Virus record (IMG/VR): IMGVR_UViG_3300048927_000758
Length of the DNA: 64,000 bases
DNA from: an uncultured virus (IMG/VR IMGVR_UViG_3300048927_000758)
Lineage: Duplodnaviria > Heunggongvirae > Uroviricota > Caudoviricetes
Reading direction: 5' to 3' (one strand)
This document shows positions 1 to 64,000 of this stretch, one piece after another (the first letter of the stretch is position 1; each line of letters opens with the position of its first letter). Position numbers and translations under genes: made by a program. Under the pieces are notes generated by a model. That model searched no databases, was not told the DNA's origin, and saw nothing but the letters and a program-made list of their open reading frames with translations.

Positions 1-504
1 TTATGCTGTGTTTTCTAATGATAAGAATAGTTCACGGTATGCGGATACCAGTTCATCCAGCGTCGCCCGGTTCAGGCCGCTTGGGTTAGGCAGCACCCAA
101 ACTTCCGTGTCACCGATTTTCAACGCCTGACGTCCCCAGTTCACCTTACTGATGCCAAACGCTTTACTGAATGCCTGTTTGCCTAAAACAGCCAGCGCAC
201 GCGGCTGATAGTATTCAATTTTTGCCATCAACGCTGCGCCCCCTTCGCGCAACTCATCGCGAACCAGCTCCGTTGCCTCAACGGTCGGACGTTCCACCAG
301 CATGGTGATCCCGCAATCTGTATCCAGCAAATGCTGTTCTTCTTCAGGCTTAAGTAAACGCGCGGTAAAACCCGCCTGATAGATAACTTTCCAGAAGCGG
401 TTATTGGCATTAGCGAAATGGAAACCATGATGAGCAGTGGATAAGCCGGGATTGATGCCGCAAAACACGACAGAAAGATCCCGGGCGATAATATCTGTAA
501 TCAT
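1..504 (-). CDS. mug: G/U mismatch-specific uracil-DNA glycosylase
   Basis: GINPGLS and LPNPSGLN motifs of the MUG/TDG family; sits next to tRNA-Ile(CAT) as in E. coli mug-ileX. Confidence 0.95.
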
Positions 505-630
505 TATTCTCCCTTAAGATGTATTTACCTGAGTTATAGGTAAAAAACGCAGTGAACACAACAGACTAAAACTGTGCACAAAACGCGCATACAAACCGAA
601 GACATATAGACCTGTAAGCAGAGTTTACCG

Positions 631-646
631 TATAATCCCGCACCTC
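631..646 (+). promoter_or_regulatory. Probable sigma70 -10 box and GC-rich discriminator of the tRNA gene
   Basis: Perfect TATAAT at 631-636 followed by CCCGCACC just before the tRNA 5' end, typical of stable-RNA promoters. Confidence 0.65.
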
Positions 647-723
647 GGCCCTTTAGCTCAGTTGGTTAGAGCACGCGACTCATAATCGCTTGGTCGCTGG
701 TTCAAGTCCAGCAAGGGCCACCA
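647..723 (+). tRNA. ileX: tRNA-Ile2 (anticodon CAT, lysidine type), ileX/ileY-like; prophage integration target
   Basis: 77-nt cloverleaf GGCCCTT...AAGGGCCACCA, D-loop GGTTAGAGC, anticodon loop CTCATAA, T-loop GGTTCAAGTCC; closely resembles E. coli ileX. Confidence 0.93.
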
Positions 724-730
724 AATTTTA
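678..730 (+). repeat. att core, copy 1 (53 bp; tRNA-side end of prophage 1)
   Basis: ACTCATAATCGC...GGCCACCAAATTTTA is identical to 34649-34701. Confidence 0.95.
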
Positions 731-749
731 GCTTTAAAATCATATAATT

Positions 750-777
750 AAGCCACTTTTTACGAAGTGGCTTTTTT
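750..777 (+). terminator. Phage-supplied intrinsic terminator after the tRNA
   Basis: AAGCCACTT-loop-AAGTGGCTT followed by a T-tract; similar copy at 34721-34749. Confidence 0.8.
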
Positions 778-792
778 GTTTCCATTTTTCAG

Positions 793-810
793 TGGCGATG
801 AAATGGCGAT
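793..810 (+). promoter_or_regulatory. Putative integrase arm-type sites (TGGCGAT x2, 11-bp period)
   Basis: Same tandem pair recurs at 34536-34553 on the other arm of prophage 1. Confidence 0.65.
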
Positions 811-870
811 GCATTTTCACGGGTGGCTATTCTCTTAACCGGCTCCTCCTTTCCTTTTTTGCAAAAATGC

Positions 871-895
871 AAAAAAACCCGCTTTCGCGGGCTTC
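871..895 (-). terminator. Intrinsic terminator downstream of ogr
   Basis: CCCGC-TTTC-GCGGG hairpin with an A-tract on the + strand (T-tract on the - strand). Confidence 0.65.
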
Positions 896-910
896 TGTTG
901 AAATGTGTTT

Positions 911-1132
911 TCAGTGCATCTGGAAGGACTGCTGCTGATGTTTATCTGGATGCAGTTGAACGGCGTGAACTGTTCCCGGCTCCACAATGATGTCAGCGAT
1001 CGATTCATGAGTTTTGAACGTGCAACTGCAATTAATATTTTGGCATTGATGATAACGCTCTTTGGTGTTCGCGCTCAGGTAACGGCTTGAACGGGCGTGG
1101 GCAGCGTGCTGGCATTTCGGGCAGTGCATCAT
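911..1132 (-). CDS. ogr: Ogr/Delta-family zinc-finger late transcription activator
   Basis: MMHCPKC...ERYHQCQNINCSCTF C4 motif; start trimmed to the MMH codons. Confidence 0.92.
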   Translation of the reverse strand: MMHCPKCQHAAHARSSRYLSANTKERYHQCQNINCSCTFKTHESIADIIVEPGTVHAVQLHPDKHQQQSFQMH

Positions 1133-1227
1133 AATAATCACCATGTAATCATTTTTAATCAGATGCAATCATTGTATGTTATCACGCAAAACATACATCT
1201 GACATTACAGTGTTTTACACAGCTTGC

Positions 1228-2391
1228 TTATTCGGCCCCATCGCTTTCTAACGCCTCGTAATTTACCTCTGACAAAAGCACCTCAAGATTTAACGTCGTC
1301 ACAAATCCACTGCTGCCCAGACTGTGTGTCACTTTGCTGATAATCCACGGCTGCGCGTCGATCACGGATTTAAAACCGGACACCGCCACCGGCGTTTCAG
1401 GGAATAAATCTGCACGCCCGCGAGCCAGGGAGATCGAGAACTCTGCGACACCGCGCTGGAGTTTGTCCCATTTTGCCTGCGCCGCCCGCATGGCGGCCTT
1501 TTGCGTGGCGTAGATGGTGGTCAGGGCAAACACGTTTTCATCACTCCCCGCCAGGTAATCACCTTCTTTGGCCTCTGGCGGTTTCTCCACCTTTGCGCTG
1601 ACCTTTTTCGCATTGGGATGCTGCACGTTGTTCAGAGATTGTGATTTCTTTTTCCGCTGCACCTTCACCTTTTTAGGCTTCGGGTCTTTGGTGTGAAGCC
1701 AGCTTGCCGACACGCCGGTATAAGCCCCGCGATCGGCAATGTTGAACGTGTGCCCGTCGCCGTCGCTGCGCACGATGGTCATCTGCGGGATAGGCTTCCC
1801 GCTGGCGGTCTTTGCCGCCCCCGGCTTGATAAACAGCAAACTGCCCGCCTTGATGGCGACAACCGCGCCGTTCAGCTCGGCCAGGCGGGTAATAAACTTC
1901 GCGTCGGTTTCCTGGGTCTGGTCGATGTGCGACACCTTCACGCCCCTGAATGGCTCAGCCACGGCGGGCTTGAGGTTATTGCGCGCCGCGACGGCGGCCA
2001 ACACGGCCTCCAGCGTCGTGTCGTGGTAAGAGTTATCACGGCGGGAATTCAGGCTGCCGCGATAGTCCGCACTGCGGGCGCGAATGGTCAGCGTGTCCGG
2101 CGTTCCCCGGTGCTCAACTTCATCCACCGTAAAGTCGCCTTTGTTTATCAGTGCCTGACCTTTCCAGCCGAGTGCGATATTTATCACGGCACCGCGCGGC
2201 GGCATTTCCATCAGGCCGTCCGTATCGCTCAGCTCGATGTCGAGCTGGTCGGCCTCAAAGCCGCGGTTATCGGTGAGCGTCAGCGAAATCAGCCGGTTGC
2301 TGACGTCCTGGGTAATATCCTTCCCAGCCACGGTCACGGAGAAGCCAGGCGCAAACTGCGCACCGGCTCCGATGGTCATATCCGTAATCAC
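1228..2391 (-). CDS. D: P2 gpD-like late control/baseplate hub protein
   Basis: RLISLTLTDNRGFEADQLDIEL motif; position after U. Confidence 0.92.
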   Translation of the reverse strand: MITDMTIGAGAQFAPGFSVTVAGKDITQDVSNRLISLTLTDNRGFEADQLDIELSDTDGLMEMPPRGAVINIALGWKGQALINKGDFTVDEVEHRGTPDTLTIRARSADYRGSLNSRRDNSYHDTTLEAVLAAVAARNNLKPAVAEPFRGVKVSHIDQTQETDAKFITRLAELNGAVVAIKAGSLLFIKPGAAKTASGKPIPQMTIVRSDGDGHTFNIADRGAYTGVSASWLHTKDPKPKKVKVQRKKKSQSLNNVQHPNAKKVSAKVEKPPEAKEGDYLAGSDENVFALTTIYATQKAAMRAAQAKWDKLQRGVAEFSISLARGRADLFPETPVAVSGFKSVIDAQPWIISKVTHSLGSSGFVTTLNLEVLLSEVNYEALESDGAE

Positions 2392-2858
2392 AGCAAGCCT
2401 CCCAGTTGGCCGGTTAAACCACCCGCCTGATCCAGTAACCCGTCGGCCTGAGCTTTCATGTCGCCGAACATCGCCGCCAGAGATTCATCAACGCGGGTGA
2501 GCGTCAGCGTAAACTCTATCTTTCGCGGCGCGCCGTTGGAGAAAAATTCCGTGTGGGTTTCGCTGACGCTGTTCACCACGAACATCCCGTAAATCGTGCC
2601 GCTGCCCTCCAGCAGAGGCCACGCCTTGCCTTCATCGGCCATCAGGTTCAGTGCCAACAACGACAACTTTCCGCCGGTGATTTCCGGCATCAGCACGCCG
2701 GACAGGGTAATTTTCTCCTCATTCACGCCGAGAAACTGCGGCAACGGACGCAGGCCGACGCGGTTGTTTGCAGGCCAGCGGTAATCGACATCGCGCTGCA
2801 AACTTTGATAAGGGACGGTCTGCAACTGAAACACAAAAAAACCGAGCGTTAACATCAT
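2388..2858 (-). CDS. U: P2 gpU-like tail protein
   Basis: MMLTLGFFVFQLQTVPYQ...RKIEFTLTLTRVDE. Confidence 0.92.
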   Translation of the reverse strand: MMLTLGFFVFQLQTVPYQSLQRDVDYRWPANNRVGLRPLPQFLGVNEEKITLSGVLMPEITGGKLSLLALNLMADEGKAWPLLEGSGTIYGMFVVNSVSETHTEFFSNGAPRKIEFTLTLTRVDESLAAMFGDMKAQADGLLDQAGGLTGQLGGLL

Positions 2859-2870
2859 GCGGATATCTCC

Positions 2871-5363
2871 TTAATCGTTATCCATGCGGGAACGCTGTTG
2901 CGCAGCGCGCGCACGATCGCGCGCCTCCAGTTCTGCGCGGATTTGGCGGCTGGTGTCTTGCCCACCCAAACCGGCACCGGCGGCAATCTGATAATGGTGC
3001 GTACTCCGATCGACATAGCTGCGCCCACCGCCCGCTGACACGGGGGCATAGTTGCCACCCATGAGAACATCCACCGGGGGCGCAAAGGGATTAGGATTAC
3101 CCAGGGGATTATTCTCGACAGGCGCATTCCCGCCGGACGGTGAACGCCCGTCCGCTTTCGCGGCGTTTTTATCAATGTCCGCCGATTCATCTTTAATGAT
3201 GCCGAGCTTCTCCAGCAGCCAGTCCACGCCCTGACGCAGCTTATTGAATGCCTGTAACGGCGCGGTCAGCGCGTTGGCAATGGCCTGTCCGAACATCACG
3301 CCGGTGTCCTTGCAGTTGTTCAGCGTTTCCTGCGTGGATTTCACCGGTTGAATAAGATCTTTGAACCACTGCCAGACCATTTTTAATTTGTCGCCGAGCC
3401 AGTCAAAAACCGGCCTAAGCGGCGCAAACAGTTCTTTCACCGGCGCGAACGCAATGCCCAGCCCTTCAATCACGCCCGCAAAGAAGGCGCTGATCGGCTC
3501 CCAGTACTTACGAATAAGCAACGCTGCGGCGACGATTGCCACACCGACGGCGATCACCGGCCAGGTTATCGCGCCGATGGCGGCAACAATGGCACTGCCC
3601 GCGATACTGAAACCCGCACTCAAGAATCCCGCACCGGCGATCAGTGCATTAATCCCCGTCATGACAGGCCAGACTACTAACCCGATGGCACCCAGCACGG
3701 CAACCAGACCCGAAACACCCCCAGCGATAGTCACCAGATTTGTCGCGAGCTTAGGGTTAGCGCTTACCCAGACGTTAAGCTTATCAAGCCAGGCGGTAGC
3801 CGTTTGCGTGAGTTTGCGCAGCTGTTCATCCATTTCTTTAAACGCGGTAAAGCGCAGCCGGGCAAAGCTGCCTTGCAGGCGCGCAACGTCGCCGGTTAAA
3901 TTATTCCGCAGCGTGTCGCCCATTTTCAGAGCGGCACCGCTGACATCCCCGAGCTGATCCTTAGCCCCCGCCAGCGCGCCAAGAAATGCGGGGATTTGGT
4001 CAATCGATAAATCCTCAATCGGCGTCCCAAACAGCGCGATGGCCGCATTTGCCCGCGCCGCCGGGTCTTTGATGGATAACAACCCTTTGGCCGTTTTTTG
4101 CATCGCCGTCCGCGCCCCGGCGCCGCCTTTCGCGATTGCCCGTGACATTTTTCCGGCATTCAGCCCGATTTCTTCATAAGCCGACACGCTGGCTTTTGAC
4201 ATGTCAGAGCCGCGAATGCTGAACTCTTTAATCGCATCGCCGGTTTTATCAAGGGCGAACTTCCCCTGTTTCGACATATCTATCAGCAGAGACATAGCCT
4301 CAGCGCCGCTAAATCCGAGGTTGCGAAAGTGCGTAGAATACTCATGCAGGATTTCCGGCATCTCTCCGCGCATTTGTGCAGAGACGCGCTGCATCCCGGC
4401 GGTGATCAGATCCAGCGCCTCGTCACTGCTGCCCGCAAGCCCGTTTTTCATCATGATGGCGGCTATCTGGATGCTTTCAGCGGTTTCACTGCCAAAGGCC
4501 GTTTGCATATCCAGCGCCTTACGGGTGATGCGCTCCAACTCTGCGGAGCCTACATCTCCCATTGTGCCCAGGGTGCTGCGAACCGCAGACACGGCTTCGG
4601 TGATTTTTTCAATATTTTCACTGACGCCCGAACTGTTAATGCGCTGAATAACCTGGGTGTAATCGCCACCCTTCGCAGAGTCTTCCCCCTGACGCGCGGC
4701 AATCAGCGCGCCGCTGTGCTGACTTTGAACTTCGGGTGCCATTAACCGACTACCGGCATACAGGGCCGCCGTCCCCAGGCCAAGCGCCGCCGCGCCGCCG
4801 TTGCGCACGCCTGCCGCCGCCGCCTTGCCGCGCTCATAACGGGCGCTGACCGCGTTTAGCCTTGCCTGCTGCGCGCTGACGCGTGCCAGAGACTCCCGCT
4901 GCTGGTTGAGCTGGGCGGTGGTTTGGCTGATGGAGGCTTTAAGTCGGCGCTCAGACTCGGACAGGTTGCGCGTGCTGATCCCGGCCTCGGACAGTTCGGC
5001 GCGCTGACGCTGCACAGACTGCCGCAGGCCGTTGAACTGGGTCTGCAACTCTGCGGCGGTGCGCTTCGCTGATTCCATAGCCTTCGTCTGTGCACGGGTC
5101 GGGTTCGCGGTGTTCCTGAACTGGATCGCCAGCGCCGCCGCCTCGGCTTTGGCGTCTTTCAGCTTCTGGCTGGTGACAGCCATCTGGGCGCTGGATTTCC
5201 TGAATCCCTCAATCTTTCCTGCCTGGGCGTTCAGGTCTTTGAGGGTGGCTTGTGATCCGAGAATATCGTTAGACAGGGATTTACTGGCATTTTGAACGGC
5301 TTTAAACGGGCGGGTCGCCTGGTCAACCGCCTTTAACAGCACCTCTACTTTTAAATTACTCAC
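2871..5363 (-). CDS. T: Tail tape measure protein
   Basis: 830 aa, N-terminal LLKAVDQATRPF, Ala-rich helical body with hydrophobic segments; position after E/E'. Confidence 0.92.
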   Translation of the reverse strand: MSNLKVEVLLKAVDQATRPFKAVQNASKSLSNDILGSQATLKDLNAQAGKIEGFRKSSAQMAVTSQKLKDAKAEAAALAIQFRNTANPTRAQTKAMESAKRTAAELQTQFNGLRQSVQRQRAELSEAGISTRNLSESERRLKASISQTTAQLNQQRESLARVSAQQARLNAVSARYERGKAAAAGVRNGGAAALGLGTAALYAGSRLMAPEVQSQHSGALIAARQGEDSAKGGDYTQVIQRINSSGVSENIEKITEAVSAVRSTLGTMGDVGSAELERITRKALDMQTAFGSETAESIQIAAIMMKNGLAGSSDEALDLITAGMQRVSAQMRGEMPEILHEYSTHFRNLGFSGAEAMSLLIDMSKQGKFALDKTGDAIKEFSIRGSDMSKASVSAYEEIGLNAGKMSRAIAKGGAGARTAMQKTAKGLLSIKDPAARANAAIALFGTPIEDLSIDQIPAFLGALAGAKDQLGDVSGAALKMGDTLRNNLTGDVARLQGSFARLRFTAFKEMDEQLRKLTQTATAWLDKLNVWVSANPKLATNLVTIAGGVSGLVAVLGAIGLVVWPVMTGINALIAGAGFLSAGFSIAGSAIVAAIGAITWPVIAVGVAIVAAALLIRKYWEPISAFFAGVIEGLGIAFAPVKELFAPLRPVFDWLGDKLKMVWQWFKDLIQPVKSTQETLNNCKDTGVMFGQAIANALTAPLQAFNKLRQGVDWLLEKLGIIKDESADIDKNAAKADGRSPSGGNAPVENNPLGNPNPFAPPVDVLMGGNYAPVSAGGGRSYVDRSTHHYQIAAGAGLGGQDTSRQIRAELEARDRARAAQQRSRMDND

Positions 5364-5535
5364 TGTCGGCTCCGCTGCGCTGCATGGCCTTATGACGCCA
5401 CACCAGCAGCTCGGTCAGCGTCATCAGATACAGTTCTGACGGCGGCCAGTGAAAAATCACCGCGATGTCCGCCATCAGATCATCGACTTGCAGGTATGGG
5501 GGAAATTTTACAGTTCCGATTTCGGCGACAAAAAA
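5356..5535 (-). CDS. gpE' C-terminal extension reached by programmed -1 frameshift from E
   Basis: Frame encodes VDDLMADIAVIFHWPPSEL...WRHKAMQRSG; slippery TTTTTTG at 5535-5529 as in P2 E+E'. Confidence 0.85.
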   Translation of the reverse strand, partial: FFVAEIGTVKFPPYLQVDDLMADIAVIFHWPPSELYLMTLTELLVWRHKAMQRSGADSE

Positions 5536-5789
5536 CCGATCACCTTGCCCGCCAGCGCAATCAGGTCGGGCAGGTTCAGGTTTTTGCACTCCTGAGTCGT
5601 CAGGTTCGGGAGGGTGATGCGCGGCAGAATGACGGTCAGCGCGTCAACGTCGGCGTTCGCCAGGGAGGCGAGGCCAATCCCGCGCAGGTGTCCGGCGTTC
5701 GGCTTGATGATTTCAATCTGAGTGATCAGGGTGTCGCCACGTTTGATCGGTTCTTCCAGGGTAACGATGTTTTCATTGTGTTCTGACAT
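5508..5789 (-). CDS. E: Tail assembly chaperone gpE
   Basis: VTLEEPIKRG...KPNAGHLRG...KVIGFLSPKS. Confidence 0.9.
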   Translation of the reverse strand: MSEHNENIVTLEEPIKRGDTLITQIEIIKPNAGHLRGIGLASLANADVDALTVILPRITLPNLTTQECKNLNLPDLIALAGKVIGFLSPKSEL

Positions 5790-5847
5790 AGCGGTATCTC
5801 TTCTTCAAAGGTGAGGTTTCGCGCCGTTGTCCGGCGCGGGTTACGGG

Positions 5848-6357
5848 TTACAGGCCGATGTTTTTGCGGTGCTGTGCCACGCGGTCAACGCCGCCGACGA
5901 TTTCCACCATGTTCACGGTATCGACTTCAATCATGTCTTTGCCGTCAATCGTGAGTTTGAAATAGGTGCATTGGGTAGTGATTTTAGTTTCGGTGTCTTC
6001 ACCCTGCTTGTACTCGCCGAAATCCATCTCTTTATGACGTCCGCGCATCGTGACTTCCACGGCGGAGGTGTTGCCGGTGTCGTCGCGCTGGAAGGAACCG
6101 GCAAAGCGCAGCGGCACGGCATCCACCGCGCCCCACTGCTGCAACACCAGTTCATCCAGTCCGCCCACCGTCCACTCAAAGCTCAGCGCGTCGTCGTCCA
6201 GACCGAAATCAATGGCGGCGGAACCGGTCATGCCGCCGCCGCGATAGTTCTCCAGCTTGCGGGTCAGTTTCGGCAGCGTCAGCGCGCTGACCGTGCCGAG
6301 GTAGCTGTTCCCGTCGTTAAACAGGTTCAGGTATTTCAGTTTCTTAGGCAGTGCCAT
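5848..6357 (-). CDS. FII: Major tail tube protein
   Basis: MALPKKLKYLNLFNDG...LPKLTRKLENYRGGGM. Confidence 0.95.
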   Translation of the reverse strand: MALPKKLKYLNLFNDGNSYLGTVSALTLPKLTRKLENYRGGGMTGSAAIDFGLDDDALSFEWTVGGLDELVLQQWGAVDAVPLRFAGSFQRDDTGNTSAVEVTMRGRHKEMDFGEYKQGEDTETKITTQCTYFKLTIDGKDMIEVDTVNMVEIVGGVDRVAQHRKNIGL

Positions 6358-6370
6358 GTTTTAGCGCCTC

Positions 6371-7540
6371 TTAGCTGTTAACGGAGGTGGCGAACGTCGC
6401 CAGGTACTGATCGGTGATGCGCTGACGCAGGGTTAAATCTTCCAGCGGCGGCACCGGCGTATAGTCGTAATCAATAAACAACTTGCCTGCTTTCAGGGTT
6501 TCGACGGTGTTCGCGTCGGGGTCATACCAGCAGTTGCCATCAATGATCAGACCGGCGGTTTTCATTTCGCGCAGCTTGGCGTTAATGCCCGCAATCATGT
6601 CCTTGATAAGCGTCGGGGTAACGGGCTTGTCTGATGCCCACATATGCCCCTCGGCGATAGTGTCCGCCAGTACCTGCGCGGTGCGGGTGTAGTTCTCAAA
6701 CAGGAACAGCGGATCATCTGAGCAAGTGCGCTGCCCCCAGAACTTAAAGCCGTCCTTGCGGATAAGCGTGGTGACGCAAGCCTGGTTCAGCAGGTCGGCA
6801 TCGGTGCCGGGGGTCTGCAAATCCCAGTACACGCTGGCCGACAGGCCGGTGACGCCGTTGATACCGACGTTAGAAAGGGTTTTATGCCAGCCGGTTTCTG
6901 CGTCGATTTTGGCACGCAGGCCGAGCGCGTAAGCCGTTGCAGGCGCGATGTCGCTGGCGTTGGTGGTGGTGTTCCAGGCCACGAAATCAGGCCAGATAAC
7001 CATCAGCTCACGCTGGCTGAAATTGTCGCGGTACTTGATGGCATCAGACACGGTTTTACAGCCGTAGGCGCTGACGTAGCCGAATGCACGCAATTGCTGA
7101 CAGACGGCGGCAAGTGCGGTCGCGACTTCCTGATTATCCAGACCCGGCACGCCGAGAATACGCGGTTTTACGCCGAGTTCAGTCTGCGCGGACAGCAGGG
7201 CTTTCATGCCGGTATACATGCCGGTTTCATCTGACCCGCCGATGATGTTGGAGGTGGTTTCCGCTTCGGTTTCACCCTTGGCGACGCGCACCACGACAAC
7301 AACCGGTTTAGCCTGGTTAGCGATAGCCATCAGGGAGGCGCGCAGCGTGCCGGTTTTACCGGCCTTGCCTGCGGCGGTGAGTACATTGGTAATGAGCACC
7401 GGCGTATCCAGCGGGAAGGTCGCCGCGTCGGCATCCTCTGCAGTGCAGACCATCCCGATGATGGCGGTGGAGACGGTGGAGATAACGCGGGTGCCGTCAT
7501 TGATTTCAACAACGCGCACACCGTGATGATAATCAGCCAT
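6371..7540 (-). CDS. FI: Major tail sheath protein
   Basis: MADYHHGVRVVEINDGTR start (trimmed from the ORF call); C-terminal YDYTPVPPLEDLTLRQRITD. Confidence 0.95.
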   Translation of the reverse strand: MADYHHGVRVVEINDGTRVISTVSTAIIGMVCTAEDADAATFPLDTPVLITNVLTAAGKAGKTGTLRASLMAIANQAKPVVVVVRVAKGETEAETTSNIIGGSDETGMYTGMKALLSAQTELGVKPRILGVPGLDNQEVATALAAVCQQLRAFGYVSAYGCKTVSDAIKYRDNFSQRELMVIWPDFVAWNTTTNASDIAPATAYALGLRAKIDAETGWHKTLSNVGINGVTGLSASVYWDLQTPGTDADLLNQACVTTLIRKDGFKFWGQRTCSDDPLFLFENYTRTAQVLADTIAEGHMWASDKPVTPTLIKDMIAGINAKLREMKTAGLIIDGNCWYDPDANTVETLKAGKLFIDYDYTPVPPLEDLTLRQRITDQYLATFATSVNS

Positions 7541-7611
7541 GGTGTTTTTCCTGTGATTAATAAGCCAATCAATCATCGCGTGTTGTATCGGCGCAGGCAC
7601 GGCGGGCGCGG

Positions 7612-7629
7612 TGTGTGGGGAATAGCACA
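7612..7629 (-). promoter_or_regulatory. Ogr-type late-promoter activator site upstream of FI
   Basis: TGT-N12-ACA (TGTGTGGGGAATAGCACA), the P2 late-promoter dyad; related motifs at 13237-13263 and 22212-22238. Confidence 0.65.
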
Positions 7630-7671
7630 ACGGGGAAGGGGAAAAAACAAAGCCCCTCTTCGGGGCTCCGG

Positions 7672-8127
7672 TTAGGCGGGGATTTCCGGCCAGGCAATAT
7701 CCGGCGCAGCAGACAAATCCAGCCGGTTAAGCGCGACGCGGTATTTTTTCCAGGCGGTCAGGCTTGCCCGTTCCGCCTCCGTGGCATCGTCAATATCGAC
7801 GGCATCTTGCAAAGGCGCAATAGTCGCGTTTGCCTTTGCCATCAGCGAGGACAAGGCCGTGACGGCTTCGGCCTTGCGTTCTTCAACCGTCGGCGGCGGA
7901 ATATCCCCCCAGGCGGGCAGACCGTCAGTGCCCGCAACCCGCATTTTCCCCTCCGGCGGCGGGAGGGTTTGATATTTATGGTAAACCACATCGCTGACCG
8001 CAATGCCATCATCCGGCCAGCTTCCGGCATCGTCGTACACGTCCCGCAACGCACGCGGATAAAAACCGTTGGTGAGCGGGCTGTAAACATAAAGACTTGA
8101 GGTGACTGCGCTGTAATAGTTGCTCAT
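7672..8127 (-). CDS. Tail fibre assembly chaperone (Tfa family)
   Basis: C-terminal IAPLQDAVDIDDATEAE...WKKYRVALNRLD...WPEIP; follows the fibre gene. Confidence 0.9.
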   Translation of the reverse strand: MSNYYSAVTSSLYVYSPLTNGFYPRALRDVYDDAGSWPDDGIAVSDVVYHKYQTLPPPEGKMRVAGTDGLPAWGDIPPPTVEERKAEAVTALSSLMAKANATIAPLQDAVDIDDATEAERASLTAWKKYRVALNRLDLSAAPDIAWPEIPA

Positions 8128-8136
8128 TATTTTCCC

Positions 8137-10632
8137 TTACCAGCCGGTGGCTTCCCAGTAACTGCCGCCGCTGTCCTGGCCGCAGGTGAAACCGATGTTA
8201 TTGATAATTTGCGCCGTACCGAAGTTGTCATTGAACGTCCCACCGCCGCCATTGATGGCGGTCACCTGAACGTTGACGCAGGTGCTCGGGAAGGGAATGG
8301 GGAAATTCACCGTTGACCAGCCGCGACTCCCTTTGTTGACGACGCCCCACTGCTTAATCATTCCTGTATCCCCGCATCGCCACCAGCCGCCGCCGAGATT
8401 GGCGGTGTTGGTATTGACCGGCTGCCGGTTATTGGGGCTGAACACACGCTGCCCCATCTCGTTCACCGTGCCGGACGTATTGCTGTCGCCGTTGCCGGAC
8501 AGGGTCATCTCGCCGGTTTGTACCGTATTGCCCTGGTTGACGATGCGGAATTTGAACCCACCCACGCCGCCGCCCCGGTTGTTCACAAAGTTAGATTCGC
8601 CCTGACCGCCGCTTTCGTTCCAGCCTAAATAGGTTCCTTGCCCGTCGCCAGGCTGTGGGATAGTTATCGCCCGGAGATAATTCGCCGTGACGCGACCGTT
8701 GACATCACCGCCCGCGCGGGGAAATGCGCCCACATTATCCGCATTCAGCCCGATATCCTGGGTGCCATCGAACGCCACACCGGCAATCTTGCGGGCAGTG
8801 GCGAGTTTGGTCGCGGCAACGGCGGTGCCGCCTGAAGGCAGTGCGCCGACGTTTGCCGCGCTAAGGTTGATATCCTGCGTGCCATCAAAGGCCACACCGG
8901 CAATTTTGCGGGCGGTGGCGAGTTTGGACGCCGCGACGGCCGTCCCGCCTGCCGGTAATGCGCCGACGTCTGCCGGTGTCGGCTTGTTGGCCTGGCAGTA
9001 AATTTCATTCCAGTTAGTCCAGGGACCATCGACGCCGTTCCATGCCCCCGATGCGCCACGGGTAAACTGTCGGCCGTTGTTGTTAAAGGCAATCTGCTGC
9101 GTCGCATTCGGTCCCCAGGTCACGAAAATGACACCAACAAACCCGTTCATCGGGTAGCCTTTGTCCGTGGTCGCGGCGGCGGCACCGGGCACGCCGTAAT
9201 GCCCGAGCATGGCCGTACCATGCAGCGCGTTGGGGGAGTCCGTCGCGGTTAGGTTCGTGCGGATTTTAAAGGCCGTCGCCACCTCATCCGCCAGCGCCTT
9301 TTCACTGGCGGCGCTTTGCGTGGCCGTCCACGCGCCCACGTCGGCGGCGGTGGGTTTGTTATTCGCGCTGTACGTGGGCACCCACTCTTTCCAGGGACCA
9401 TCTACGCCGTTCCAGTCAGCGGACAATCCGCGATTCCAGATATTGCCGGTGAACGTGATGTACATCTGCTGGCACCCGTAGGCGCTTGGCGTGACGTACA
9501 GCGTGCCTGCGATGCCTTGCGGATAGTGCAACGCCGCCGTGGCGTTGGCATTTTTAGGCTGCGCGTACAGGACGGCGCTTCCGGCTCCGCTGGCAAAGCC
9601 CAGGGTATTAATATCCGTGGTTGTCAGGATGGCCGACGGCACCGCGACGGAATTCACCGCGCTGGCCTGCACCCAGTCACGCCAGGGTCCGTCCGTGCCA
9701 TTCCAGGACGCATTCAGCGCACGCGTCCACACCATGCCGGTGTTTTGCACGGTGTAACGCTGCAGCACGCCGCCCGTCCAGGACGCGGGGATAACCTCCA
9801 GCACGCCCGCCGCCTGTGAACCGGCCGGATAGCCATTGGCGACGGTGGCATTCGCGCCGGTGCTCTGCACGTAAACCCCGATTTTTGCCAGATTCAGCGT
9901 ATTGATATTCGCAGTGCCGAGTACGGCGGACGCGACGGGCAGCGCCCCCACGTCCGCCGCCGCCAGGGTAATGTCACCGCTCAGTGCTTTATTGTTCACC
10001 TTGCGGGTGGACGGTACGCGGGTGTTGGCATTGTCGTTGGCGGCCTTCACCGCTTTGGGCGTGGCGGCCAGCGCCTCGCTGGTACTGCTGACCGAGCTGT
10101 TAAGCTGGACAAAACCCTTTGCCGTCAGCGTGCCGTCGGGGTGGTTGCGGGATTTTTCATGTGCGGCCAGCAGGTCATTCACATACTGCTCGGTCGCCAT
10201 AATCACCGAGTCGTCAATCAGCAGGCTGATGGCCTCGGTGTTACTGACGGCAATCACCATACGCAACGTCTGCGTGCGGCCGGACCCTTCCGCCAGGGTC
10301 GGCTTGTAGGTGTCCGCCATATTGCAGACGGCAATCAGCGTGCCGTCGTCAGCAAACAGACCCATTTCGCGCATCCAGAAACCGCCGACGCTCGCAGAAA
10401 TCACCGCCTCAGCAATGACCCAGTTGCCATGAGTCGGATCCAGCTTTAAGGAGTTGAGCGGTGTGCGGTACACCTCTTTAACCAGTTTGGTCTGCGTGGC
10501 AACCGGCGTGGTTGCCTTGCCGTTGCCGTCACCGACGGCAAGCTGCGTGATGTTGATATCAGCCCCCGCCGCAATGGCGGCCGCAATGCGCGACTGCCCG
10601 AGCGTGGTGACAACGGATTTAAATGTGCTCAT
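8137..10632 (-). CDS. H: Tail fibre protein
   Basis: P2 gpH N-terminus (VGDGNG...GGFWMREMGLF...LAEGSGRTQTLRM), HPDGTLTAKGFVQL repeat, C-terminal GMIKQWG...FPIPFP domain. Confidence 0.93.
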   Translation of the reverse strand: MSTFKSVVTTLGQSRIAAAIAAGADINITQLAVGDGNGKATTPVATQTKLVKEVYRTPLNSLKLDPTHGNWVIAEAVISASVGGFWMREMGLFADDGTLIAVCNMADTYKPTLAEGSGRTQTLRMVIAVSNTEAISLLIDDSVIMATEQYVNDLLAAHEKSRNHPDGTLTAKGFVQLNSSVSSTSEALAATPKAVKAANDNANTRVPSTRKVNNKALSGDITLAAADVGALPVASAVLGTANINTLNLAKIGVYVQSTGANATVANGYPAGSQAAGVLEVIPASWTGGVLQRYTVQNTGMVWTRALNASWNGTDGPWRDWVQASAVNSVAVPSAILTTTDINTLGFASGAGSAVLYAQPKNANATAALHYPQGIAGTLYVTPSAYGCQQMYITFTGNIWNRGLSADWNGVDGPWKEWVPTYSANNKPTAADVGAWTATQSAASEKALADEVATAFKIRTNLTATDSPNALHGTAMLGHYGVPGAAAATTDKGYPMNGFVGVIFVTWGPNATQQIAFNNNGRQFTRGASGAWNGVDGPWTNWNEIYCQANKPTPADVGALPAGGTAVAASKLATARKIAGVAFDGTQDINLSAANVGALPSGGTAVAATKLATARKIAGVAFDGTQDIGLNADNVGAFPRAGGDVNGRVTANYLRAITIPQPGDGQGTYLGWNESGGQGESNFVNNRGGGVGGFKFRIVNQGNTVQTGEMTLSGNGDSNTSGTVNEMGQRVFSPNNRQPVNTNTANLGGGWWRCGDTGMIKQWGVVNKGSRGWSTVNFPIPFPSTCVNVQVTAINGGGGTFNDNFGTAQIINNIGFTCGQDSGGSYWEATGW

Positions 10633-10641
10633 ATCGTCCTC

Positions 10642-11169
10642 TTATGCAGGGTAAACGGTCAGCAGTTCGCCCAGGTAGTGCGCCGCGCCGGTGTAAACGT
10701 CGCCTTTAATATCCTGGGTGATGGTCAGGCCAATCAGATGGCGGCTGGCCGGTTTGGCATCGGCAATCAGCCGCTCCATCTCCAAATACATGTCTTCTGT
10801 GATGCCGGTTTCCAGCACGCCGATATCCAGCCGAAACGTGCCGGGTTCGTCATTCGTTTCCCACCACTCGGTCACGTTAATCAGATAGCCGAGCGGCTCC
10901 ACCACGCGGCGGATAGCGCCGATGGTTCCCTTATGGCAGTGAATGAACCAGGCCGACTGAATGACGCGGCGCTTAGTCGCGACAGGCCAGTTTTCATCCC
11001 AGCGGTCAACCGACAGCGCCCACGCCAGGTAAGGCAAAAACTTCGCCGGACAGGTCAGCGGATCCCAGAGCTGCCGCAGCGGCACCGGCACGTTTTCAAG
11101 CGCGGCGCAGGCCTCGGCGGCGGCAACCTCAAGAGCCGAGGAACCGACGGGCAGCAGGCGATCACTCAT
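10642..11169 (-). CDS. I: Baseplate protein gpI
   Basis: LWDPLTCPAKFLPYLAWALSVDRWD. Confidence 0.93.
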   Translation of the reverse strand: MSDRLLPVGSSALEVAAAEACAALENVPVPLRQLWDPLTCPAKFLPYLAWALSVDRWDENWPVATKRRVIQSAWFIHCHKGTIGAIRRVVEPLGYLINVTEWWETNDEPGTFRLDIGVLETGITEDMYLEMERLIADAKPASRHLIGLTITQDIKGDVYTGAAHYLGELLTVYPA

Positions 11170-12070
11170 CGTAGCCGCCCACTTTCAGGGTGTAGGCGGT
11201 GCAGAATGACGCCTGCGTTTTATCCAGCTCGATGTCAGCGGCGGGGCTTTTCAGCTCCACCCGCTGCACGCCTTCAACGTGCAGCGCGGCATAAATGGCG
11301 GACAGCCGGATGTCGCGGCCTAACCGGTGCTGCGCGGTGGTGTAGGCGATAAGCCTGGCTTCGGCGGCTTCGCGGATGGGTTCAGCTTCCGGACCCGGAA
11401 ACAGATACAGCACGGCGTCAATGGTGTAACTGACCACGGTGGCAGACTGGACGGTCACGCGGTCAGCCACGGGGCGGACGTTCTCGTCATTGAGCGCGGC
11501 CTGAACTTTCGCCAGCAGGTCGGCGGGGGCGGTGCCGTTGCCGGTCTGTGCCAGCACGGAAATTGTCACGCAGGCGGGCGACGGACTGATCACCGAAATG
11601 TCCGCCACCCGCCCGTCAGCCGAGCGCCCGTGATACTCATAAGAGCCAACCGGACCGGCGACGCTCAGCCCTTCAAACGCCTGCTGCGCACGGACACGCA
11701 AATCCGCATCGCTTTCCATGACTGCCGCCACGGCGGGCACGCTGACCGTATCCGCAGGCGTGATCGTCAGGCGCTCCACGCTGAACGTGGCGGCGATATT
11801 GTCCAGGTCTGTTCCGGTGGCATAGGCCAGCATCACCGCCTGCGCCGCCTCGTTGACCCGCTGACGCAGGATCACTTCGCGGTAGGCGTTCTCCTCCAGC
11901 AGCTTCACCATCGGCTCAGACTCCAGGGTCAGCGTGCGGGCGATGGCGGCCTGCTGGTCTTCGGGATACAGCGATACCAGCGTGGCTTTGCGCTCCGCCA
12001 GCAGAGTTTCGTAATCCAGCACTTCCACCACGTCGGGGGCGGGTAACTGGCTCAGGTCGATAGTTGCCAT
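11162..12070 (-). CDS. J: Baseplate wedge protein gpJ
   Basis: MATIDLSQLPAPDVVE...SVAGP...VRPVADRVTV. Confidence 0.94.
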   Translation of the reverse strand: MATIDLSQLPAPDVVEVLDYETLLAERKATLVSLYPEDQQAAIARTLTLESEPMVKLLEENAYREVILRQRVNEAAQAVMLAYATGTDLDNIAATFSVERLTITPADTVSVPAVAAVMESDADLRVRAQQAFEGLSVAGPVGSYEYHGRSADGRVADISVISPSPACVTISVLAQTGNGTAPADLLAKVQAALNDENVRPVADRVTVQSATVVSYTIDAVLYLFPGPEAEPIREAAEARLIAYTTAQHRLGRDIRLSAIYAALHVEGVQRVELKSPAADIELDKTQASFCTAYTLKVGGYDE

Positions 12071-12073
12071 AAT

Positions 12074-12424
12074 TCAGCTCACGGGAAGGGTTAAGGAAAT
12101 GGCGGCGGACGTGTCTTTGCGGGTGCCGGTGAGTTCAACCACCGCTTTCCCGTCAAACGTCGTTTCAAAGGTGATGCCGGTCAGGCTGACGCGTGGCTCC
12201 CATTTCAGGATCGCGCTGTAGCAAGCCGCCATGATTTGCAGGCGCAGCGCCGCATTCTGCGGGCGGTCAGTCAGCATCGATAGCAGTGAACCATAGTCAC
12301 GGCGCATGACGCGGGAACCCACGGGCGTGCGCAGAATGTCGCTGACCGACTGCTGAATGTGCGCCAGGTCTTCGACGCTGCGCCCCGTGTCGCGAGCCAG
12401 GCCGATGTATTTGGCGTTAGTCAT
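12074..12424 (-). CDS. W: Baseplate protein gpW (gp25-like)
   Basis: HIQQSVSDILRTPVGSRVMRRDYGS...WEPRV; start trimmed to MTNAKY. Confidence 0.92.
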   Translation of the reverse strand: MTNAKYIGLARDTGRSVEDLAHIQQSVSDILRTPVGSRVMRRDYGSLLSMLTDRPQNAALRLQIMAACYSAILKWEPRVSLTGITFETTFDGKAVVELTGTRKDTSAAISLTLPVS

Positions 12425-12536
12425 GAGCGCAAAGGAAGAAAAGGCCAAGAATGGCAACCAACCACCAGCCGCCCGCATCGTTCGCCAGCATTCCCCCTGA
12501 AATTGACGCACAAAAAACTGACAAGAAAAAATTCAT
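12417..12536 (-). CDS. 39-aa hydrophobic peptide between V and W
   Basis: GAGGAG RBS before ATG at 12536; stop overlaps the W start (ATGACTAA); MNFFLSVFCASISGGMLANDAGGWWLVAILGLFFLCAHD. Confidence 0.6.
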   Translation of the reverse strand: MNFFLSVFCASISGGMLANDAGGWWLVAILGLFFLCAHD

Positions 12537-12552
12537 TGGAAACTCCTCGTTA

Positions 12553-13194
12553 TCAGGCGGGTATGCCGGTACTGCCGCCGCCCGTCTGGACGCCGCCGTG
12601 TTTATGGGTATGAACAACCACGCCGTTAGACGTGAGGCTGCCGCCTGAGTGGATGAGGTTGCCGGTTAGGGCGCCGCCCTGTTTCACCTCCAGGCTGCCC
12701 GTCGTGAGCTTGTTGGTGCAGACCACTTCGGGCGCGTCGAGCGTAATGCGGGTTTTCGCCGTGCAGGTAATCAGCGGGGCAGTGACTGACACCTTATTCG
12801 CAGCGTTCACCGTGGCAGACTTGATGCCGGTTGCCAGCAGCGCGCCGGTTTTGGGTTCGTACTCAATTACCGCGCCGTCAGGGAAAGTGACGTGAACGGC
12901 ATCGGCTGACGCCGACGGCGCTGGATAGTCATCAGAGAAAACGCCGGGCATCACAAAGGCGGTATCCAGCTCACCGCCCAGGCAAAACAATAAAACCTGC
13001 TCACCGGTAGACGGTGCCCACCAGGAACGCGAGCGCCCTGCGCGGGAGGTCAGCCAGTGCAGCCAGTCGGTGACGTTGCCGCCGGTGTTCACGCGACAGG
13101 TGCCCGCAACTAAATCCACCTCGGCAACGGTGCCAATGCGGATCAGATTGCGCAGCAGGCGCGGAATATCGTTGTTTGGGATGGATGTATTCAT
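12553..13194 (-). CDS. V: Baseplate spike protein gpV
   Basis: RLLRNLIRIGTV...WWAPSTGEQV...C-terminal HTHKH metal-binding tip. Confidence 0.94.
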   Translation of the reverse strand: MNTSIPNNDIPRLLRNLIRIGTVAEVDLVAGTCRVNTGGNVTDWLHWLTSRAGRSRSWWAPSTGEQVLLFCLGGELDTAFVMPGVFSDDYPAPSASADAVHVTFPDGAVIEYEPKTGALLATGIKSATVNAANKVSVTAPLITCTAKTRITLDAPEVVCTNKLTTGSLEVKQGGALTGNLIHSGGSLTSNGVVVHTHKHGGVQTGGGSTGIPA

Positions 13195-13236
13195 GGATAA
13201 AAGAATGCCGCCCTGTCAGGCGGCATACAATTTGAG

Positions 13237-13263
13237 GCGGGTTGATGGCGGGTGGCACAACGT
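13237..13263 (-). promoter_or_regulatory. Late-promoter activator site upstream of V
   Basis: GCGGGTTGATG-N5-TGGCACAACGT, repeated at 22212-22238 between O and P. Confidence 0.6.
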
Positions 13264-13300
13264 AGGGATCACTGACTGAGGAATATTAGTCAAACTTGAG

Positions 13301-13363
13301 CTGACACATCTAGTAGGTAGAACATCATCAAATCTGACAGTCTGGTTTGAGCGAGGAACGGAC
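13301..13363. repeat. Left terminal inverted repeat (13301-13340) plus left-type 24-bp half-site (13340-13363) of the accessory block
   Basis: CTGACA-N24-AATCTGACAG mirrors 16528-16567; TGAGCGA-N4-CGGAC recurs at 14101-14116. Confidence 0.7.
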
Positions 13364-13404
13364 CTTCCCTGAATATCCCTTCTCAAATTGGCTGAAAGAA
13401 GGAG

Positions 13405-13938
13405 TCAGCGGGTACTCATAACAAGCTGAACGGCATTTTTCCAGCTGATTCTGAATACAGGGGCATTATCTGATGAAGGCATATCGGATACTGTATGCTC
13501 GGTAATAACTCCGCCTAGCCTTTGGTAAAAGTTGATTGCCCTGACGTTATCTTCAAAAACCCATAGGTAAAGTGGTGACTTAGCATCTTCGCTGCATACC
13601 CACTCTGCTGCATGATGGAGCAATTTTTTTCCTGCGCCCTGGCCTCGCAGTGCAGAACTGACATGCAGGCTGTCAATATACGCCCCCCATTGAGCGTCCT
13701 TCTTTAGCATTACACATATAAACCCTTCAATGTTCTCTTCATTTTCTGCTACAAAGACAGCCACATCTCGGTTGCACTGGTGCAACAGAGACTGCCAGTG
13801 GGAAAAACGCTCATTTTGCGCATGATTTTCGAGAAAGTCTGAAGACATCACATTTCCATATGTATCTCGCCATCCGGCTGCGTGGAGATGTGCAATTGCA
13901 TCGGCATCACTGTATTGAGCTTTTCTTAAATGAATCAC
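13405..13938 (-). CDS. GNAT-family N-acetyltransferase
   Basis: YIDSLHV...RGQGAGKKLL acetyl-CoA motif A and LWVFEDNVRAINFYQRLG motif B; GTG start. Confidence 0.88.
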   Translation of the reverse strand: MIHLRKAQYSDADAIAHLHAAGWRDTYGNVMSSDFLENHAQNERFSHWQSLLHQCNRDVAVFVAENEENIEGFICVMLKKDAQWGAYIDSLHVSSALRGQGAGKKLLHHAAEWVCSEDAKSPLYLWVFEDNVRAINFYQRLGGVITEHTVSDMPSSDNAPVFRISWKNAVQLVMSTR

Positions 13939-14053
13939 GTATGTTCCTTGTCTGAAATCATTATGAGGAAAAAGCTATTATGGTTTGGCAATTAGATGAA
14001 TATTTATCGTAGAAAACAAGACGTGATTAACAAATTGCCACCATTCTGGGAAC

Positions 14054-14116
14054 GTCCGTTTCTGGCACTTATCTGCCTCTCGAAAGATCTCCGGCAGCTA
14101 TGAGCGATCTGCGGAC
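14054..14116. repeat. Internal composite site: right-type half-site (14054-14077), 15-bp spacer, left-type half-site (14093-14116)
   Basis: GTCCGTTTCTGGCACTTATCTGCC ... GGCAGCTATGAGCGATCTGCGGAC; halves match 16505-16528 and 13340-13363. Confidence 0.7.
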
Positions 14117-14148
14117 ATTACTTTTTTGATGAGTTGGTTTAGCAGCGT

Positions 14149-14180
14149 TAAAAAAGCCGCTAACAATAAGCGGCTTTTTT
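14149..14180. terminator. Bidirectional intrinsic terminator after panB
   Basis: AAAAAAGCCGCT-loop-AGCGGCTTTTTT. Confidence 0.8.
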
Positions 14181-14188
14181 AATATAAA

Positions 14189-14989
14189 TCATTCAGAGTA
14201 GCAGTGTTCCTGTGCTGGGAAGCTACCGCCTTTGACAGCGGCAATGTAGCTTTTAAACGCGCCCTGGATGTTTTCCTCTCCCCTCATGAAATTTTTCACG
14301 AATTTTGGGGCCTTGCCGGTGATGCTCAGGCCAAGCATATCGTGAAGAACTAGTACCTGCCCGTCGGTGTCCGGGCCGGCGCCGATGCCGATGACCGGTA
14401 TTGAAACCGCCTCGCTCAGCGCTTTTCCCAGCGAAGCCGGTACTGCCTCGACCAGAACCATCGCCGCCCCCGCCTGTTCAAACTTTTTCGCCGTTTCGAT
14501 CAACGCTTCTGCTTGCTTGCTGTCACGACCCTGAACCTTAAATCCACCAAAGACGTTAACCGACTGCGGAGTGAGTCCGATGTGAGCACACACAGGTATG
14601 CCGTTGCGCGTCAGTTGATGCACCGTGTCACACAACCACTCCCCGCCCTCAATCTTGACCATCTGCGCACCCGCCTGCATCAGTTGCGCCGAGCTGTGCA
14701 GGGCTTGCTCTGGTGAGGAGCAGGTCATGAAAGAAAGGTCGGCGATGATGAAGCCACCGTTGTTTCCGCGCTTTACACAGGTCGTGTGATAAACCATATC
14801 TTCCAGTCTGACCGGCAGGGTGCTGTCATGGCCCTGCAAAATCATCCCTAACGTATCGCCGATGAGGAGCATCTCAACACCCGCCGTGCTCAACTCGTGG
14901 GCAAACGTGGCGTCGTAGCAGGTAAGCATGGTGATCTTTTCACCGCGCTGCTTGAGGTTTTTCAGGTATGTCAGAGTGATTGATGGCAT
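14189..14989 (-). CDS. panB: 3-methyl-2-oxobutanoate hydroxymethyltransferase (ketopantoate hydroxymethyltransferase)
   Basis: MLTCYDA, GD(T)[45 protein letters not shown] motifs. Confidence 0.93.
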
Positions 14990-15167
14990 GGTGTTCTCTG
15001 CTAACTTGTTGCGTTAATAAAGGTTGTTGCGGGTGCGATAATACTGACTTTCGCAACGCTTAATTGTATTTCTCGATTTGCCAGATGCCTTCGAGCCCCG
15101 GCGTGCCGCAGCGCAGATAGGATACCTGCTGCATGATATGTTGTTAATTATCCTGTATGGCCGTGCG

Positions 15168-15782
15168 TCAGAGAAACTGTTCTGCCAACAGCAGAGCCGC
15201 AATAATAATCATCAGGCCGCCCGAAATCCGGCTGACATTCTGCGCCGCACGCGGGCGTGTCCGAAGCACCGTGGCGGAGCCATAGCCCACAAGCAGGTAG
15301 ACCACACCGCAACTGATCATATGTACCAGCCCCAGCGCTATCATCTGCAGCGAAAGCGGCCAGGCGGCGTGGACGTCGGTGAACTGTGGCAACAGAGCCA
15401 GAAACAGCAGAAAGACCTTTGGATTAAGCCCGCTGATGCAAAAGCCCTTGAGCGCCCACTTCAGTCGCGAACCGGCATCGTCACTCTGCCCCGCCGCCGG
15501 TGCGGACGGGTGGCGGAGCATGCCTATGCCGAGCCAGAGCAGATAGCCAGCCCCGGCCACGGTCAGAACGGTCAGCACGCCCGGCGCTCCCGCAATGACT
15601 GAGCCGACTCCCGCTGCCACTATGAGTGTTGCAACAAGATGGCCGCTCAGCATACCGGCAACTGCTGGTACAACACGGTGTCCCTTGATACCGGCTGAAA
15701 TGGCGTAAGCCCAGTCAGCACCGGGCGTGATAACAAAAAGCGCGGAAATAGCCCAGAACGCGGCGAACATACTCAGTGACAT
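15168..15782 (-). CDS. LysE/RhtB-family amino-acid exporter
   Basis: ITPGADW, GAGYLLWLGI, LNPKVFLLFLALLPQF motifs; about 6 hydrophobic segments. Confidence 0.9.
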   Translation of the reverse strand: MSLSMFAAFWAISALFVITPGADWAYAISAGIKGHRVVPAVAGMLSGHLVATLIVAAGVGSVIAGAPGVLTVLTVAGAGYLLWLGIGMLRHPSAPAAGQSDDAGSRLKWALKGFCISGLNPKVFLLFLALLPQFTDVHAAWPLSLQMIALGLVHMISCGVVYLLVGYGSATVLRTRPRAAQNVSRISGGLMIIIAALLLAEQFL

Positions 15783-15961
15783 GCGCCGTTATCCTTATTG
15801 ACCCGATCTCTGACCGACCCTTTATAAACGTCTGAAACCTGCATATAGAGAAACCTTTACCTGCATATTTGTTTAAAATTAAAGAAAGAATATCGCTTTT
15901 TATGCGGGATATGTTTTCATATGCGACTCAAAAACGTAAAAAAATCGGGAGGTTTTAAGTA

Positions 15962-16414
15962 ATGGATAGGGCAGACTGCAATATTCTTGCGGAGCTTCAA
16001 CGGGACGGGAGACTTTCGCTCACTGACTTGGCGGAACGGGTTGGGATCAGCCTGTCATCCTGCCAGCGTCGTGTCAGAGCGCTTGAACAGGAAGGCGTGA
16101 TCTGCGGCTATCGGGCGTATCTCGATCCGTCCAGATTCGGACTGAACTTTTCAGCCTTAGTCTTCGTTACCCTGCGCGAGGGAGACCGACAGGCGGTCAG
16201 CGCCTTTGAGGCGGGAGTAAAAGAGATACCGCAAATTATCCAGGCGCAGCGACTTTTTGGCGATCCGGATTATCTGCTTCACGTTATCACCCGGGACCTG
16301 CAGGCTTTTCAGCAGTTGTATGATGAAAAACTCTCCGGTATGTCAGGCGTGCAGCGACTTACCTCAACGCTGGTTATGAAAACGGTCGTGAAAGATCGCG
16401 CGCTGCCTATCTGA
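15962..16414 (+). CDS. Lrp/AsnC-family transcriptional regulator
   Basis: D..IL.ELQRDGRLS..DLAERVGIS.S.C.RRVR.LE..GVI.GY HTH; G.DYLL; divergent from the exporter. Confidence 0.93.
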   Translation: MDRADCNILAELQRDGRLSLTDLAERVGISLSSCQRRVRALEQEGVICGYRAYLDPSRFGLNFSALVFVTLREGDRQAVSAFEAGVKEIPQIIQAQRLFGDPDYLLHVITRDLQAFQQLYDEKLSGMSGVQRLTSTLVMKTVVKDRALPI

Positions 16415-16504
16415 GGCTGTGCAGGGCGTCAGATTCGATATTTTTTAAGACGTTTTTTTTGCGCGGATAGGAGGTTGTGCTGAGGATCTGTACAAAAGTC
16501 GAGC

Positions 16505-16567
16505 GTCCGCTTCTGGCACAGAGCTGCCTGTCAGATTAGGTTTGGCTCTGTGCCGCAGTTATGTCAG
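16505..16567. repeat. Right-type 24-bp half-site (16505-16528) plus right terminal inverted repeat (16528-16567)
   Basis: GTCCGCTTCTGGCACAGAGCTGCC then CTGTCAGATT-N24-TGTCAG, the reverse-complement pattern of 13301-13340. Confidence 0.7.
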
Positions 16568-17022
16568 GTGAAGTCTGAGCTAAGAAGTATTAGCAATTCA
16601 TCTTCCACAATCTTCATATCCTCCGCGTCCAGTCCTAACAGCGGGCGCGCCGGATACTGCATTTCTTTTGCACGGACGGAAGGACGATCCCGCAGCCCGT
16701 ACTGATGCACCTTCGCCATCCGTTGCACCTGTCCGGTGAATTCCACCACCGCGTCGTCAGCGGTACCTTTGGCCTTCATGTATTTTGCCGTGCGCAGTTT
16801 GGCGAACATCTCCCGCTTAATGCGGCCTTTCTTTGCCCGCAACGGTTGCGGGCGGCGCGGTGTGAATGGCTGCCCCTCCGGTGTCACCTGCTGCTTAATG
16901 CGCTGCTGCTGATGTTTGCGCAGACGCTTCGCAATGGTCGCCGCCATCGCCTTCCGGCTTTGCGGTGACAGCGCGGCAATCAATCCCGCCAGGCGGGTAT
17001 CAAACGCAGTCAGCTCACTCAT
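16564..17022 (-). CDS. S: Tail completion/virion morphogenesis protein gpS
   Basis: QQQRIKQQVTPEG...MFAKLR...VHQYGLRDR...YPARPLLG. Confidence 0.92.
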   Translation of the reverse strand: MSELTAFDTRLAGLIAALSPQSRKAMAATIAKRLRKHQQQRIKQQVTPEGQPFTPRRPQPLRAKKGRIKREMFAKLRTAKYMKAKGTADDAVVEFTGQVQRMAKVHQYGLRDRPSVRAKEMQYPARPLLGLDAEDMKIVEDELLILLSSDFT

Positions 17023-17482
17023 GCCACTGGCTCACTAACTCGCCGTGCAGGTACAGCTCACGCGGCCTTTCCACCGGCTCCGGCAACGGCGGTTCAGGAA
17101 AGTGCTCCACATACAGACCAGCATCAATCTGTTTGACGACCACGCGCTCGGTGAGCTGCACGTCAATCGCGATATCGTAGGAACCATCATCGAGCATATC
17201 GGCCTTAAATTTAAAGCCGGTCTGCTGCTTTTCCGGTGTCGCCATGATGTCCGGCTGGTTCTCACGCAGCCATGCCAGAATGGGCACAATGATCAGATCG
17301 CAGTCCTCGGCAAAGTTGGTGATAAGTAGCTCCGTCTGATACTGGTATTCAAACGACAGCGAACTGGATAACGTGGAAACGATGCGCCCGTTATCCACAA
17401 ACATCCGCAGGGTGTCGGGGCTGGTTTGCAGCACCGGCACGGCGTCAGTTAAGGCTTTTCGCAGTTGAGCGGGTTTTAACAC
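17015..17482 (-). CDS. R: Tail completion protein gpR
   Basis: MLKPAQLRKAL...SLSFEYQY...WLRENQPD...LTERVVV. Confidence 0.92.
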   Translation of the reverse strand: MLKPAQLRKALTDAVPVLQTSPDTLRMFVDNGRIVSTLSSSLSFEYQYQTELLITNFAEDCDLIIVPILAWLRENQPDIMATPEKQQTGFKFKADMLDDGSYDIAIDVQLTERVVVKQIDAGLYVEHFPEPPLPEPVERPRELYLHGELVSQWHE

Positions 17483-17735
17483 GGTGTTCCTCCTGGCATT
17501 GTTTGACCGCTTCCACCTGAAGGCCGCAGGCGGTCAGCGCGGCCTCCAGGTTTCTGACGTCACTGCTTAAATCGCCGTTAGTGGCCGGTGCGCTTGCCGG
17601 TATCGGGCAACTCGTTACCGCCGGACAGCCAACGTAAATAATCTGCGGCGCTGGCAAAGGCGGGGCGTTGGTGCATCCGGCCAATGCCGTCAGGCAGACG
17701 AGCGCTATACCAGTCGCGCATTTCCTGATTTTCAT
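17445..17735 (-). CDS. lysC: Outer-membrane spanin (LysC/Rz1-like lipoprotein)
   Basis: Lipobox LAGC, Pro-rich linker, CPAVTSC...TNGDL...CGLQV; overlaps lysB. Confidence 0.85.
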   Translation of the reverse strand: MKIRKCATGIALVCLTALAGCTNAPPLPAPQIIYVGCPAVTSCPIPASAPATNGDLSSDVRNLEAALTACGLQVEAVKQCQEEHRVKTRSTAKSLN

Positions 17736-18003
17736 TGAGTAACCTTTGAAGGTGAATTTCACGATCCCGCGCTAACTGCCCCGCTTGTGAGAGCTGTGTG
17801 CGCAGGCTTTGTTCCTGGCGTTCCCGCGTCAGTGCCTCATCGCTCAGGCGGTTAATGGCGTTGTCTCGGCTTTCAATACCGGCGGACAGCGTGCCGATAA
17901 TGCGCTGCGCCTGGTCGGCTTCATCATGCAGGCCACCGATGCGCCAGGTTTGCAGCCCGGCCAGGGCAAGCGCCGCCAGCAGTAACAAAATTAAAATGCG
18001 CAT
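17578..18003 (-). CDS. lysB: Inner-membrane spanin (LysB/Rz-like)
   Basis: N-terminal TM helix, coiled coil, LLNENQEMRDWYSARLPD. Confidence 0.87.
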   Translation of the reverse strand: MRILILLLLAALALAGLQTWRIGGLHDEADQAQRIIGTLSAGIESRDNAINRLSDEALTRERQEQSLRTQLSQAGQLARDREIHLQRLLNENQEMRDWYSARLPDGIGRMHQRPAFASAADYLRWLSGGNELPDTGKRTGH

Positions 18004-18512
18004 CAGACACCCCGCAGGCAGTAAGCCAGCTCATTCGCGCGGCGGCGCTCCAGGCCGGTGACGCGCTCGCCCTTCACAAACACCCAGCGCGGCAACTGCT
18101 CGCAGGCGTCACGCCATCGACCTTTGTTGATGAAAAAACCTAACGTTGATTTGCACGCCGCCGTCACGCCGACGTTAAACGCAAAGGACACCACGGCGTC
18201 GTACATCGGCTGCGGCATGGCAACCGGCATACAGCGCGCAATGCCTTTCTCCACCCGCATCACGTCTTCCACCAGGTTAACGGCGGCCTGCCGTTCGCTG
18301 ATTTGCGTTTGCGGCTTCACGCCTGCGGTGTGCCCGATGCCGTTTGTCCAGACGCCCGCGCTGCACTGATAGGCGGACAGGCGGCAGCCCTCAAAATCAG
18401 CAATCAGTGCCAGACCGGCGGCGGACGTTTTCAACGTGGGCGTTTGCGGCAGCAGCGCGGCAATTGCCAGGACGGCAGCGACGGCGCAGCGTCTAACGAT
18501 TGATGGCTGCAT
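18003..18512 (-). CDS. SAR endolysin, GH24 lysozyme
   Basis: Ala-rich N-terminal anchor; E41-X8-C50-X5-T56 catalytic pattern; FAFNVG and GLERRR.E motifs. Confidence 0.92.
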   Translation of the reverse strand: MQPSIVRRCAVAAVLAIAALLPQTPTLKTSAAGLALIADFEGCRLSAYQCSAGVWTNGIGHTAGVKPQTQISERQAAVNLVEDVMRVEKGIARCMPVAMPQPMYDAVVSFAFNVGVTAACKSTLGFFINKGRWRDACEQLPRWVFVKGERVTGLERRRANELAYCLRGV

Positions 18513-18708
18513 TAATGTCCCCTCTGATGCCCATTTCTTTCAGCAGGCGGTAGGTTTTGCGCCGGTAGTGCCAGTTCACCAGGAAGGTCGCGACGCCGAC
18601 GGCGGCACCGACCAGAAAGGCGATATCCTGCGGTGACATTGCGCCGAGCCAGGCAAGAAAGGCCGCGACGCAGTAACAGATAAACGAGGTGATGCGCTCC
18701 ATGGTCAT
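18493..18708 (-). CDS. Holin (HP1-holin-like)
   Basis: Two hydrophobic segments, TFLVNWHYRRK basic tail; upstream of the endolysin; starts at 18708 or 18702. Confidence 0.85.
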   Translation of the reverse strand: MTMERITSFICYCVAAFLAWLGAMSPQDIAFLVGAAVGVATFLVNWHYRRKTYRLLKEMGIRGDINAAINR

Positions 18709-18911
18709 CAGTCCCAAAGTGAGACGGTTTCACTGACTGCGGCCTGAGTAATATCCGGCAGTTCCACCGCGTAGCCATGGGGCAGGATTGCCCCCTGTGC
18801 GGCTAAGCCAACGTTAGCCGCGTAAACTTTTTCAACGACCGATTCCGTGCGCCCGTAGTATCGCCAGCAGAGCGAATCCACGGTGTCGCCCTGTTCGGCA
18901 GTGACTTTCAT
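18708..18911 (-). CDS. X: Tail protein gpX (LysM-like)
   Basis: QGDTVDSLCWRYYGRT...ANVGLA...ETVSLWD. Confidence 0.93.
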   Translation of the reverse strand: MKVTAEQGDTVDSLCWRYYGRTESVVEKVYAANVGLAAQGAILPHGYAVELPDITQAAVSETVSLWD

Positions 18912-19381
18912 CAGAGCAGCCCGATGATGCAGTGAGACACACCGGCGACGTCGCTGATCGCGTTGCGCCCGTCACGCCATAAATCATCCACCGTGCTTTC
19001 CACGATTTCGGCCTTTTTACTGCCTTTATCGGTGGTGTCGTTATTCGGGTAACGCTCCGCCAGGAAGGCCGCCGCAATAGACGCCACGGCGCGCTGATAG
19101 GCGCAGACCTTCACGCTTTCGTCATCAATCTGATCGGCGGGGACATCCGCCAGGCGTGTAAAGCCCTGCGAAATCTGCGCATCCCGAAAGCTGAACAGCT
19201 CGGCGTTCACTTCGGTCATGGCAAACTTTGCGGCGGCGCGCAGACGTTTCGCGGTGACGGTGCCCTCCAGGCGCAGCGTGTCGCGCAGCTCAACCGGATC
19301 CACATCAGGCCAAAAGTGGGTATTTTTAATCGCGGGTTCCGTCGCGGCGTCCGGTTTCGGTGCAGGTACAACAAGAGACAT
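18911..19381 (-). CDS. L: Head completion protein gpL
   Basis: IKNTHFWPD...RLEGTVT...DDLWRD. Confidence 0.92.
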   Translation of the reverse strand: MSLVVPAPKPDAATEPAIKNTHFWPDVDPVELRDTLRLEGTVTAKRLRAAAKFAMTEVNAELFSFRDAQISQGFTRLADVPADQIDDESVKVCAYQRAVASIAAAFLAERYPNNDTTDKGSKKAEIVESTVDDLWRDGRNAISDVAGVSHCIIGLL

Positions 19382-19476
19382 AATGACCTCTGAATGGGGG
19401 GCGGTGGACGCCAGCGTCGAACAAGGTCAAAGACCGGTCTCGGCTGGCGTGCCGCCCTGCGCGGGGCGCATGCTTT

Positions 19477-20133
19477 TTAGCTGCCGGACGCCTTTTTAAT
19501 GGCAGACTCCAGGCGCTCAATGTCTTTTTTTACGCCTGATTTGCCGTCGAGAATCAAGGCACTTTTCAGACGTTCCAGGGCTAACGTGTCCTTGCCGCCG
19601 TCGCGGTAGAGATAGCCGATAATCTTGTGCAACTGCGCACGCACTTTATCGGGCATATCCTCAGCGTCAGTCAGTTCCAGCACTTCCAGCATCAGGTCGA
19701 TGCTGACGGGTTCACCGGCGGTGCGAGCACGTACAGCCTGGTCGATCACTTCCTCCGTGAAGGCACAGCCCGCCGTGCGGGTGCCGAACGGCATTGCGAG
19801 CCGATGCTTAAAGGCGTAGCGGGCAATGTTCAGCGCACCGGCAATATCACCGGCGTCAATACGCCAGATCATGACGGTCATCAGGATGGCATCCTGTGCG
19901 CCATTCCCTTCGGCGAGTACGCCCGACACCCACGGGGCGTATTCCGGCAACAGCTTGCGTTTTAACGCAGCCTTGTCCTGGAAGGACTGGATCTTGTGCA
20001 GCGCCTGTTTATCCGCATTCAGCTTTTGCATTTGCAGTTCGTAGCCGGTGGCATGGGTCAACTGACCGGCGGCCTGCTGTGCGGCGATGATGGCGGACTG
20101 TCGCAACATGTGACGACGGCAAGGGCTAATCAT
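19477..20133 (-). CDS. M: Terminase small subunit gpM
   Basis: SPCRRH...KLLPEYAPWV...WRIDAGD...DMPDKVRAQLHK...GVKKDIERL. Confidence 0.93.
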   Translation of the reverse strand: MISPCRRHMLRQSAIIAAQQAAGQLTHATGYELQMQKLNADKQALHKIQSFQDKAALKRKLLPEYAPWVSGVLAEGNGAQDAILMTVMIWRIDAGDIAGALNIARYAFKHRLAMPFGTRTAGCAFTEEVIDQAVRARTAGEPVSIDLMLEVLELTDAEDMPDKVRAQLHKIIGYLYRDGGKDTLALERLKSALILDGKSGVKKDIERLESAIKKASGS

Positions 20134-20145
20134 GTTATGTCCCCT

Positions 20146-21234
20146 TTATTCCGCTGATTCAGGCTCAGCAACAGGCGCTGATTCAGGCTTAACGTCTTTA
20201 AAGGTGCCGAGCTGGATGTTTTCGACCAGGCAGCCGCCGCGATAGTCTTCCACCACGAAATCCTCATTAATGGATTCGTAGTTTTCGATGCGGTCACGCT
20301 TTGGCACTTCTTCGATGTGGCGGCGGTGTGAGCCATCCATCCAGTAAATGGACAGGTTATCCAGGCGGGTGATCATGAACGCATTGGCAGGGAAACCGGG
20401 CACGCGCACCGCCGGTAAGTTACCGATGCGCTTCTGGCTGATAATCATATCCGCCGCCAGGCTTTCGGAGTTCTCCTGAGCCTTGTTCACCAGCGGGAAA
20501 TACTTGTCTGCCAGCAGCTGACGGCCGCAGATCACCACCAGGCCGGTATCGTCCTGATAAATCGGGTCAACCATGTTGTTGGTGGCGTCCATCACCAGCG
20601 CGTCCAGGTTCTCAAAGTCACCCCCGGCACCGACGCGAACGGTCTCGGAAATCACGGCATCATCCTCGCCGAGAATTTTGCTCATCACGCGCTCCGGTGC
20701 ATTGTTGCGGTACTTTTGCAGCCAGCCCACGTTCACGTCCTGCAACAGCGGGTTTTTGGTGCGGTTTGACGTTGCCGCACGCTCAACGCCGTTAAAGCCG
20801 ATGGTGATGCGATCCAGCGCCTGGCGTTTCACGATGGCGTCACGTAAACGCGCCTGGAAATCCTGGTAACGCGCCCAGAGATCGAGCGTGGCGTAACGGA
20901 AATGGAAATCGTAGTTCGTCTGGCGGCACTCATAACCCTCAGCGGTCAGGGTGTTGAAATCAGCCGTCTGGCGTTCACCGGTGCCGCTGGTGTCTGCCGT
21001 GCTGGCAATAGAGCCAGACACGCCGACGCCGACCTTTTCCCCCTTCATTTCATCCACCGGGATGATGTTAATCATCTGCAGGAAGGCAGAGGACTCCTGC
21101 ACGCGGGTCATCAGCGTCTGCGTCACCGACGGTTCTACGCTGAATTTTTTATTCAGGTCGCCGGTGTCCACCGAGTTCAGCTCGGCGATGCGGGACAGGA
21201 AGGCGTTAAATTTAAAGCGGGTAGTTTGTTTCAT
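20146..21234 (-). CDS. N: Major capsid protein gpN
   Basis: FSVEPSVTQTL...QALDRITIGFNG...NPLLQDVNVGWLQK. Confidence 0.96.
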   Translation of the reverse strand: MKQTTRFKFNAFLSRIAELNSVDTGDLNKKFSVEPSVTQTLMTRVQESSAFLQMINIIPVDEMKGEKVGVGVSGSIASTADTSGTGERQTADFNTLTAEGYECRQTNYDFHFRYATLDLWARYQDFQARLRDAIVKRQALDRITIGFNGVERAATSNRTKNPLLQDVNVGWLQKYRNNAPERVMSKILGEDDAVISETVRVGAGGDFENLDALVMDATNNMVDPIYQDDTGLVVICGRQLLADKYFPLVNKAQENSESLAADMIISQKRIGNLPAVRVPGFPANAFMITRLDNLSIYWMDGSHRRHIEEVPKRDRIENYESINEDFVVEDYRGGCLVENIQLGTFKDVKPESAPVAEPESAE

Positions 21235-21280
21235 GCGTTTTTATCCAAATGGGTTAACGGGTTAATCGCGAGCGTTGTGC

Positions 21281-22138
21281 TTAGCAGTCGGTGAAATTAG
21301 CTGCATCACCCTTGCCGCCGCCGCTTGAAACGGGGCGCTGCGTGTAGCTCTGCGGCGCGGACTTCTCCAGCTTGCCTTTCAGCGCGCTGAACTGTTCGCG
21401 GTCATCTTTCGCGGTTTGTTCCAGCGTGTTGAGGCGTTCCGTCAGTGAGGTTTGCAGCGCGGACAGCTTTTCATCAGTGGCTTTCAGGCCGGTTTCGACG
21501 TGCTCCACCACCACTTCCACGGCGTCATGCACGTCTTTAAAACGGGCATCATCCGAGGTGGATTTGCTGGAAAGCAGTTGTTTCACGCGGGAGAACAGTG
21601 ACGGGGCTGCCGGTACTTCCTCCACGAACTCGAACGCCGTTTCTTCGGCGGAGGTAAAGAGGTTGTCCGCACTTTGCTTACGGCCTGCCAGCGGGTTTTG
21701 CTGCGCTTTCGCGCTGAATTGCAGGTACTCGGTGCCGAGGCTGGCGGGGCTGTCGGTCACGGCCAGGCCGATCAGGTAGGCTTTGCCGGTATCGGAAAAC
21801 GAGGGGTTCACTTCGATAGAGGTGTAAACCTTCTGGCGGGCTTTCACCATTGACACTAAATCAGGCGTCGGGTCGATATCGGCATACAGTGCCAGCTTGC
21901 CTTTTAGGGCACCGTCTGCCACTTCTTCGGCGTAAACGCCGGTGACATCGCCGTACATGCGAAACGCACTGTCAGGGAAATAGCCCTTGATGTGCTCCAT
22001 GTTGATGCGTGCGCCGTAGACCTTCGGGTCATAGGTCGCCGCCATCTGTTCAATCCACTCGCGGGTGATTTCGCGTCCGTCGGTGGTTGCCCCTTCGGTG
22101 CAGATACGAAAGCGCTTTGCTTTTGTTGCCATTGCCAT
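21281..22138 (-). CDS. O: Capsid scaffold/protease gpO
   Basis: FRICTEGATTDGR...YGARINMEH...GLAVTDSPASLGTE...TDC; start trimmed. Confidence 0.94.
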   Translation of the reverse strand: MAMATKAKRFRICTEGATTDGREITREWIEQMAATYDPKVYGARINMEHIKGYFPDSAFRMYGDVTGVYAEEVADGALKGKLALYADIDPTPDLVSMVKARQKVYTSIEVNPSFSDTGKAYLIGLAVTDSPASLGTEYLQFSAKAQQNPLAGRKQSADNLFTSAEETAFEFVEEVPAAPSLFSRVKQLLSSKSTSDDARFKDVHDAVEVVVEHVETGLKATDEKLSALQTSLTERLNTLEQTAKDDREQFSALKGKLEKSAPQSYTQRPVSSGGGKGDAANFTDC

Positions 22139-22211
22139 TTTCTGATTCCAGTCGGTGTGTGCTTCTGAGGGGTTCAAGTTTCCAGACACACGCCCGACAT
22201 CGCCAGCCGAT

Positions 22212-22238
22212 GCGGGTTGATGCTCGATGGCACAACGT
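22212..22238. promoter_or_regulatory. Late-promoter activator site between divergent O and P
   Basis: GCGGGTTGATGCTCGATGGCACAACGT, matches the motif upstream of V. Confidence 0.6.
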
Positions 22239-22281
22239 GGGCAGCAGGAAAATCAGCGTGCCGCCCGTTAACGTGGCAGTC

Positions 22282-24048
22282 ATGAAAATGACAAACTCAA
22301 CCCTCATCAGCGACCCACGGCGACAGGCGGCACTGCTTTACTGGCAGGGGTTTTCTGTGCGTCAGATTGCGGAGATGCTGAACCAAAAGTTACCGACGGT
22401 GCAGAGCTGGAAAACCCGCGACGCCTGGGAGAATGTCGCGCCGATTGCCCGCGTGGAATCCAGCCTGGAAGCGCGCCTGATCCAGCTCACCGCCAAAGAC
22501 GTCAAAGGGAATGCCGATTACAAGGAAATGGAGGCGTTAGGCCGGTTAATGGAACGCCTGGCCAGGGTGAACCGCTACGGCCAGAGCGGGAACGAGGTGG
22601 ATTTAAACCCGAATATTGCCAACCGGAACAAGGGCGAGCGCAAGAAGCCGACTAAGAACTTTTTCAGTGAGGAGTCACTGGCGGAACTGGAGCAAATTTT
22701 CTTTAAGAAGTGTTTCCCGTATCAGCGTATCTGGTACGACGCGGGGCTTAAACACCGTATCCGCGACATCCTCAAATCCCGCCAGATAGGGGCCACGTTT
22801 TTCTTTGCTCGGGAAGCGCTGCTGCGCGCCCTGGCAACCGGCCATAACCAGATTTTTCTCTCCGCCAGTAAAACCCAGGCGTATGTGTTCCGGGAGTACA
22901 TCATTCAGTTTGCGCGCCTCGCCGGTGTTGAGCTGACCGGCGACCCGATTGTGCTCGGCAACAACGGCGCGAAGCTGATTTTCTTGGGCACCAACTCCAA
23001 CACCGCCCAAAGCCACAACGGCGACCTGTACGTGGACGAAATCTTTTGGATCCCGAACTTTCAGAAGCTGCGCAAGGTCGCCAGCGGCATGGCGTCCCAG
23101 GAACATCTGCGCACCACCTATTTCTCCACGCCGTCAGCGCTGACGCACGGCGCGTATCCGTTTTGGTCAGGCGAACTGTTCAACAAGGGACGGGAAAACC
23201 CGAACGACCGGATTGAGCTGGACATCGGGCATCACGTCCTGGCGAAAGGTCGGCTTTGTGAGGATGGTCAGTGGCGGCAAATTGTCACGATTGAGGATGC
23301 GTTAGCCGGTGGGTGCAACCTGTTCAACATCGACACGCTGAAACAGGAGAACAGCGCGGAGGATTTCCGCAACCTGTTCATGTGTGAGTTTGTTGACGAT
23401 CAGACGTCGGTATTTCCATTTGCCGAGCTGCAACGCTGCATGGTGGAAAGCGCGGAGGAATGGCAGGATTTCAGCCCGTTCGCCGTGCGTCCGTTTGGTT
23501 ATCGCGCCGTCTGGATTGGTTACGACCCGTCGCACACCGGCGACAGCGCAGGCTGTGCCGTGGTGGCTCCGCCGCTGGTGGACGGGGGCAAATTCCGCGT
23601 ACTGGAACGTCACCAGTGGAAAGGCATGGATTTTGCCGCCCAGGCGAAAAGCATTGAGGAATTAACAAAACGCTACTGCGTGGAATATATCGGCATTGAT
23701 GCCACCGGCATCGGCCAGGGTGTTTTCCAGCTTGTCCGGCAGTTCTTCCCCGCCGCAATAGAAATCCGCTATAGCCCGGAAACGAAAACGAAAATGGTGC
23801 TGAAAGCCAAAGACACCATCACCTCCGGCCGTCTGGAATACGACACCAACCACAAAGACATCACCTCGTCATTCATGGCGATCCGCAAAACCATGACCGC
23901 CAGCGGCAGCCGCTCCACCTACGAGGCCAGCCGCAGCGAGGAAGCCAGCCACGCAGATGTCGCCTGGGCAATCATGCACGCACTGCTCAACGAACCGCTG
24001 ACCGCCGCGAACGGCGGCCAAAGCCCTAACATCCTGGAGTTTTATTAA
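22282..24048 (+). CDS. P: Terminase ATPase (large) subunit gpP
   Basis: DPRRQAALLYWQG, LKSRQIGAT Walker A, LYVDE Walker B, IGYDPS nuclease, HADVAWA; start trimmed. Confidence 0.96.
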   Translation: MKMTNSTLISDPRRQAALLYWQGFSVRQIAEMLNQKLPTVQSWKTRDAWENVAPIARVESSLEARLIQLTAKDVKGNADYKEMEALGRLMERLARVNRYGQSGNEVDLNPNIANRNKGERKKPTKNFFSEESLAELEQIFFKKCFPYQRIWYDAGLKHRIRDILKSRQIGATFFFAREALLRALATGHNQIFLSASKTQAYVFREYIIQFARLAGVELTGDPIVLGNNGAKLIFLGTNSNTAQSHNGDLYVDEIFWIPNFQKLRKVASGMASQEHLRTTYFSTPSALTHGAYPFWSGELFNKGRENPNDRIELDIGHHVLAKGRLCEDGQWRQIVTIEDALAGGCNLFNIDTLKQENSAEDFRNLFMCEFVDDQTSVFPFAELQRCMVESAEEWQDFSPFAVRPFGYRAVWIGYDPSHTGDSAGCAVVAPPLVDGGKFRVLERHQWKGMDFAAQAKSIEELTKRYCVEYIGIDATGIGQGVFQLVRQFFPAAIEIRYSPETKTKMVLKAKDTITSGRLEYDTNHKDITSSFMAIRKTMTASGSRSTYEASRSEEASHADVAWAIMHALLNEPLTAANGGQSPNILEFY

Positions 24049-24227
24049 TGAAAACCACCGACATCAGCAGTCACGTCGCCCCACAAAAAAAAGCCTGGAC
24101 GGGCAAGGATAATTTCAGCGAACTGCATCGCCTGAAACATCAGCCGTCAGCGGATGAATTCCGTGCGCAATACCAGTGCGGCATTTACATCAACCACTCA
24201 CACCCAAAAGGTGATCAACATGGCTAA
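24048..24227 (+). CDS. 59-aa hypothetical ORF between P and Q (below the ORF-track cut-off)
   Basis: ATG overlaps the P stop (TAATG) and stop overlaps the Q start (ATGGCTAA); GGAG upstream; translated by hand. Confidence 0.55.
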   Translation: MKTTDISSHVAPQKKAWTGKDNFSELHRLKHQPSADEFRAQYQCGIYINHSHPKGDQHG

Positions 24228-25251
24228 GCGCAAATTCCGCAAGGCGGCACAAAGCACGGTCACGGCAACAGCTCAGCAAACCAGTGGCGCGGAGGCGTTC
24301 AGCTTTGGCGACCCGACGCCGGTTTTAGACCGTCGTGAAATTCTGGATTACATCGAATGCATTGGTAACGGCCAGTGGTATGAGCCGCCGGTCAGCTTTG
24401 ACGGACTGGCTCGCACGTTGCGCGCTGCGGTTCATCACAGTTCGTCGCTGTATGTTAAGCGGAATATTCTGGCTTCGACCTTTGTCCCGCACCCGCTGTT
24501 ATCACAGCAGGAATTCAGCCGGTTTGCCCTGGATTACCTGGTGTTCGGGAATGCGTTTTTAGAAGTGATCTGCAACCAGCTCGGCGACGCCGTAGTGATG
24601 AAAACCGTCCCCGCCAAATATGCGCGGCGCGGCGTGGAGCCTGATACCTACTGGTTTGTGCAGCAATGGAAAGAAGCGCACCAGTTTGAAACGGGCAGCG
24701 TGTTTCATCTGATTGAGCCGGATATTAATCAGGAGCTGTACGGCCTGCCTGAATATCTCAGCGCCCTGAATTCAGCCTGGCTTAATGAAGCCGCCACGCT
24801 GTTCCGCCGCAAGTACTATCAGAACGGCGCACACGCCGGATATATCCTGTACATGACCGACGCAGCACAAAGCAGCTCGGACATCGATCAGATGCGTAAA
24901 GCGATGCGGGACACAAAAGGGCTGGGCAACTTCCGCAACCTGTTCATGTACGCACCGAACGGCAAGCCGGACGGGATCAAGATTTTGCCGCTGAGTGAAG
25001 TCGCCACCAAAGACGATTTCTTTAATATCAAGAAAGCCAGCCAGAACGATTTGCTGTGCGCTCACCGCGTACCACCGCAGATGATGGGCATTATCCCGGA
25101 GAACAGCGGCGGGTTTGGTGATTCGGTTAAGGCGTCGCAGGTGTTTGTCCGTAACGAACTGACGCCGTTGCAGGAACGGTTTAAAGAATTAAATGCCTGG
25201 TTTGGGAAGGAGGTGATCAGATTTACCCCTTACGAACTTACACCAGAGTGA
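24220..25251 (+). CDS. Q: Portal protein gpQ (PBSX family)
   Basis: EAFSFGDPTPVLD...QELYGLPEYL...YYQNGAHAG...AHRVPPQMMG; start trimmed to MAKRK. Confidence 0.96.
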   Translation: MAKRKFRKAAQSTVTATAQQTSGAEAFSFGDPTPVLDRREILDYIECIGNGQWYEPPVSFDGLARTLRAAVHHSSSLYVKRNILASTFVPHPLLSQQEFSRFALDYLVFGNAFLEVICNQLGDAVVMKTVPAKYARRGVEPDTYWFVQQWKEAHQFETGSVFHLIEPDINQELYGLPEYLSALNSAWLNEAATLFRRKYYQNGAHAGYILYMTDAAQSSSDIDQMRKAMRDTKGLGNFRNLFMYAPNGKPDGIKILPLSEVATKDDFFNIKKASQNDLLCAHRVPPQMMGIIPENSGGFGDSVKASQVFVRNELTPLQERFKELNAWFGKEVIRFTPYELTPE

Positions 25252-25257
25252 TATCGC

Positions 25258-25280
25258 AAAGCCCTGTGACACGGGGCTTT
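25258..25280. terminator. Hairpin after portal gene
   Basis: AAAGCCC-TGTGACACG-GGGCTTT. Confidence 0.6.
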
Positions 25281-25434
25281 AGCACTCCCTCAAAGCTCAC
25301 ACCTACCCCACGCCACACGAATGCCTCAAAGCCACGCAGCATTGACCGGCGCGAAATAACACCACAATCCGTTTTTAGTGAGAAAATGGCTCAGCGCGTC
25401 ACAGGCTGCGCCAAATCTGCTGTGCTGCACCTCG

Positions 25435-25465
25435 GCGCGCGCAATGTTACCCGCCTGCCCGCTTC
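25435..25465 (-). other. Putative cos site of prophage 1
   Basis: Minus strand GGGCAGGCGGGTAACATTGCGCGC resembles the P2/186 cohesive-end region; expected position beyond Q. Confidence 0.6.
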
Positions 25466-25613
25466 TGACTTAGCACACTGTTTTTAATGCATGTATCGAA
25501 ACGCCGCAAAGCCTATCCCAAGCGGCGTTCAGAAATTTTTTGATCCTTTAGGGATCATGCAAAACCATGCACATAATGCATGCGGCGCTCACTCGTAAGC
25601 TGTTGCTTGGTAT

Positions 25614-25802
25614 TCAGTGGATCTTTCCCGGGGCGTTTACGTCAAAAACAACTTTCAGCAGCTCCTCATTCGCTGCCGATGCCATTTCCGAAATCCAAGC
25701 AGCAACCATCTCCCGTTCCTCAACATCGCAGTCAACCCGAGTTGAAAGTCTCGCTATTAAAGAAATACGTTCCAACAATACTGCCGTGTGTAAAAAATCC
25801 AT
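25614..25802 (-). CDS. tum: Tum-like SOS-inducible antirepressor (N-terminal domain only)
   Basis: LERISLIARL...C...EREM pattern recalls the phage 186 Tum N-domain; LexA box immediately upstream. Confidence 0.7.
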   Translation of the reverse strand: MDFLHTAVLLERISLIARLSTRVDCDVEEREMVAAWISEMASAANEELLKVVFDVNAPGKIH

Positions 25803-25818
25803 TCCGCCCCCAAAAGCA

Positions 25819-25834
25819 CTGTTTGTTTATACAG
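25819..25834. promoter_or_regulatory. LexA (SOS) box
   Basis: CTGTTTGTTTATACAG = CTG-N10-CAG with AT-rich core. Confidence 0.8.
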
Positions 25835-25922
25835 TACTATAAAATTATATGGATATAATTTCCATAAAAATCTATATGTTATTACTAACCGCGAGTCTCG
25901 ATTCCGTACAGGACTTGAAGAG

Positions 25923-26243
25923 TCAATCAAGATCCCCGTGATGTATGCAATCGAACCAATCAAACTGGCCAATAGACTGTAGAGCACATGCTTTAATTGA
26001 CTTCGATGCCTGGCTGAACTCCTCAAATAGAGGCAGGAATTCAAAGCTACAACAGCAAGAAACTGAGTCATAAAAAACACTTACTAAGTATTTTTGAAGC
26101 CCTTTCCTCGAAACTAAGTAAGAAAAATTAAGCATTTCAGCCATTTCTTTAGCAATCCCATGCCGAGTTGTCAGCGAGATCCCTAAAGAAGTAATGCTGT
26201 AAATATTTATCTGATTTTTTTCTTCTATTTCATAAGGTTTCAT
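25923..26243 (-). CDS. Hypothetical protein, AT-rich accessory gene after A
   Basis: 106 aa ORF with AGAGGA RBS; no recognised motif. Confidence 0.6.
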   Translation of the reverse strand: MKPYEIEEKNQINIYSITSLGISLTTRHGIAKEMAEMLNFSYLVSRKGLQKYLVSVFYDSVSCCCSFEFLPLFEEFSQASKSIKACALQSIGQFDWFDCIHHGDLD

Positions 26244-26268
26244 AAAATTCCTCTTTAAAATTTACTAA

Positions 26269-28389
26269 CTATTCGCGCCCTATTTGAGGCGAAGGCGCCC
26301 GCTGCTCTATCGTCAATATTGCCGATGCTGCAACATCGAATTCTTTTGATGAGTAAAAACTTCGCTTAACCTTCCTGACTCTTGGCATTTCTTCCCGTAT
26401 ACGCGCCACAATCGCCCTCACGGCGGCTGTGTCTGTCCAGTCAATCACTCGCAGATTGTCAGAAGTGGACGCCGTAGCGGTGCTCCCAGCCTGAATATCA
26501 GGCCAATTTGCGGCCCGTTTCTTTTCACCTAACCCACAGTTATTGACAGGACTCCGAGGCGCGCCGGAGGCGCTTTTTAAGGTCAAAACCTCGACGTCAA
26601 CGGCAGAAGAAATGATCCGCCATTGTGTTGTACGGGTTTCATAAACGCGGGAGTCGCCGAGGTGAGGCGCGAAAATGCCCACAACCTTTTTCACTTCCTC
26701 ATCGTAGGCGTTCAGCTCATCAGCAACGCGGCGAGCTACACGCACAGTTTGATCATCGCGTGGAACATTTGCGCCGCCCTGGGCTGACATGTACGCCATA
26801 AAATCACCGGCATCAGCAGCAGCGCGGACGGCTTCGACTTCTTCGTCAAAGGTTTCAGTCAGATTGATGGAACGGATGCGGCGGCACTCACGGTATGAAC
26901 CCATGGTTGGCAGGCCGATAGGATGAAATTGAGGGATCCGCCAGGTAGCAGCCCAGGCGGTAACAGCGGCAGCGGAGTCTGTCAGCAACTCGCCGGTTTC
27001 GTGGTCGCGCTCGCCTTCCAGGGCGTAACCGTCGATGTTCTTTGCGATGTATTTGGCGATATAGCCAGCCGCGCCGCCACGGTTCATGTGCTTACAGTCA
27101 AAGCGGTTCTTTGCCGCACCGCGCTCGTCACCGTCTTCTTTCATGGCGTATTTGCGCATGATATCGATCACCCGCTGACGCATAACAGGCTTGGTGAATA
27201 ACATCATGTGCCAGTGCGGCGTCGCGTCGTGGTGAGGCTCTACAACGCGCATCCCGTAAACGGACAGGCCGCTATCTTTGAACGCGGTGCGCATTTTGCT
27301 CCAGATCCCGCACAGATAACGCTGCGCATCTTTCGGGGTATAGGCTTCTTTGTCCCAGGCGTGATTTCGCTGAACGCGCTTTCTATCGCCCTTGCCCACC
27401 ATGCGGGTCGGGTGATATTTGGACGGAGTGGTGATAGTGAGGAACATCCCGACGTCGCCATTTGCAGCAGCATATTTTTCAGTGCCAGCGATCGTGCTCA
27501 TTAGCTCCATCCGGCGGATTTCAGGGTTTGAAATACTCGCCATCACTTTGTCGATCAGGCTGAAACGCTCGCCGGTTTCGATGTTTTCCAGGTCGCAGCT
27601 TTTCAGGTAGTCGAGATTCGACAGACGACGCGCACATACTTCACGGATAGCCTGCTTGCTGGCATACGGGGAAGCATCACGGTTCACTTTGCCGATGGCG
27701 ATCAGCAAAGATTCACGCCAGCGGGTGCGCTGGCCTTTCAGTTGGCGTAACCACCAATCCGGATTAACCAGGCGCGACATGGCAGCGATAGCGGAAACGG
27801 CATCCAGTTTGTCTTTGCAATATCTTGTCCAGTACATCGGCGTGACATTGAAAGCCCGCGCCATACCGGCGATTTCGCTGTACAGCTCGCACTGGGTATC
27901 ACGCTCAAAAAGAATCGAATTATCCCCGTTGTACTGCGCAAGCAACTGATCGCAACGTTCTTCATAGATTTCTTTCAGTTGCCCGGCGATGTCCTGAGCG
28001 AATCTGCGCAGCGGTTTATCGCTCATGCTCGGCAGACCGTGATAGATGTCCGCCTCAGACATGAATTTCATGGAGGCTTTAACATTCATTGCGTGAGCCG
28101 CATTGACCGCTTCGACGCGGGGAAGAATGCTGCGGCCAAGGGTATAAATCAGGTATTTATTGGCAGCGTGAATGCCCTGCGTTTTCAGCAGATACGCATG
28201 GCGACCTGTGAAAATTTCCCGCAGGTCGGTAGAGAGGGCTTTTACTCTGATTAAAACAGCTTGCCCCTGATCGTATTCATCACGGGTAAGCGATCTTTCC
28301 AGGCCAGAAACGGCCTGGCGTGGTTTATTCCATGAGAACGCCCAGACTGCAGGCGTTTCAATTTGGGGAGTGAAGCGGCTTACATGCAT
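26269..28389 (-). CDS. A: Rolling-circle replication initiator gpA
   Basis: TITTPSKYH, EPHHDATPHWH (HUH), GYIAKYIAKNIDG tyrosine pair, WAATWRIPQF. Confidence 0.95.
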   Translation of the reverse strand: MHVSRFTPQIETPAVWAFSWNKPRQAVSGLERSLTRDEYDQGQAVLIRVKALSTDLREIFTGRHAYLLKTQGIHAANKYLIYTLGRSILPRVEAVNAAHAMNVKASMKFMSEADIYHGLPSMSDKPLRRFAQDIAGQLKEIYEERCDQLLAQYNGDNSILFERDTQCELYSEIAGMARAFNVTPMYWTRYCKDKLDAVSAIAAMSRLVNPDWWLRQLKGQRTRWRESLLIAIGKVNRDASPYASKQAIREVCARRLSNLDYLKSCDLENIETGERFSLIDKVMASISNPEIRRMELMSTIAGTEKYAAANGDVGMFLTITTPSKYHPTRMVGKGDRKRVQRNHAWDKEAYTPKDAQRYLCGIWSKMRTAFKDSGLSVYGMRVVEPHHDATPHWHMMLFTKPVMRQRVIDIMRKYAMKEDGDERGAAKNRFDCKHMNRGGAAGYIAKYIAKNIDGYALEGERDHETGELLTDSAAAVTAWAATWRIPQFHPIGLPTMGSYRECRRIRSINLTETFDEEVEAVRAAADAGDFMAYMSAQGGANVPRDDQTVRVARRVADELNAYDEEVKKVVGIFAPHLGDSRVYETRTTQWRIISSAVDVEVLTLKSASGAPRSPVNNCGLGEKKRAANWPDIQAGSTATASTSDNLRVIDWTDTAAVRAIVARIREEMPRVRKVKRSFYSSKEFDVAASAILTIEQRAPSPQIGRE
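26539..26562 (-). other. Replication origin (gpA nick site) within gene A
   Basis: Minus strand GCGCCTCGGAGTCCTGTCAATAAC matches the P2 ori sequence. Confidence 0.85.
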
Positions 28390-28583
28390 TTAATTGAAGC
28401 CTTGCTAACGATGCAACCAACGGCCTCGATTGCTGCGAGTTCTGCCTCAGCCCTATTAAGGCGCTCAAATATCTCAAGGAGATATTCAGCAGTTTCAAGC
28501 GTCAGAATTGCCCTGACGTCATGACCTTCATGACGGGCCGCAACAAACCCTTTTATTGAATCAATAGTTGAAGCTTTCATCAC
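28380..28583 (-). CDS. Hypothetical early protein
   Basis: 67 aa, overlaps the dam stop and the A start. Confidence 0.55.
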   Translation of the reverse strand: MMKASTIDSIKGFVAARHEGHDVRAILTLETAEYLLEIFERLNRAEAELAAIEAVGCIVSKASIKCM

Positions 28584-29446
28584 TCAGCCCCTTCCGTTTC
28601 TTCTTCCTGCACAAATGACCAATGTTGAGGTTCTTTAGGGAGTATTTTTGCGATGATTTCAGGGGCAGATTTAATACTGCTTGCCGCCGCGCCGACCGAA
28701 CGAGGAGCGTTCAGCTCAACAATCTCAAACTTGCCGTAAAGGCCACGGGATTCACGGGTATCTGAATTAGATGCAACGACGGGATAATTTTGCTCAGCCA
28801 GCACGAGCAAATTGGCACTTAGTAGTCCGTGCTCAAATCCACCAAAGCAGGCGGCAGAGTAGCCAGTAAAGTTTGCGGAGGAAGAAGCTGGCAGGTATGG
28901 CGGATCACAATAAACAACGTCTCCAGGCTGAACCATTCCCAGAGATTCATCAAAAGAGCAGCATATGAAATTCGCTCGTTTCGCTTTTTCAGCAAAAAGG
29001 AGGATTTCATTTTTTGGAAAATACGGCGCTTTATACTTTCCGTAAGGCACATTAAAACCACCTGTTTGGTTATAACGACACAATCCGTTGAAACAGTGAC
29101 GGTTCAAATATAGGAATACTACTGCACGATTAAAATCAGTTAACCCTCCGAGATTAAAACCGAGACGAATATTGTAAAAACTTTCAGCGTCATTAGATGA
29201 CTCAAATAAATTCTTTGCAGTGCGGATAAAAGCCAGAGGTTTTTCTTTTATAACTTTATACATATTAATCAGATCAGGATTAATATCTGCAATCAAATAC
29301 TCTGAATAATCAGTATTCATCATGACGGCACATGAGCCAGCAAACGGCTCAACTAAACGATGTCCGGCTGGCAGATGCTCTTTTAATACATCCATAATGC
29401 GAATTTTAGAACCCGCCCATTTAAGTACAGTGCGTACTTGTTCCAT
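28580..29446 (-). CDS. dam: Dam-family DNA adenine methyltransferase
   Basis: LKWAGSK, VEPFAGS, FNGLCRYN..G.FNVPYG, YCDPPY. Confidence 0.94.
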   Translation of the reverse strand: MEQVRTVLKWAGSKIRIMDVLKEHLPAGHRLVEPFAGSCAVMMNTDYSEYLIADINPDLINMYKVIKEKPLAFIRTAKNLFESSNDAESFYNIRLGFNLGGLTDFNRAVVFLYLNRHCFNGLCRYNQTGGFNVPYGKYKAPYFPKNEILLFAEKAKRANFICCSFDESLGMVQPGDVVYCDPPYLPASSSANFTGYSAACFGGFEHGLLSANLLVLAEQNYPVVASNSDTRESRGLYGKFEIVELNAPRSVGAAASSIKSAPEIIAKILPKEPQHWSFVQEEETEGAE

Positions 29447-29525
29447 TACATGCCGCCTTTGATATCAGAAAGGAAAAAACGGGCGGCATTCACCGCCAGA
29501 ATAAGCAGAGCTACAGACAAACCAA

Positions 29526-29750
29526 TCATTGGTTGCCTCGGTAGTGTTTGGCGTTGAGTTCTGCCAGTTCTTTGCAATACACACACAGTTCAACACCTGG
29601 CAGAGCTGCGCGGCGTTCTTCGGGAATTGGGCGATCACAATCAAGGCAGAACATTGCAGATACGCCTGCAACAGGGGCGCGTGCTGCTTGGATTTGGGCG
29701 GACAGAATTAAGTCAGCGCGTTCTTGGGCGCTGTCGATGACATCAGCCAT
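29526..29750 (-). CDS. TraR/DksA C4 zinc-finger protein (P2 Orf82-like)
   Basis: MAD..D.AQE...CLDC..PIPEERR..LPG..LCVYC. Confidence 0.9.
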   Translation of the reverse strand: MADVIDSAQERADLILSAQIQAARAPVAGVSAMFCLDCDRPIPEERRAALPGVELCVYCKELAELNAKHYRGNQ

Positions 29751-30084
29751 TTGCCACCTCCAACTGTTGAATTTTTACCAGGGCAGCAAATACCAGATCA
29801 GCAGCGCGATTGTACTCAGCCCGCATTTTGATAGAGCTGGTGATACGCCTTGCCCGAATAGCACGGTTAACAGAACGATTGATAAACTCGGCGGCAAGAC
29901 TGAATTTCAACTGGTGCACATCCAATGTGGAGCAATACTGTTTATTGGTTTCCTTATCCGTCTTAATTTCAGCAAGGATAAGATCACCGTTCTTTTTCGG
30001 GATGATGGTATACGCCAGATCGATATCAATGCGCTTTGCCATGGCTTCTGCCATTTCTGGCGTGGCTTCTTCATGTTTCATCAT
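29743..30084 (-). CDS. Hypothetical early protein
   Basis: 113 aa, coupled to both neighbours. Confidence 0.6.
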   Translation of the reverse strand: MMKHEEATPEMAEAMAKRIDIDLAYTIIPKKNGDLILAEIKTDKETNKQYCSTLDVHQLKFSLAAEFINRSVNRAIRARRITSSIKMRAEYNRAADLVFAALVKIQQLEVANG

Positions 30085-30362
30085 TAGTGCAGGTCTCCCG
30101 CTTCATTTTGAATGCGGGTGGCTTCCTGGCGTAATGCTTCGGCAGCTTCGATTCCGGTCATTTCTTTTTGGATGATGAAACATGCGATAGATTCCAGGCG
30201 GGAGGCAAACACCTGCGCACGATTGCCACGTTCTTCATTACGTGCAGCATTGAGCATTAAGGTCAGCTCACCGGTGTAATCACCCTCAGCCGAACCCATA
30301 TCAAAACCGACAACAGGCAAACCAGCAAAGCCGATTCGGGATTTATTAATCATTTCTTTCAT
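30084..30362 (-). CDS. DUF2732-like early protein
   Basis: LNAARNEER...SRLESIA...EALRQEA pattern; position in the early operon. Confidence 0.7.
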   Translation of the reverse strand: MKEMINKSRIGFAGLPVVGFDMGSAEGDYTGELTLMLNAARNEERGNRAQVFASRLESIACFIIQKEMTGIEAAEALRQEATRIQNEAGDLH

Positions 30363-30429
30363 GTATAAAACTCCTGTTTTTGGGCAAAAAAATGCCCGGC
30401 GGGTTTACGCCTATTAATTTGAATTCGGG

Positions 30430-30738
30430 TTAGTGCTTAATATTTATTCTGCAATCGTCTTCACTGATAAATTTCGGCAGGGTCTCAGTTAATCCCAGTA
30501 AAGAATTTAGCGCCGCAATCACTTGATGCCTTTCAGTCGGCGTTAATTCTGCAAACTTCATTTCAACATGGCGGCTTTTCAGGCCAGCATGAAAGCAGAT
30601 TGTTTTACGCATATGCAGCGGCTGACTATCAAATGTTTCCTGCGCTACATTCTTTTTGTGTTCCAACATCTCTTTAATTTTAGAAAGATGCTTTTTGCCT
30701 ATCTGAATATGTTCTTCATTTCCTAAAAACATAAACAC
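30430..30738 (-). CDS. P2-family early protein (DUF5347-like)
   Basis: ICFHAGLKSRHV...ELTPTER pattern, shared with 63422-63748. Confidence 0.6.
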   Translation of the reverse strand: MFMFLGNEEHIQIGKKHLSKIKEMLEHKKNVAQETFDSQPLHMRKTICFHAGLKSRHVEMKFAELTPTERHQVIAALNSLLGLTETLPKFISEDDCRINIKH

Positions 30739-30739
30739 C

Positions 30740-30910
30740 TCAACTAAACAGGCGCTTTAAAAGCGGCTTTGAATTTCTCACCGCCTGCGGGGCAGTGGCT
30801 TTTGACAGTGAAGGATTCCAGCGCTTTCCATCTGGCAGCTCAATGCAACCATGGCCGAAATGGCGTGAAGGGCTTTGCTGTTTTAGCAGCGGAGCAATTG
30901 AGATCACCAT
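30740..30910 (-). CDS. fil: Fil-like (DUF2724) early protein, 56 aa, absent from the ORF track
   Basis: Hand translation MVISIAPLLKQQSPSRHFGHGCIELPDGKRWNP...; homologous to 63751-63954. Confidence 0.75.
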   Translation of the reverse strand: MVISIAPLLKQQSPSRHFGHGCIELPDGKRWNPSLSKATAPQAVRNSKPLLKRLFS

Positions 30911-30912
30911 GT

Positions 30913-31419
30913 TCAGACCATCCCGTTAGTGGCAACACTTGCGACAGCACCAACAACAGAGGCCAGAGCGGGTGAAGCTTCTACGCGTCCCTGCATCGCT
31001 AAGCCGATTAGCGAAAGATGGCGAATGCCTGCATTTACACTTTCGATAATTGAGTTTTTAACCTGACGCGTCTGCCGTTCCGGCGATGCCGCACCCGCAG
31101 CAACTGAACCCAGGGCAGCAGTGGCGTGAAGTGTGTAGGTGACAATATTATCCTCGGCCAACTCATTCACGGGCACGGCAGGCATACATTTCATCTGTGC
31201 CAGCAATCCATCAATCAGAGTTGGGTCTTCGGTAACATCTGTGATCACTGCAATTTCAATGACGGTGAGCTGATGCACCTGATCGGGATTCAACTTGTTG
31301 CGCAGGGTCTGTTCTTTCATTCCAATAGTGCGGGCAAGTTTTGACAGGTTGTGACGAACGGCAAAAGCACGACACGCGTTATCAAAGTGCTGCTGGTTGG
31401 AAACCTGAAAATCAAACAT
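30913..31419 (-). CDS. cII: 186-type CII lysogeny establishment activator
   Basis: MFDFQVS...FDNACRAFA...TLRNKLNPDQVHQLT. Confidence 0.92.
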   Translation of the reverse strand: MFDFQVSNQQHFDNACRAFAVRHNLSKLARTIGMKEQTLRNKLNPDQVHQLTVIEIAVITDVTEDPTLIDGLLAQMKCMPAVPVNELAEDNIVTYTLHATAALGSVAAGAASPERQTRQVKNSIIESVNAGIRHLSLIGLAMQGRVEASPALASVVGAVASVATNGMV

Positions 31420-31449
31420 GTTTACCTCTCAAAATTCACTTAATGTGAA

Positions 31450-31710
31450 TTAAGCACCAATTATGATTTGAAAGCGTGAATGACCAAGATTCTTTTTGGC
31501 TTCCATTTCTTTATAACGAGCGTAAAGAATTCTGATTGGACCACCTGCACGCTTGTTACCTTTCTTGATAGTTCGCGGTTCTATGGGAATGCGGGGGTTT
31601 TCGCCGGTTGTCTGGCGATAAACGGTGCGAACGGATACACCTTCGAGGGCTGCGAATTCTTCTGGGTGCACTGTTGCACGGGGGATCTTAATTGTAATGA
31701 GAGCGGTCAT
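31450..31710 (-). CDS. apl: Apl/Cox excisionase-repressor
   Basis: ITIKIP..TV..EEFAALEGVS.RTVYR...HSRFQIIIGA. Confidence 0.9.
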   Translation of the reverse strand: MTALITIKIPRATVHPEEFAALEGVSVRTVYRQTTGENPRIPIEPRTIKKGNKRAGGPIRILYARYKEMEAKKNLGHSRFQIIIGA

Positions 31711-31739
31711 AATGCATCATTCCCTTTTTAGTGATTTAT

Positions 31740-31822
31740 TTGTCATTGATTGCCACCGTTTACCAACTATTGCCATCAATGAATCAGGTTTAACCGCACT
31801 TTAATGCGTAAAAACGCATTAA
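31740..31822. promoter_or_regulatory. Lytic/lysogenic switch region: 10-bp periodic Apl-type repeats and a palindromic operator
   Basis: TTGTCA/TTGCCA/TTACCA/TTGCCA at 31740, 31750, 31760, 31770; palindrome TTAATGCGT-AAAA-ACGCATTAA at 31801-31822. Confidence 0.65.
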
Positions 31823-31844
31823 TCAATACGTGGGTACGTATTTC

Positions 31845-32432
31845 ATGGAAAAAGATGCTGGGATAAGTAACGAAGATGTTCTTAATCGAATCTGCAAAGC
31901 TTACGGATTTAGCCAGAAAATCCAGCTAGCCAGACACTTCAACATTGCAGCTAGTTCGCTACAAAACCGCTACACACGCGGCTCCATCTCCTATGACTTC
32001 TTAGTTCACTGCTCCCTGGAAACCGGAGCGGAGACACGCTGGTTACTTACTGGGGAAGGAGAAAGTTCAAGGAGTGGTTTAGATACTTCAAATGTTCAAA
32101 ACGCTTATTCAATATTTAAATTATTCACTTTAAGTGAAGGAAAGCTTAGTGAAGACGGTTCTTTGAACATCGATCACAAGCTTTTTGGTAAAGCTCTTAC
32201 TCAACCTATCTGTGTTAAGTCTGATGGAAAGACTCATATGGTTGAAAAAGATGCGTCTCTTTCTGACGGAACATGGTTGGTCGATATTGAAGGATCTATC
32301 AGCATCCGCGACTTGACGTTATTACCAGCAAGGAGGCTTCACGTTGCGGGCGGCAAAGTCCCTTTTGAATGTGGCATAGATGAGATAAAAACGCTTGGCC
32401 GAGTGATAGGGATTTACGCAGAGGTGAACTGA
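31845..32432 (+). CDS. cI: 186-type CI immunity repressor
   Basis: VLNRICKAYGFSQKIQLARHF...WLLTGEG...DGTWLVDIEG. Confidence 0.92.
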   Translation: MEKDAGISNEDVLNRICKAYGFSQKIQLARHFNIAASSLQNRYTRGSISYDFLVHCSLETGAETRWLLTGEGESSRSGLDTSNVQNAYSIFKLFTLSEGKLSEDGSLNIDHKLFGKALTQPICVKSDGKTHMVEKDASLSDGTWLVDIEGSISIRDLTLLPARRLHVAGGKVPFECGIDEIKTLGRVIGIYAEVN

Positions 32433-33430
32433 TGGCAATCAGAAAACAGGCTGATGGATGGTGGTTATGCGAGCTTTATCCGAACGGCGCAAAAGGGAAG
32501 CGCATTCGTAAAAAGTTTGCGACCAAAGGCGAGGCGATAGCCTTCGAGCAACACACCATCACAAAACCCTGGCATGAAGAAAAAGAAGATAACCGCACGT
32601 TGCTGGATCTGATAAAAGCCTGGTACTCAGCTCACGGCATAACCTTAAAAGATGGCGAACGGCGTCAGGATGCCATGACTCATGCCTATGAATGTATGGG
32701 TCAGCCGCTCGCAAGGGAATTCGATGCACAGATGTTTTCCCGATACCGTGAAAAACGTCTTTCAGGGGATTACGCACGCTCCAATCGGGTTAAAAAAGTA
32801 GCGCCGCGAACCATTAACCTTGAGCTGGCATATTTTAGAGCTGTTTTTAATGAGCTTGGTCGCCTAGGAGAATGGAAGGGCGATAACCCGATCAAGAACG
32901 TGCGCCCTTTCCGTACAGAAGAAAGCGAGATGGCTTTTCTCACAAAAGATCAGATTGGGCAATTACTTGAAGAATGCGGACGAGAAAAGAATAAGGACCT
33001 CGTTTGCATCGTTAAGTTGTGCTTATCAACCGGCGCACGCTGGTCAGAAGCAGAAGAACTCAATAGAAGTCAGGTCACAAAATATAAAATCACTTACACA
33101 AAGACAAAAGGCCGAAAAAATAGAACCATCCCTATAAGTGAAGATCTTTATGACTCGTTACCAGAAGTGAAAAAAGGCAGGCTATTCAAAAATTGCTATG
33201 GAGCATTCCGTTCCGCACTTGAACGAACTGATATTGAACTACCAGCCGGTCAGCTAACACACGTTTTACGCCACACTTTCGCATCTCACTTTATGATGAA
33301 TGGTGGTAACATTTTGGTCTTGCAACGTGTTCTCGGCCACACAGACATCAAAATGACGATGCGTTATGCACACTTTGCACCTGAACATTTAGAAGACGCT
33401 GTAAAATATAATCCACTACATAATTTTTAA
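32432..33430 (+). CDS. int: Tyrosine integrase (186/HP1 family)
   Basis: TGARWSE (R), KTKG (K), HVLRHTFASHF (HxxR), LGH, MRYAH (Y). Confidence 0.96.
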   Translation: MAIRKQADGWWLCELYPNGAKGKRIRKKFATKGEAIAFEQHTITKPWHEEKEDNRTLLDLIKAWYSAHGITLKDGERRQDAMTHAYECMGQPLAREFDAQMFSRYREKRLSGDYARSNRVKKVAPRTINLELAYFRAVFNELGRLGEWKGDNPIKNVRPFRTEESEMAFLTKDQIGQLLEECGREKNKDLVCIVKLCLSTGARWSEAEELNRSQVTKYKITYTKTKGRKNRTIPISEDLYDSLPEVKKGRLFKNCYGAFRSALERTDIELPAGQLTHVLRHTFASHFMMNGGNILVLQRVLGHTDIKMTMRYAHFAPEHLEDAVKYNPLHNF

Positions 33431-33505
33431 TAAAAAATACGCAATTAAAAATATCTGTGACAGATTACTCTGCACATCTAATCATATGACAATGCGAGCT
33501 AAATA

Positions 33506-34351
33506 ATGGAAATTTTGGAGAAATTTATTTTACAAATTCTTACATCTGCAGCTTTTAGTGTTGCACTTCTAGCATGTTTGGGATGGCTTTTTAGAACCTG
33601 GTTAGGAGAACGGATCCAATTGAGTATTAAAAACGAATATGATAAAAAATTAGAGAAGTTCAAAGCCGAAATCAAAGATGAAGCTGATGTTCGCCTTACA
33701 GATATGAAGGCACTTCTAAATCGTCAATCCGAAATATTAAGAATTACAGCAACCTCTTTCTCTGAAGTCCAAAAAGCCACTATTGCAAGAAAAATTGAGG
33801 CTGTGGATATTCTGTGGCATGGTATTATCACATTTAGGAAAAAATTCCCTAGCTCAGCTTATTTAACAGATATTTTAACAGATAAAGAACTGAGTGAATT
33901 ACATACCGACCCAAATTCACGAAAGCATTCAGAAGAATTAGATAAATTTAATTTAGATGATTTGATTTCGGCTAGTTCCAATGAGGTTTTATTGGTCAGG
34001 CCGCATCTTGGGGAATTTGTATGGGCCCTTTACTCCATCTATTGCACTATCTTAATGCGCTCCATTTTTTTATTAAAATCAGGGAGAAATGAACAAAATA
34101 AAATACTATGGTTTAATGATCAGCGTATAAAAGACCTGATAGAATCAGCTTTTGGTAACGAGCGTTTTTTAGAATTTGAAAAACTTAATTGTGGAAGATA
34201 TCAATGGCTGAGTAATCAGTTCGATTCATCATTATTTAAAGCGATCGATACTCTTCTAACAGGTAAGAGTTTCAGTGACGCTGCTTTGCGCCAAGCACAA
34301 CTAATGGAAAAACATATCTACACTAGTAGTTCTGAGCTCCCCCCACGATAA
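33506..34351 (+). CDS. Hypothetical membrane-anchored accessory protein
   Basis: 281 aa AT-rich ORF; N-terminal hydrophobic helix then charged coiled-coil-like stretch. Confidence 0.75.
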   Translation: MEILEKFILQILTSAAFSVALLACLGWLFRTWLGERIQLSIKNEYDKKLEKFKAEIKDEADVRLTDMKALLNRQSEILRITATSFSEVQKATIARKIEAVDILWHGIITFRKKFPSSAYLTDILTDKELSELHTDPNSRKHSEELDKFNLDDLISASSNEVLLVRPHLGEFVWALYSIYCTILMRSIFLLKSGRNEQNKILWFNDQRIKDLIESAFGNERFLEFEKLNCGRYQWLSNQFDSSLFKAIDTLLTGKSFSDAALRQAQLMEKHIYTSSSELPPR

Positions 34352-34535
34352 AATACTTCCGACATTTAGTAATCTCACGCTTATGGAACTCAACTGACCG
34401 TAATATTTGGCTACACTCAAAAATGACAATTATTTTTCTCTTATATATATGGTTAGCTACCAAAACATTCCATTAACAGCTGCATATAGCAGGCATACAA
34501 CGTTTCGCATAGCCTCCATGAAACCTAGAAAGCAA

Positions 34536-34594
34536 TGGCGATAAAATGGCGATACAATCGGTGTATCATGGCAAATAGTGGTAATAATTGGCAA
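34536..34594 (+). promoter_or_regulatory. int-proximal att arm: Int arm-type repeats and Apl-type repeats
   Basis: TGGCGAT at 34536 and 34547; TGGCAA/TGGTAA/TGGCAA at 34569, 34579, 34589. Confidence 0.65.
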
Positions 34595-34648
34595 CTTATA
34601 TCATTGTTTATTAAAACAAATACTTGTTTTATATAATATTAAGTTGAT

Positions 34649-34701
34649 ACTCATAATCGCTTGGTCGCTGGTTCAAGTCCAGCAAGGGCCACCAAATTTT
34701 A
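34649..34701 (+). repeat. att core, copy 2 (3' half of tRNA-Ile); junction between prophages 1 and 2
   Basis: Exact 53-bp match to 678-730; lacks the tRNA 5' half. Confidence 0.95.
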
Positions 34702-34720
34702 TATTTAAAATCATGCATTT

Positions 34721-34749
34721 AAGCCACTTTATTGAAAAGTGGCTTTTTT
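34721..34749 (+). terminator. Intrinsic terminator after att copy 2
   Basis: AAGCCACTTT-loop-AAAGTGGCTT plus T-tract; homologous to 750-777. Confidence 0.75.
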
Positions 34750-34901
34750 GTTTATGCCGTTGATGTCGCAAATTCGTCGCACAAGCTCTTACATTTGTAA
34801 AGCGGCACCTCTACAACTTATGGGATTTGTAAGCTCTGTCTGTTTGAAACCTTGGTAAACTATGCGATATTGACCTATCGAAAATCGTATCAGGAAGAAA
34901 C

Positions 34902-35798
34902 ATGTTCGATTCGAGAACAGGCCTTACCATCATGGTTCCTACGCTAAACGATACAGAAAGTGATTTCTCACGCTTGTTTATGATTTTTGAGCAAGTAATG
35001 AGCTCTACAACGCAACAGGTTCTCTTTGTTTTCACTTATTGTCGTTTCTTAAGGCCAAACGCTGTTGCTTTCCTTGGCGGAACCGTTCGCTCTCTTCAGA
35101 GAAAGGGGGTAACTGTATTCATTGATTGGACTTCCTTCCAAGAAAAGGTAAAAGCTTCACTTACACAAAATACTTTTTGCAGCAAACTTGGCCATGGCAC
35201 CCCTGGCTATTTAGGCCATGCAATTCCATATAGAGAGGATCCCAGGGAGGATGCAAACTCTATACTTGATTATTTAACACAAAATTGGATCGGTAAAGGT
35301 TGGGTGAAAGTTAGTGAAGAGCTTAGAGATGCGATTGCAGGTAAAGTCTGGGAGATATACGCTAACTCTTTTGAACACTCTAATTCATTAATAGGTGTAT
35401 ATTCTTGTGGCCAGCATTTCTATGGGAGAAATGAGCTTGTGTTATCTGTCGTCGACTTCGGCGTCGGAATACCACATAACGTTCGAGAGTATCTATCTTC
35501 AGATTCAAGAGCAGCATCTTTAACAGCTGAATCTTGCTTAAGATGGGCTTGTGTAAGTGGTAATACCACAGCCACGGCAAAAGGAATACCGAGAGGTTTA
35601 GGTTTACACTTACTAAAAGAACTTGTTCGAGTGAATAACGGAAAATTAGAACTTTATAGTCATAATGCTTATGTAAAGATGGATAGCTCTGGTGATGAAT
35701 TTAAAACCTTACCATTTTTCTTTAAAGGTACTATACTGAACATTACATTAGTCTGTGATGAGAAGTATTATAGACTCACTTCAGAATCAGGGAAATAA
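34902..35798 (+). CDS. GHKL (HATPase_c-like) ATP-binding protein with possible N-terminal STAS-like domain
   Basis: N box EIYANSFEHS, G1 box VVDFGVGI, G2 box RGLGL, C-terminal KGT; N-terminal F...RFLRPNAVAFL segment. Confidence 0.75.
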   Translation: MFDSRTGLTIMVPTLNDTESDFSRLFMIFEQVMSSTTQQVLFVFTYCRFLRPNAVAFLGGTVRSLQRKGVTVFIDWTSFQEKVKASLTQNTFCSKLGHGTPGYLGHAIPYREDPREDANSILDYLTQNWIGKGWVKVSEELRDAIAGKVWEIYANSFEHSNSLIGVYSCGQHFYGRNELVLSVVDFGVGIPHNVREYLSSDSRAASLTAESCLRWACVSGNTTATAKGIPRGLGLHLLKELVRVNNGKLELYSHNAYVKMDSSGDEFKTLPFFFKGTILNITLVCDEKYYRLTSESGK

Positions 35799-35800
35799 TA

Positions 35801-36151
35801 ATGCGTATATTAATAAAAGAGTTCATCGGCCCAAGATGTATATTGAAAGATGATGGACAAAAACTCTTCGATAAAATTTCTTCGCTGCTAGATAGCAAGA
35901 GTGAAGTTATATTGGATTTCTCCAATGTTAGAATGTTTGCCTCGCCATTTTTTAATTATAGTATAGGCCAGTTGTTTAGTAATTTCTCTGAGAAGGAAAT
36001 ACGAGAATCATTACACCTTGAGAACCTAGAACCTGTTGGGCACTCAATTATTGAACGAGTTATTGAAAATGTAAATAGGTTCAACTCTGATGTAGACTAT
36101 AAGAAAATAGTGGACGAGATTCTTGAACAACAAGCCAAGGAGTCAGACTAA
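35801..36151 (+). CDS. Stand-alone STAS-like protein (DUF4325-like)
   Basis: DGQKLF..I......VILDFSNV..FASPFFN..IGQL pattern. Confidence 0.75.
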   Translation: MRILIKEFIGPRCILKDDGQKLFDKISSLLDSKSEVILDFSNVRMFASPFFNYSIGQLFSNFSEKEIRESLHLENLEPVGHSIIERVIENVNRFNSDVDYKKIVDEILEQQAKESD

Positions 36152-36762
36152 TGGCATTCTCTGGAACAATATTATCTAATGTCATTGATATAAATAATTA
36201 CATCCCGAAAGATAAAGATAATTTCTTTGTGGATACTAATGTATGGTTTTGGCTAACCTACTCCAAAGGAATCCCTCAAGGGAGGTCTTATTTACACATT
36301 TATAATCAATTTATTAACTCAGCTTTGAATAACAATTCTAAACTCTATCATTCTGGGTTAACACTAGCCGAATTAGCTCATATAATAGAAAAATCAGAAA
36401 GAGAAATTCACGGAAAAGTAATTAATAAAACAATATCCACTAAAGATTTCCGTCATTTATTCTCTGTACAAAGACTTGCTGCAATTAAGGAAGTAGAGAC
36501 TTCATGGCTTCAAGTTGAGAGTCTTGCAGAACAAATTGAAATTAATATTTGTGAAAACATTACCGATAATTGTGTAACAAAAATGCCTTCAAATTCATTA
36601 GATGGTTATGATCTCATGATTCACGAGAGCATGCTCAACTCCGGAATATTAAACATAGTTACTGACGACGGGGATTATACCACCGTGCCAGGGATTAACG
36701 TTTATACGTCAAATAAAAACGTACTACTTGCAGCATTGCAACAAAAAAGACTCATCCTTTGA
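36151..36762 (+). CDS. PIN-domain protein (putative RNase)
   Basis: FFVDTNVW, LAEL, DGYD, IVTDDGDY acidic tetrad. Confidence 0.82.
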   Translation: MAFSGTILSNVIDINNYIPKDKDNFFVDTNVWFWLTYSKGIPQGRSYLHIYNQFINSALNNNSKLYHSGLTLAELAHIIEKSEREIHGKVINKTISTKDFRHLFSVQRLAAIKEVETSWLQVESLAEQIEINICENITDNCVTKMPSNSLDGYDLMIHESMLNSGILNIVTDDGDYTTVPGINVYTSNKNVLLAALQQKRLIL

Positions 36763-36919
36763 TGATAGTTTGAAAAGAAGCATTTATAAAATAACTAGAT
36801 TCTTCATACAATTAGGTTTCCTTAAGGGAAAGTATATTTTTTCACTATATGCAAAAAAAATAATTTTAATTCTTTATAATCAACACCTTACAAAATACAA
36901 ACTTTGATCCAATCCCTAG

Positions 36920-37085
36920 AAAACTGAAATTTACTGAAATTCTTTTCAATCTTTTCAGTTTGGGAATGACGGCAAAACCCCAAACACGACGCGGGCTGGC
37001 GGTGTGGTTTGTAGAATTTCAAAACTGAAAAAAAATACTGACGCAAAAAGCGCAGGCGGGTGCGGTGTAGTGCAATTTCTGTCTG
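36920..37085. other. Putative cos/packaging region of prophage 2
   Basis: Repeated CTGAAA/TTTCAG motifs followed by GCGCAGGCGGGTGCGGTGTAGTGC; lies between the tail end and att, as expected for HP1-type phages. Confidence 0.4.
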
Positions 37086-37217
37086 GTCTTGCTTTGTTTC
37101 GTGGGCGCACGGCCGCAGTGGCTCACTCAGGCGGCTTGATCGTTTTGAAAGGGTTCAGGTCGTTGAATGAGATATTGCACGGCACTGCGTGCGATTGAGG
37201 CTGGTTATCTGCGGGCA

Positions 37218-37241
37218 ATAAAAAACCCGCACGCGGCGGGC
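37218..37241 (-). terminator. Intrinsic terminator
   Basis: TAAAAAA-CCCGC-ACGCG-GCGGG. Confidence 0.6.
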
Positions 37242-37248
37242 ATATTAA

Positions 37249-37542
37249 TCATCTTAGATTTGTTAGTTGGGTATAACTTCGCTTTCCTCTCTCGCTTAGA
37301 GACTCAACTATGTATTCATATTCATCATTATAGGAGCCTACTACTTCACCAAGACTACACATTTGATCAAACAGTCGAACTAACTCTAAATCTGAACCAA
37401 TATTTAAATCTGCTCTGGTCAAGGGCTTAGGAACGCTATCATCTCCAATAAGAGTTAACCACTTGAGTAAAGCATTCCTTTGCTTATCATTCTCCAAACG
37501 CTCGGCCTGACATAATGTTGTAGAAGCAATTTTAATGTTCAT
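37249..37542 (-). CDS. Hypothetical AT-rich accessory protein
   Basis: 97 aa ORF with GAGG RBS and downstream terminator. Confidence 0.6.
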   Translation of the reverse strand: MNIKIASTTLCQAERLENDKQRNALLKWLTLIGDDSVPKPLTRADLNIGSDLELVRLFDQMCSLGEVVGSYNDEYEYIVESLSERGKRSYTQLTNLR

Positions 37543-37635
37543 TGTCTAAACCTCAGTAGAGTTGGGTCTCTATTTTAACATGCCTGATTTTTTCGCGTCG
37601 GAACGCAGGCTATTGAAAAATATGCGTTTGTTAAA

Positions 37636-39291
37636 TTAACCAATAACCGGATCGTATTTCTCTTTTAGCGTGGTGGCTTTGGTGCCGGTGTCGGTAATCG
37701 CCAAGGCATTCAGTGGCGTGCCGGTATTGTTGTGAGTGTGCGCGGCCGTCAGCTGCGCCAGCTGTTTCACCACGTCCAGGGTATCAAGCATCAGTTGGCA
37801 GACGTTGATGGACTGGCTGCCAATCCACACCACCGGCGCAATCACTTCCTGGCGGGTGCCTGCTACGCTACTGCGCAACTTACCGACCTTTTCAATCAGT
37901 TGGCCGATCACGTTGGTTTCCGCGTTGCCCTGGATACTGGCCACATAATTGGCCTGGGTGGCCAGGCTGTAATCTCCCTGGGCAATCTGCACAATTGCCC
38001 CAGCCATCAGGGTGGCTTTACCCAGCACCGTGGTTTTGTCCGTGGCTTGTACGGTGGTTTCCCTGGCCACCAGCGTGCGCGTTTCATCATCGGCTGTGAC
38101 AACCCGGCTCATGGACGTTTCACGGATAACCTGATCCGTCTGGCGTTCCCAATCGCCCGCCACCGTCACCCGCTGCGATACACCATCACGCTGCTGTTGC
38201 AGCTGTTCGCCATACTTCACGGCGGGCAGGCTGTTGCCCTGGGCAAGGGTTTGACGCACAAACGGCTTATCGGCGCGACCACCATTAAACCCGACTTCTA
38301 CCAGCGTGCCGGGCGGGGGGAATTGGAACATCCCGGATTCACCGCCCGCCATGGGTAACGGCAGCGGCACGGCCGGATAAAGCGGCGTGTCTTTTGCCGG
38401 ATTGCCGTCTGCGTCTAACAGCTGCAAGTCCACGGCATAACGCGGCCTGAAAGGATCGGCAATGTTCCCGTTGCTGACGTCTTCGCTGGGCGCTTCCACC
38501 CTGGCGAACTGCGGCAGGTGCAAGCCGCTGGCCAGCTCTGGATAATTGCTTTCAACCTGACGTTGAAACGGCGTTTTCTGCAATGCCTGGCCGGTGGCTT
38601 TGTTGCGTGACGTCCAGGTGATTTCCATATCATCATTATACAATCTGACCTTAGTCAAACGCTGACCGTTCACCTCTACACCGGGGCGCAAAGACTGGAT
38701 CAGCGGCACGGTCATGGCATTGCCACCGGCCACGCTTTGGTTAAATTCGGCGGGGATGTCCACCGGCTTACCGGCAAACAGCGCATCAGCGGCCGCACCG
38801 ACAAAAACGCCACCGTCGGGCAGCTGATACCACACGTAATCGGTAATGCTGAACGCTTTCCCCAGGTTGGCTAACAGCTGATAGCCGGTGCCGGAATGGG
38901 TGAAATGGGGGATCGGCGTGTCGTTATATACTGCACTTTCAGCCAGGGAAAACGTCAATCCGCTTTCCTCGGTCAGCCAGCCGGTGATTTGTCGCAGCGT
39001 GGGATGCTGAAAAGAGCACGGCCATAGACGCTCAAACACCCCGACCAGCTCCCGCACAAAAAGCCGCTGATAGCCATTTTCCGCAGGCTGCGAACGTTCA
39101 ACAAAACCGGTAAACCAGCGCAACACCAGATCGTGATACCCCACGTCCAGGCGCACCAGTTTGCCGGTGTAATCTTCATCCGTCTGCGCGGTGATAAATC
39201 CCCGACCGCAGGCGCTTAACTCTAACGCCAGATTGGCGTCCACCAGGTGCGTAGCCGCGTTCGACAAATACAACCGCTTAATGGGTTTCAT
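37636..39291 (-). CDS. Baseplate hub plus spike protein (HP1-type terminal tail gene)
   Basis: 551 aa; DPFRPRYAVD.QLLD motif, beta-helix-like C-terminus ending in an HTH metal tip; last tail gene. Confidence 0.7.
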   Translation of the reverse strand: MKPIKRLYLSNAATHLVDANLALELSACGRGFITAQTDEDYTGKLVRLDVGYHDLVLRWFTGFVERSQPAENGYQRLFVRELVGVFERLWPCSFQHPTLRQITGWLTEESGLTFSLAESAVYNDTPIPHFTHSGTGYQLLANLGKAFSITDYVWYQLPDGGVFVGAAADALFAGKPVDIPAEFNQSVAGGNAMTVPLIQSLRPGVEVNGQRLTKVRLYNDDMEITWTSRNKATGQALQKTPFQRQVESNYPELASGLHLPQFARVEAPSEDVSNGNIADPFRPRYAVDLQLLDADGNPAKDTPLYPAVPLPLPMAGGESGMFQFPPPGTLVEVGFNGGRADKPFVRQTLAQGNSLPAVKYGEQLQQQRDGVSQRVTVAGDWERQTDQVIRETSMSRVVTADDETRTLVARETTVQATDKTTVLGKATLMAGAIVQIAQGDYSLATQANYVASIQGNAETNVIGQLIEKVGKLRSSVAGTRQEVIAPVVWIGSQSINVCQLMLDTLDVVKQLAQLTAAHTHNNTGTPLNALAITDTGTKATTLKEKYDPVIG

Positions 39292-39294
39292 CCC

Positions 39295-39834
39295 TTACCC
39301 CAATGCATCATTGACCGGTTTCAGCACTTTGCGCTCAAACCACGTCAGTTTTTCGTCACTCTCGGCCGCTGCGTTGCCACTTCCATTGGCACCGCCCGCC
39401 CCCTGTTTTGTTGCCGCCGTTTTGCTGCCTGCGCGGGCTTCTTTTTTCTCTGCCACGCTGATTTTTTCACGCAGGGTGAACGTGACCAGCCAGGCCATTT
39501 TATTATCCTGCTGCGGCGCATCAATCGCCCCGGTGAACGTCCCTTCACGAAAGTTGATCGCCTGGGCGGTCAGATTGGCTACCCGGTAAACCTGCAACGA
39601 ACCGCTGGCAGATTTGGCCTCCGCCAGCTCAAACAGCCGCTTTAACGTGGCCACATTCCGAAAGGATACCGTCCCGGATACGCGCAGTTCTTTGGCCTTA
39701 ATCCCCTGCTCTGCATTGGCCGTGCTCGATGACTGCCCGGACTGGTCTTTTTCCGCAAACTGCATGGTTGGCGTGACTTTCAGATTCATCAGCGGGATGG
39801 CTTCGCCATTAAGTGCCAGTGTGGTTATCGTCAT
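39295..39834 (-). CDS. HP1-type baseplate/tail protein
   Basis: DQSGQSSST..AEQGIKAKEL.V.G motif; synteny. Confidence 0.65.
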   Translation of the reverse strand: MTITTLALNGEAIPLMNLKVTPTMQFAEKDQSGQSSSTANAEQGIKAKELRVSGTVSFRNVATLKRLFELAEAKSASGSLQVYRVANLTAQAINFREGTFTGAIDAPQQDNKMAWLVTFTLREKISVAEKKEARAGSKTAATKQGAGGANGSGNAAAESDEKLTWFERKVLKPVNDALG

Positions 39835-40531
39835 GGATCATCGCCTCCAACGTTGATAAATCCGCCCCGCTAAATAACGTGGCCAGGGTATACACCGAAT
39901 CCTGGTTCGGGATGTTTTTGCGCAGCTCTCCGGCCAGGTATGCGCCGTTCCCTTTGGCCGTAAACACCCACGCCGGGGACGTTTTGCCTTTCAGGGCGGT
40001 TAACGCATCAGCCGCCGCCGTCAGGGCAGATCCCCGCGCCGCGGTGAAGTCTTTCAGCGCAGACAACAATCCGGCAGCACTGGCACCGGCCGCCGCGTCC
40101 ACCTTAGCGGCCGCAATACGCTGGGCATTCACCGCCAGGCGATTGGTGGCCGTAGAAAGCGGCAGCGCCGCAGGCAAACCGCCAGATAACCTGGCGGGGA
40201 TTTGCATTTTAGTGATGGCAAGTGCGGCCGCTTCCTCTGCCCGGCGTTTTACCTGGGCAATCACCGGCAGCGGCAGCACGCCGGAATAATCAGACAGCAA
40301 TCCCATAAATTCTGTGTGCGTGGGGGCATTGAGCATATGCACCACAATACTGGTTTCGTCATTGACGCTTTCCAGCTTTTTGGCCAGGTATTCCGTGGCG
40401 TTAACCGGGCTTAAATAACTGCTATCACCCGCCGCCTGGCCAACGTCGTAAACCCACGGATGAACCGGCAGCACCGAACAGGTTAATGCGCGCATATCTG
40501 CCGGGATGCTTAACGTTGCCTTACGCCACAT
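39809..40531 (-). CDS. HP1-type tail-region protein
   Basis: Start trimmed to MWRKATL; VHPW...YLSPVNA motif; synteny. Confidence 0.6.
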   Translation of the reverse strand: MWRKATLSIPADMRALTCSVLPVHPWVYDVGQAAGDSSYLSPVNATEYLAKKLESVNDETSIVVHMLNAPTHTEFMGLLSDYSGVLPLPVIAQVKRRAEEAAALAITKMQIPARLSGGLPAALPLSTATNRLAVNAQRIAAAKVDAAAGASAAGLLSALKDFTAARGSALTAAADALTALKGKTSPAWVFTAKGNGAYLAGELRKNIPNQDSVYTLATLFSGADLSTLEAMIHDDNHTGT

Positions 40532-40955
40532 TTTCCGGCACCTCCGGCCAGGTGATTTCCGGCACAGCCGTTGTATCAACCCGGTTCAGTAAAACCCTGT
40601 ATGTCTTCCATGCCGTCAGACTGGCGGTTTCCGCCTCGGTGGCAATGCCCAGATCAACAGCATCCTGCAAAACAGAAAGGGTATTAACCGCAACCTGCAT
40701 CCGCCTTTGCTTTTCACTTAACGCCAAATCTTGCAATTCTGCGGCCGTCGCCTCTGGGGCATTCGCCCAATAAGGCATCCCCGCCTTATTGGGCATTCTG
40801 ATTTTTCCATCAGGGATCGGGTTAACACCAAATTTTTGATAGGTCGCATCCGTGACGGCTTTTGCATCCTCCGGCCACGTTCCTGCCTCCTCATAAACCG
40901 CTTTCAGAGGTTCCGGGTAAAACGCATTAGTGACTGCACTGTAGAAATAATTCAT
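40521..40955 (-). CDS. Tail fibre assembly chaperone (Tfa family)
   Basis: LQDAVDLGIATEAE...WKTYRVLLNRVD...WPEVP. Confidence 0.9.
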   Translation of the reverse strand: MNYFYSAVTNAFYPEPLKAVYEEAGTWPEDAKAVTDATYQKFGVNPIPDGKIRMPNKAGMPYWANAPEATAAELQDLALSEKQRRMQVAVNTLSVLQDAVDLGIATEAETASLTAWKTYRVLLNRVDTTAVPEITWPEVPENVA

Positions 40956-40967
40956 CTTGATAGTCCC

Positions 40968-43661
40968 TTACCAGCCGGTGGCTTCCCAATAACTGCCGCC
41001 GCTGTCCTGGCCACAGGTGAAACCGATGTTATTAATAATTTGCGCCGTACCAAAGTTGTCGTTGAACGTCCCGCCGCCGCCATTGATGGCGGTCACCTGA
41101 ACGTTGACGCAGGCGCTCGGGAAGGGAATGGGAAAGTTCACCGTTGACCAGCCTCGACTCCCTTTGTTGACGACGCCCCACTGCTTAATCATTCCCGTGT
41201 CACCGCATCGCCACCAGCCGCCGCCGAGATTGGCGGTATTGGAATTGACCGGCTGCCGGTTATTGGGGCTGAAAACACGCTGCCCCATCTCATAAATCCC
41301 GCCGCCTTCGGCGGAAATACTCCCCTGTGTCGCCAGGTCACCGGTGCCGGTAAATCTGACAAAGCCCGTTTGTACGGAATTCGCCTGATTAACGGTGCGG
41401 AAAAGAAAACCACCCACGCCGCCACCTCTGTTGTTCACAAAGTCGGATTCGCCCTGGCCGCCGCTTTCGTTCCAGCCTAAATAGGTCCCTTGCCCGTCGC
41501 CAGGGTGCGGGATGGTTATCGCACGGAGATAATTCGCCGTGACGCGACCGTTCACATCACCGCCCACGCGCGGAAATGCGCCCACATCATCCGCATTCAG
41601 CCCGATATCTTTGGTGCCATCAAACGCCACACCGGCAATTTTGCGGGCGGTGGCGAGTTTGGTCGCTGCGACTGCCGTCCCACCTGCGGGTAATGCGCCC
41701 ACGTCTGCCGGTGTCGGTTTGTTCGCCTGGCAATAAATTTCATTCCAGGCCGTCCAGGGACCATCGACGCCGTTCCACGCCCCCGACGCGCCTCGGGTAA
41801 ACTGTCGGCCGTTATTGTTAAAGGCAATTTGCTGCGTCGCATTCGGCCCCCAGGTCACGAAAATCACGCCGACAAAACCGTTCATCGGATAGCCTTTATC
41901 CGTGGTCGCGGCGGCGGCACCTGGCACGCCGTAATGCCCGAACATGGCTGAGCCACGCAATGTATTAGGTGAATCTGTGGCGGTTAAATTGGCGCGGATT
42001 TTAAAAGCTGTGCCAATCTCATCCGCCAGCGCCTTTTCACTGGCGGCGCTTTGCGCGGCCGTCCACGCGCCCACGTCGGCGGCGGTGGGTTTGTTATTCG
42101 CGCTGTACGTTGGCACCCAATCTTTCCAGGGACCATCCACGCCGTTCCAGTCACCGGACAACCCGCGATTCCAGATATTGCCGGTGAACGTGATGTACAT
42201 CTGCTGGCAACCGTAAGCACTCGGCGTGACATACAGCGTGCCTGCGATGCCTTGCGGATAGTGCAACGCCGCCGTGGCGTTGGCATTTTTAGGCTGCGCG
42301 TACAGGGCGGCGCTTCCGGCTCCGCTGGCAAAGCCCAGGGTATTAATATCCGTGGTTGTCAGGAAGGCCGAAGGCACCGTGACGGAATTCACCGCGCTGG
42401 CCTGCACCCAGTCACGCCAGGGGCCATCTGTACCATTCCAGGACGCATTCAGCGCACGCGTCCACACCATGCCGGTATTTTGCACGGTGTAACGCTGCAA
42501 AACGCCGCCCGTCCAGGAGGCGGGGATCACTTCCAGCACGCCCGCCGCCTGTGCGCCTGGCGGGTAGCCATTGGCTACCGTGGCATTCGCGCCGGTGCTC
42601 TGCACGTAAACCCCGATTTTTGCCAGATTCAGCGTGTTGATATTGATTGTGCCGAGCACACCAGGGATGACGGGTAACGCCCCCACGTCTGCGGCTGTCA
42701 GGTCGAAATCATCAGACAAGGCTTTTTTGTTGATTTTGCGTGTTTTCGGCACACCGTTCAGCGTGTTGAGTGCGGCCTCTGGATCAGAAATATCGGTGAG
42801 ATTTTTATCTCTGCGCAGATACTGGCTACTGCCCTGCGGGCGCAAATCCGTGATCACGCCGTTGGCGTCAATGCTGGCCAGGGCAAACACGTAGTGCGCA
42901 ATGCCGCTCTGAACGTAATCTTTCAGCGCCGTGGCCAGGGTAAATTTGATATCCGTTTTATATTCGCTGGTCAGCGTGCCGTGATAGCTCACGTCTGCCC
43001 ACACCTTCATTGGCTTGGTGGTCACGGTGATATTGGTTTTCGCCGCGAGGTTGGCACGCAGCCCGCCCACGTAGCCCAGCCCCGCCGTCACGTAATATTG
43101 CGTGCCGGTTTTTGCCACTAAAAAGCCGTTATCGAAAAATGCCCCGGCGCCGTAAATATCCAGATTAGCCAGACGCAGGGATTCATCCATGCCCGCCAGG
43201 CGTGCCGTGAAATCAATCTGCCAGCTTTCGGCCGGGGTGCTGATCAACGTCTGGGCTTCCGCGCCGTTGTACTCCATCAGGAAAGAACGGGTTAATACGT
43301 TGCCCTGCTGACCGTTGGCATTCTTCACTTTGCTCTGTAGCGGCGCATGTACCACCATGGCCAGCTTTCCGGTGGCCTTATTGATAAGCCCGATCCAGTT
43401 AAACGCGAAATCGCCCACATCTGCGCCCAGCGTCACCGAATACACCACGGCGTTCTGATTGACCAGACCGGTTTTTTCAACCGCCTGGCGATACACAATC
43501 TGCGCCGCTGGCGGGACAACTTCGGCGCGGTTAATCGGCGCGTTGACGTCCAGCCCTGGCACGTTGGCAAAAACAAATTCATCCAGGACAACCGCCTGGC
43601 CATTGGCGGCCTGTGCGGCTTTCCATTGTTCAAAGGCTGTCGTAATCACGGTTTGTGACAT
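40968..43661 (-). CDS. Tail fibre protein
   Basis: HP1-type N-terminus (NAVVYSVTL..DVGDF.FNWIGL...WQIDFTARL.GMDE); C-terminal two-thirds near-identical to 8137-10632. Confidence 0.92.
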   Translation of the reverse strand: MSQTVITTAFEQWKAAQAANGQAVVLDEFVFANVPGLDVNAPINRAEVVPPAAQIVYRQAVEKTGLVNQNAVVYSVTLGADVGDFAFNWIGLINKATGKLAMVVHAPLQSKVKNANGQQGNVLTRSFLMEYNGAEAQTLISTPAESWQIDFTARLAGMDESLRLANLDIYGAGAFFDNGFLVAKTGTQYYVTAGLGYVGGLRANLAAKTNITVTTKPMKVWADVSYHGTLTSEYKTDIKFTLATALKDYVQSGIAHYVFALASIDANGVITDLRPQGSSQYLRRDKNLTDISDPEAALNTLNGVPKTRKINKKALSDDFDLTAADVGALPVIPGVLGTININTLNLAKIGVYVQSTGANATVANGYPPGAQAAGVLEVIPASWTGGVLQRYTVQNTGMVWTRALNASWNGTDGPWRDWVQASAVNSVTVPSAFLTTTDINTLGFASGAGSAALYAQPKNANATAALHYPQGIAGTLYVTPSAYGCQQMYITFTGNIWNRGLSGDWNGVDGPWKDWVPTYSANNKPTAADVGAWTAAQSAASEKALADEIGTAFKIRANLTATDSPNTLRGSAMFGHYGVPGAAAATTDKGYPMNGFVGVIFVTWGPNATQQIAFNNNGRQFTRGASGAWNGVDGPWTAWNEIYCQANKPTPADVGALPAGGTAVAATKLATARKIAGVAFDGTKDIGLNADDVGAFPRVGGDVNGRVTANYLRAITIPHPGDGQGTYLGWNESGGQGESDFVNNRGGGVGGFLFRTVNQANSVQTGFVRFTGTGDLATQGSISAEGGGIYEMGQRVFSPNNRQPVNSNTANLGGGWWRCGDTGMIKQWGVVNKGSRGWSTVNFPIPFPSACVNVQVTAINGGGGTFNDNFGTAQIINNIGFTCGQDSGGSYWEATGW

Positions 43662-43670
43662 GTTATTTCC

Positions 43671-44258
43671 TTATAACGTTGCGCCAAAAGTGGCGGTTCC
43701 TGTTTCACTCACGCCCAGGGTGGCGGGATAGCACACGTATTCGCCCTGGTTCCATCCGGCGCGGATACGCAGCCTGGACGTGGTGATCACTTCAAACTGA
43801 TAACGGCGGCATGTGCGGCCGTACTGGCGGATAATCTGCAACAGCAAATCTGCGTTGTCTGAAATCTGGCTATCGGATACACGAACAATGATTACATCCC
43901 AATCAATGCCCGCCTGGCGTTCCAGCAATTCAACGTAGCCAATCCCCAGGCGTTCAAATATGGCAATAAACCCGGAAACTGAACCCGCGTCCTGTGCATT
44001 GACGAATGCATAAGCCACGCGCTTGCGAAACAGTGACAGCGGTTCACCGTTAAACCGGGCAATGTCACGGTCATAGGCCAGAAGATTTAACAGCGGCTCG
44101 GCACAGGTCAGCGGATCAAACTGCTGTAGTGGCCAGGTCACCCACGCCACAATCCCCGCCCAGAACTTGACGGCGGCTTTCAGCAATTTGGCCGGTTCGC
44201 CCCGGTTCATCCAGGACGGCAATTTCAGGCTTTTCATTTTTGCGGCGAAATCAGGCAC
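43671..44258 (-). CDS. gpI-like baseplate protein
   Basis: WPLQQFDPLTC...LLAYDRDI.RF...YGRTCRRY; between J-like and fibre genes. Confidence 0.8.
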   Translation of the reverse strand: MPDFAAKMKSLKLPSWMNRGEPAKLLKAAVKFWAGIVAWVTWPLQQFDPLTCAEPLLNLLAYDRDIARFNGEPLSLFRKRVAYAFVNAQDAGSVSGFIAIFERLGIGYVELLERQAGIDWDVIIVRVSDSQISDNADLLLQIIRQYGRTCRRYQFEVITTSRLRIRAGWNQGEYVCYPATLGVSETGTATFGATL

Positions 44259-45435
44259 CTTTCACCTCCACTTTCAGACTGGCCAGACGCGGCACGCTCA
44301 GTTCGCTGACGATATCGCCTGAGGAAAACACCAGGGATTCGACCGCATCAAACTGTTTATGCAGCTCCCTGGCCAGGTTCGAAAATGAGAAACGCGAATA
44401 TGGCCAGGTGCGCTTTACGTCGTATTCCGCGTTTTGCCGGAAGGCGCTACGGATAAGATTACTGACACCGGAAATCAGCGCGGCTTTTTCCTCCGCCGTC
44501 ATGTTGTCCGGGTTATTCACATACAGCGTGACCGTTAAATTGTGCTGCGTCTCCGGCATGGCCATGCACTGCAAATCATCGCCGTGGCCGTGATGCCCCT
44601 GCGTACTGATGTAGTCATTCACCGCATCAATAAACGGCTGGGACGTTTCGCCACTGTCTAACAACAAATAGGCATTGGCCGTACCGGCACCACGCGGGGC
44701 GTCATGCACAAAGAAAATGCGATCAACGCTTAACCCCACCACGCCCGCAATCATGCTGCGATACACCGCATCGGTGTGGTAGTTGCCTACCAGGTTGAAC
44801 TGATTGCGGCACCTGTCCCGTAAATCATCGTCGGATTCTTCATCCGCGCCGGGCGTTAACAGCCAGTCATCCTCGTTAACGGCTTTACTGATGCCCGTCA
44901 CCGCTACCGGCAAAATGCGGTAATAACCCGGTGCCAGGTTGTAGGCGTTCCCGGCCGCCATCGCCGTGACCGGGATCAGCGCACTGGCCGCGCCCGCCGC
45001 CAGCGTCGTATCTGCATCCACCACCACCGCATACGTCACGCCGTTAATGCGTTCCGTCTGGATAACGGTTCCTGCCGGGACGGTCACCGGCTGACTGGCG
45101 TTTTCCTTGTAAAAACGGATCACTCCTTTAGCCGCACTGGCCGGTTTCGCCGTGAGGTTCACCCCCCAGGCCAGCATCCGCAGCATGGCACCGCTGGCCG
45201 TGGCCAGGTACATATTGGCCAGCACCGTATTGACCAGCACGTCTTTGATCCACAGCACCGGCGTGGTCACAATGGCGGTAATGAGCCGCCAGAACGGTGA
45301 CATGCGGGAGGTGTTTGTGATCATCCCTTCCGCTTTCACAATCGCCGTAAACTGCTGACCGATTTCCTCCTGAGTGACCGGCATCCCGCTTTCTTTGAGT
45401 ACCGCCTCAAAATCAATGGTAGGTTTTTCACTCAT
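44251..45435 (-). CDS. Baseplate J/gp47-family protein
   Basis: MSPFWRL...PGADEESDDDLRDR...PRGAGTAN. Confidence 0.87.
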   Translation of the reverse strand: MSEKPTIDFEAVLKESGMPVTQEEIGQQFTAIVKAEGMITNTSRMSPFWRLITAIVTTPVLWIKDVLVNTVLANMYLATASGAMLRMLAWGVNLTAKPASAAKGVIRFYKENASQPVTVPAGTVIQTERINGVTYAVVVDADTTLAAGAASALIPVTAMAAGNAYNLAPGYYRILPVAVTGISKAVNEDDWLLTPGADEESDDDLRDRCRNQFNLVGNYHTDAVYRSMIAGVVGLSVDRIFFVHDAPRGAGTANAYLLLDSGETSQPFIDAVNDYISTQGHHGHGDDLQCMAMPETQHNLTVTLYVNNPDNMTAEEKAALISGVSNLIRSAFRQNAEYDVKRTWPYSRFSFSNLARELHKQFDAVESLVFSSGDIVSELSVPRLASLKVEVKGA

Positions 45436-45760
45436 AATTCACCCCGGCGTCAATCTTGCCGAAATCATAGGTTTCTGCCGTTGCCCACAGGCGTTTTGCG
45501 GATTCCTCCGTAATATTCACCGTGCCAGGAATAATGCGTTCATCACTTTCAATTAATAAAACCATTTGGGTGATCACATCGGCGCGTAGTGTCGGGCTGC
45601 GCTCTGCCACTAATAACGTGGTTAACCCGCTTTCAATAATGGCGTGGACAATATCCTGTGCAATGCTGATACGGTTATTACACAAGCCCGGTTCATTACC
45701 TGTGTTCAGCGTGAAATCACGCCCGGTAATAAGGAGATCGACATACAGCAAATCCGTCAT
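45428..45760 (-). CDS. DUF2590/gpW-like baseplate protein
   Basis: SIAQDIVHAIIESGL...DERIIPGT...AETYDFG; start trimmed. Confidence 0.75.
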   Translation of the reverse strand: MTDLLYVDLLITGRDFTLNTGNEPGLCNNRISIAQDIVHAIIESGLTTLLVAERSPTLRADVITQMVLLIESDERIIPGTVNITEESAKRLWATAETYDFGKIDAGVNYE

Positions 45761-48069
45761 TAATTTAATTCCTGCCATTCCATTAGCTCGGCCGGTGTTA
45801 ATCCTTTCGAAGGATGAATATTCACGGTGCCGATTTTTTTACTGTTATCAATTGTGGTTTCCGTCTTGGTATTGATTTCCTTTTTCAATCCGCCACGCTC
45901 CACGCCTTTTACCGTTCCCCCCGTCAGAATATCGTTACCGATTGGCTGCGGCGGTTGCAGCACCGGGTTTTTATTTCCCGCCCCACTGATTTGATTCGTC
46001 ACGCCGTTAAACCCTGGCGGCATGGCCGCAGAGGCATTGGCCACAGAATTTGGCATCGTATTCGCGGGTGGCATGCCTTTTGGCGTAACCGTCACGGGGA
46101 CTTCTTTCAGCTCAATATTGACGCCGGGAATATTATTTAACTTCTCAACAATCCAGTTGTACGTCCCGGTAAACGAAGCTTTGAGCGAATCCCACAGCTT
46201 ACCGAATACGTTTCCGATCACGCTGGCAATCTTTTCAAAAGACTCCACCGGCGAATTGATATCAAAGGATTTCACGACATCAATCCAACCGTCGCGCACG
46301 ATCTTGAACATATCCACCATCCCGCCGATCGCCCGAAACACCAGCTCAAGCGGGATCAGAATGATGTTGATAGCCGCTGCCACCAGCCGCCCGAACGTTT
46401 CGCCCGCGCTGGTGACGTTCGTCAGTTGCCCCTGCGTCATTTGGATCGGGGTCAGCAGGTCACCGAACCAGCCCACTAATGTTTTTACGCTGTCCCACAC
46501 CCAGCCAATTGCCTTGCCAATCCCGGAAAACAGCCCGCTGAAAGGGGTCAGCGCACCGGCCGCCTGGCCGAACCCGCTGATAAATCCGCTCACAAAGGCT
46601 TTGATAGGCTGCCAGAACTTGATCACCGCAATGACCACCGCCGCAATAGCGAGCGCAATCGCCGCCACCGGCGCAATCATCAGCAAGAATGACGCGGAAC
46701 CTATGCGGGCGGCCATACTGGCGGCCAGCAAGGTGACGCGCAGGCCACGTAACCCGGCGCTAAACAGCTGCGTCACGGCATTACTGGCCACCATCGCCAC
46801 GCGGTTAAGCCCTAACAGCCTGGCCATCGGTGACAGCAGGCGCGTGACGCCCATCATCACGAACCCGTGAACGCCCATCACAATATTGGCGATAGCCCCC
46901 ACGGCCGCAAAACTCAGCAACGCCACGGTGGCATAACCAATCACGCGGGCAATATTGGGGAACAACCGCATCCAGCGCGTCAGCTTTTCGCCACCGTCCG
47001 CGATTTTGTTGACCAGCGGATACAGCACCGGCAACAGCGTGGAGCCAATCGCGGCACGCATGGCAAACCAGATCGCCGTCAGCCTGTCCCAGGGGCGCGT
47101 CATTTTCTCGGCCATCTCCGTGGCTCGTTTCATGCCATCATTGCTGCCCAGCTCGGTGATATTGCGTTTCAGCAGATCAACGTTGCCGTACAGCTGTTTA
47201 ATCACCGCCGCGCTGTCACCAAAGGCGGCGTCTAATTCTCCCTGTGCCTTGAGATTGCCCTCGATGCTCTGACCGTATTTGCCCTGGAGTTTTTCCAGCA
47301 TGGCGGGCATGGACAGCATTTTTCCCTGGGCATCCTGAAAACTCAGCCCCAACTTTTGCGCACCGGCTGCGGCACCGCTTAAGAACCCTTCATAAGAGCC
47401 GCTCGCTTCCGTGCCTAATGAGCGTTGCAGCTCACCCAACACGGCCAGCTGTTCATCCATCCCCACGCCATAGTTGGAACCGACACCCCGCGCCCCTTCC
47501 ATCAGGTCTTTAATGGTGGCCATGTCCGTGCCGAACTGGTTTTTCATGTAGGCCATTTTGCCTGCCAGTTCTTCCGCGAACTGCACTTTGCCCACCTCGG
47601 CAGCGTAGCCGCTGAACTGGGTAAACATCTGCCCCATGAATTCCGACGCTTCCCCGGCCGTGCTTTTCAGCGCCTTGGCGGCGGTATTGGCCACCACCGT
47701 GACGCGGGGCAATTCGGCGTTTATCAGCCCGGCCACGGCGGCGTTGATTTCGGCGGAGGATTTGACAAACTCCACCGCCGATTCCCCGTATCGGACGCTG
47801 AATTTCAGGGCGTCGTCTGTGACTTTGGCCAGCGCATCATCACTAATACCGCGTGCGCTGGCTTCCTGCATGGCGTCAAACATCTGAATGGCCGGATCCA
47901 GCGCGCCTGTGATTGACGCACCCACGCCCCACAGCGCAGCCGCACCGATGGCCACTTTGCCAAAGGCGGCCGCACTTTCCTGGGCGAACCCGCTTACAGA
48001 GGATTGCACCTGGCGAAGGGGGCGCGTCATGTTGTCAATTAAACTGAGTGTAAAATCTAAATCAGCCAT
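45760..48069 (-). CDS. Tail tape measure protein
   Basis: 769 aa, LDFTLSLID..TRPL start, Ala/Gly-rich with hydrophobic segments. Confidence 0.9.
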   Translation of the reverse strand: MADLDFTLSLIDNMTRPLRQVQSSVSGFAQESAAAFGKVAIGAAALWGVGASITGALDPAIQMFDAMQEASARGISDDALAKVTDDALKFSVRYGESAVEFVKSSAEINAAVAGLINAELPRVTVVANTAAKALKSTAGEASEFMGQMFTQFSGYAAEVGKVQFAEELAGKMAYMKNQFGTDMATIKDLMEGARGVGSNYGVGMDEQLAVLGELQRSLGTEASGSYEGFLSGAAAGAQKLGLSFQDAQGKMLSMPAMLEKLQGKYGQSIEGNLKAQGELDAAFGDSAAVIKQLYGNVDLLKRNITELGSNDGMKRATEMAEKMTRPWDRLTAIWFAMRAAIGSTLLPVLYPLVNKIADGGEKLTRWMRLFPNIARVIGYATVALLSFAAVGAIANIVMGVHGFVMMGVTRLLSPMARLLGLNRVAMVASNAVTQLFSAGLRGLRVTLLAASMAARIGSASFLLMIAPVAAIALAIAAVVIAVIKFWQPIKAFVSGFISGFGQAAGALTPFSGLFSGIGKAIGWVWDSVKTLVGWFGDLLTPIQMTQGQLTNVTSAGETFGRLVAAAINIILIPLELVFRAIGGMVDMFKIVRDGWIDVVKSFDINSPVESFEKIASVIGNVFGKLWDSLKASFTGTYNWIVEKLNNIPGVNIELKEVPVTVTPKGMPPANTMPNSVANASAAMPPGFNGVTNQISGAGNKNPVLQPPQPIGNDILTGGTVKGVERGGLKKEINTKTETTIDNSKKIGTVNIHPSKGLTPAELMEWQELN

Positions 48070-48266
48070 TATTCGCCTTTAAATGCCAGGGCAATGCCAT
48101 TTGCGACAGCTATGCGTTGATTCTCCCAATGCCGGTTATCCAGCCACACGGCACGGGCTAAGTTTTCGGGGTCGTCATTTTCATGCGGTAAATAATGGCG
48201 GCGCAAAATCAGATATTGTTCCAGCCCATTATTTTCAATTGCGCGTACCCGCGCCGTTAGTTTTTT
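48069..48266 (-). CDS. Chaperone C-terminal extension reached by predicted -1 frameshift
   Basis: A AAA AAC slippery site at 48266-48260; -1 frame is open (…RVRAIENNGLEQYLILRRHYLP…AFKGE) to a stop overlapping the TMP start. Confidence 0.7.
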   Translation of the reverse strand, partial: KKLTARVRAIENNGLEQYLILRRHYLPHENDDPENLARAVWLDNRHWENQRIAVANGIALAFKGE

Positions 48267-48514
48267 AGTTCAATCTCTAATTTCGGCGCGAACTGGTCAT
48301 TCACGAAACTGCAAATTTGCAGGGCAGAACCGGGAATATCCAAAATGGTATCCAGCGCTTCTTTGCACTCAACGTGAACAATGCGGCGCAGGTAGTTATT
48401 TGCCGGTGCCACTTTATTATCCATTGCCATTTCGTTAATGAATTTATTGTAGGCGGTGGCGTTGGGTTCAAAGGTCAGCGTAGTGCCGTTTACAGCCATC
48501 GTAATTTTGCTCAT
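48257..48514 (-). CDS. Tail assembly chaperone
   Basis: F.P...AYNKFINEM..DNKVAPA.NYL; upstream of TMP. Confidence 0.78.
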   Translation of the reverse strand: MSKITMAVNGTTLTFEPNATAYNKFINEMAMDNKVAPANNYLRRIVHVECKEALDTILDIPGSALQICSFVNDQFAPKLEIELKN

Positions 48515-48801
48515 TGTTTTATTTCCTTCCGTTGGTTTATTTCATCGACTAATTGATTATGACGTGCCGCACAGTCTGAATATTGCGGCGTTAAGAGTAA
48601 TAAAGGTTCGGTAATGTCTTTACCCGTTACCCCATTAATGCGCGGGAGTTTTACTGGGCATTTGGTTAACAGATTTTCCTGATAAGGCACGTTCGGCTTT
48701 GTCGGCAGCGGCGTTGTACAGGCTGACAAAATCAGCAGACACGCACACGTTAGTAAAAACCGGCTTAACCACTTCCGTGCGGATTTCCACAGGCTGCGCA
48801 T
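48511..48801 (-). CDS. Outer-membrane spanin-like lipoprotein
   Basis: Lipobox LSAC, Pro-rich, Y.DCAARHNQLV; overlaps the i-spanin gene. Confidence 0.72.
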   Translation of the reverse strand: MRSLWKSARKWLSRFLLTCACLLILSACTTPLPTKPNVPYQENLLTKCPVKLPRINGVTGKDITEPLLLLTPQYSDCAARHNQLVDEINQRKEIKQ

Positions 48802-49009
48802 TTCGCAATGCCTCCAATGTATTTTCCAGCTTGCGGCCGGATTCACTGGCCACCTTCTCACCGGCCACGCGGGAGGCTTCCCCCGCCGCGTGTGCGGTAT
48901 TGGTGATCATCAATTCCACGCTATCGCTGTACCAGGCATTAACCTTCCAGCCCGCTGCGAACGCGGCCAACAACGCCAGGACGGCAATCACCAGCGGCTT
49001 GCCCATCAT
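48635..49009 (-). CDS. Inner-membrane spanin-like protein
   Basis: N-terminal TM (LVIAVLALLAAFAAGWKV); follows the endolysin. Confidence 0.72.
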   Translation of the reverse strand: MMGKPLVIAVLALLAAFAAGWKVNAWYSDSVELMITNTAHAAGEASRVAGEKVASESGRKLENTLEALRNAQPVEIRTEVVKPVFTNVCVSADFVSLYNAAADKAERALSGKSVNQMPSKTPAH

Positions 49010-49347
49010 TTCACCCCGTTGTGTTCCAGGCTGAAATGGTTGCCATCCGGGCGGGTTTTGAATCGCCCTCCCCACACGCCGCCCAGGGATTCCCAATATT
49101 CCCCGAGCGGTTTATAGGCTTCGGTCTGGGTCTGGTATTGGCCGTTGATGAACAAATTAAAATCCATCGCCAGACGCTGCGTGTGTAAGCTATTGGCAAT
49201 GCCCGCGCCGCTTTTGGCATTGAGTTTGGCCTGTTCCGGCGTGCGGTAGGCTTCACCAAAGGTCAGCCGGTAACCATGATTGCCTGCCCACTCGATCAGC
49301 TGGCCAATCAGCTGCACAAACAATTGCTGCTTTTCGCTTAATGTCAT
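49006..49347 (-). CDS. Endolysin, M15-family zinc peptidase
   Basis: EAYRTPEQ, SLH..RLA.D, WGG.F...DGNHFS. Confidence 0.88.
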   Translation of the reverse strand: MTLSEKQQLFVQLIGQLIEWAGNHGYRLTFGEAYRTPEQAKLNAKSGAGIANSLHTQRLAMDFNLFINGQYQTQTEAYKPLGEYWESLGGVWGGRFKTRPDGNHFSLEHNGVK

Positions 49348-49640
49348 TTCAGTTTTCCTTTCCCTGATAAATAACGACTTCCCTTTTTGCGTAGCCAGAT
49401 TTCAACGGCCTGGTGGCCAATAATCCCCAGCGCGGCACCCAATCCGGCAATGGCCACCGGCGAAATATCCGGGATCCAAATCAGCGCCGCCGCTGCCACC
49501 ATTGAGGTGGCCGAACCCAGGATAATGCGGCCAAAAAACAGCTTTCCGGTCATGGGTTCACTGCTCACTAGCATCTGTCCCAGGGCGATAAGTGCGCCCA
49601 GCAGGATCAGGCTTAAAATACTTTTTTCGTGCTCTTGCAT
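49344..49640 (-). CDS. Holin
   Basis: 98 aa, three hydrophobic segments and a basic C-tail; upstream of the endolysin. Confidence 0.82.
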   Translation of the reverse strand: MQEHEKSILSLILLGALIALGQMLVSSEPMTGKLFFGRIILGSATSMVAAAALIWIPDISPVAIAGLGAALGIIGHQAVEIWLRKKGSRYLSGKGKLK

Positions 49641-49653
49641 CCGTGCAATGTCC

Positions 49654-50106
49654 TTATCCGATCAGGTTGCGCGTATCTTCATCTTCCAGATACGGCACGC
49701 CGTTAATGCGCACAAACTGCGGGCTTGTGACCATGTACTTAATTTTATGGCTCAGCGTACTGCCGCCCTTCGGATCGTTATCCAGCAGGTTGCTCACCAC
49801 CAGCTTGCAGCCAAAGGCTTCAATCTTCAGCTCTTCATTACCGGCCTTGGCATAGAACATCAGATCCACCGGGTCGATACCGCGCCACGAACCGGCACGG
49901 CGTGCAATGGCGGTCAGCTGCGTAAGCACTTTTGTAGAGATTTCAATCTCACCCTCGGCCGCCACATCCCCGGACACATGGCCATCAGGCACGCCCTGAG
50001 TGGACGCCGCCGCCGTGTTATCCGTGATATCCAAACTGACCTTTTCAATGTGGATCAGGTCACCGTCAATTCGCACATCGGTGGACTGGCCTGAAATACG
50101 TTTCAT
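49654..50106 (-). CDS. Tail tube protein (DUF2597-like)
   Basis: KRISG...GVPDG.V.GDV.AEGE...VTSP.FVRINGVPYL. Confidence 0.8.
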   Translation of the reverse strand: MKRISGQSTDVRIDGDLIHIEKVSLDITDNTAAASTQGVPDGHVSGDVAAEGEIEISTKVLTQLTAIARRAGSWRGIDPVDLMFYAKAGNEELKIEAFGCKLVVSNLLDNDPKGGSTLSHKIKYMVTSPQFVRINGVPYLEDEDTRNLIG

Positions 50107-50108
50107 CG

Positions 50109-51236
50109 TTAATTACTCCCTGTCAGGCTGGTATCCAGCAACAAGCTCACCGTGATGCCTTTCGGGCATTCATACGGACGGATCACGATGTAAATCGCCA
50201 CTTTGGTGGCTGACTGCCAGGTGATCGTCACATCATCATCCTTCGGCGGCTTCACTTCGCCAGGGAAGGTGATGCCGTTAATCTGACTGGCCACCGACAT
50301 TTCACGCAGCACCTTGGCAAAAAGTGCCTGGTGGGCGGCAATGCTGGACGGCGTGCTGTTTAACGAACGGTCTGCGATTTTGGCAATCGCCTGCAAACGC
50401 ACGCGACGGGCGGCCTTATCGGCGATACGCAGGTACTCAATCGCCTGGTAATCCCCCCCTTCCGCGTCCAGCGTCAATCCATCCGCCCAGTAATATCCGT
50501 CATAGTCGGGATACCACATCGGCACGCTGAAACGCTGCGCCTGCAAGGCTTGCAGGGTGGCCAGATCCAGCGCTGCCCCTTTGCCGTCCACCGGCATTTC
50601 ATCCCTGCCCAGGGAGACCAGCGCACCGGTTTTCACCCGCGCCGGGCTGTCAGCCACGGTCACCGCACGACTACACAGGCGGCCAGCCAGCACGCCAGGC
50701 TCATTACCAAATAAACGCGGCACAAGCTGCACTGACGGGGCAGAAATCTGCGCCTGTAAGGCCACCATGCGAACCAAATATTCCGCCCAATCTTCCTCGG
50801 CCTGCGGTGCCTGCACGGAAAGAATGAACCAGTTCCAGCGTGAGAAGCTGGCCAGCAATTTGGCGCGCAGCTCTGCCGCCTTGTTGATAGGCGTTTTCGT
50901 GGCGATATCGTCCAGTAACACCACACCTTCAACAGAGCAAAGGGATTGCGCGGCCAGCACCGCATCCGCCCAGGCACTTTCCCCGGCATCATCCGCCAGC
51001 ACATGCACGTAACCGCTCCAGTTGGATCCGGCGTTGAGCATGGCAGCAAGGACATTACTTTTTAAAACGCTGTCTTCTGCGCCCAGCAGCGCATCAAAAT
51101 TACTTTGGGTATTCACCGCCAGCGTTTTACCGGCGTTGATTGTCCCCGTACCGACATAGAGCACCACGCGCTCAATCTCGTTTGTTTCACCCTGTAGCTG
51201 ATTGACCTGATTTACATCGACCGTTGGCCACCCCAT
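50109..51236 (-). CDS. Tail sheath protein (DUF2586-like)
   Basis: WPTVDVNQVNQLQG...GVLAGRLC...ADSPARVKTG...RPYECPKGI. Confidence 0.82.
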   Translation of the reverse strand: MGWPTVDVNQVNQLQGETNEIERVVLYVGTGTINAGKTLAVNTQSNFDALLGAEDSVLKSNVLAAMLNAGSNWSGYVHVLADDAGESAWADAVLAAQSLCSVEGVVLLDDIATKTPINKAAELRAKLLASFSRWNWFILSVQAPQAEEDWAEYLVRMVALQAQISAPSVQLVPRLFGNEPGVLAGRLCSRAVTVADSPARVKTGALVSLGRDEMPVDGKGAALDLATLQALQAQRFSVPMWYPDYDGYYWADGLTLDAEGGDYQAIEYLRIADKAARRVRLQAIAKIADRSLNSTPSSIAAHQALFAKVLREMSVASQINGITFPGEVKPPKDDDVTITWQSATKVAIYIVIRPYECPKGITVSLLLDTSLTGSN

Positions 51237-51245
51237 AACTTCCCC

Positions 51246-51935
51246 TTAGTGTCCTGCGTCTGCGCCAAATCCGATGCCCTGGAGTTGCCGCGCTAACGCT
51301 TTATTAAAATCGTCTTCCGTGATACCCAAGAAAGGACGTGATGGAACATCGACCGACCAGGACGCTTTTGCCGCTTTCCCCGATAATTTCCGGATCAACA
51401 GCCCGGCTTTGGCCATCGTCATACCTTCCTGAATTTCTTTAAACGGCGGCTTTCGCCAGCGCCTAACCTTTTTGACTTTGTACCCCAGCGCCCGCAGGCG
51501 TTTGGCCTGTCTAAGGCTTGCGGGCAAACTTTCCGCCCTCCCTTTTCGCTCCACCTGGCGACGACTGATCGTGACACTCATGCCGTTTTGATGGGCATAT
51601 CCCACCGTTCCGGCAGTCACAGCCTTTTTTCCGTTATGGTATCCGCCGCCGCTCAGGTAAATACGTACCCCGTCGATTTCCGGCATTTCCCGGATATGCA
51701 GCAGCTTTGGCATGTTGCGCAGCATCTTGCCTTTGCGCTTCGTCTGGCGTCCCTGCCATTTCTGGCCATCCGGGCTGGCTTGGTTTCGAATGTTGCGTTT
51801 AGCAGCCGGGATCAATCCGTATTTCCCCAGCCGCCACAGCAGTCGTTTACGCTTGGCCGGGGGCAATTCCAGGCTGGCCAGCTTTTTGCGCACCGCCTTA
51901 AGCTGCGCCCGGTCTAACTCACCCCGGATAATCAT
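51246..51935 (-). CDS. Virion morphogenesis protein (gpS-like)
   Basis: Basic protein; NIRNQ.SPDG.KW..R, PSRPFLG. Confidence 0.78.
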   Translation of the reverse strand: MIIRGELDRAQLKAVRKKLASLELPPAKRKRLLWRLGKYGLIPAAKRNIRNQASPDGQKWQGRQTKRKGKMLRNMPKLLHIREMPEIDGVRIYLSGGGYHNGKKAVTAGTVGYAHQNGMSVTISRRQVERKGRAESLPASLRQAKRLRALGYKVKKVRRWRKPPFKEIQEGMTMAKAGLLIRKLSGKAAKASWSVDVPSRPFLGITEDDFNKALARQLQGIGFGADAGH

Positions 51936-52438
51936 TTTTCACTGCCAAGCGGTACACCCTGTTCATCAACGCCATACACCACGGCCTCACTGGCAAACCA
52001 AACAGTGGGATCAGCAAGTCGCCATTGCTCCCCGTCCAGGGGAATATTGCCGTTGTCGTCCTTCACCAGGTTTAACGCTTCCACCATCGGCAACGTGATC
52101 ACCACCACAGCGGTTTCCTCATCCACCAGATCGATATCAAAATCAGGCAACTCGGTGTCTATGCCGAATTCTTCAAACAGTTCCCGGTCAGATTCCATCA
52201 ACCACACCAGCAGCAGCGCCGCCAGGTTGCGCGGGTCATACAGCCGGTACGGGAATCTGTCCCAGGCTAAAACCGCGTTGTAACGGATTACCGCCAGGCG
52301 GTACTGTTCCAGCCCTAAATCCCGTTGCGCGGGGATAAAACTCAGTTCATCCATATAGCTGGAAAAACCTGCCCCCTTGAACGTCCTGGCGGGCATACTT
52401 TGGGTGACGAACGTACTCAGTGCATCTAACTGGCTCAT
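51932..52438 (-). CDS. Tail completion protein (gpR-like)
   Basis: Acidic 168 aa; W.RFPYR...WL; synteny between L-like and S-like genes. Confidence 0.7.
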   Translation of the reverse strand: MSQLDALSTFVTQSMPARTFKGAGFSSYMDELSFIPAQRDLGLEQYRLAVIRYNAVLAWDRFPYRLYDPRNLAALLLVWLMESDRELFEEFGIDTELPDFDIDLVDEETAVVVITLPMVEALNLVKDDNGNIPLDGEQWRLADPTVWFASEAVVYGVDEQGVPLGSEK

Positions 52439-52887
52439 ATCTTCCTTACCGTCACGCGGCGCAATCCTTTGATTGCCCGGATGATGATCGAACCCTCAGC
52501 CAATAACCCGGCGCGGGTTTCTTCACTTTCCTGCCCTGGGTGCGACTCCCTGCGCCCCTGGCTTGCGAACTCTGCGATCAAATCGGCCTTTGCGCGGGCA
52601 AACACTGCTTTTTTATAACGAGCACAAAGCAGGTTTTCGCCAGGGCGACCGATACCCGGCACCGCGCTGGCCTGGCCATATCCCTTGGCCAAGTAACCAT
52701 CCTGGACGGTCTGCAACAGGTCATTCACTTCCCCGGCCGCCGTCAGCAGCGCCGTGGCTACTGTCCCGGCGTCTACATCGGCGGGGATGCTGCGCTGTTC
52801 CTGGAAATCCGCCAGATTCAAATCTGGCCAAAATCCGTCATTCGTTAACGGTTCATCCTGGTAATCAATCGGCGTTCCGCTAAACAT
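52435..52887 (-). CDS. Head completion protein (gpL-like)
   Basis: NDGFWPDL...YKKAVFARAKA; start trimmed to MFSG. Confidence 0.85.
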   Translation of the reverse strand: MFSGTPIDYQDEPLTNDGFWPDLNLADFQEQRSIPADVDAGTVATALLTAAGEVNDLLQTVQDGYLAKGYGQASAVPGIGRPGENLLCARYKKAVFARAKADLIAEFASQGRRESHPGQESEETRAGLLAEGSIIIRAIKGLRRVTVRKI

Positions 52888-52980
52888 AAAATTCTCCGTA
52901 AGAAACGGGCAGACCGGGATCCACGGTACATAACCCAAGGGTATTACCTTCCCCGCGCCCGTTCCGGCTTGCGGTAGTCT

Positions 52981-53172
52981 TTACTGAACCGGCGTTACCG
53001 GCTGAACTTCAGATTCATCAAACCAGCGATCAACGGCGCGGCCGTCAGCTGCCTGGTAATGAATCAAATAGGCAGGGCAATTATTGAGGTATTCTGCACG
53101 GCCTTTAACGTGACCTGTTTCACCGCTGACAGAAATCTTTACCGTCTGGCCTAAACCGTGTTTAAAACTCAT
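52981..53172 (-). CDS. Small hypothetical protein between M and L
   Basis: 63 aa, ATGA-coupled to the M stop; SH3-like pattern F..GQ.V....SGE.G.V..RAEY...WFDE. Confidence 0.7.
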   Translation of the reverse strand: MSFKHGLGQTVKISVSGETGHVKGRAEYLNNCPAYLIHYQAADGRAVDRWFDESEVQPVTPVQ

Positions 53173-53882
53173 TTCTTAGCTCCTGATTGCTTTTCTAAAT
53201 AACGGACGCGGGCGGCAATTTGTTTGCGCATCGTTCCCACGCCACACTGTGAATGCAGCTTTTCGGCCTTGGCCAGCAGCGCGTCCACGCTCTGCAACAG
53301 CCCCACATCCTCGGTGGCCGTGGCACGCGGCACGCCGTGTTCATCAAACAACTGACGCATACCGGCGAACTTGAACCACTTGGCCTGGATCACTTCATAC
53401 AGCTCCCACTTTTCCGCCACATCGGTAAACGTGCGGGAAAAATAAGGCTCAACAGGGTGGCCATCCCTGGCCTGTACTTCCGCCCATTTCAGGACGGTAT
53501 CCGCCACAAAGGTGGGGAAATTGCTTTTCAACTCTGGCGGGGTTTCCTGCCCCTGCTCGATGGCGATATCCGCCAGATTAAGCGCGGCGTCCATGTCGCC
53601 CACGTCAAAAAGCCAAATCACACACCATGCCAGGATCGGATTGCGGTACACCTCGCCGCCATTCAGGTACTTTTCTACGGTGGGCATCCATTTTGGTAAT
53701 AATTCATCACGCTTTAACGCCACCTTTTGCGCCAATGTCAGCCCGTGCAACCTGTCCACATCGTTGGCCAGCGCCGCACTCAGAACGTGCAAGCTGTCTG
53801 CCCCTTCCAGTGCCTGGCGTTGTCTTAACTTCGTTTCTGCCGCAATGCGGGCACTGTGTCGCTGCGCGGGTGACAGGCTCAT
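53169..53882 (-). CDS. Terminase small subunit (gpM-like)
   Basis: MSLSPAQRH...KRDELLPKW...VIWLFDVGD. Confidence 0.88.
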   Translation of the reverse strand: MSLSPAQRHSARIAAETKLRQRQALEGADSLHVLSAALANDVDRLHGLTLAQKVALKRDELLPKWMPTVEKYLNGGEVYRNPILAWCVIWLFDVGDMDAALNLADIAIEQGQETPPELKSNFPTFVADTVLKWAEVQARDGHPVEPYFSRTFTDVAEKWELYEVIQAKWFKFAGMRQLFDEHGVPRATATEDVGLLQSVDALLAKAEKLHSQCGVGTMRKQIAARVRYLEKQSGAKK

Positions 53883-53884
53883 GT

Positions 53885-54922
53885 TTACTCTCCGCCTACG
53901 GGTTCGGATGGCTCGGCAACGGTGCCGATGGTCACGGCGGATTCATCAATCGCCGCATACAGCTCCATTTCTTCGACGGCGTAACCTTCGTTACGCAGAT
54001 ATTTGTTTTCGTACTGCTTACGGTCTTCAACAAACTCCGCTTTACGCTGACGGGTATTACGCTGCGTATAGATATGCAGGTTCGCGAGCGTGGTCACCAC
54101 CATGCGTTTGCCCGGCATAAATGGCGGGATAATCGCCTGACGGCCTGCAATGGAGTCCTGCAACATCTGCGCGGCGATTTTTTCGCTCGGACGATCAGCC
54201 GCCTGGTACAGGCGATACTGTTCAGCCGCCACCAGGTCAGAACCGACCAACACCACCAGGCGCGGATCATTACGGAATTGCTGCGGAATTTTGGTGTTAA
54301 TAAGGTCTGACGCCATCGCATCCAGTGACTTGTAATCACCGTTCTGATCCAGCGTGACCGCATCAGTCATGATTTGTTTGCCGTCTTTATATTTGCGAAC
54401 AATTTCATGCCAACCAATATTCACATCTTCGCCGTTCGGGTTTTCTTTATAGTCAGTAGATTCCGCCACAGACTTACCGTTAAAGCCGATACGCAACATA
54501 TCCAGGGCAAAGGTCTGCGTGGTAAATGCGGTCACCATCTGGAAAAATTCTTCCTCAGAACCGGCATTTGCCCAGATTGAAAGCAGATCCCAACGCAGTG
54601 CGGCGCATGAGTCAGTTTCAACCAGCTTGTACTCGTTACCTGAAACGCCTACGTTGCGACGAAAACGCCCATCAGCAATACGGCCGGTATGCAGACCAGA
54701 CGCGCCCACGCTCACCACCTGGCCAGAAAGCTGGTCAACATCTGCAACGGTGATCCAGTTCAGGAAATCCGAACTTTCCAGCAGCGCATCACGCAGCTGC
54801 GTTTCCTTCGGATCAGACAGTGAGAAATAATTACTTTCCTCGCCACCGTCCAGACCGTTAGCCGCCGCAAGTCCCGCGCCGAATTGCTTTAAAAAGCCAC
54901 GCGCTTTTGCATTTAAAATCAT
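53885..54922 (-). CDS. Major capsid protein (P2 gpN family)
   Basis: FALDMLRIGFNG...NPNGEDVNIGW...LDAMASDL...PPFMPG. Confidence 0.94.
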   Translation of the reverse strand: MILNAKARGFLKQFGAGLAAANGLDGGEESNYFSLSDPKETQLRDALLESSDFLNWITVADVDQLSGQVVSVGASGLHTGRIADGRFRRNVGVSGNEYKLVETDSCAALRWDLLSIWANAGSEEEFFQMVTAFTTQTFALDMLRIGFNGKSVAESTDYKENPNGEDVNIGWHEIVRKYKDGKQIMTDAVTLDQNGDYKSLDAMASDLINTKIPQQFRNDPRLVVLVGSDLVAAEQYRLYQAADRPSEKIAAQMLQDSIAGRQAIIPPFMPGKRMVVTTLANLHIYTQRNTRQRKAEFVEDRKQYENKYLRNEGYAVEEMELYAAIDESAVTIGTVAEPSEPVGGE

Positions 54923-54987
54923 TATTTATTCATCCTTAATCGCTAATTAGCGGTTAATGTTTTCCCTGGCGAACGCCTTATAAATGC

Positions 54988-55827
54988 TTATAAGAACTGG
55001 AATGGTTTGCGTGAACCCTTCGGATTCTTACTCGGCAACGTGGTCACCTTTTTATCCAGCTTGCTGAACTTGCTGACGATATTTGGCAACTCTTCACGCA
55101 GGCGGGCAAATTCTTCCGTATCCACCACGTCTTTCACAGTTTCAACATCGCTCTGAATATCCGTCACGGTTGAATCCGTTGCTTCCGTTTTTGTTTCCAG
55201 CGCAGTGATACGAGATTCCAACGAAGCAACAACCTCGGCCAGCGCCTGTAATTTATCGCCGTCCTGCGGAGTTTCCTCCGGTGCCGGTGTTTCATCTTCA
55301 ATACTGAAAAGGCTGCGCCATTTCGATTTATTTTTGTCCTTCCCTGCCATGTTAATTTCCTTAACTTCGTTAATTACCAGCGGATTACTATTTCCGATAA
55401 AGTAATTGTCTTTCCGCTTATTAAATCGCATTCGCGTAGTGCCTACGCTTGCGGGTTCATCTGTAACGCCCAGCCCTTCAAGATAATAACGGCCGGTTCC
55501 GCGAAAGTTGCCATCAGGCGTTAACTCCACTGACGTGAATAAAAGCTTTCCGTTCCGATTCGCCTGTACCAGTTCAGTGGAAGGACACAACCGGGCATAG
55601 AGCTTTACTAATCCTGAGTCATCTTCGCTTGCCGCAACTTCCAGAACTTCACCGGCATTACCGCACCAGCGCTCATGCTCTGGCCAAAGCAGTGCGGTAT
55701 ACATATTTTTTGGGTCATATGTTTCCGCCGCGTCAATTAACATATCCCTGGTTAAAAAACGCTTATCAACCGTTTCCCCTTCGGTTGCGATACAGAGCCA
55801 ATTCGTCATTAAATGTGAATCTGACAT
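54988..55827 (-). CDS. Capsid scaffold/protease (gpO family)
   Basis: WLCIATEGETVD.R...WPEH...GLGVTDEPASVGT; start trimmed. Confidence 0.9.
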   Translation of the reverse strand: MSDSHLMTNWLCIATEGETVDKRFLTRDMLIDAAETYDPKNMYTALLWPEHERWCGNAGEVLEVAASEDDSGLVKLYARLCPSTELVQANRNGKLLFTSVELTPDGNFRGTGRYYLEGLGVTDEPASVGTTRMRFNKRKDNYFIGNSNPLVINEVKEINMAGKDKNKSKWRSLFSIEDETPAPEETPQDGDKLQALAEVVASLESRITALETKTEATDSTVTDIQSDVETVKDVVDTEEFARLREELPNIVSKFSKLDKKVTTLPSKNPKGSRKPFQFL

Positions 55828-55900
55828 ACCGGAATTAACCTCCGTTGTTTCCGTGGAATGCAGTATCGCCAATAATTAACCCTGCCGCATTAAGCAGAAT

Positions 55901-55922
55901 TCGGATATAACCCTATATCCGA
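55901..55922. promoter_or_regulatory. Palindrome between divergent O and P genes, likely late-activator site
   Basis: TCGGATATA-ACCC-TATATCCGA. Confidence 0.55.
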
Positions 55923-55977
55923 TTGCATCAGATATTTACTTAACGAAATAGCCGAAACATCCCCGCATAATTGCCGA

Positions 55978-57765
55978 ATGGCTAAATACACAGACGAACT
56001 AAAAGACGTTGCACGCGCTTTATATTTACGCCGTGCCACGCCAAAGGAAATTGCTCAGGATTTAAATCTGCCGAATGCGCGGATCATTTATTACTGGGCG
56101 CAAAAAGGGAATTGGGCTGATTTACTCAGCCATGAATCAACAGAGGAAGCCATTGAACGCCGTTACCAATTATTAGTTGGCCGGGACAAAAAAACAGAGC
56201 TGGAATTAAAAGAGATAGATGTGCTGATTGCTCACGCGGTGAAACTGCGTGCGCAGACAAATAAACATAAAGAGAAAATGGCCGCCGCTAAATCTGGCAA
56301 CCAGGGAGGCTATGACAGCCAGGGCGGGAACAGTGACGGCCCAGAGCCGGTGAAGAAACGCAAATATAAGAAAAACGATATCTCCGGGTTATCACAGGAA
56401 GACTTTGACGCTTTCGCAGAGGAACATTTATTCGGCTATCAGAAGCACCTACGCAACAACCTGGCACAGCAGATCAGGAACATCCTGAAAAGCCGCCAGA
56501 TTGGTGCCACCTGGTACTTTGCGATTGAGGCATTCGAAAATGCGGTCATGACCGGCGACCCGCAGATTTTTCTTTCCGCCTCCAAAGCCCAGGCGGAAGT
56601 CTTCCGCTCTTACATCGTCAACATCGCAGAGCAGTATTTCGGCGTTGTGCTGACCGGCAACCCGATCAGATTAAGCAACGGCGCAGAGCTGCGCTTTCTA
56701 TCCACCAACAAAAACACCGCGCAGTCCTACAGCGGCCATTTGTACTGCGACGAATACTTTTGGGTGCCGAACTTCGCCAAGCTTAACGAGGTGGCCAGCG
56801 CAATGGCCACGCACGACCATTGGCGAACCACCTACTTTTCAACGCCCAGCGCCAAAACGCACCAGGCTTATCCTTTCTGGACAGGGGAAGAGTGGAAGCG
56901 CGGCGATAAGAAACGCGAAAAAGTCACCTTTCCAACCTTTGATGAAATGCGCAACGGCGGCCGACTCTGCCCGGATGGCCAGTGGCGGTACATCATCACG
57001 ATGGAAGATGCAATTAAGGGCGGGTTTAACCTGGCCAGCATCGAGAAGCTGCGCAACCGCTACAACCGAGACACGTTCAACATGTTGTATATGTGCGTGT
57101 TTGTGGACAGCAAAGACAGCGTTTTCAAATTCAGTGATCTGGAAATCTGCGGCGTGGACGTGGCCGACTGGCAAGACCATGACCCCAACGCCGAGCGGCC
57201 GTTTGGTAACCGTGAGGTATGGGGAGGCTTTGACCCGGCGCGTTCTGGCGATACCTCCACGTTTGCCATCGTTGCCCCGCCGCTTTATGCCGTGGAGAAA
57301 TTCCGCGTGCTCTGCCTTTTTCACTGGAAAGGGATGAATTTCGCCTATCAGGCAGCGCAGATCAAAAAGCTGTTTGGGAAGTACAACATGACTTACATAG
57401 GCGTTGACGTCACCGGCATTGGCCGGGGCGTATTTGAGCTGATTGAACATTTTGCCCTACGTGAAGCGGTAGCCATTCACTACGGCATGGAAACCAAAAC
57501 CCGGCTGGTGTTGAAGATGATCGACGTAATCGGCGCAAAACGCCTGGAATGGAACAAAGACAACCGGGAAATTGCCGCGTCTTTCTTATCCATCCGACAC
57601 ACCAGCACGGCCAGCGGCAACGCCATGACGTTCAAAGCCGATCGCACAGTGGAAACCGGCCACGCCGATGCCTTTTGGGCAATCGCGCACGCCGTTATTA
57701 ACGAGCCGATCAACTTTGAGCATAAGCGTAAATCTAAATGGAACTTAGGGAAAAAAGCAGCATGA
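55978..57765 (+). CDS. Terminase ATPase subunit (gpP family)
   Basis: LKSRQIGATWYFA, YCDEYFW, GFDPARSGD, GHADAFWA. Confidence 0.95.
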   Translation: MAKYTDELKDVARALYLRRATPKEIAQDLNLPNARIIYYWAQKGNWADLLSHESTEEAIERRYQLLVGRDKKTELELKEIDVLIAHAVKLRAQTNKHKEKMAAAKSGNQGGYDSQGGNSDGPEPVKKRKYKKNDISGLSQEDFDAFAEEHLFGYQKHLRNNLAQQIRNILKSRQIGATWYFAIEAFENAVMTGDPQIFLSASKAQAEVFRSYIVNIAEQYFGVVLTGNPIRLSNGAELRFLSTNKNTAQSYSGHLYCDEYFWVPNFAKLNEVASAMATHDHWRTTYFSTPSAKTHQAYPFWTGEEWKRGDKKREKVTFPTFDEMRNGGRLCPDGQWRYIITMEDAIKGGFNLASIEKLRNRYNRDTFNMLYMCVFVDSKDSVFKFSDLEICGVDVADWQDHDPNAERPFGNREVWGGFDPARSGDTSTFAIVAPPLYAVEKFRVLCLFHWKGMNFAYQAAQIKKLFGKYNMTYIGVDVTGIGRGVFELIEHFALREAVAIHYGMETKTRLVLKMIDVIGAKRLEWNKDNREIAASFLSIRHTSTASGNAMTFKADRTVETGHADAFWAIAHAVINEPINFEHKRKSKWNLGKKAA

Positions 57766-58793
57766 GCAAACACAAGCCCGCCCGCCAGGCAAAGAAAGAA
57801 CAACGAGACAGCAGCAAAAAAATGAGCATCATCAGCATGGGACGCCCGGAACCCATCCTGACCACCGGCACAAATTACCGGGATATCTGGTATGACAATG
57901 AATTCGATCACTACACCCTGCCGATTGACCGCCTGGCACTGGTTCAACTGACGAACTTAAACAGTCAGCACGGCGGCGTGATTTATGCCCGTCACAACAT
58001 GGTGGCATCGGATTATCTGGGCGGCGGTTTAACGCATGAGCAGCTGCGCGGCGGCGTGTTTGATTATTTATCCTGCGGCGACCTGGCCATTCTGAAAGTG
58101 CGTTCGGGCTGGGGTGACGTGGTGGATTTGCTGCCGCTGCCGTCGCTGTATCTGCGCGTGCGTAAAACAGGGGAATTTGTGGTTCTGCAGGACGGCGAAC
58201 CGTTGGTATACAGCCCGGATGATGTGATTTTCCTTAAACAGTACGACCCGCAGCAACAGATTTACGGCCTGCCGGATTATATCAGCGGCATTCACTCGGC
58301 ATTACTCAACAGTGAAGCAACCATTTTCCGCCGCCGCTACTATCACAACGGGGCGCACACCGGGGGGATCATCTACACCAACGACGCGAACATGACCGAT
58401 GAAGTAGAGGAAGAAATTGCGCAGCGACTGGAAAGCAGCAAAGGGATCGGGAACTTCTCCACCATCTTTGTGAACATTCCCCAGGGCGGGGAAAAGGCGA
58501 TCCAGTTTATTCCGGTGGGGGATATCGGCGCGAACGATGAATTCAACAATGTGAAGAACATCAGCGCGCAGGATGTGCTGAACGCCCACCGGTTCCCGGC
58601 TGGCCTGGCGGGCATTATTCCGCAAAATACGGGCGGCTTACCTGACCCGGATAAGTCACGAACGACATACAGAAAGGATGAAGTCATTCCGTTGCAGCGC
58701 ATGATCATGAATGCGGTCAACAGTGACCCGGAAATCCCGTTACATCTGCGGCTTAACTTCGCCTTTGACACAACATCAGAGGATGAAAAATGA
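57762..58793 (+). CDS. Portal protein (PBSX/gpQ family)
   Basis: QQIYGLPDY...FRRRYYHNGAH...AHRFPAGLAG; start trimmed. Confidence 0.94.
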   Translation: MSKHKPARQAKKEQRDSSKKMSIISMGRPEPILTTGTNYRDIWYDNEFDHYTLPIDRLALVQLTNLNSQHGGVIYARHNMVASDYLGGGLTHEQLRGGVFDYLSCGDLAILKVRSGWGDVVDLLPLPSLYLRVRKTGEFVVLQDGEPLVYSPDDVIFLKQYDPQQQIYGLPDYISGIHSALLNSEATIFRRRYYHNGAHTGGIIYTNDANMTDEVEEEIAQRLESSKGIGNFSTIFVNIPQGGEKAIQFIPVGDIGANDEFNNVKNISAQDVLNAHRFPAGLAGIIPQNTGGLPDPDKSRTTYRKDEVIPLQRMIMNAVNSDPEIPLHLRLNFAFDTTSEDEK

Positions 58794-58843
58794 GCCGCAA
58801 CAGGCTAAAATCACGGGGTTATCACTTTCCCGGAGCCAACAAC

Positions 58844-59104
58844 ATGCGCGTGATGAAAGTCATCTGCCCCGAATGCGGTGCGAACTCAGTCATAAAAAAA
58901 ACGTCACGCAAACACCGTCAGATTTCAGACCTATATTGTGCGTGTTCTGACTTTGAGTGTGGCCATACCTTTGTAATGAATATGACCTTTTCACACACCA
59001 TCAGCCCCAGCGCGAAAAGTCAGGGCAGTTTACTGCGTGGCTTAGTGGAATCGTTGAAATCAGACGATAAGCAAATGTTGCTTTCGCTACTGCAACAAGC
59101 CTGA
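58844..59104 (+). CDS. Ogr/Delta-like zinc-finger activator
   Basis: CPECG...LYCACSDFECGHTFV...HTISPS; start trimmed. Confidence 0.87.
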   Translation: MRVMKVICPECGANSVIKKTSRKHRQISDLYCACSDFECGHTFVMNMTFSHTISPSAKSQGSLLRGLVESLKSDDKQMLLSLLQQA

Positions 59105-59138
59105 AAAAAAGCCTCCCATCATAGGAGGCTATTTTTTT
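59105..59138. terminator. Bidirectional terminator
   Basis: AAAAAAAGCCTCC-loop-GGAGGCTATTTTTTT between convergent genes. Confidence 0.8.
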
Positions 59139-59419
59139 CAGTGAAGAGAGGCTTCATAAGAAGCATGATCAATTTCCGCACAACGAACCGTTTGCTGCCC
59201 ATCTTTCATTGAAAAAATGAACAACCACCGCTTTCTTGAGCGAATACCATCAAGTTTAGGACTTAAAAGCTGTATCCTTGCAAAATTGGCAACGCCGTCA
59301 GTTATATCACCGATTTTAAAGGGCAAAGTACGGATATTTACACCTGAAGAGATGGGCGTTACATCTCGGGGATATTGCTCACTGATAATTACCAAGCTTT
59401 CCATTTCGCACATAAGCAC
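59138..59419 (-). CDS. Hypothetical accessory protein
   Basis: 93 aa; AAGGAG lies just upstream of codons near the called start; no recognised motif. Confidence 0.55.
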   Translation of the reverse strand: MLMCEMESLVIISEQYPRDVTPISSGVNIRTLPFKIGDITDGVANFARIQLLSPKLDGIRSRKRWLFIFSMKDGQQTVRCAEIDHASYEASLH

Positions 59420-59508
59420 TCCTTGTTTTATTGGATTGACCGTACAAGAATCACACGAAACTTAATCACTTGCAATCAAGGTTCCTTTAAAAAAATCATA
59501 TTAAACAA

Positions 59509-59688
59509 TTATTTACTTTCTTTATAACGATTCTGAGCTTCTAAATCATTCACAACGTCAGCCATCAATTCAGCAACCCAATCAAAAGCCACTTCTTTAT
59601 CATGCACTTCACACTGATTTAATGAGACCAGGCGAGTTATCAGTTCAATCCGCTCTAACGCTATTGTCTCGATAAAAAAATCCCTCAT
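59509..59688 (-). CDS. tum: Tum-like SOS-inducible antirepressor
   Basis: LERIELITRL....C...DKEVA..W..E pattern shared with 25614-25802; LexA box upstream. Confidence 0.7.
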   Translation of the reverse strand: MRDFFIETIALERIELITRLVSLNQCEVHDKEVAFDWVAELMADVVNDLEAQNRYKESK

Positions 59689-59716
59689 TCCCACGAATCC
59701 CCTCACTAAATATTAA

Positions 59717-59732
59717 CTGTATAAATATACAG
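59717..59732. promoter_or_regulatory. LexA (SOS) box
   Basis: CTGTATAAATATACAG, near consensus. Confidence 0.88.
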
Positions 59733-59794
59733 TATCTCAAATTGTTACAGAATAAAAGCAAACTGAACGTGCTTTTGCGAGTTTTTACCTTGCA

Positions 59795-61951
59795 TTAAAT
59801 ACCTAACGCCTCAAACGCCCGGTTAACGGCATCATTCTGATCGGCCTGCAAAACATGATCATCGGCGCACACCCAGCACACGCCAGGTGAATCGAATGAC
59901 TCATTTACGGGAGTGATAACTTCCCCACACTCCTTGCAATATGCTTTTCGTCGCCTGACCACCAGCCGGTTGCCCTCTAATTGCATTTCTGTTTCCCGAT
60001 CCAGCGGCACGATATTGCCCCTGGCCAGCGCTTTGGCCATCTGGCCAGCATCCTGAGACTGAATACCAATGCCCTTTTTCAACTCGGTGATCGTACTTTG
60101 AGTACAGTTATTGACAGAACTCCAAGGGGCGGCGGTGCCGCCAGGAAAAGCAGCCTCCGCTGCGCTGTCGGCCAACTTCGGAACAATCGCCCATTTGACC
60201 AGGCGCGTTAATACCTCTGATTCCTGACCCGATAACGGCGAATACACCCCCTGAATACGCTGAACGGCTTCCCCGTATTCATTGCCGCATTCCGTGATTT
60301 CATACATCAGGCGCACAACCAGATCACGACGCGCCACCAACGCCCCGCCCTGTGCCTGGGTATAGGATGCCCAGCACCCCACATCCGCCGCAGCCAGCAC
60401 CGCATCCATAGATTTGTTTTCCAAGGTGATATCACGCATGCGGCGCAGCTCACGCCAGACCGTTACCGGCGCACCGCCGATTTGCTGAAACTGACGGATC
60501 CGCCAGCGGCTTGCCCAGGCCGAAACAGCCTTGGACATGTCTTTCAGATTTTCGCCGGTTTCTTCATCCGTTTCACCATCCAGGGCGTAACCGTCGATAT
60601 TTTTAGAAATGTATTTAGCGATATAACCCGTAGCACTGCCCTTTTCTTCGTCGATAGGCTCAACATGAAAACGCGCCTTTAGCGCGTATGCGGATTGCAG
60701 TTCTTCGGAATCTTCACGGCGAGCGTAATAACAGAGAATGTCCCGCACTTCGGCCACGTCAGACGGGCGCATAAACAGCAACATATGCCAGTGCGGCGTC
60801 CCGTCGTGATGCGGTTCGACTACGCGAAAACCAAAGACGTGGATCCCGGCACGGGAAAACGCAGCGCGGGCTTTTGCCCACACTCCACAAAGATATTTTT
60901 GTGTTTGCTGCGGGCTGGCCGCGTTCCACTGAGACACGAACCCGCCCTTGCTGTGCACGGCGTGATATTTTGACGGCGCGGTGATCGTGTAAAACTCTCC
61001 GGCCATCCCCATTTCAGTGGCCAAATCTTCAAACCCACGCATACGAACCATCAGTTCACAGCGACGCTTTGCCGGGTTGGCATTGCTGCCGTCCACCATG
61101 TCAGCCAGGGAAAGACGCTCCCCCGTCTCCTGATTTTGCAGATCACACGATTTAAAAAACTCCCGGTTACGTTTCTTTTGCTCCACCCATTCCCCTTGTG
61201 TGGAACGGCTGACGTAGGCCGATGCCGCCTTTTGCACCTGGCCAACGGCGATGGCCATATGCTCACGTTGCAGATCACGGCGGCGCTTCAACTTAGTACG
61301 CCACCATTCCGGTGCCACCATACGCAATAAACCGGATTCCGCGGTGCCAGTTGTGAAAGTGCGACCTGAAAGAAATTGCTGCCAGTATGGCGGCGTGATA
61401 CCGGCCATTTTGGCCAACTTGCCTAGGTGCTCAAAGGTGGCAAAAGTGCGGCGCGTCATTTCTTTCTGATCAGCAGCTGCGCCGTCAAAAGCCAGATCAA
61501 TAAAATCGGTAAATGACTCAGACATAAAATCAGCGACGCGGTGCGAAAGATTACGCAGTTCATCACGCCCAAAGGTAGGGAGTTTTTCAAGGTCAGCCAG
61601 GAAGGGGAAAGGGATCACCCCCGCAGCCTGGTATTTCGTTGTGTACTGTTCGCAGACATTGCGCAGACGTGGCAATACGCTCTTACCCACCGTAGTGCGT
61701 AAAAACGTATTGGCACGGCGGCGGCCGTTATGGCCACCCTGCAATAATTTGCTGTAGCGATCGCCAAAATAGCGTGCCAAGAAATCCGGCATTTCGCCAA
61801 GATACTCAGCACGCCAATCGTGATCGGCCTTATTGAGATGCCATAACTGCCGCTCAGTCAGGCTGATTTCATCAGGTGCGCCAGGGGCAAATTGCTCTTG
61901 CTGCCACTGGCGGGTTTCATGATGCTGGCCGTTAATTTCAGATGAAATCAT
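59795..61951 (-). CDS. Rolling-circle replication initiator (gpA family)
   Basis: TITAPSKYH, EPHHDGTPHWH, GYIAKYISKNIDG, WASRWRIRQFQ. Confidence 0.94.
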   Translation of the reverse strand: MISSEINGQHHETRQWQQEQFAPGAPDEISLTERQLWHLNKADHDWRAEYLGEMPDFLARYFGDRYSKLLQGGHNGRRRANTFLRTTVGKSVLPRLRNVCEQYTTKYQAAGVIPFPFLADLEKLPTFGRDELRNLSHRVADFMSESFTDFIDLAFDGAAADQKEMTRRTFATFEHLGKLAKMAGITPPYWQQFLSGRTFTTGTAESGLLRMVAPEWWRTKLKRRRDLQREHMAIAVGQVQKAASAYVSRSTQGEWVEQKKRNREFFKSCDLQNQETGERLSLADMVDGSNANPAKRRCELMVRMRGFEDLATEMGMAGEFYTITAPSKYHAVHSKGGFVSQWNAASPQQTQKYLCGVWAKARAAFSRAGIHVFGFRVVEPHHDGTPHWHMLLFMRPSDVAEVRDILCYYARREDSEELQSAYALKARFHVEPIDEEKGSATGYIAKYISKNIDGYALDGETDEETGENLKDMSKAVSAWASRWRIRQFQQIGGAPVTVWRELRRMRDITLENKSMDAVLAAADVGCWASYTQAQGGALVARRDLVVRLMYEITECGNEYGEAVQRIQGVYSPLSGQESEVLTRLVKWAIVPKLADSAAEAAFPGGTAAPWSSVNNCTQSTITELKKGIGIQSQDAGQMAKALARGNIVPLDRETEMQLEGNRLVVRRRKAYCKECGEVITPVNESFDSPGVCWVCADDHVLQADQNDAVNRAFEALGI
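60107..60130 (-). other. Replication origin within rep gene of prophage 2
   Basis: Minus strand GCCCCTTGGAGTTCTGTCAATAAC, variant of the P2 ori. Confidence 0.78.
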
Positions 61952-62637
61952 CGGGCGTTAAACTCAAACACCGCAGTTGCGAATCCTCGCGGTGTAGCAC
62001 TACGAATATTTTTCGTTCGGGTAGATTTACCCCCTAATTTACGGTGCTGGATTGAGTAGCCTGGAGCGCATTCCACAGGTTTTTTTTCTGGGAATACAAA
62101 AGAGTTTCCCGCCCAGATACAGGTTTTTTTGGGGTAAGCATCCCGTGGCATGATGTAATCGGGGTATTCAGGATGAACATCATCCTCAGGGAGATACCCA
62201 CCAAACTCTGAAGGATGGAAAGTGTAATCAGGCTTTCGCCATAACGTTGAAAGCACGCTTACCGGATTTTCAGCCCCCCAAGGGCATCCATATTGATTGG
62301 CAACCTCCTCCACCAGCATGGCCAGCTGAGCTGCATTTTTTTGAATGTCAGGATCAGCAGCAAGTTTCTTGGCAAAATGGCGAGAACCGCTTACCGCAAG
62401 GTGCGTGCATTCAGGGAACCCGAAAACCATGACGACACCTTCCCCGACCATTTCAGCAATTCGCTTCGCCTGCTCTAATTTCTGGTCGGCGTAAAACCAC
62501 ATCCCAACTTTCACATGGTTGCCATCACGCGTTATACCTGCCTCATGCTGGCCGTCGAAACACCAACATTCATAACCAGCATCTAACCAAGGCTTTGCCA
62601 TTAACCCGGTATAGTCATAAAGAAAAATCGCTTTCAT
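61948..62637 (-). CDS. Phage C5-cytosine DNA methyltransferase-like protein
   Basis: Motif I-like FLYDYTG, IV-like FPECT, VI ENPV, KKTCIW, X-like RSATPRGFA. Confidence 0.7.
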   Translation of the reverse strand: MKAIFLYDYTGLMAKPWLDAGYECWCFDGQHEAGITRDGNHVKVGMWFYADQKLEQAKRIAEMVGEGVVMVFGFPECTHLAVSGSRHFAKKLAADPDIQKNAAQLAMLVEEVANQYGCPWGAENPVSVLSTLWRKPDYTFHPSEFGGYLPEDDVHPEYPDYIMPRDAYPKKTCIWAGNSFVFPEKKPVECAPGYSIQHRKLGGKSTRTKNIRSATPRGFATAVFEFNAR

Positions 62638-62909
62638 AGCGCCCATCCCTGACCAGCACGGGCAAATTGCTCTGATTCCTGGCGTAACAGTTCGACTATT
62701 TCAGCAGCGCTAAACCCTTCATTCACAATATGAGTAGCCAGCCGATCCAGACGACCGGAATACTTCACTGCCGCATCAACCATCGATTCTTCTCGGGCGT
62801 TCTTCAACAGGCTAGCCAGGCGATCAGAGTCCTGATAAGCCGGTGATGATTGGTCAAAACCTCGCAGCACTGGCGTGCGCTTCAGGCGGTCATTTCGGGA
62901 TAGATTCAT
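62634..62909 (-). CDS. DUF2732-like early protein
   Basis: LLKNAREE...RLDRLA.HI...ELLRQESE; start trimmed. Confidence 0.68.
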   Translation of the reverse strand: MNLSRNDRLKRTPVLRGFDQSSPAYQDSDRLASLLKNAREESMVDAAVKYSGRLDRLATHIVNEGFSAAEIVELLRQESEQFARAGQGWAL

Positions 62910-62982
62910 GGGACAACTCCAAATTTTGGCAGCAAGAAACCCCGGCAACCAGGCGGAAGCCGTGGGTGTTCGAAAGAATTAA

Positions 62983-63414
62983 TTAATGAAAACTAAGCGG
63001 GGAAATCGTTGTTTCGTATTTTTTAGGCAGCGGTGCAAGCGGTGACAGATTAAGCGCCCCCATGCCGTGCAATTCCTTGGTCGTATCAAACCAGGTGCTG
63101 ATCAGCGCATGAGCATGACCTTGCCCCAAAGAACCGGCCAAAAAATACAGGGCGCGAATGCTGGCCATTGTTTCGACTTGTTCGACCAACGTTTCAGACT
63201 CACGATATGCACGAACCCAAAACGCAGCATTGGCCGCAAACCATTGGTGCGGGTTATCAAGGTGAACCGTGTCATTGAACATGAAAGGCGTCAGCGCAAC
63301 GCGGCCTTTTGACACTTGGCATTTACTCAGGAATAAACGGCTGTAATTGAACTTAACGCCAAAAGCTGCGAATGATTCGATCAAACCAATTTCGTCTACG
63401 GTGATAATTTTCAT
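62983..63414 (-). CDS. Hypothetical early protein
   Basis: GAGGG RBS before MKIITVD; in-operon position. Confidence 0.6.
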   Translation of the reverse strand: MKIITVDEIGLIESFAAFGVKFNYSRLFLSKCQVSKGRVALTPFMFNDTVHLDNPHQWFAANAAFWVRAYRESETLVEQVETMASIRALYFLAGSLGQGHAHALISTWFDTTKELHGMGALNLSPLAPLPKKYETTISPLSFH

Positions 63415-63421
63415 ACTTCCC

Positions 63422-63748
63422 TCAGTGCATCGGATTTGAAATTTTTTGTTCGTCAGCCCGACGGCTAACACTGCAAACAACAACGCCTTTGAAATCCTCC
63501 GGCGTCAGCAAACGGGTTTGTTGCTGCATTTTTCTGACCTTCAAAACGCCCTGCCACAGCGCGATTTTTTCCGCTTCGGTCAAATCGTCCCAGGCACATT
63601 TCACATGGCGCCTTTTCAGCTGGGAGAGGAAACAGAGATCGCGGCGTTCATCTTCTGGAAGATTTTCCCAGTAATGTTTCACCCGGTTTTCAGTGCCTGA
63701 AATCATCTTTCGGGCTTCACCAATCCATTTCGGCAATTGCTGTTCCAC
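63422..63748 (-). CDS. P2-family early protein (DUF5347-like)
   Basis: LCFLSQLKRRHV...DLTEAEK pattern, counterpart of 30430-30738; GTG start inferred. Confidence 0.6.
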   Translation of the reverse strand: MEQQLPKWIGEARKMISGTENRVKHYWENLPEDERRDLCFLSQLKRRHVKCAWDDLTEAEKIALWQGVLKVRKMQQQTRLLTPEDFKGVVVCSVSRRADEQKISNPMH

Positions 63749-63750
63749 GC

Positions 63751-63954
63751 TTACCCCCTTAATCCCATCAGGCGGAACCACCAAGGGCGGCGCTTAATCT
63801 TCACCATCGGGTGACGGCAACCACTTAGAAACGCCACTTTGCTTGCGGCCGGTTGCCAGCGCTGACCGTTTGGCAGTTCAAGCCACCCGTGGCCATAGCT
63901 TTGCAGTTGAGCCGTTGGCGATTGTTGCTTTAATAGTTGTGCAAAAACTTTCAT
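63751..63954 (-). CDS. fil: Fil-like (DUF2724) early protein
   Basis: FAQLLKQQSP...YGHGWLELPNGQRWQP. Confidence 0.75.
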   Translation of the reverse strand: MKVFAQLLKQQSPTAQLQSYGHGWLELPNGQRWQPAASKVAFLSGCRHPMVKIKRRPWWFRLMGLRG

Positions 63955-63963
63955 CGAATAGCC

Positions 63964-64000
63964 TCAATTCATGCCGGGCATGACGCCACATGAACTTAAA
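63964..64000 (-). CDS. Probable 3' end of the prophage 2 cII-like gene (partial)
   Basis: Open frame ...LSSCGVMPGMN* ending just before fil; assignment by synteny only. Confidence 0.4.
   Translation of the reverse strand, partial: LSSCGVMPGMN

Follow-up and report, generated by a model that had tools for sequence, protein, structure and literature searches.

The window, the whole stretch of 64,000 nucleotides of uncultured caudoviricete DNA analysed here, carries between its P2-type genes V and S a block of cargo genes identified with Pfam as encoding a GNAT acetyltransferase and panB, lysE and lrp. The block is punctuated in two layers, an outer pair of IS481-type ends and an inner set of L and R sites (Table 1). 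The sites L1, R1, L2 and R2, the 15-bp spacer and the mirrored ends (CTGACA-N24-AATCTGACAG at both ends of the block, with 25 of 40 positions identical) were all found on the sequence where the original prediction had placed them. The terminal repeats proposed there are mirrored as described, but the true ends lie 19–20 bp further out, at about 13282 and 16587, and the 1-nt overlap drawn between repeat and half-site, although present, is a product of where the boundary was chosen. Scored with a weight matrix built from 45 terminal sites in related prophages, the window excluded, the four sites reach 30.5, 19.7, 22.3 and 35.0; only one further match in the window reaches at least 11 (12.5), and 60 simulated sequences of 3.1 kb gave no score above 16.2. 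Described at first as imperfect hairpins of 24 bp, the sites are degenerate 9-6-9 palindromes that fold poorly on their own (−0.7 to −2.2 kcal/mol). The 63-bp junction of R1 and L2 is an imperfect palindrome, as had been noted, pairing at 16 of 24 positions and folding at −7.6/−8.9 kcal/mol; the segment 16505–16567, comprising R2 and the S-side subterminal segment, folds at −13.5 kcal/mol. Gene S ends in LLILLSSDFT in the window, compared with LMKLLSQ in an empty relative. A tblastn search found neither the cassette recombinase discussed below nor an IS481 transposase in the window (best E 0.037, the C-terminal box of the phage integrase), in agreement with the original view that the block has no dedicated recombinase.

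Table 1. Features of the block between genes V and S and its flanks, in window coordinates
Feature	Coordinates	Strand	Remarks
P2-type baseplate spike gene V, flank	12553..13194	-	PF04717, PF18715
Whole non-autonomous element, IS481-type ends and two-cassette array	13282..16587 (about)	.	In last codons of gene S
V-side remnant of 26-bp IS481-type terminal inverted repeat	13282..13306	+	1-bp deletion in window
V-side subterminal segment, ending in second AATCTGACA repeat	13307..13339	+	
Site L1	13340..13363	+	9-bp arm, core GAGCGA 13349–13354, 9-bp arm
Cassette 1, core to core	13349..14068	-	GNAT acetyltransferase gene 13405–13938; Pfam PF00583
Site R1	14054..14077	-	Core GTGCCA 14063–14068
Spacer module	14069..14101	.	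R1 outer arm, 15-bp spacer 14078–14092, L2 outer arm
Site L2	14093..14116	+	Core GAGCGA 14102–14107
Cassette 2, core to core	14102..16519	.	panB, lysE, lrp; Pfam
Terminator-like hairpin in cassette 2	14150–14180		Seen directly in sequence
panB	14189–14989	-	Pfam
lysE	15168–15782	-	Pfam
lrp	15962–16414	+	Pfam
Site R2	16505..16528	-	Core GTGCCA 16514–16519
S-side subterminal segment	16529..16561	-	Second AATCTGACA repeat and 10-bp inverted copy of part of R2 (16544–16553)
S-side remnant of IS481-type terminal inverted repeat	16562..16587	-	Gives S a new stop codon
P2-type tail completion gene S, flank	16564..17022	-	PF05069
GCTAATA, probable surviving copy of 7-bp target duplication	16588..16594	-	Fits NNTNANN bias

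To characterise the outer layer, GTDB was scanned for the element end, yielding 73 loci, 37 of them with a partner end. With L170 (a duplicate of L169), L183 (a near-duplicate of L121) and L136 (at a contig edge) left out, 17 of the 34 non-redundant end pairs are flanked by perfect 7-bp target duplications and 22 match at 6–7 of the seven bases (shuffled pairings: mean 1.3, maximum 6), the other 12 matching at five or fewer; duplication lengths other than 7 bp are at background. The 22 duplications share the target bias NNTNANN. At S–V, neither the window nor its relatives show a target duplication, and the other copy of GCTAATA is not seen. Five elements of 1.2 kb share the end but lack L and R sites, and all four of those tested encode an IS481 transposase above the NCBIfam cut-off (NF033577). 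The annotated end of ISSod13 is identical to that of these autonomous elements at 25 of 26 positions, and a copy of ISVvu4 has a perfect 7-bp duplication (both IS names are taken from RefSeq annotation). Intact relatives begin and end with TGT...ACA. The S end of the block matches the autonomous IS end (L133) at 21/26 and the ISSod13 end at 20/26, and the consensus end of the relatives matches the IS end at 22–23/26. Other assemblies carry an inserted base at 13289, within the V-side repeat that has the 1-bp deletion in the window, and the outer 39 nt are well conserved (0.90 on the V side among 19 relatives, 0.95 on the S side among 24).

These comparisons show the ends to be of IS481 type with 7-bp duplications and identify the carrier, as judged from sequence, as a transposase-less element with IS481-family (ISSod13/ISVvu4-type) ends. 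Like that group, it has TGT...ACA ends, a 26-bp terminal repeat and a 7-bp duplication; unlike IS481 elements, it lacks a transposase, both its ends resemble one IS end, its interior is an array of recombinase-site cassettes and its termini in the window are eroded. Names in use for non-autonomous IS-ended cargo elements include MITE-flanked elements and mobile insertion cassettes. The second AATCTGACA repeat may possibly be a transposase-binding repeat. The terminal repeats had been assigned to the cassette chemistry; they are instead the inner parts of transposon ends, and a match to the ends of a known IS or MITE, named in advance as evidence against a cassette array, thus exists for the terminal-repeat layer only. 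A reading with 9-bp duplications and IS1-type ends was dropped, the duplications being 7 bp long and the partner IS481. Duplications in the IS481 family range from 2 to 15 bp and are mostly of 6 bp (PMC10045372).

Among 72 S–V intervals, both ends are present in 17 and one end in 15, while 40 have other inserts or none, without these ends, so that the system accounts for no more than part of the variation seen here. Empty intervals of 74–76 bp (L031, L041) lack the ends; none of the paired elements with sites is an empty IS-ended bay, the shortest measuring 593 bp. The 18 elements compared, window included, hold 16 cargo types, and identity to the window drops to 0.26–0.27 just inside the sites. 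Close relatives carry in this bay an arsenic-resistance operon, a three-gene PADLOC Hp1–3 set, and AbiU-like, HEPN and STAND proteins. The repeats of P2-like coliphages mentioned in the original prediction can be placed: the ends of the block match annotated repeats of the P2 Z/fun locus (GenBank AJ512676–AJ512685), with 53 of 63 positions on the left and 33 of 37 on the right identical in P2-EC58. The two loci share degenerate ends starting with TGT 59 nt before the sites and variable cargo, whereas the bay lies between S and V in the window and between G and FI in the P2 locus. In the three records read, the outer repeats alone are annotated, and P2-EC46 and P2-EC48 hold unannotated internal L and R sites. 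The repeats of the Z/fun locus were reportedly the subject of a study by Nilsson, Karlsson and Haggard-Ljungquist in 2004. In the literature searched, which excluded the text of that paper, we found no description of the L/R cassette system; a 2022 study of P2/P4 hotspots did not settle how exchange takes place at another P2 hotspot (PMC9122126).

Each L..R unit had been proposed to be a separately acquired cassette in an expandable array, with non-attC sites and an enzyme acting in trans, and copies with foreign flanks that break within the sites support this proposal. The GNAT cassette occurs with no differences but foreign flanks in public assemblies of runs X3 and X6, and relatives with other flanks are found in plasmids of Erwinia rhapontici (95% identical) and Rahnella victoriana (93%). 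Identity of cassette 1 with L231, L232 and L208 stops at 14068, in the R1 core. A relative of cassette 2 (82% identical), with L and R at its two ends and no IS ends seen, is carried by a Pantoea plasmid in a region of ICE genes. Run X3 has loose ends behind 14069 (R1), before 14097 (L2) and behind 16519 (R2), and in run X2 the platform-side break falls before 16514, at the R2 core. Mobility is thus shown by comparison. Breakpoints away from the sites, or motifs that flank no unrelated genes elsewhere, had been named as grounds for abandoning the idea; the breaks in related DNA lie at L and R sites, and these sites flank varied cargo in phages, plasmids and ICE regions. Among the joints listed, no contig in four runs showed the precise loss of one cassette of the window array, and no circular cassette was seen among assembled contigs. 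A strict junction pattern was present in 6 of 401 genomes of an order sample and 1 of 401 of a class sample (reversed-pattern controls: 0), counts that are lower bounds and give no estimate of prevalence.

Where the same cassette has different outer flanks (14 R pairs and 11 L pairs, which are not independent), site positions 10–24 are identical, with the exception of R position 19, and positions 1–9 differ; where the same flank adjoins different cassettes, positions 1–15 are kept and identity falls to background from 16–17. This comparison shows the crossover interval to be site positions 10–15. Polarity is strict, back-to-back junctions being L+R in 52 of 52 cases (34 of 34 without the pattern-selected ones) and face-to-face pairs L..R in 109 of 110. 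Spacers at the 52 junctions measure 0–27 nt, mostly 14–18, and spacer modules as a whole span 0 nt to ~0.9 kb, some with a recombinase gene. Promoter scans gave weak consensus matches (9/12 at best). Related arrays differ in cassette order, as a search for such variants suggested at the outset had envisaged: the order is S0-X-S1-Y in L213 but S0-Y-S1-X in L215, the two being 99% identical and the outer arms staying with the spacers (sources L212–L216 are metagenome assemblies). This swap requires two crossovers, one between R sites (R×R) and one between L sites (L×L).

A rather improbable alternative is that, as in attC or CTX-like systems, the substrate is the mismatched core of a hairpin into which the L+spacer+R junction folds when single-stranded, one strand being exchanged by the small recombinase or another enzyme. 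The folding of the 63-bp junction and the two conserved core mismatches left upon folding are in its favour, and the weak covariation of outer arms in junctions (p 0.06 and 0.03, among related sequences) and the clustering of spacers at 14–18 nt could both reflect hairpin folding. However, the L213/L215 swap demands crossovers in both site types, the length range of spacer modules extends to those with a recombinase gene, exchange takes place at the same core in terminal sites that lack a partner arm, and neither strand of the junction or of any of the four sites contains the attC cores RYYYAAC or GTTRRRY. Exchange between double strands at 6-bp cores accounts for the data better than folded single strands do.

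A tyrosine recombinase of 200 amino acids, consisting of a catalytic domain alone, is encoded in other arrays. Among its homologues of at least 82% identity an R site follows the last codon by 19–21 nt at 16 of 17 distinct flanks (18 of 33 flanks overall), a linkage shown by comparison in answer to the suggested search for a co-occurring recombinase. An L site usually lies just 5′ of the gene, and in all six genome copies listed L is found 39 nt before the gene and an R-type sequence, degenerate in one copy, after it. Homologues at 54–65% identity fall below the site-matrix threshold, and more distant ones show, when read by eye, related sites with other cores. The protein has the R-K-H-R-H pentad and tyrosine (R51, K79, H148, R151, H174, Y183), and its model (pLDDT 85.9) finds the catalytic domains of XerA, XerH and Cre as best Foldseek matches, with 15% identity to the integron integrase entry 2a3v in structural alignment; no NCBIfam model scored above cut-off and no PDB sequence matched the family, a very large one (7999 of the 8000 candidates scored). 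Its gene position makes this recombinase the likely enzyme acting in trans on the window sites. Of the kinds of enzyme first proposed (a host or phage tyrosine recombinase, or an HUH enzyme), host Xer, the phage integrase and an HUH protein are probably not involved. A Tn554-like recombinase pair near an R site in L088/L188 was rejected as a candidate, an R site lying behind it in one of nine loci listed; among the other such loci, one ends at the stop codon. The prophage's own integrase, which shares a C-terminal box alone with the candidate, was likewise set aside.

It is less probable still that the sites are correctly drawn but served by XerC/D, the P2 integrase or the Tn554-like pair, with the small recombinase gene a passenger. 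This would accommodate the prophage's own integrase and those arrays in genomes where the query used found no small recombinase (it was found in only 5 of 10 checked genomes with these sites or ends). Against it stand the Tn554-like counts and the distant homologues with their own related sites, and the site arms are unlike the 11-bp XerC/XerD sites tabulated in PMC13141974; the small recombinase moreover sits between L and R at fixed distances while its flanks vary freely.

The best explanation, to which we assign a probability of about 0.72, is that two nested systems are present, an IS481-ended carrier and two-core recombinase cassettes. A P2-like phage would have received a non-autonomous IS481-ended element at the end of its gene S by transposition in trans; the element's termini would later have eroded, so that it would now be a fixed cargo bay. 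Within it, L and R would be two classes of tyrosine-recombinase site of 24 bp, each with an asymmetric core of 6 bp (GAGCGA in L, GTGCCA in R) between inverted arms of 9 bp. Recombination would be limited to like cores (R×R and L×L), with the consequence that an array has a single polarity, in which spacer modules (L..spacer..R) separate successive cassettes (R..genes..L). A single crossover would excise or insert a cassette plus spacer as a circle, and a double crossover would replace or reorder cassettes. The catalyst would be the 200-aa recombinase, whose own gene occupies a spacer slot in other arrays and which would act here in trans. In this outcome the mobile cassettes and the P2 link of the original prediction are retained, and its enzyme candidates and its use of the terminal repeats in cassette chemistry are not.

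We regard as very unlikely that the sites are inert leftovers and that cargo is swapped by homologous or Red-type recombination in the conserved 60–80 bp ends or in short repeats. The prophage ends are conserved enough (0.90–0.95) to serve as homology, and the 40 intervals without sites also vary; yet breakpoints are restricted to site positions 10–15, polarity is strict, and cassettes shift among IS-ended bays, plasmids and ICE regions that share just the 24-bp sites. That the whole arrangement is the work of an IS481 transposase, L and R being signals internal to the IS at the fixed 59-nt offset seen inside the ends of many elements, is largely refuted because long L/R arrays exist without IS ends within 16–20 kb (six of six regions), and autonomous copies lack L and R and no target duplication is apparent at the junctions listed.

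On sequence grounds, the two-core cassette system resembles Acinetobacter dif modules and integrons in the way it works, yet appears to belong to neither. With integrons it shares expandable arrays of small, often defence or detoxification, cassettes and carriage by transposon ends, and arrays without a linked recombinase resemble CALINs. Integrons differ in having attC cores and one site per cassette with co-oriented genes under a Pc promoter; L/R cassettes have two sites, with crossovers at both, and genes of mixed orientation (50 vs 28). Rfam gave no relevant match, and the window contains no IntI integrase with a core-binding domain, absent also from the 200-aa candidate, and an integron-specific insertion, which has been described as essential (PMC8138268). 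The pdif modules alternate between two types, cross over between matching 6-bp spacers and move in pairs or by two-crossover replacement (PMC13141974), and L/R arrays likewise show alternating module types and crossover at matching 6-bp cores. However, dif modules have distinct 11-bp XerC and XerD sites and variable spacers, whereas the L/R system has palindromic arms, 9-bp inverted repeats of GTCCGCT type (a comparison by eye), two fixed cores and probably a dedicated recombinase. One of its module types has shrunk to 0–27 bp or holds the recombinase, and it is found in Enterobacterales phages, plasmids and chromosomes. In engineered RMCE with heterospecific lox or FRT sites, two non-interacting cores around a cassette permit directional replacement; the L/R system would be a counterpart found in nature, with sites of 24 bp and an enzyme far smaller, and its 200-aa recombinase and heterospecific sites would make a compact engineering tool.

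We consider the odds somewhat better than even that integrons and dif modules have here a natural counterpart, a third gene-cassette system that is widespread in Proteobacteria, with a minimal one-domain tyrosine recombinase that is itself a removable spacer module, two non-interacting 6-bp cores, and defence, metal-resistance and metabolic cassettes drawn by phages, plasmids and IS481-ended transposons from a common pool; other core pairs would be used by related enzymes. Since L and R mark gene boundaries, they are useful for mining defence genes. With the cassette system, the variable, repeat-bounded locus known in P2-like phages for twenty years gains a proposed mechanism that is concrete and testable, and the sequence comparisons suggest that a two-site capture system would account for the variable cargo slots that such phages carry.

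The block between the P2-type genes V and S, with its cargo of a GNAT gene, panB, lysE and lrp, is likely (probability of roughly 0.7) to be a real, two-layered structure and a gene-cassette system of a new variant type. The motifs described in the original prediction were all found in the window sequence at the positions that it had named. A weight matrix for the two classes of 24-bp site, L and R, was built from the terminal sites of related prophages (n = 45), leaving out the window; the four window sites scored 19.7-35.0, the sole further match in the window scored 12.5 and the top score among 60 simulated sequences was 16.2. In relatives on Klebsiella plasmids, lysE and panB are separated by brnQ and a small ORF, both absent from the window cassette (14990-15167). 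Elsewhere in the window, an AT-rich block (33506-36762, GC 0.33-0.38) follows the phage integrase; it has three ORFs, of which one encodes a weak PIN domain, and at 35620 the matrix gives a weak L-like match.

Features of the V-S block (window positions)
Feature	Position	Description
Gene V	12553-13194	P2-type, flank
Whole element	~13282 to ~16587	IS481-type ends
L1	13340-13363	24-bp site
R1	14054-14077	24-bp site
L2	14093-14116	24-bp site
R2	16505-16528	24-bp site
Gene S	16564-17022	P2-type, flank

The outer repeats are already known in print: sequences matching the element ends occur in P2 Z-region records under the annotation of left and right inverted repeats, with identity to the P2-EC58 repeats at 53/63 and 33/37 positions, which bears out the suspected link to repeats of P2-like coliphages. 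These records presumably belong to Nilsson et al. 2004. Unannotated internal sites divide the ORFs in two of the three Z-region records examined. Our survey of 80 related prophage loci gave 72 that span S to V and, at an end-calling threshold of 45/63, under which some ends carrying small indels go uncalled, both ends were called in 17, the S end only in 9, the V end only in 6 and neither in 40, two of which are empty intervals of 74-76 bp. Inserts of about 0.7-3.1 kb, mostly AT-rich in the termini listed, occur in this end-less class (e.g. loci L025, L026, L030 and L032), so that the S-V locus also varies by another route. Double-ended elements (n = 18, window included) carry 16 cargo types, and their identity to the window stays at 0.89-0.95 up to site position 15, drops to 0.42-0.52 over positions 16-17 and is 0.26-0.27 further in. 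In relatives, the cargo slot between the ends, or bay, holds genes with defence-type matches in PADLOC or Pfam as well as an ars operon; individual loci carry an arsH-arsR-arsB-arsC-type operon (L008:7564-10435), the PADLOC Hp1-Hp2-Hp3 three-gene set (L012:7834-10592) and a 982-aa NACHT/STAND-like protein (L016:1067-4012).

The predicted terminal inverted repeats are present but are not the outer boundary, since plasmid copies put the ends about 20 bp further out. A GTDB scan with the element end returned 73 loci, 37 of them with a partner end at most 8 kb away. After removal of three rows (two duplicates and one contig edge), 7-bp flanking duplications were perfect in 17 of 34 pairs and matched at 6 or 7 bases in 22, the mean for such 6-7-base matches in shuffled pairs being 1.3, and duplication lengths of 5, 6, 8 and 9 were at background; for the IS481 family, PMC10045372 gives duplications of 2-15 bp, mostly 6. 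Five 1.2-kb elements share this end, and their proteins exceeded the IS481 NCBIfam cut-off in 4/4 cases tested, with transposases 86-88% identical to those annotated ISSod13 and ISVvu4. An ISSod13 end agrees with the reference end at 25/26 positions; a 7-bp duplication, perfect in sequence, flanks an ISVvu4 copy, and the ISSod13 copy examined has none. The terminal repeats match ends of a known IS type, a match that concerns the outer layer only. L and R sites are absent from the 1.2-kb elements. The window element has eroded termini, and no target duplication was visible at its flanks. GCTAATA on its S side is consistent with the target bias; parsimony suggests that the other copy was lost when it slipped against the element end, which resembles it. 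The element is probably immobile and serves as a bay. Miniature elements of about 75 bp (L132:3287-3361; L140, from 8025 on the minus strand) combine one IS481-type end with the inverted copy of that end that the IS itself has internally. Two further conserved terminal motifs, in L002, L013, L172, L231, L282 and L305, begin at or in the L/R cores in place of the inner arm; they may resemble IS1182- and IS30-type ends and may be additional elements using L/R sites.

Separate acquisition of the two cassettes, as originally proposed, is upheld by their occurrence elsewhere. The GNAT unit recurs in an Erwinia rhapontici plasmid (95% identity), a Rahnella victoriana plasmid (93%) and a metagenome contig (93%), identity ending precisely behind the R core at 14068, and a Pantoea plasmid has, in a region of ICE genes, an 82% identical copy of the panB-lysE-lrp unit with its own L and R. 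In contigs from four public sequencing runs of four studies, with the possible source run excluded, the GNAT cassette (13346-14069 in run X3, 13348-14068 in run X6) shows 0 differences between flanks that are foreign; the second cassette breaks at 14097 and 16519, and the same phage ends enclose or adjoin different sequence of 721, 1942 or 2112 letters. In one array copy, what precedes 13348 differs and looks like a further junction.

In the 277 non-redundant sites compared, positions 10-24 stay with the cassette and positions 1-15 with the flank, which sets a 9-6-9 layout with GTGCCA as the R core and GAGCGA as the L core. Back-to-back junctions are L+R in 52/52 cases (34/34 without those found by junction pattern) and face-to-face pairs are L..R in 109 of 110. 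A 3.8-kb block in five metagenome contigs is 99.6-99.97% identical, with five different neighbours on the R side and four on the L side. Two of these contigs carry spacers S0 and S1 and cassettes X and Y in the orders S0-X-S1-Y and S0-Y-S1-X, the outer arms staying with the spacers; this swap requires a crossover at R×R and another at L×L, and would be unreachable if exchange always took place at the same arm, as at attC. Recombination would occur between like cores and not between unlike cores, so that a single crossover would excise or insert a cassette with its spacer, and two would replace or reorder cassettes. A bay with one R and one L boundary would never be emptied by such chemistry; no empty bay bounded by R and L was found among the elements examined. 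The main rival, in which a single-stranded folded L+R junction is the substrate, draws on folding energies of -7.6 to -8.9 kcal/mol and a weak covariation, but is at odds with spacers ranging from 0 nt to 0.9 kb and with exchange at terminal sites that have no pairing partner.

For exchange between like cores, the candidate enzyme, judged by position, is a 200-aa tyrosine recombinase encoded in the 3.8-kb block. In homologues of at least 82% identity, an R site starts 19-21 nt past the last codon in 16/17 distinct flanks (18/33 over all flanks). Ahead of the gene there is usually an outward-facing L site, which begins 39 nt before the ATG, and the DNA further out is unrelated. The arrangement recurs in six copies from GTDB genomes, some in long single-polarity arrays without IS ends, and three pattern-found junctions, in two genomes, lie 5-9 kb from the gene. 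The catalytic residues are intact, and the structural model, which has no domain besides the catalytic one, is most similar to XerA, XerH and Cre (16-20% identity). The gene was found in 5 of 10 genomes checked and was absent from the 64,000-nt window when searched for. In the available portion of a tyrosine recombinase survey (PMC8138268), whose supplement could list members, groups have at least core-binding and catalytic domains and this family is not mentioned. In L318-L320, in the region 39 nt upstream of the recombinase ATG, an inverted repeat spans the ribosome-binding site and start codon of the recombinase gene, a possible translation brake. Homologues at 59-64% identity (L260-L264, L283) have related sites with other cores by eye, CGGCCA-type downstream and GGGTCG-type upstream, which suggests putative orthogonal site families. 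A Tn554-like tyrosine recombinase pair with varied cargo, often beside umuD (L188:8994-12124 and L190-L198), proved unrelated to the L/R sites.

Neither the two-site system nor IS481-ended bays are described in the full-text literature searched, outside which most subscription papers lie. The L/R system is alike in its working to the dif modules of Acinetobacter, although its sites and candidate enzyme are not those that define such modules in the available part of PMC13141974. With sites and a candidate enzyme likewise other than those that define integrons, the L/R arrays nonetheless fill the same role.
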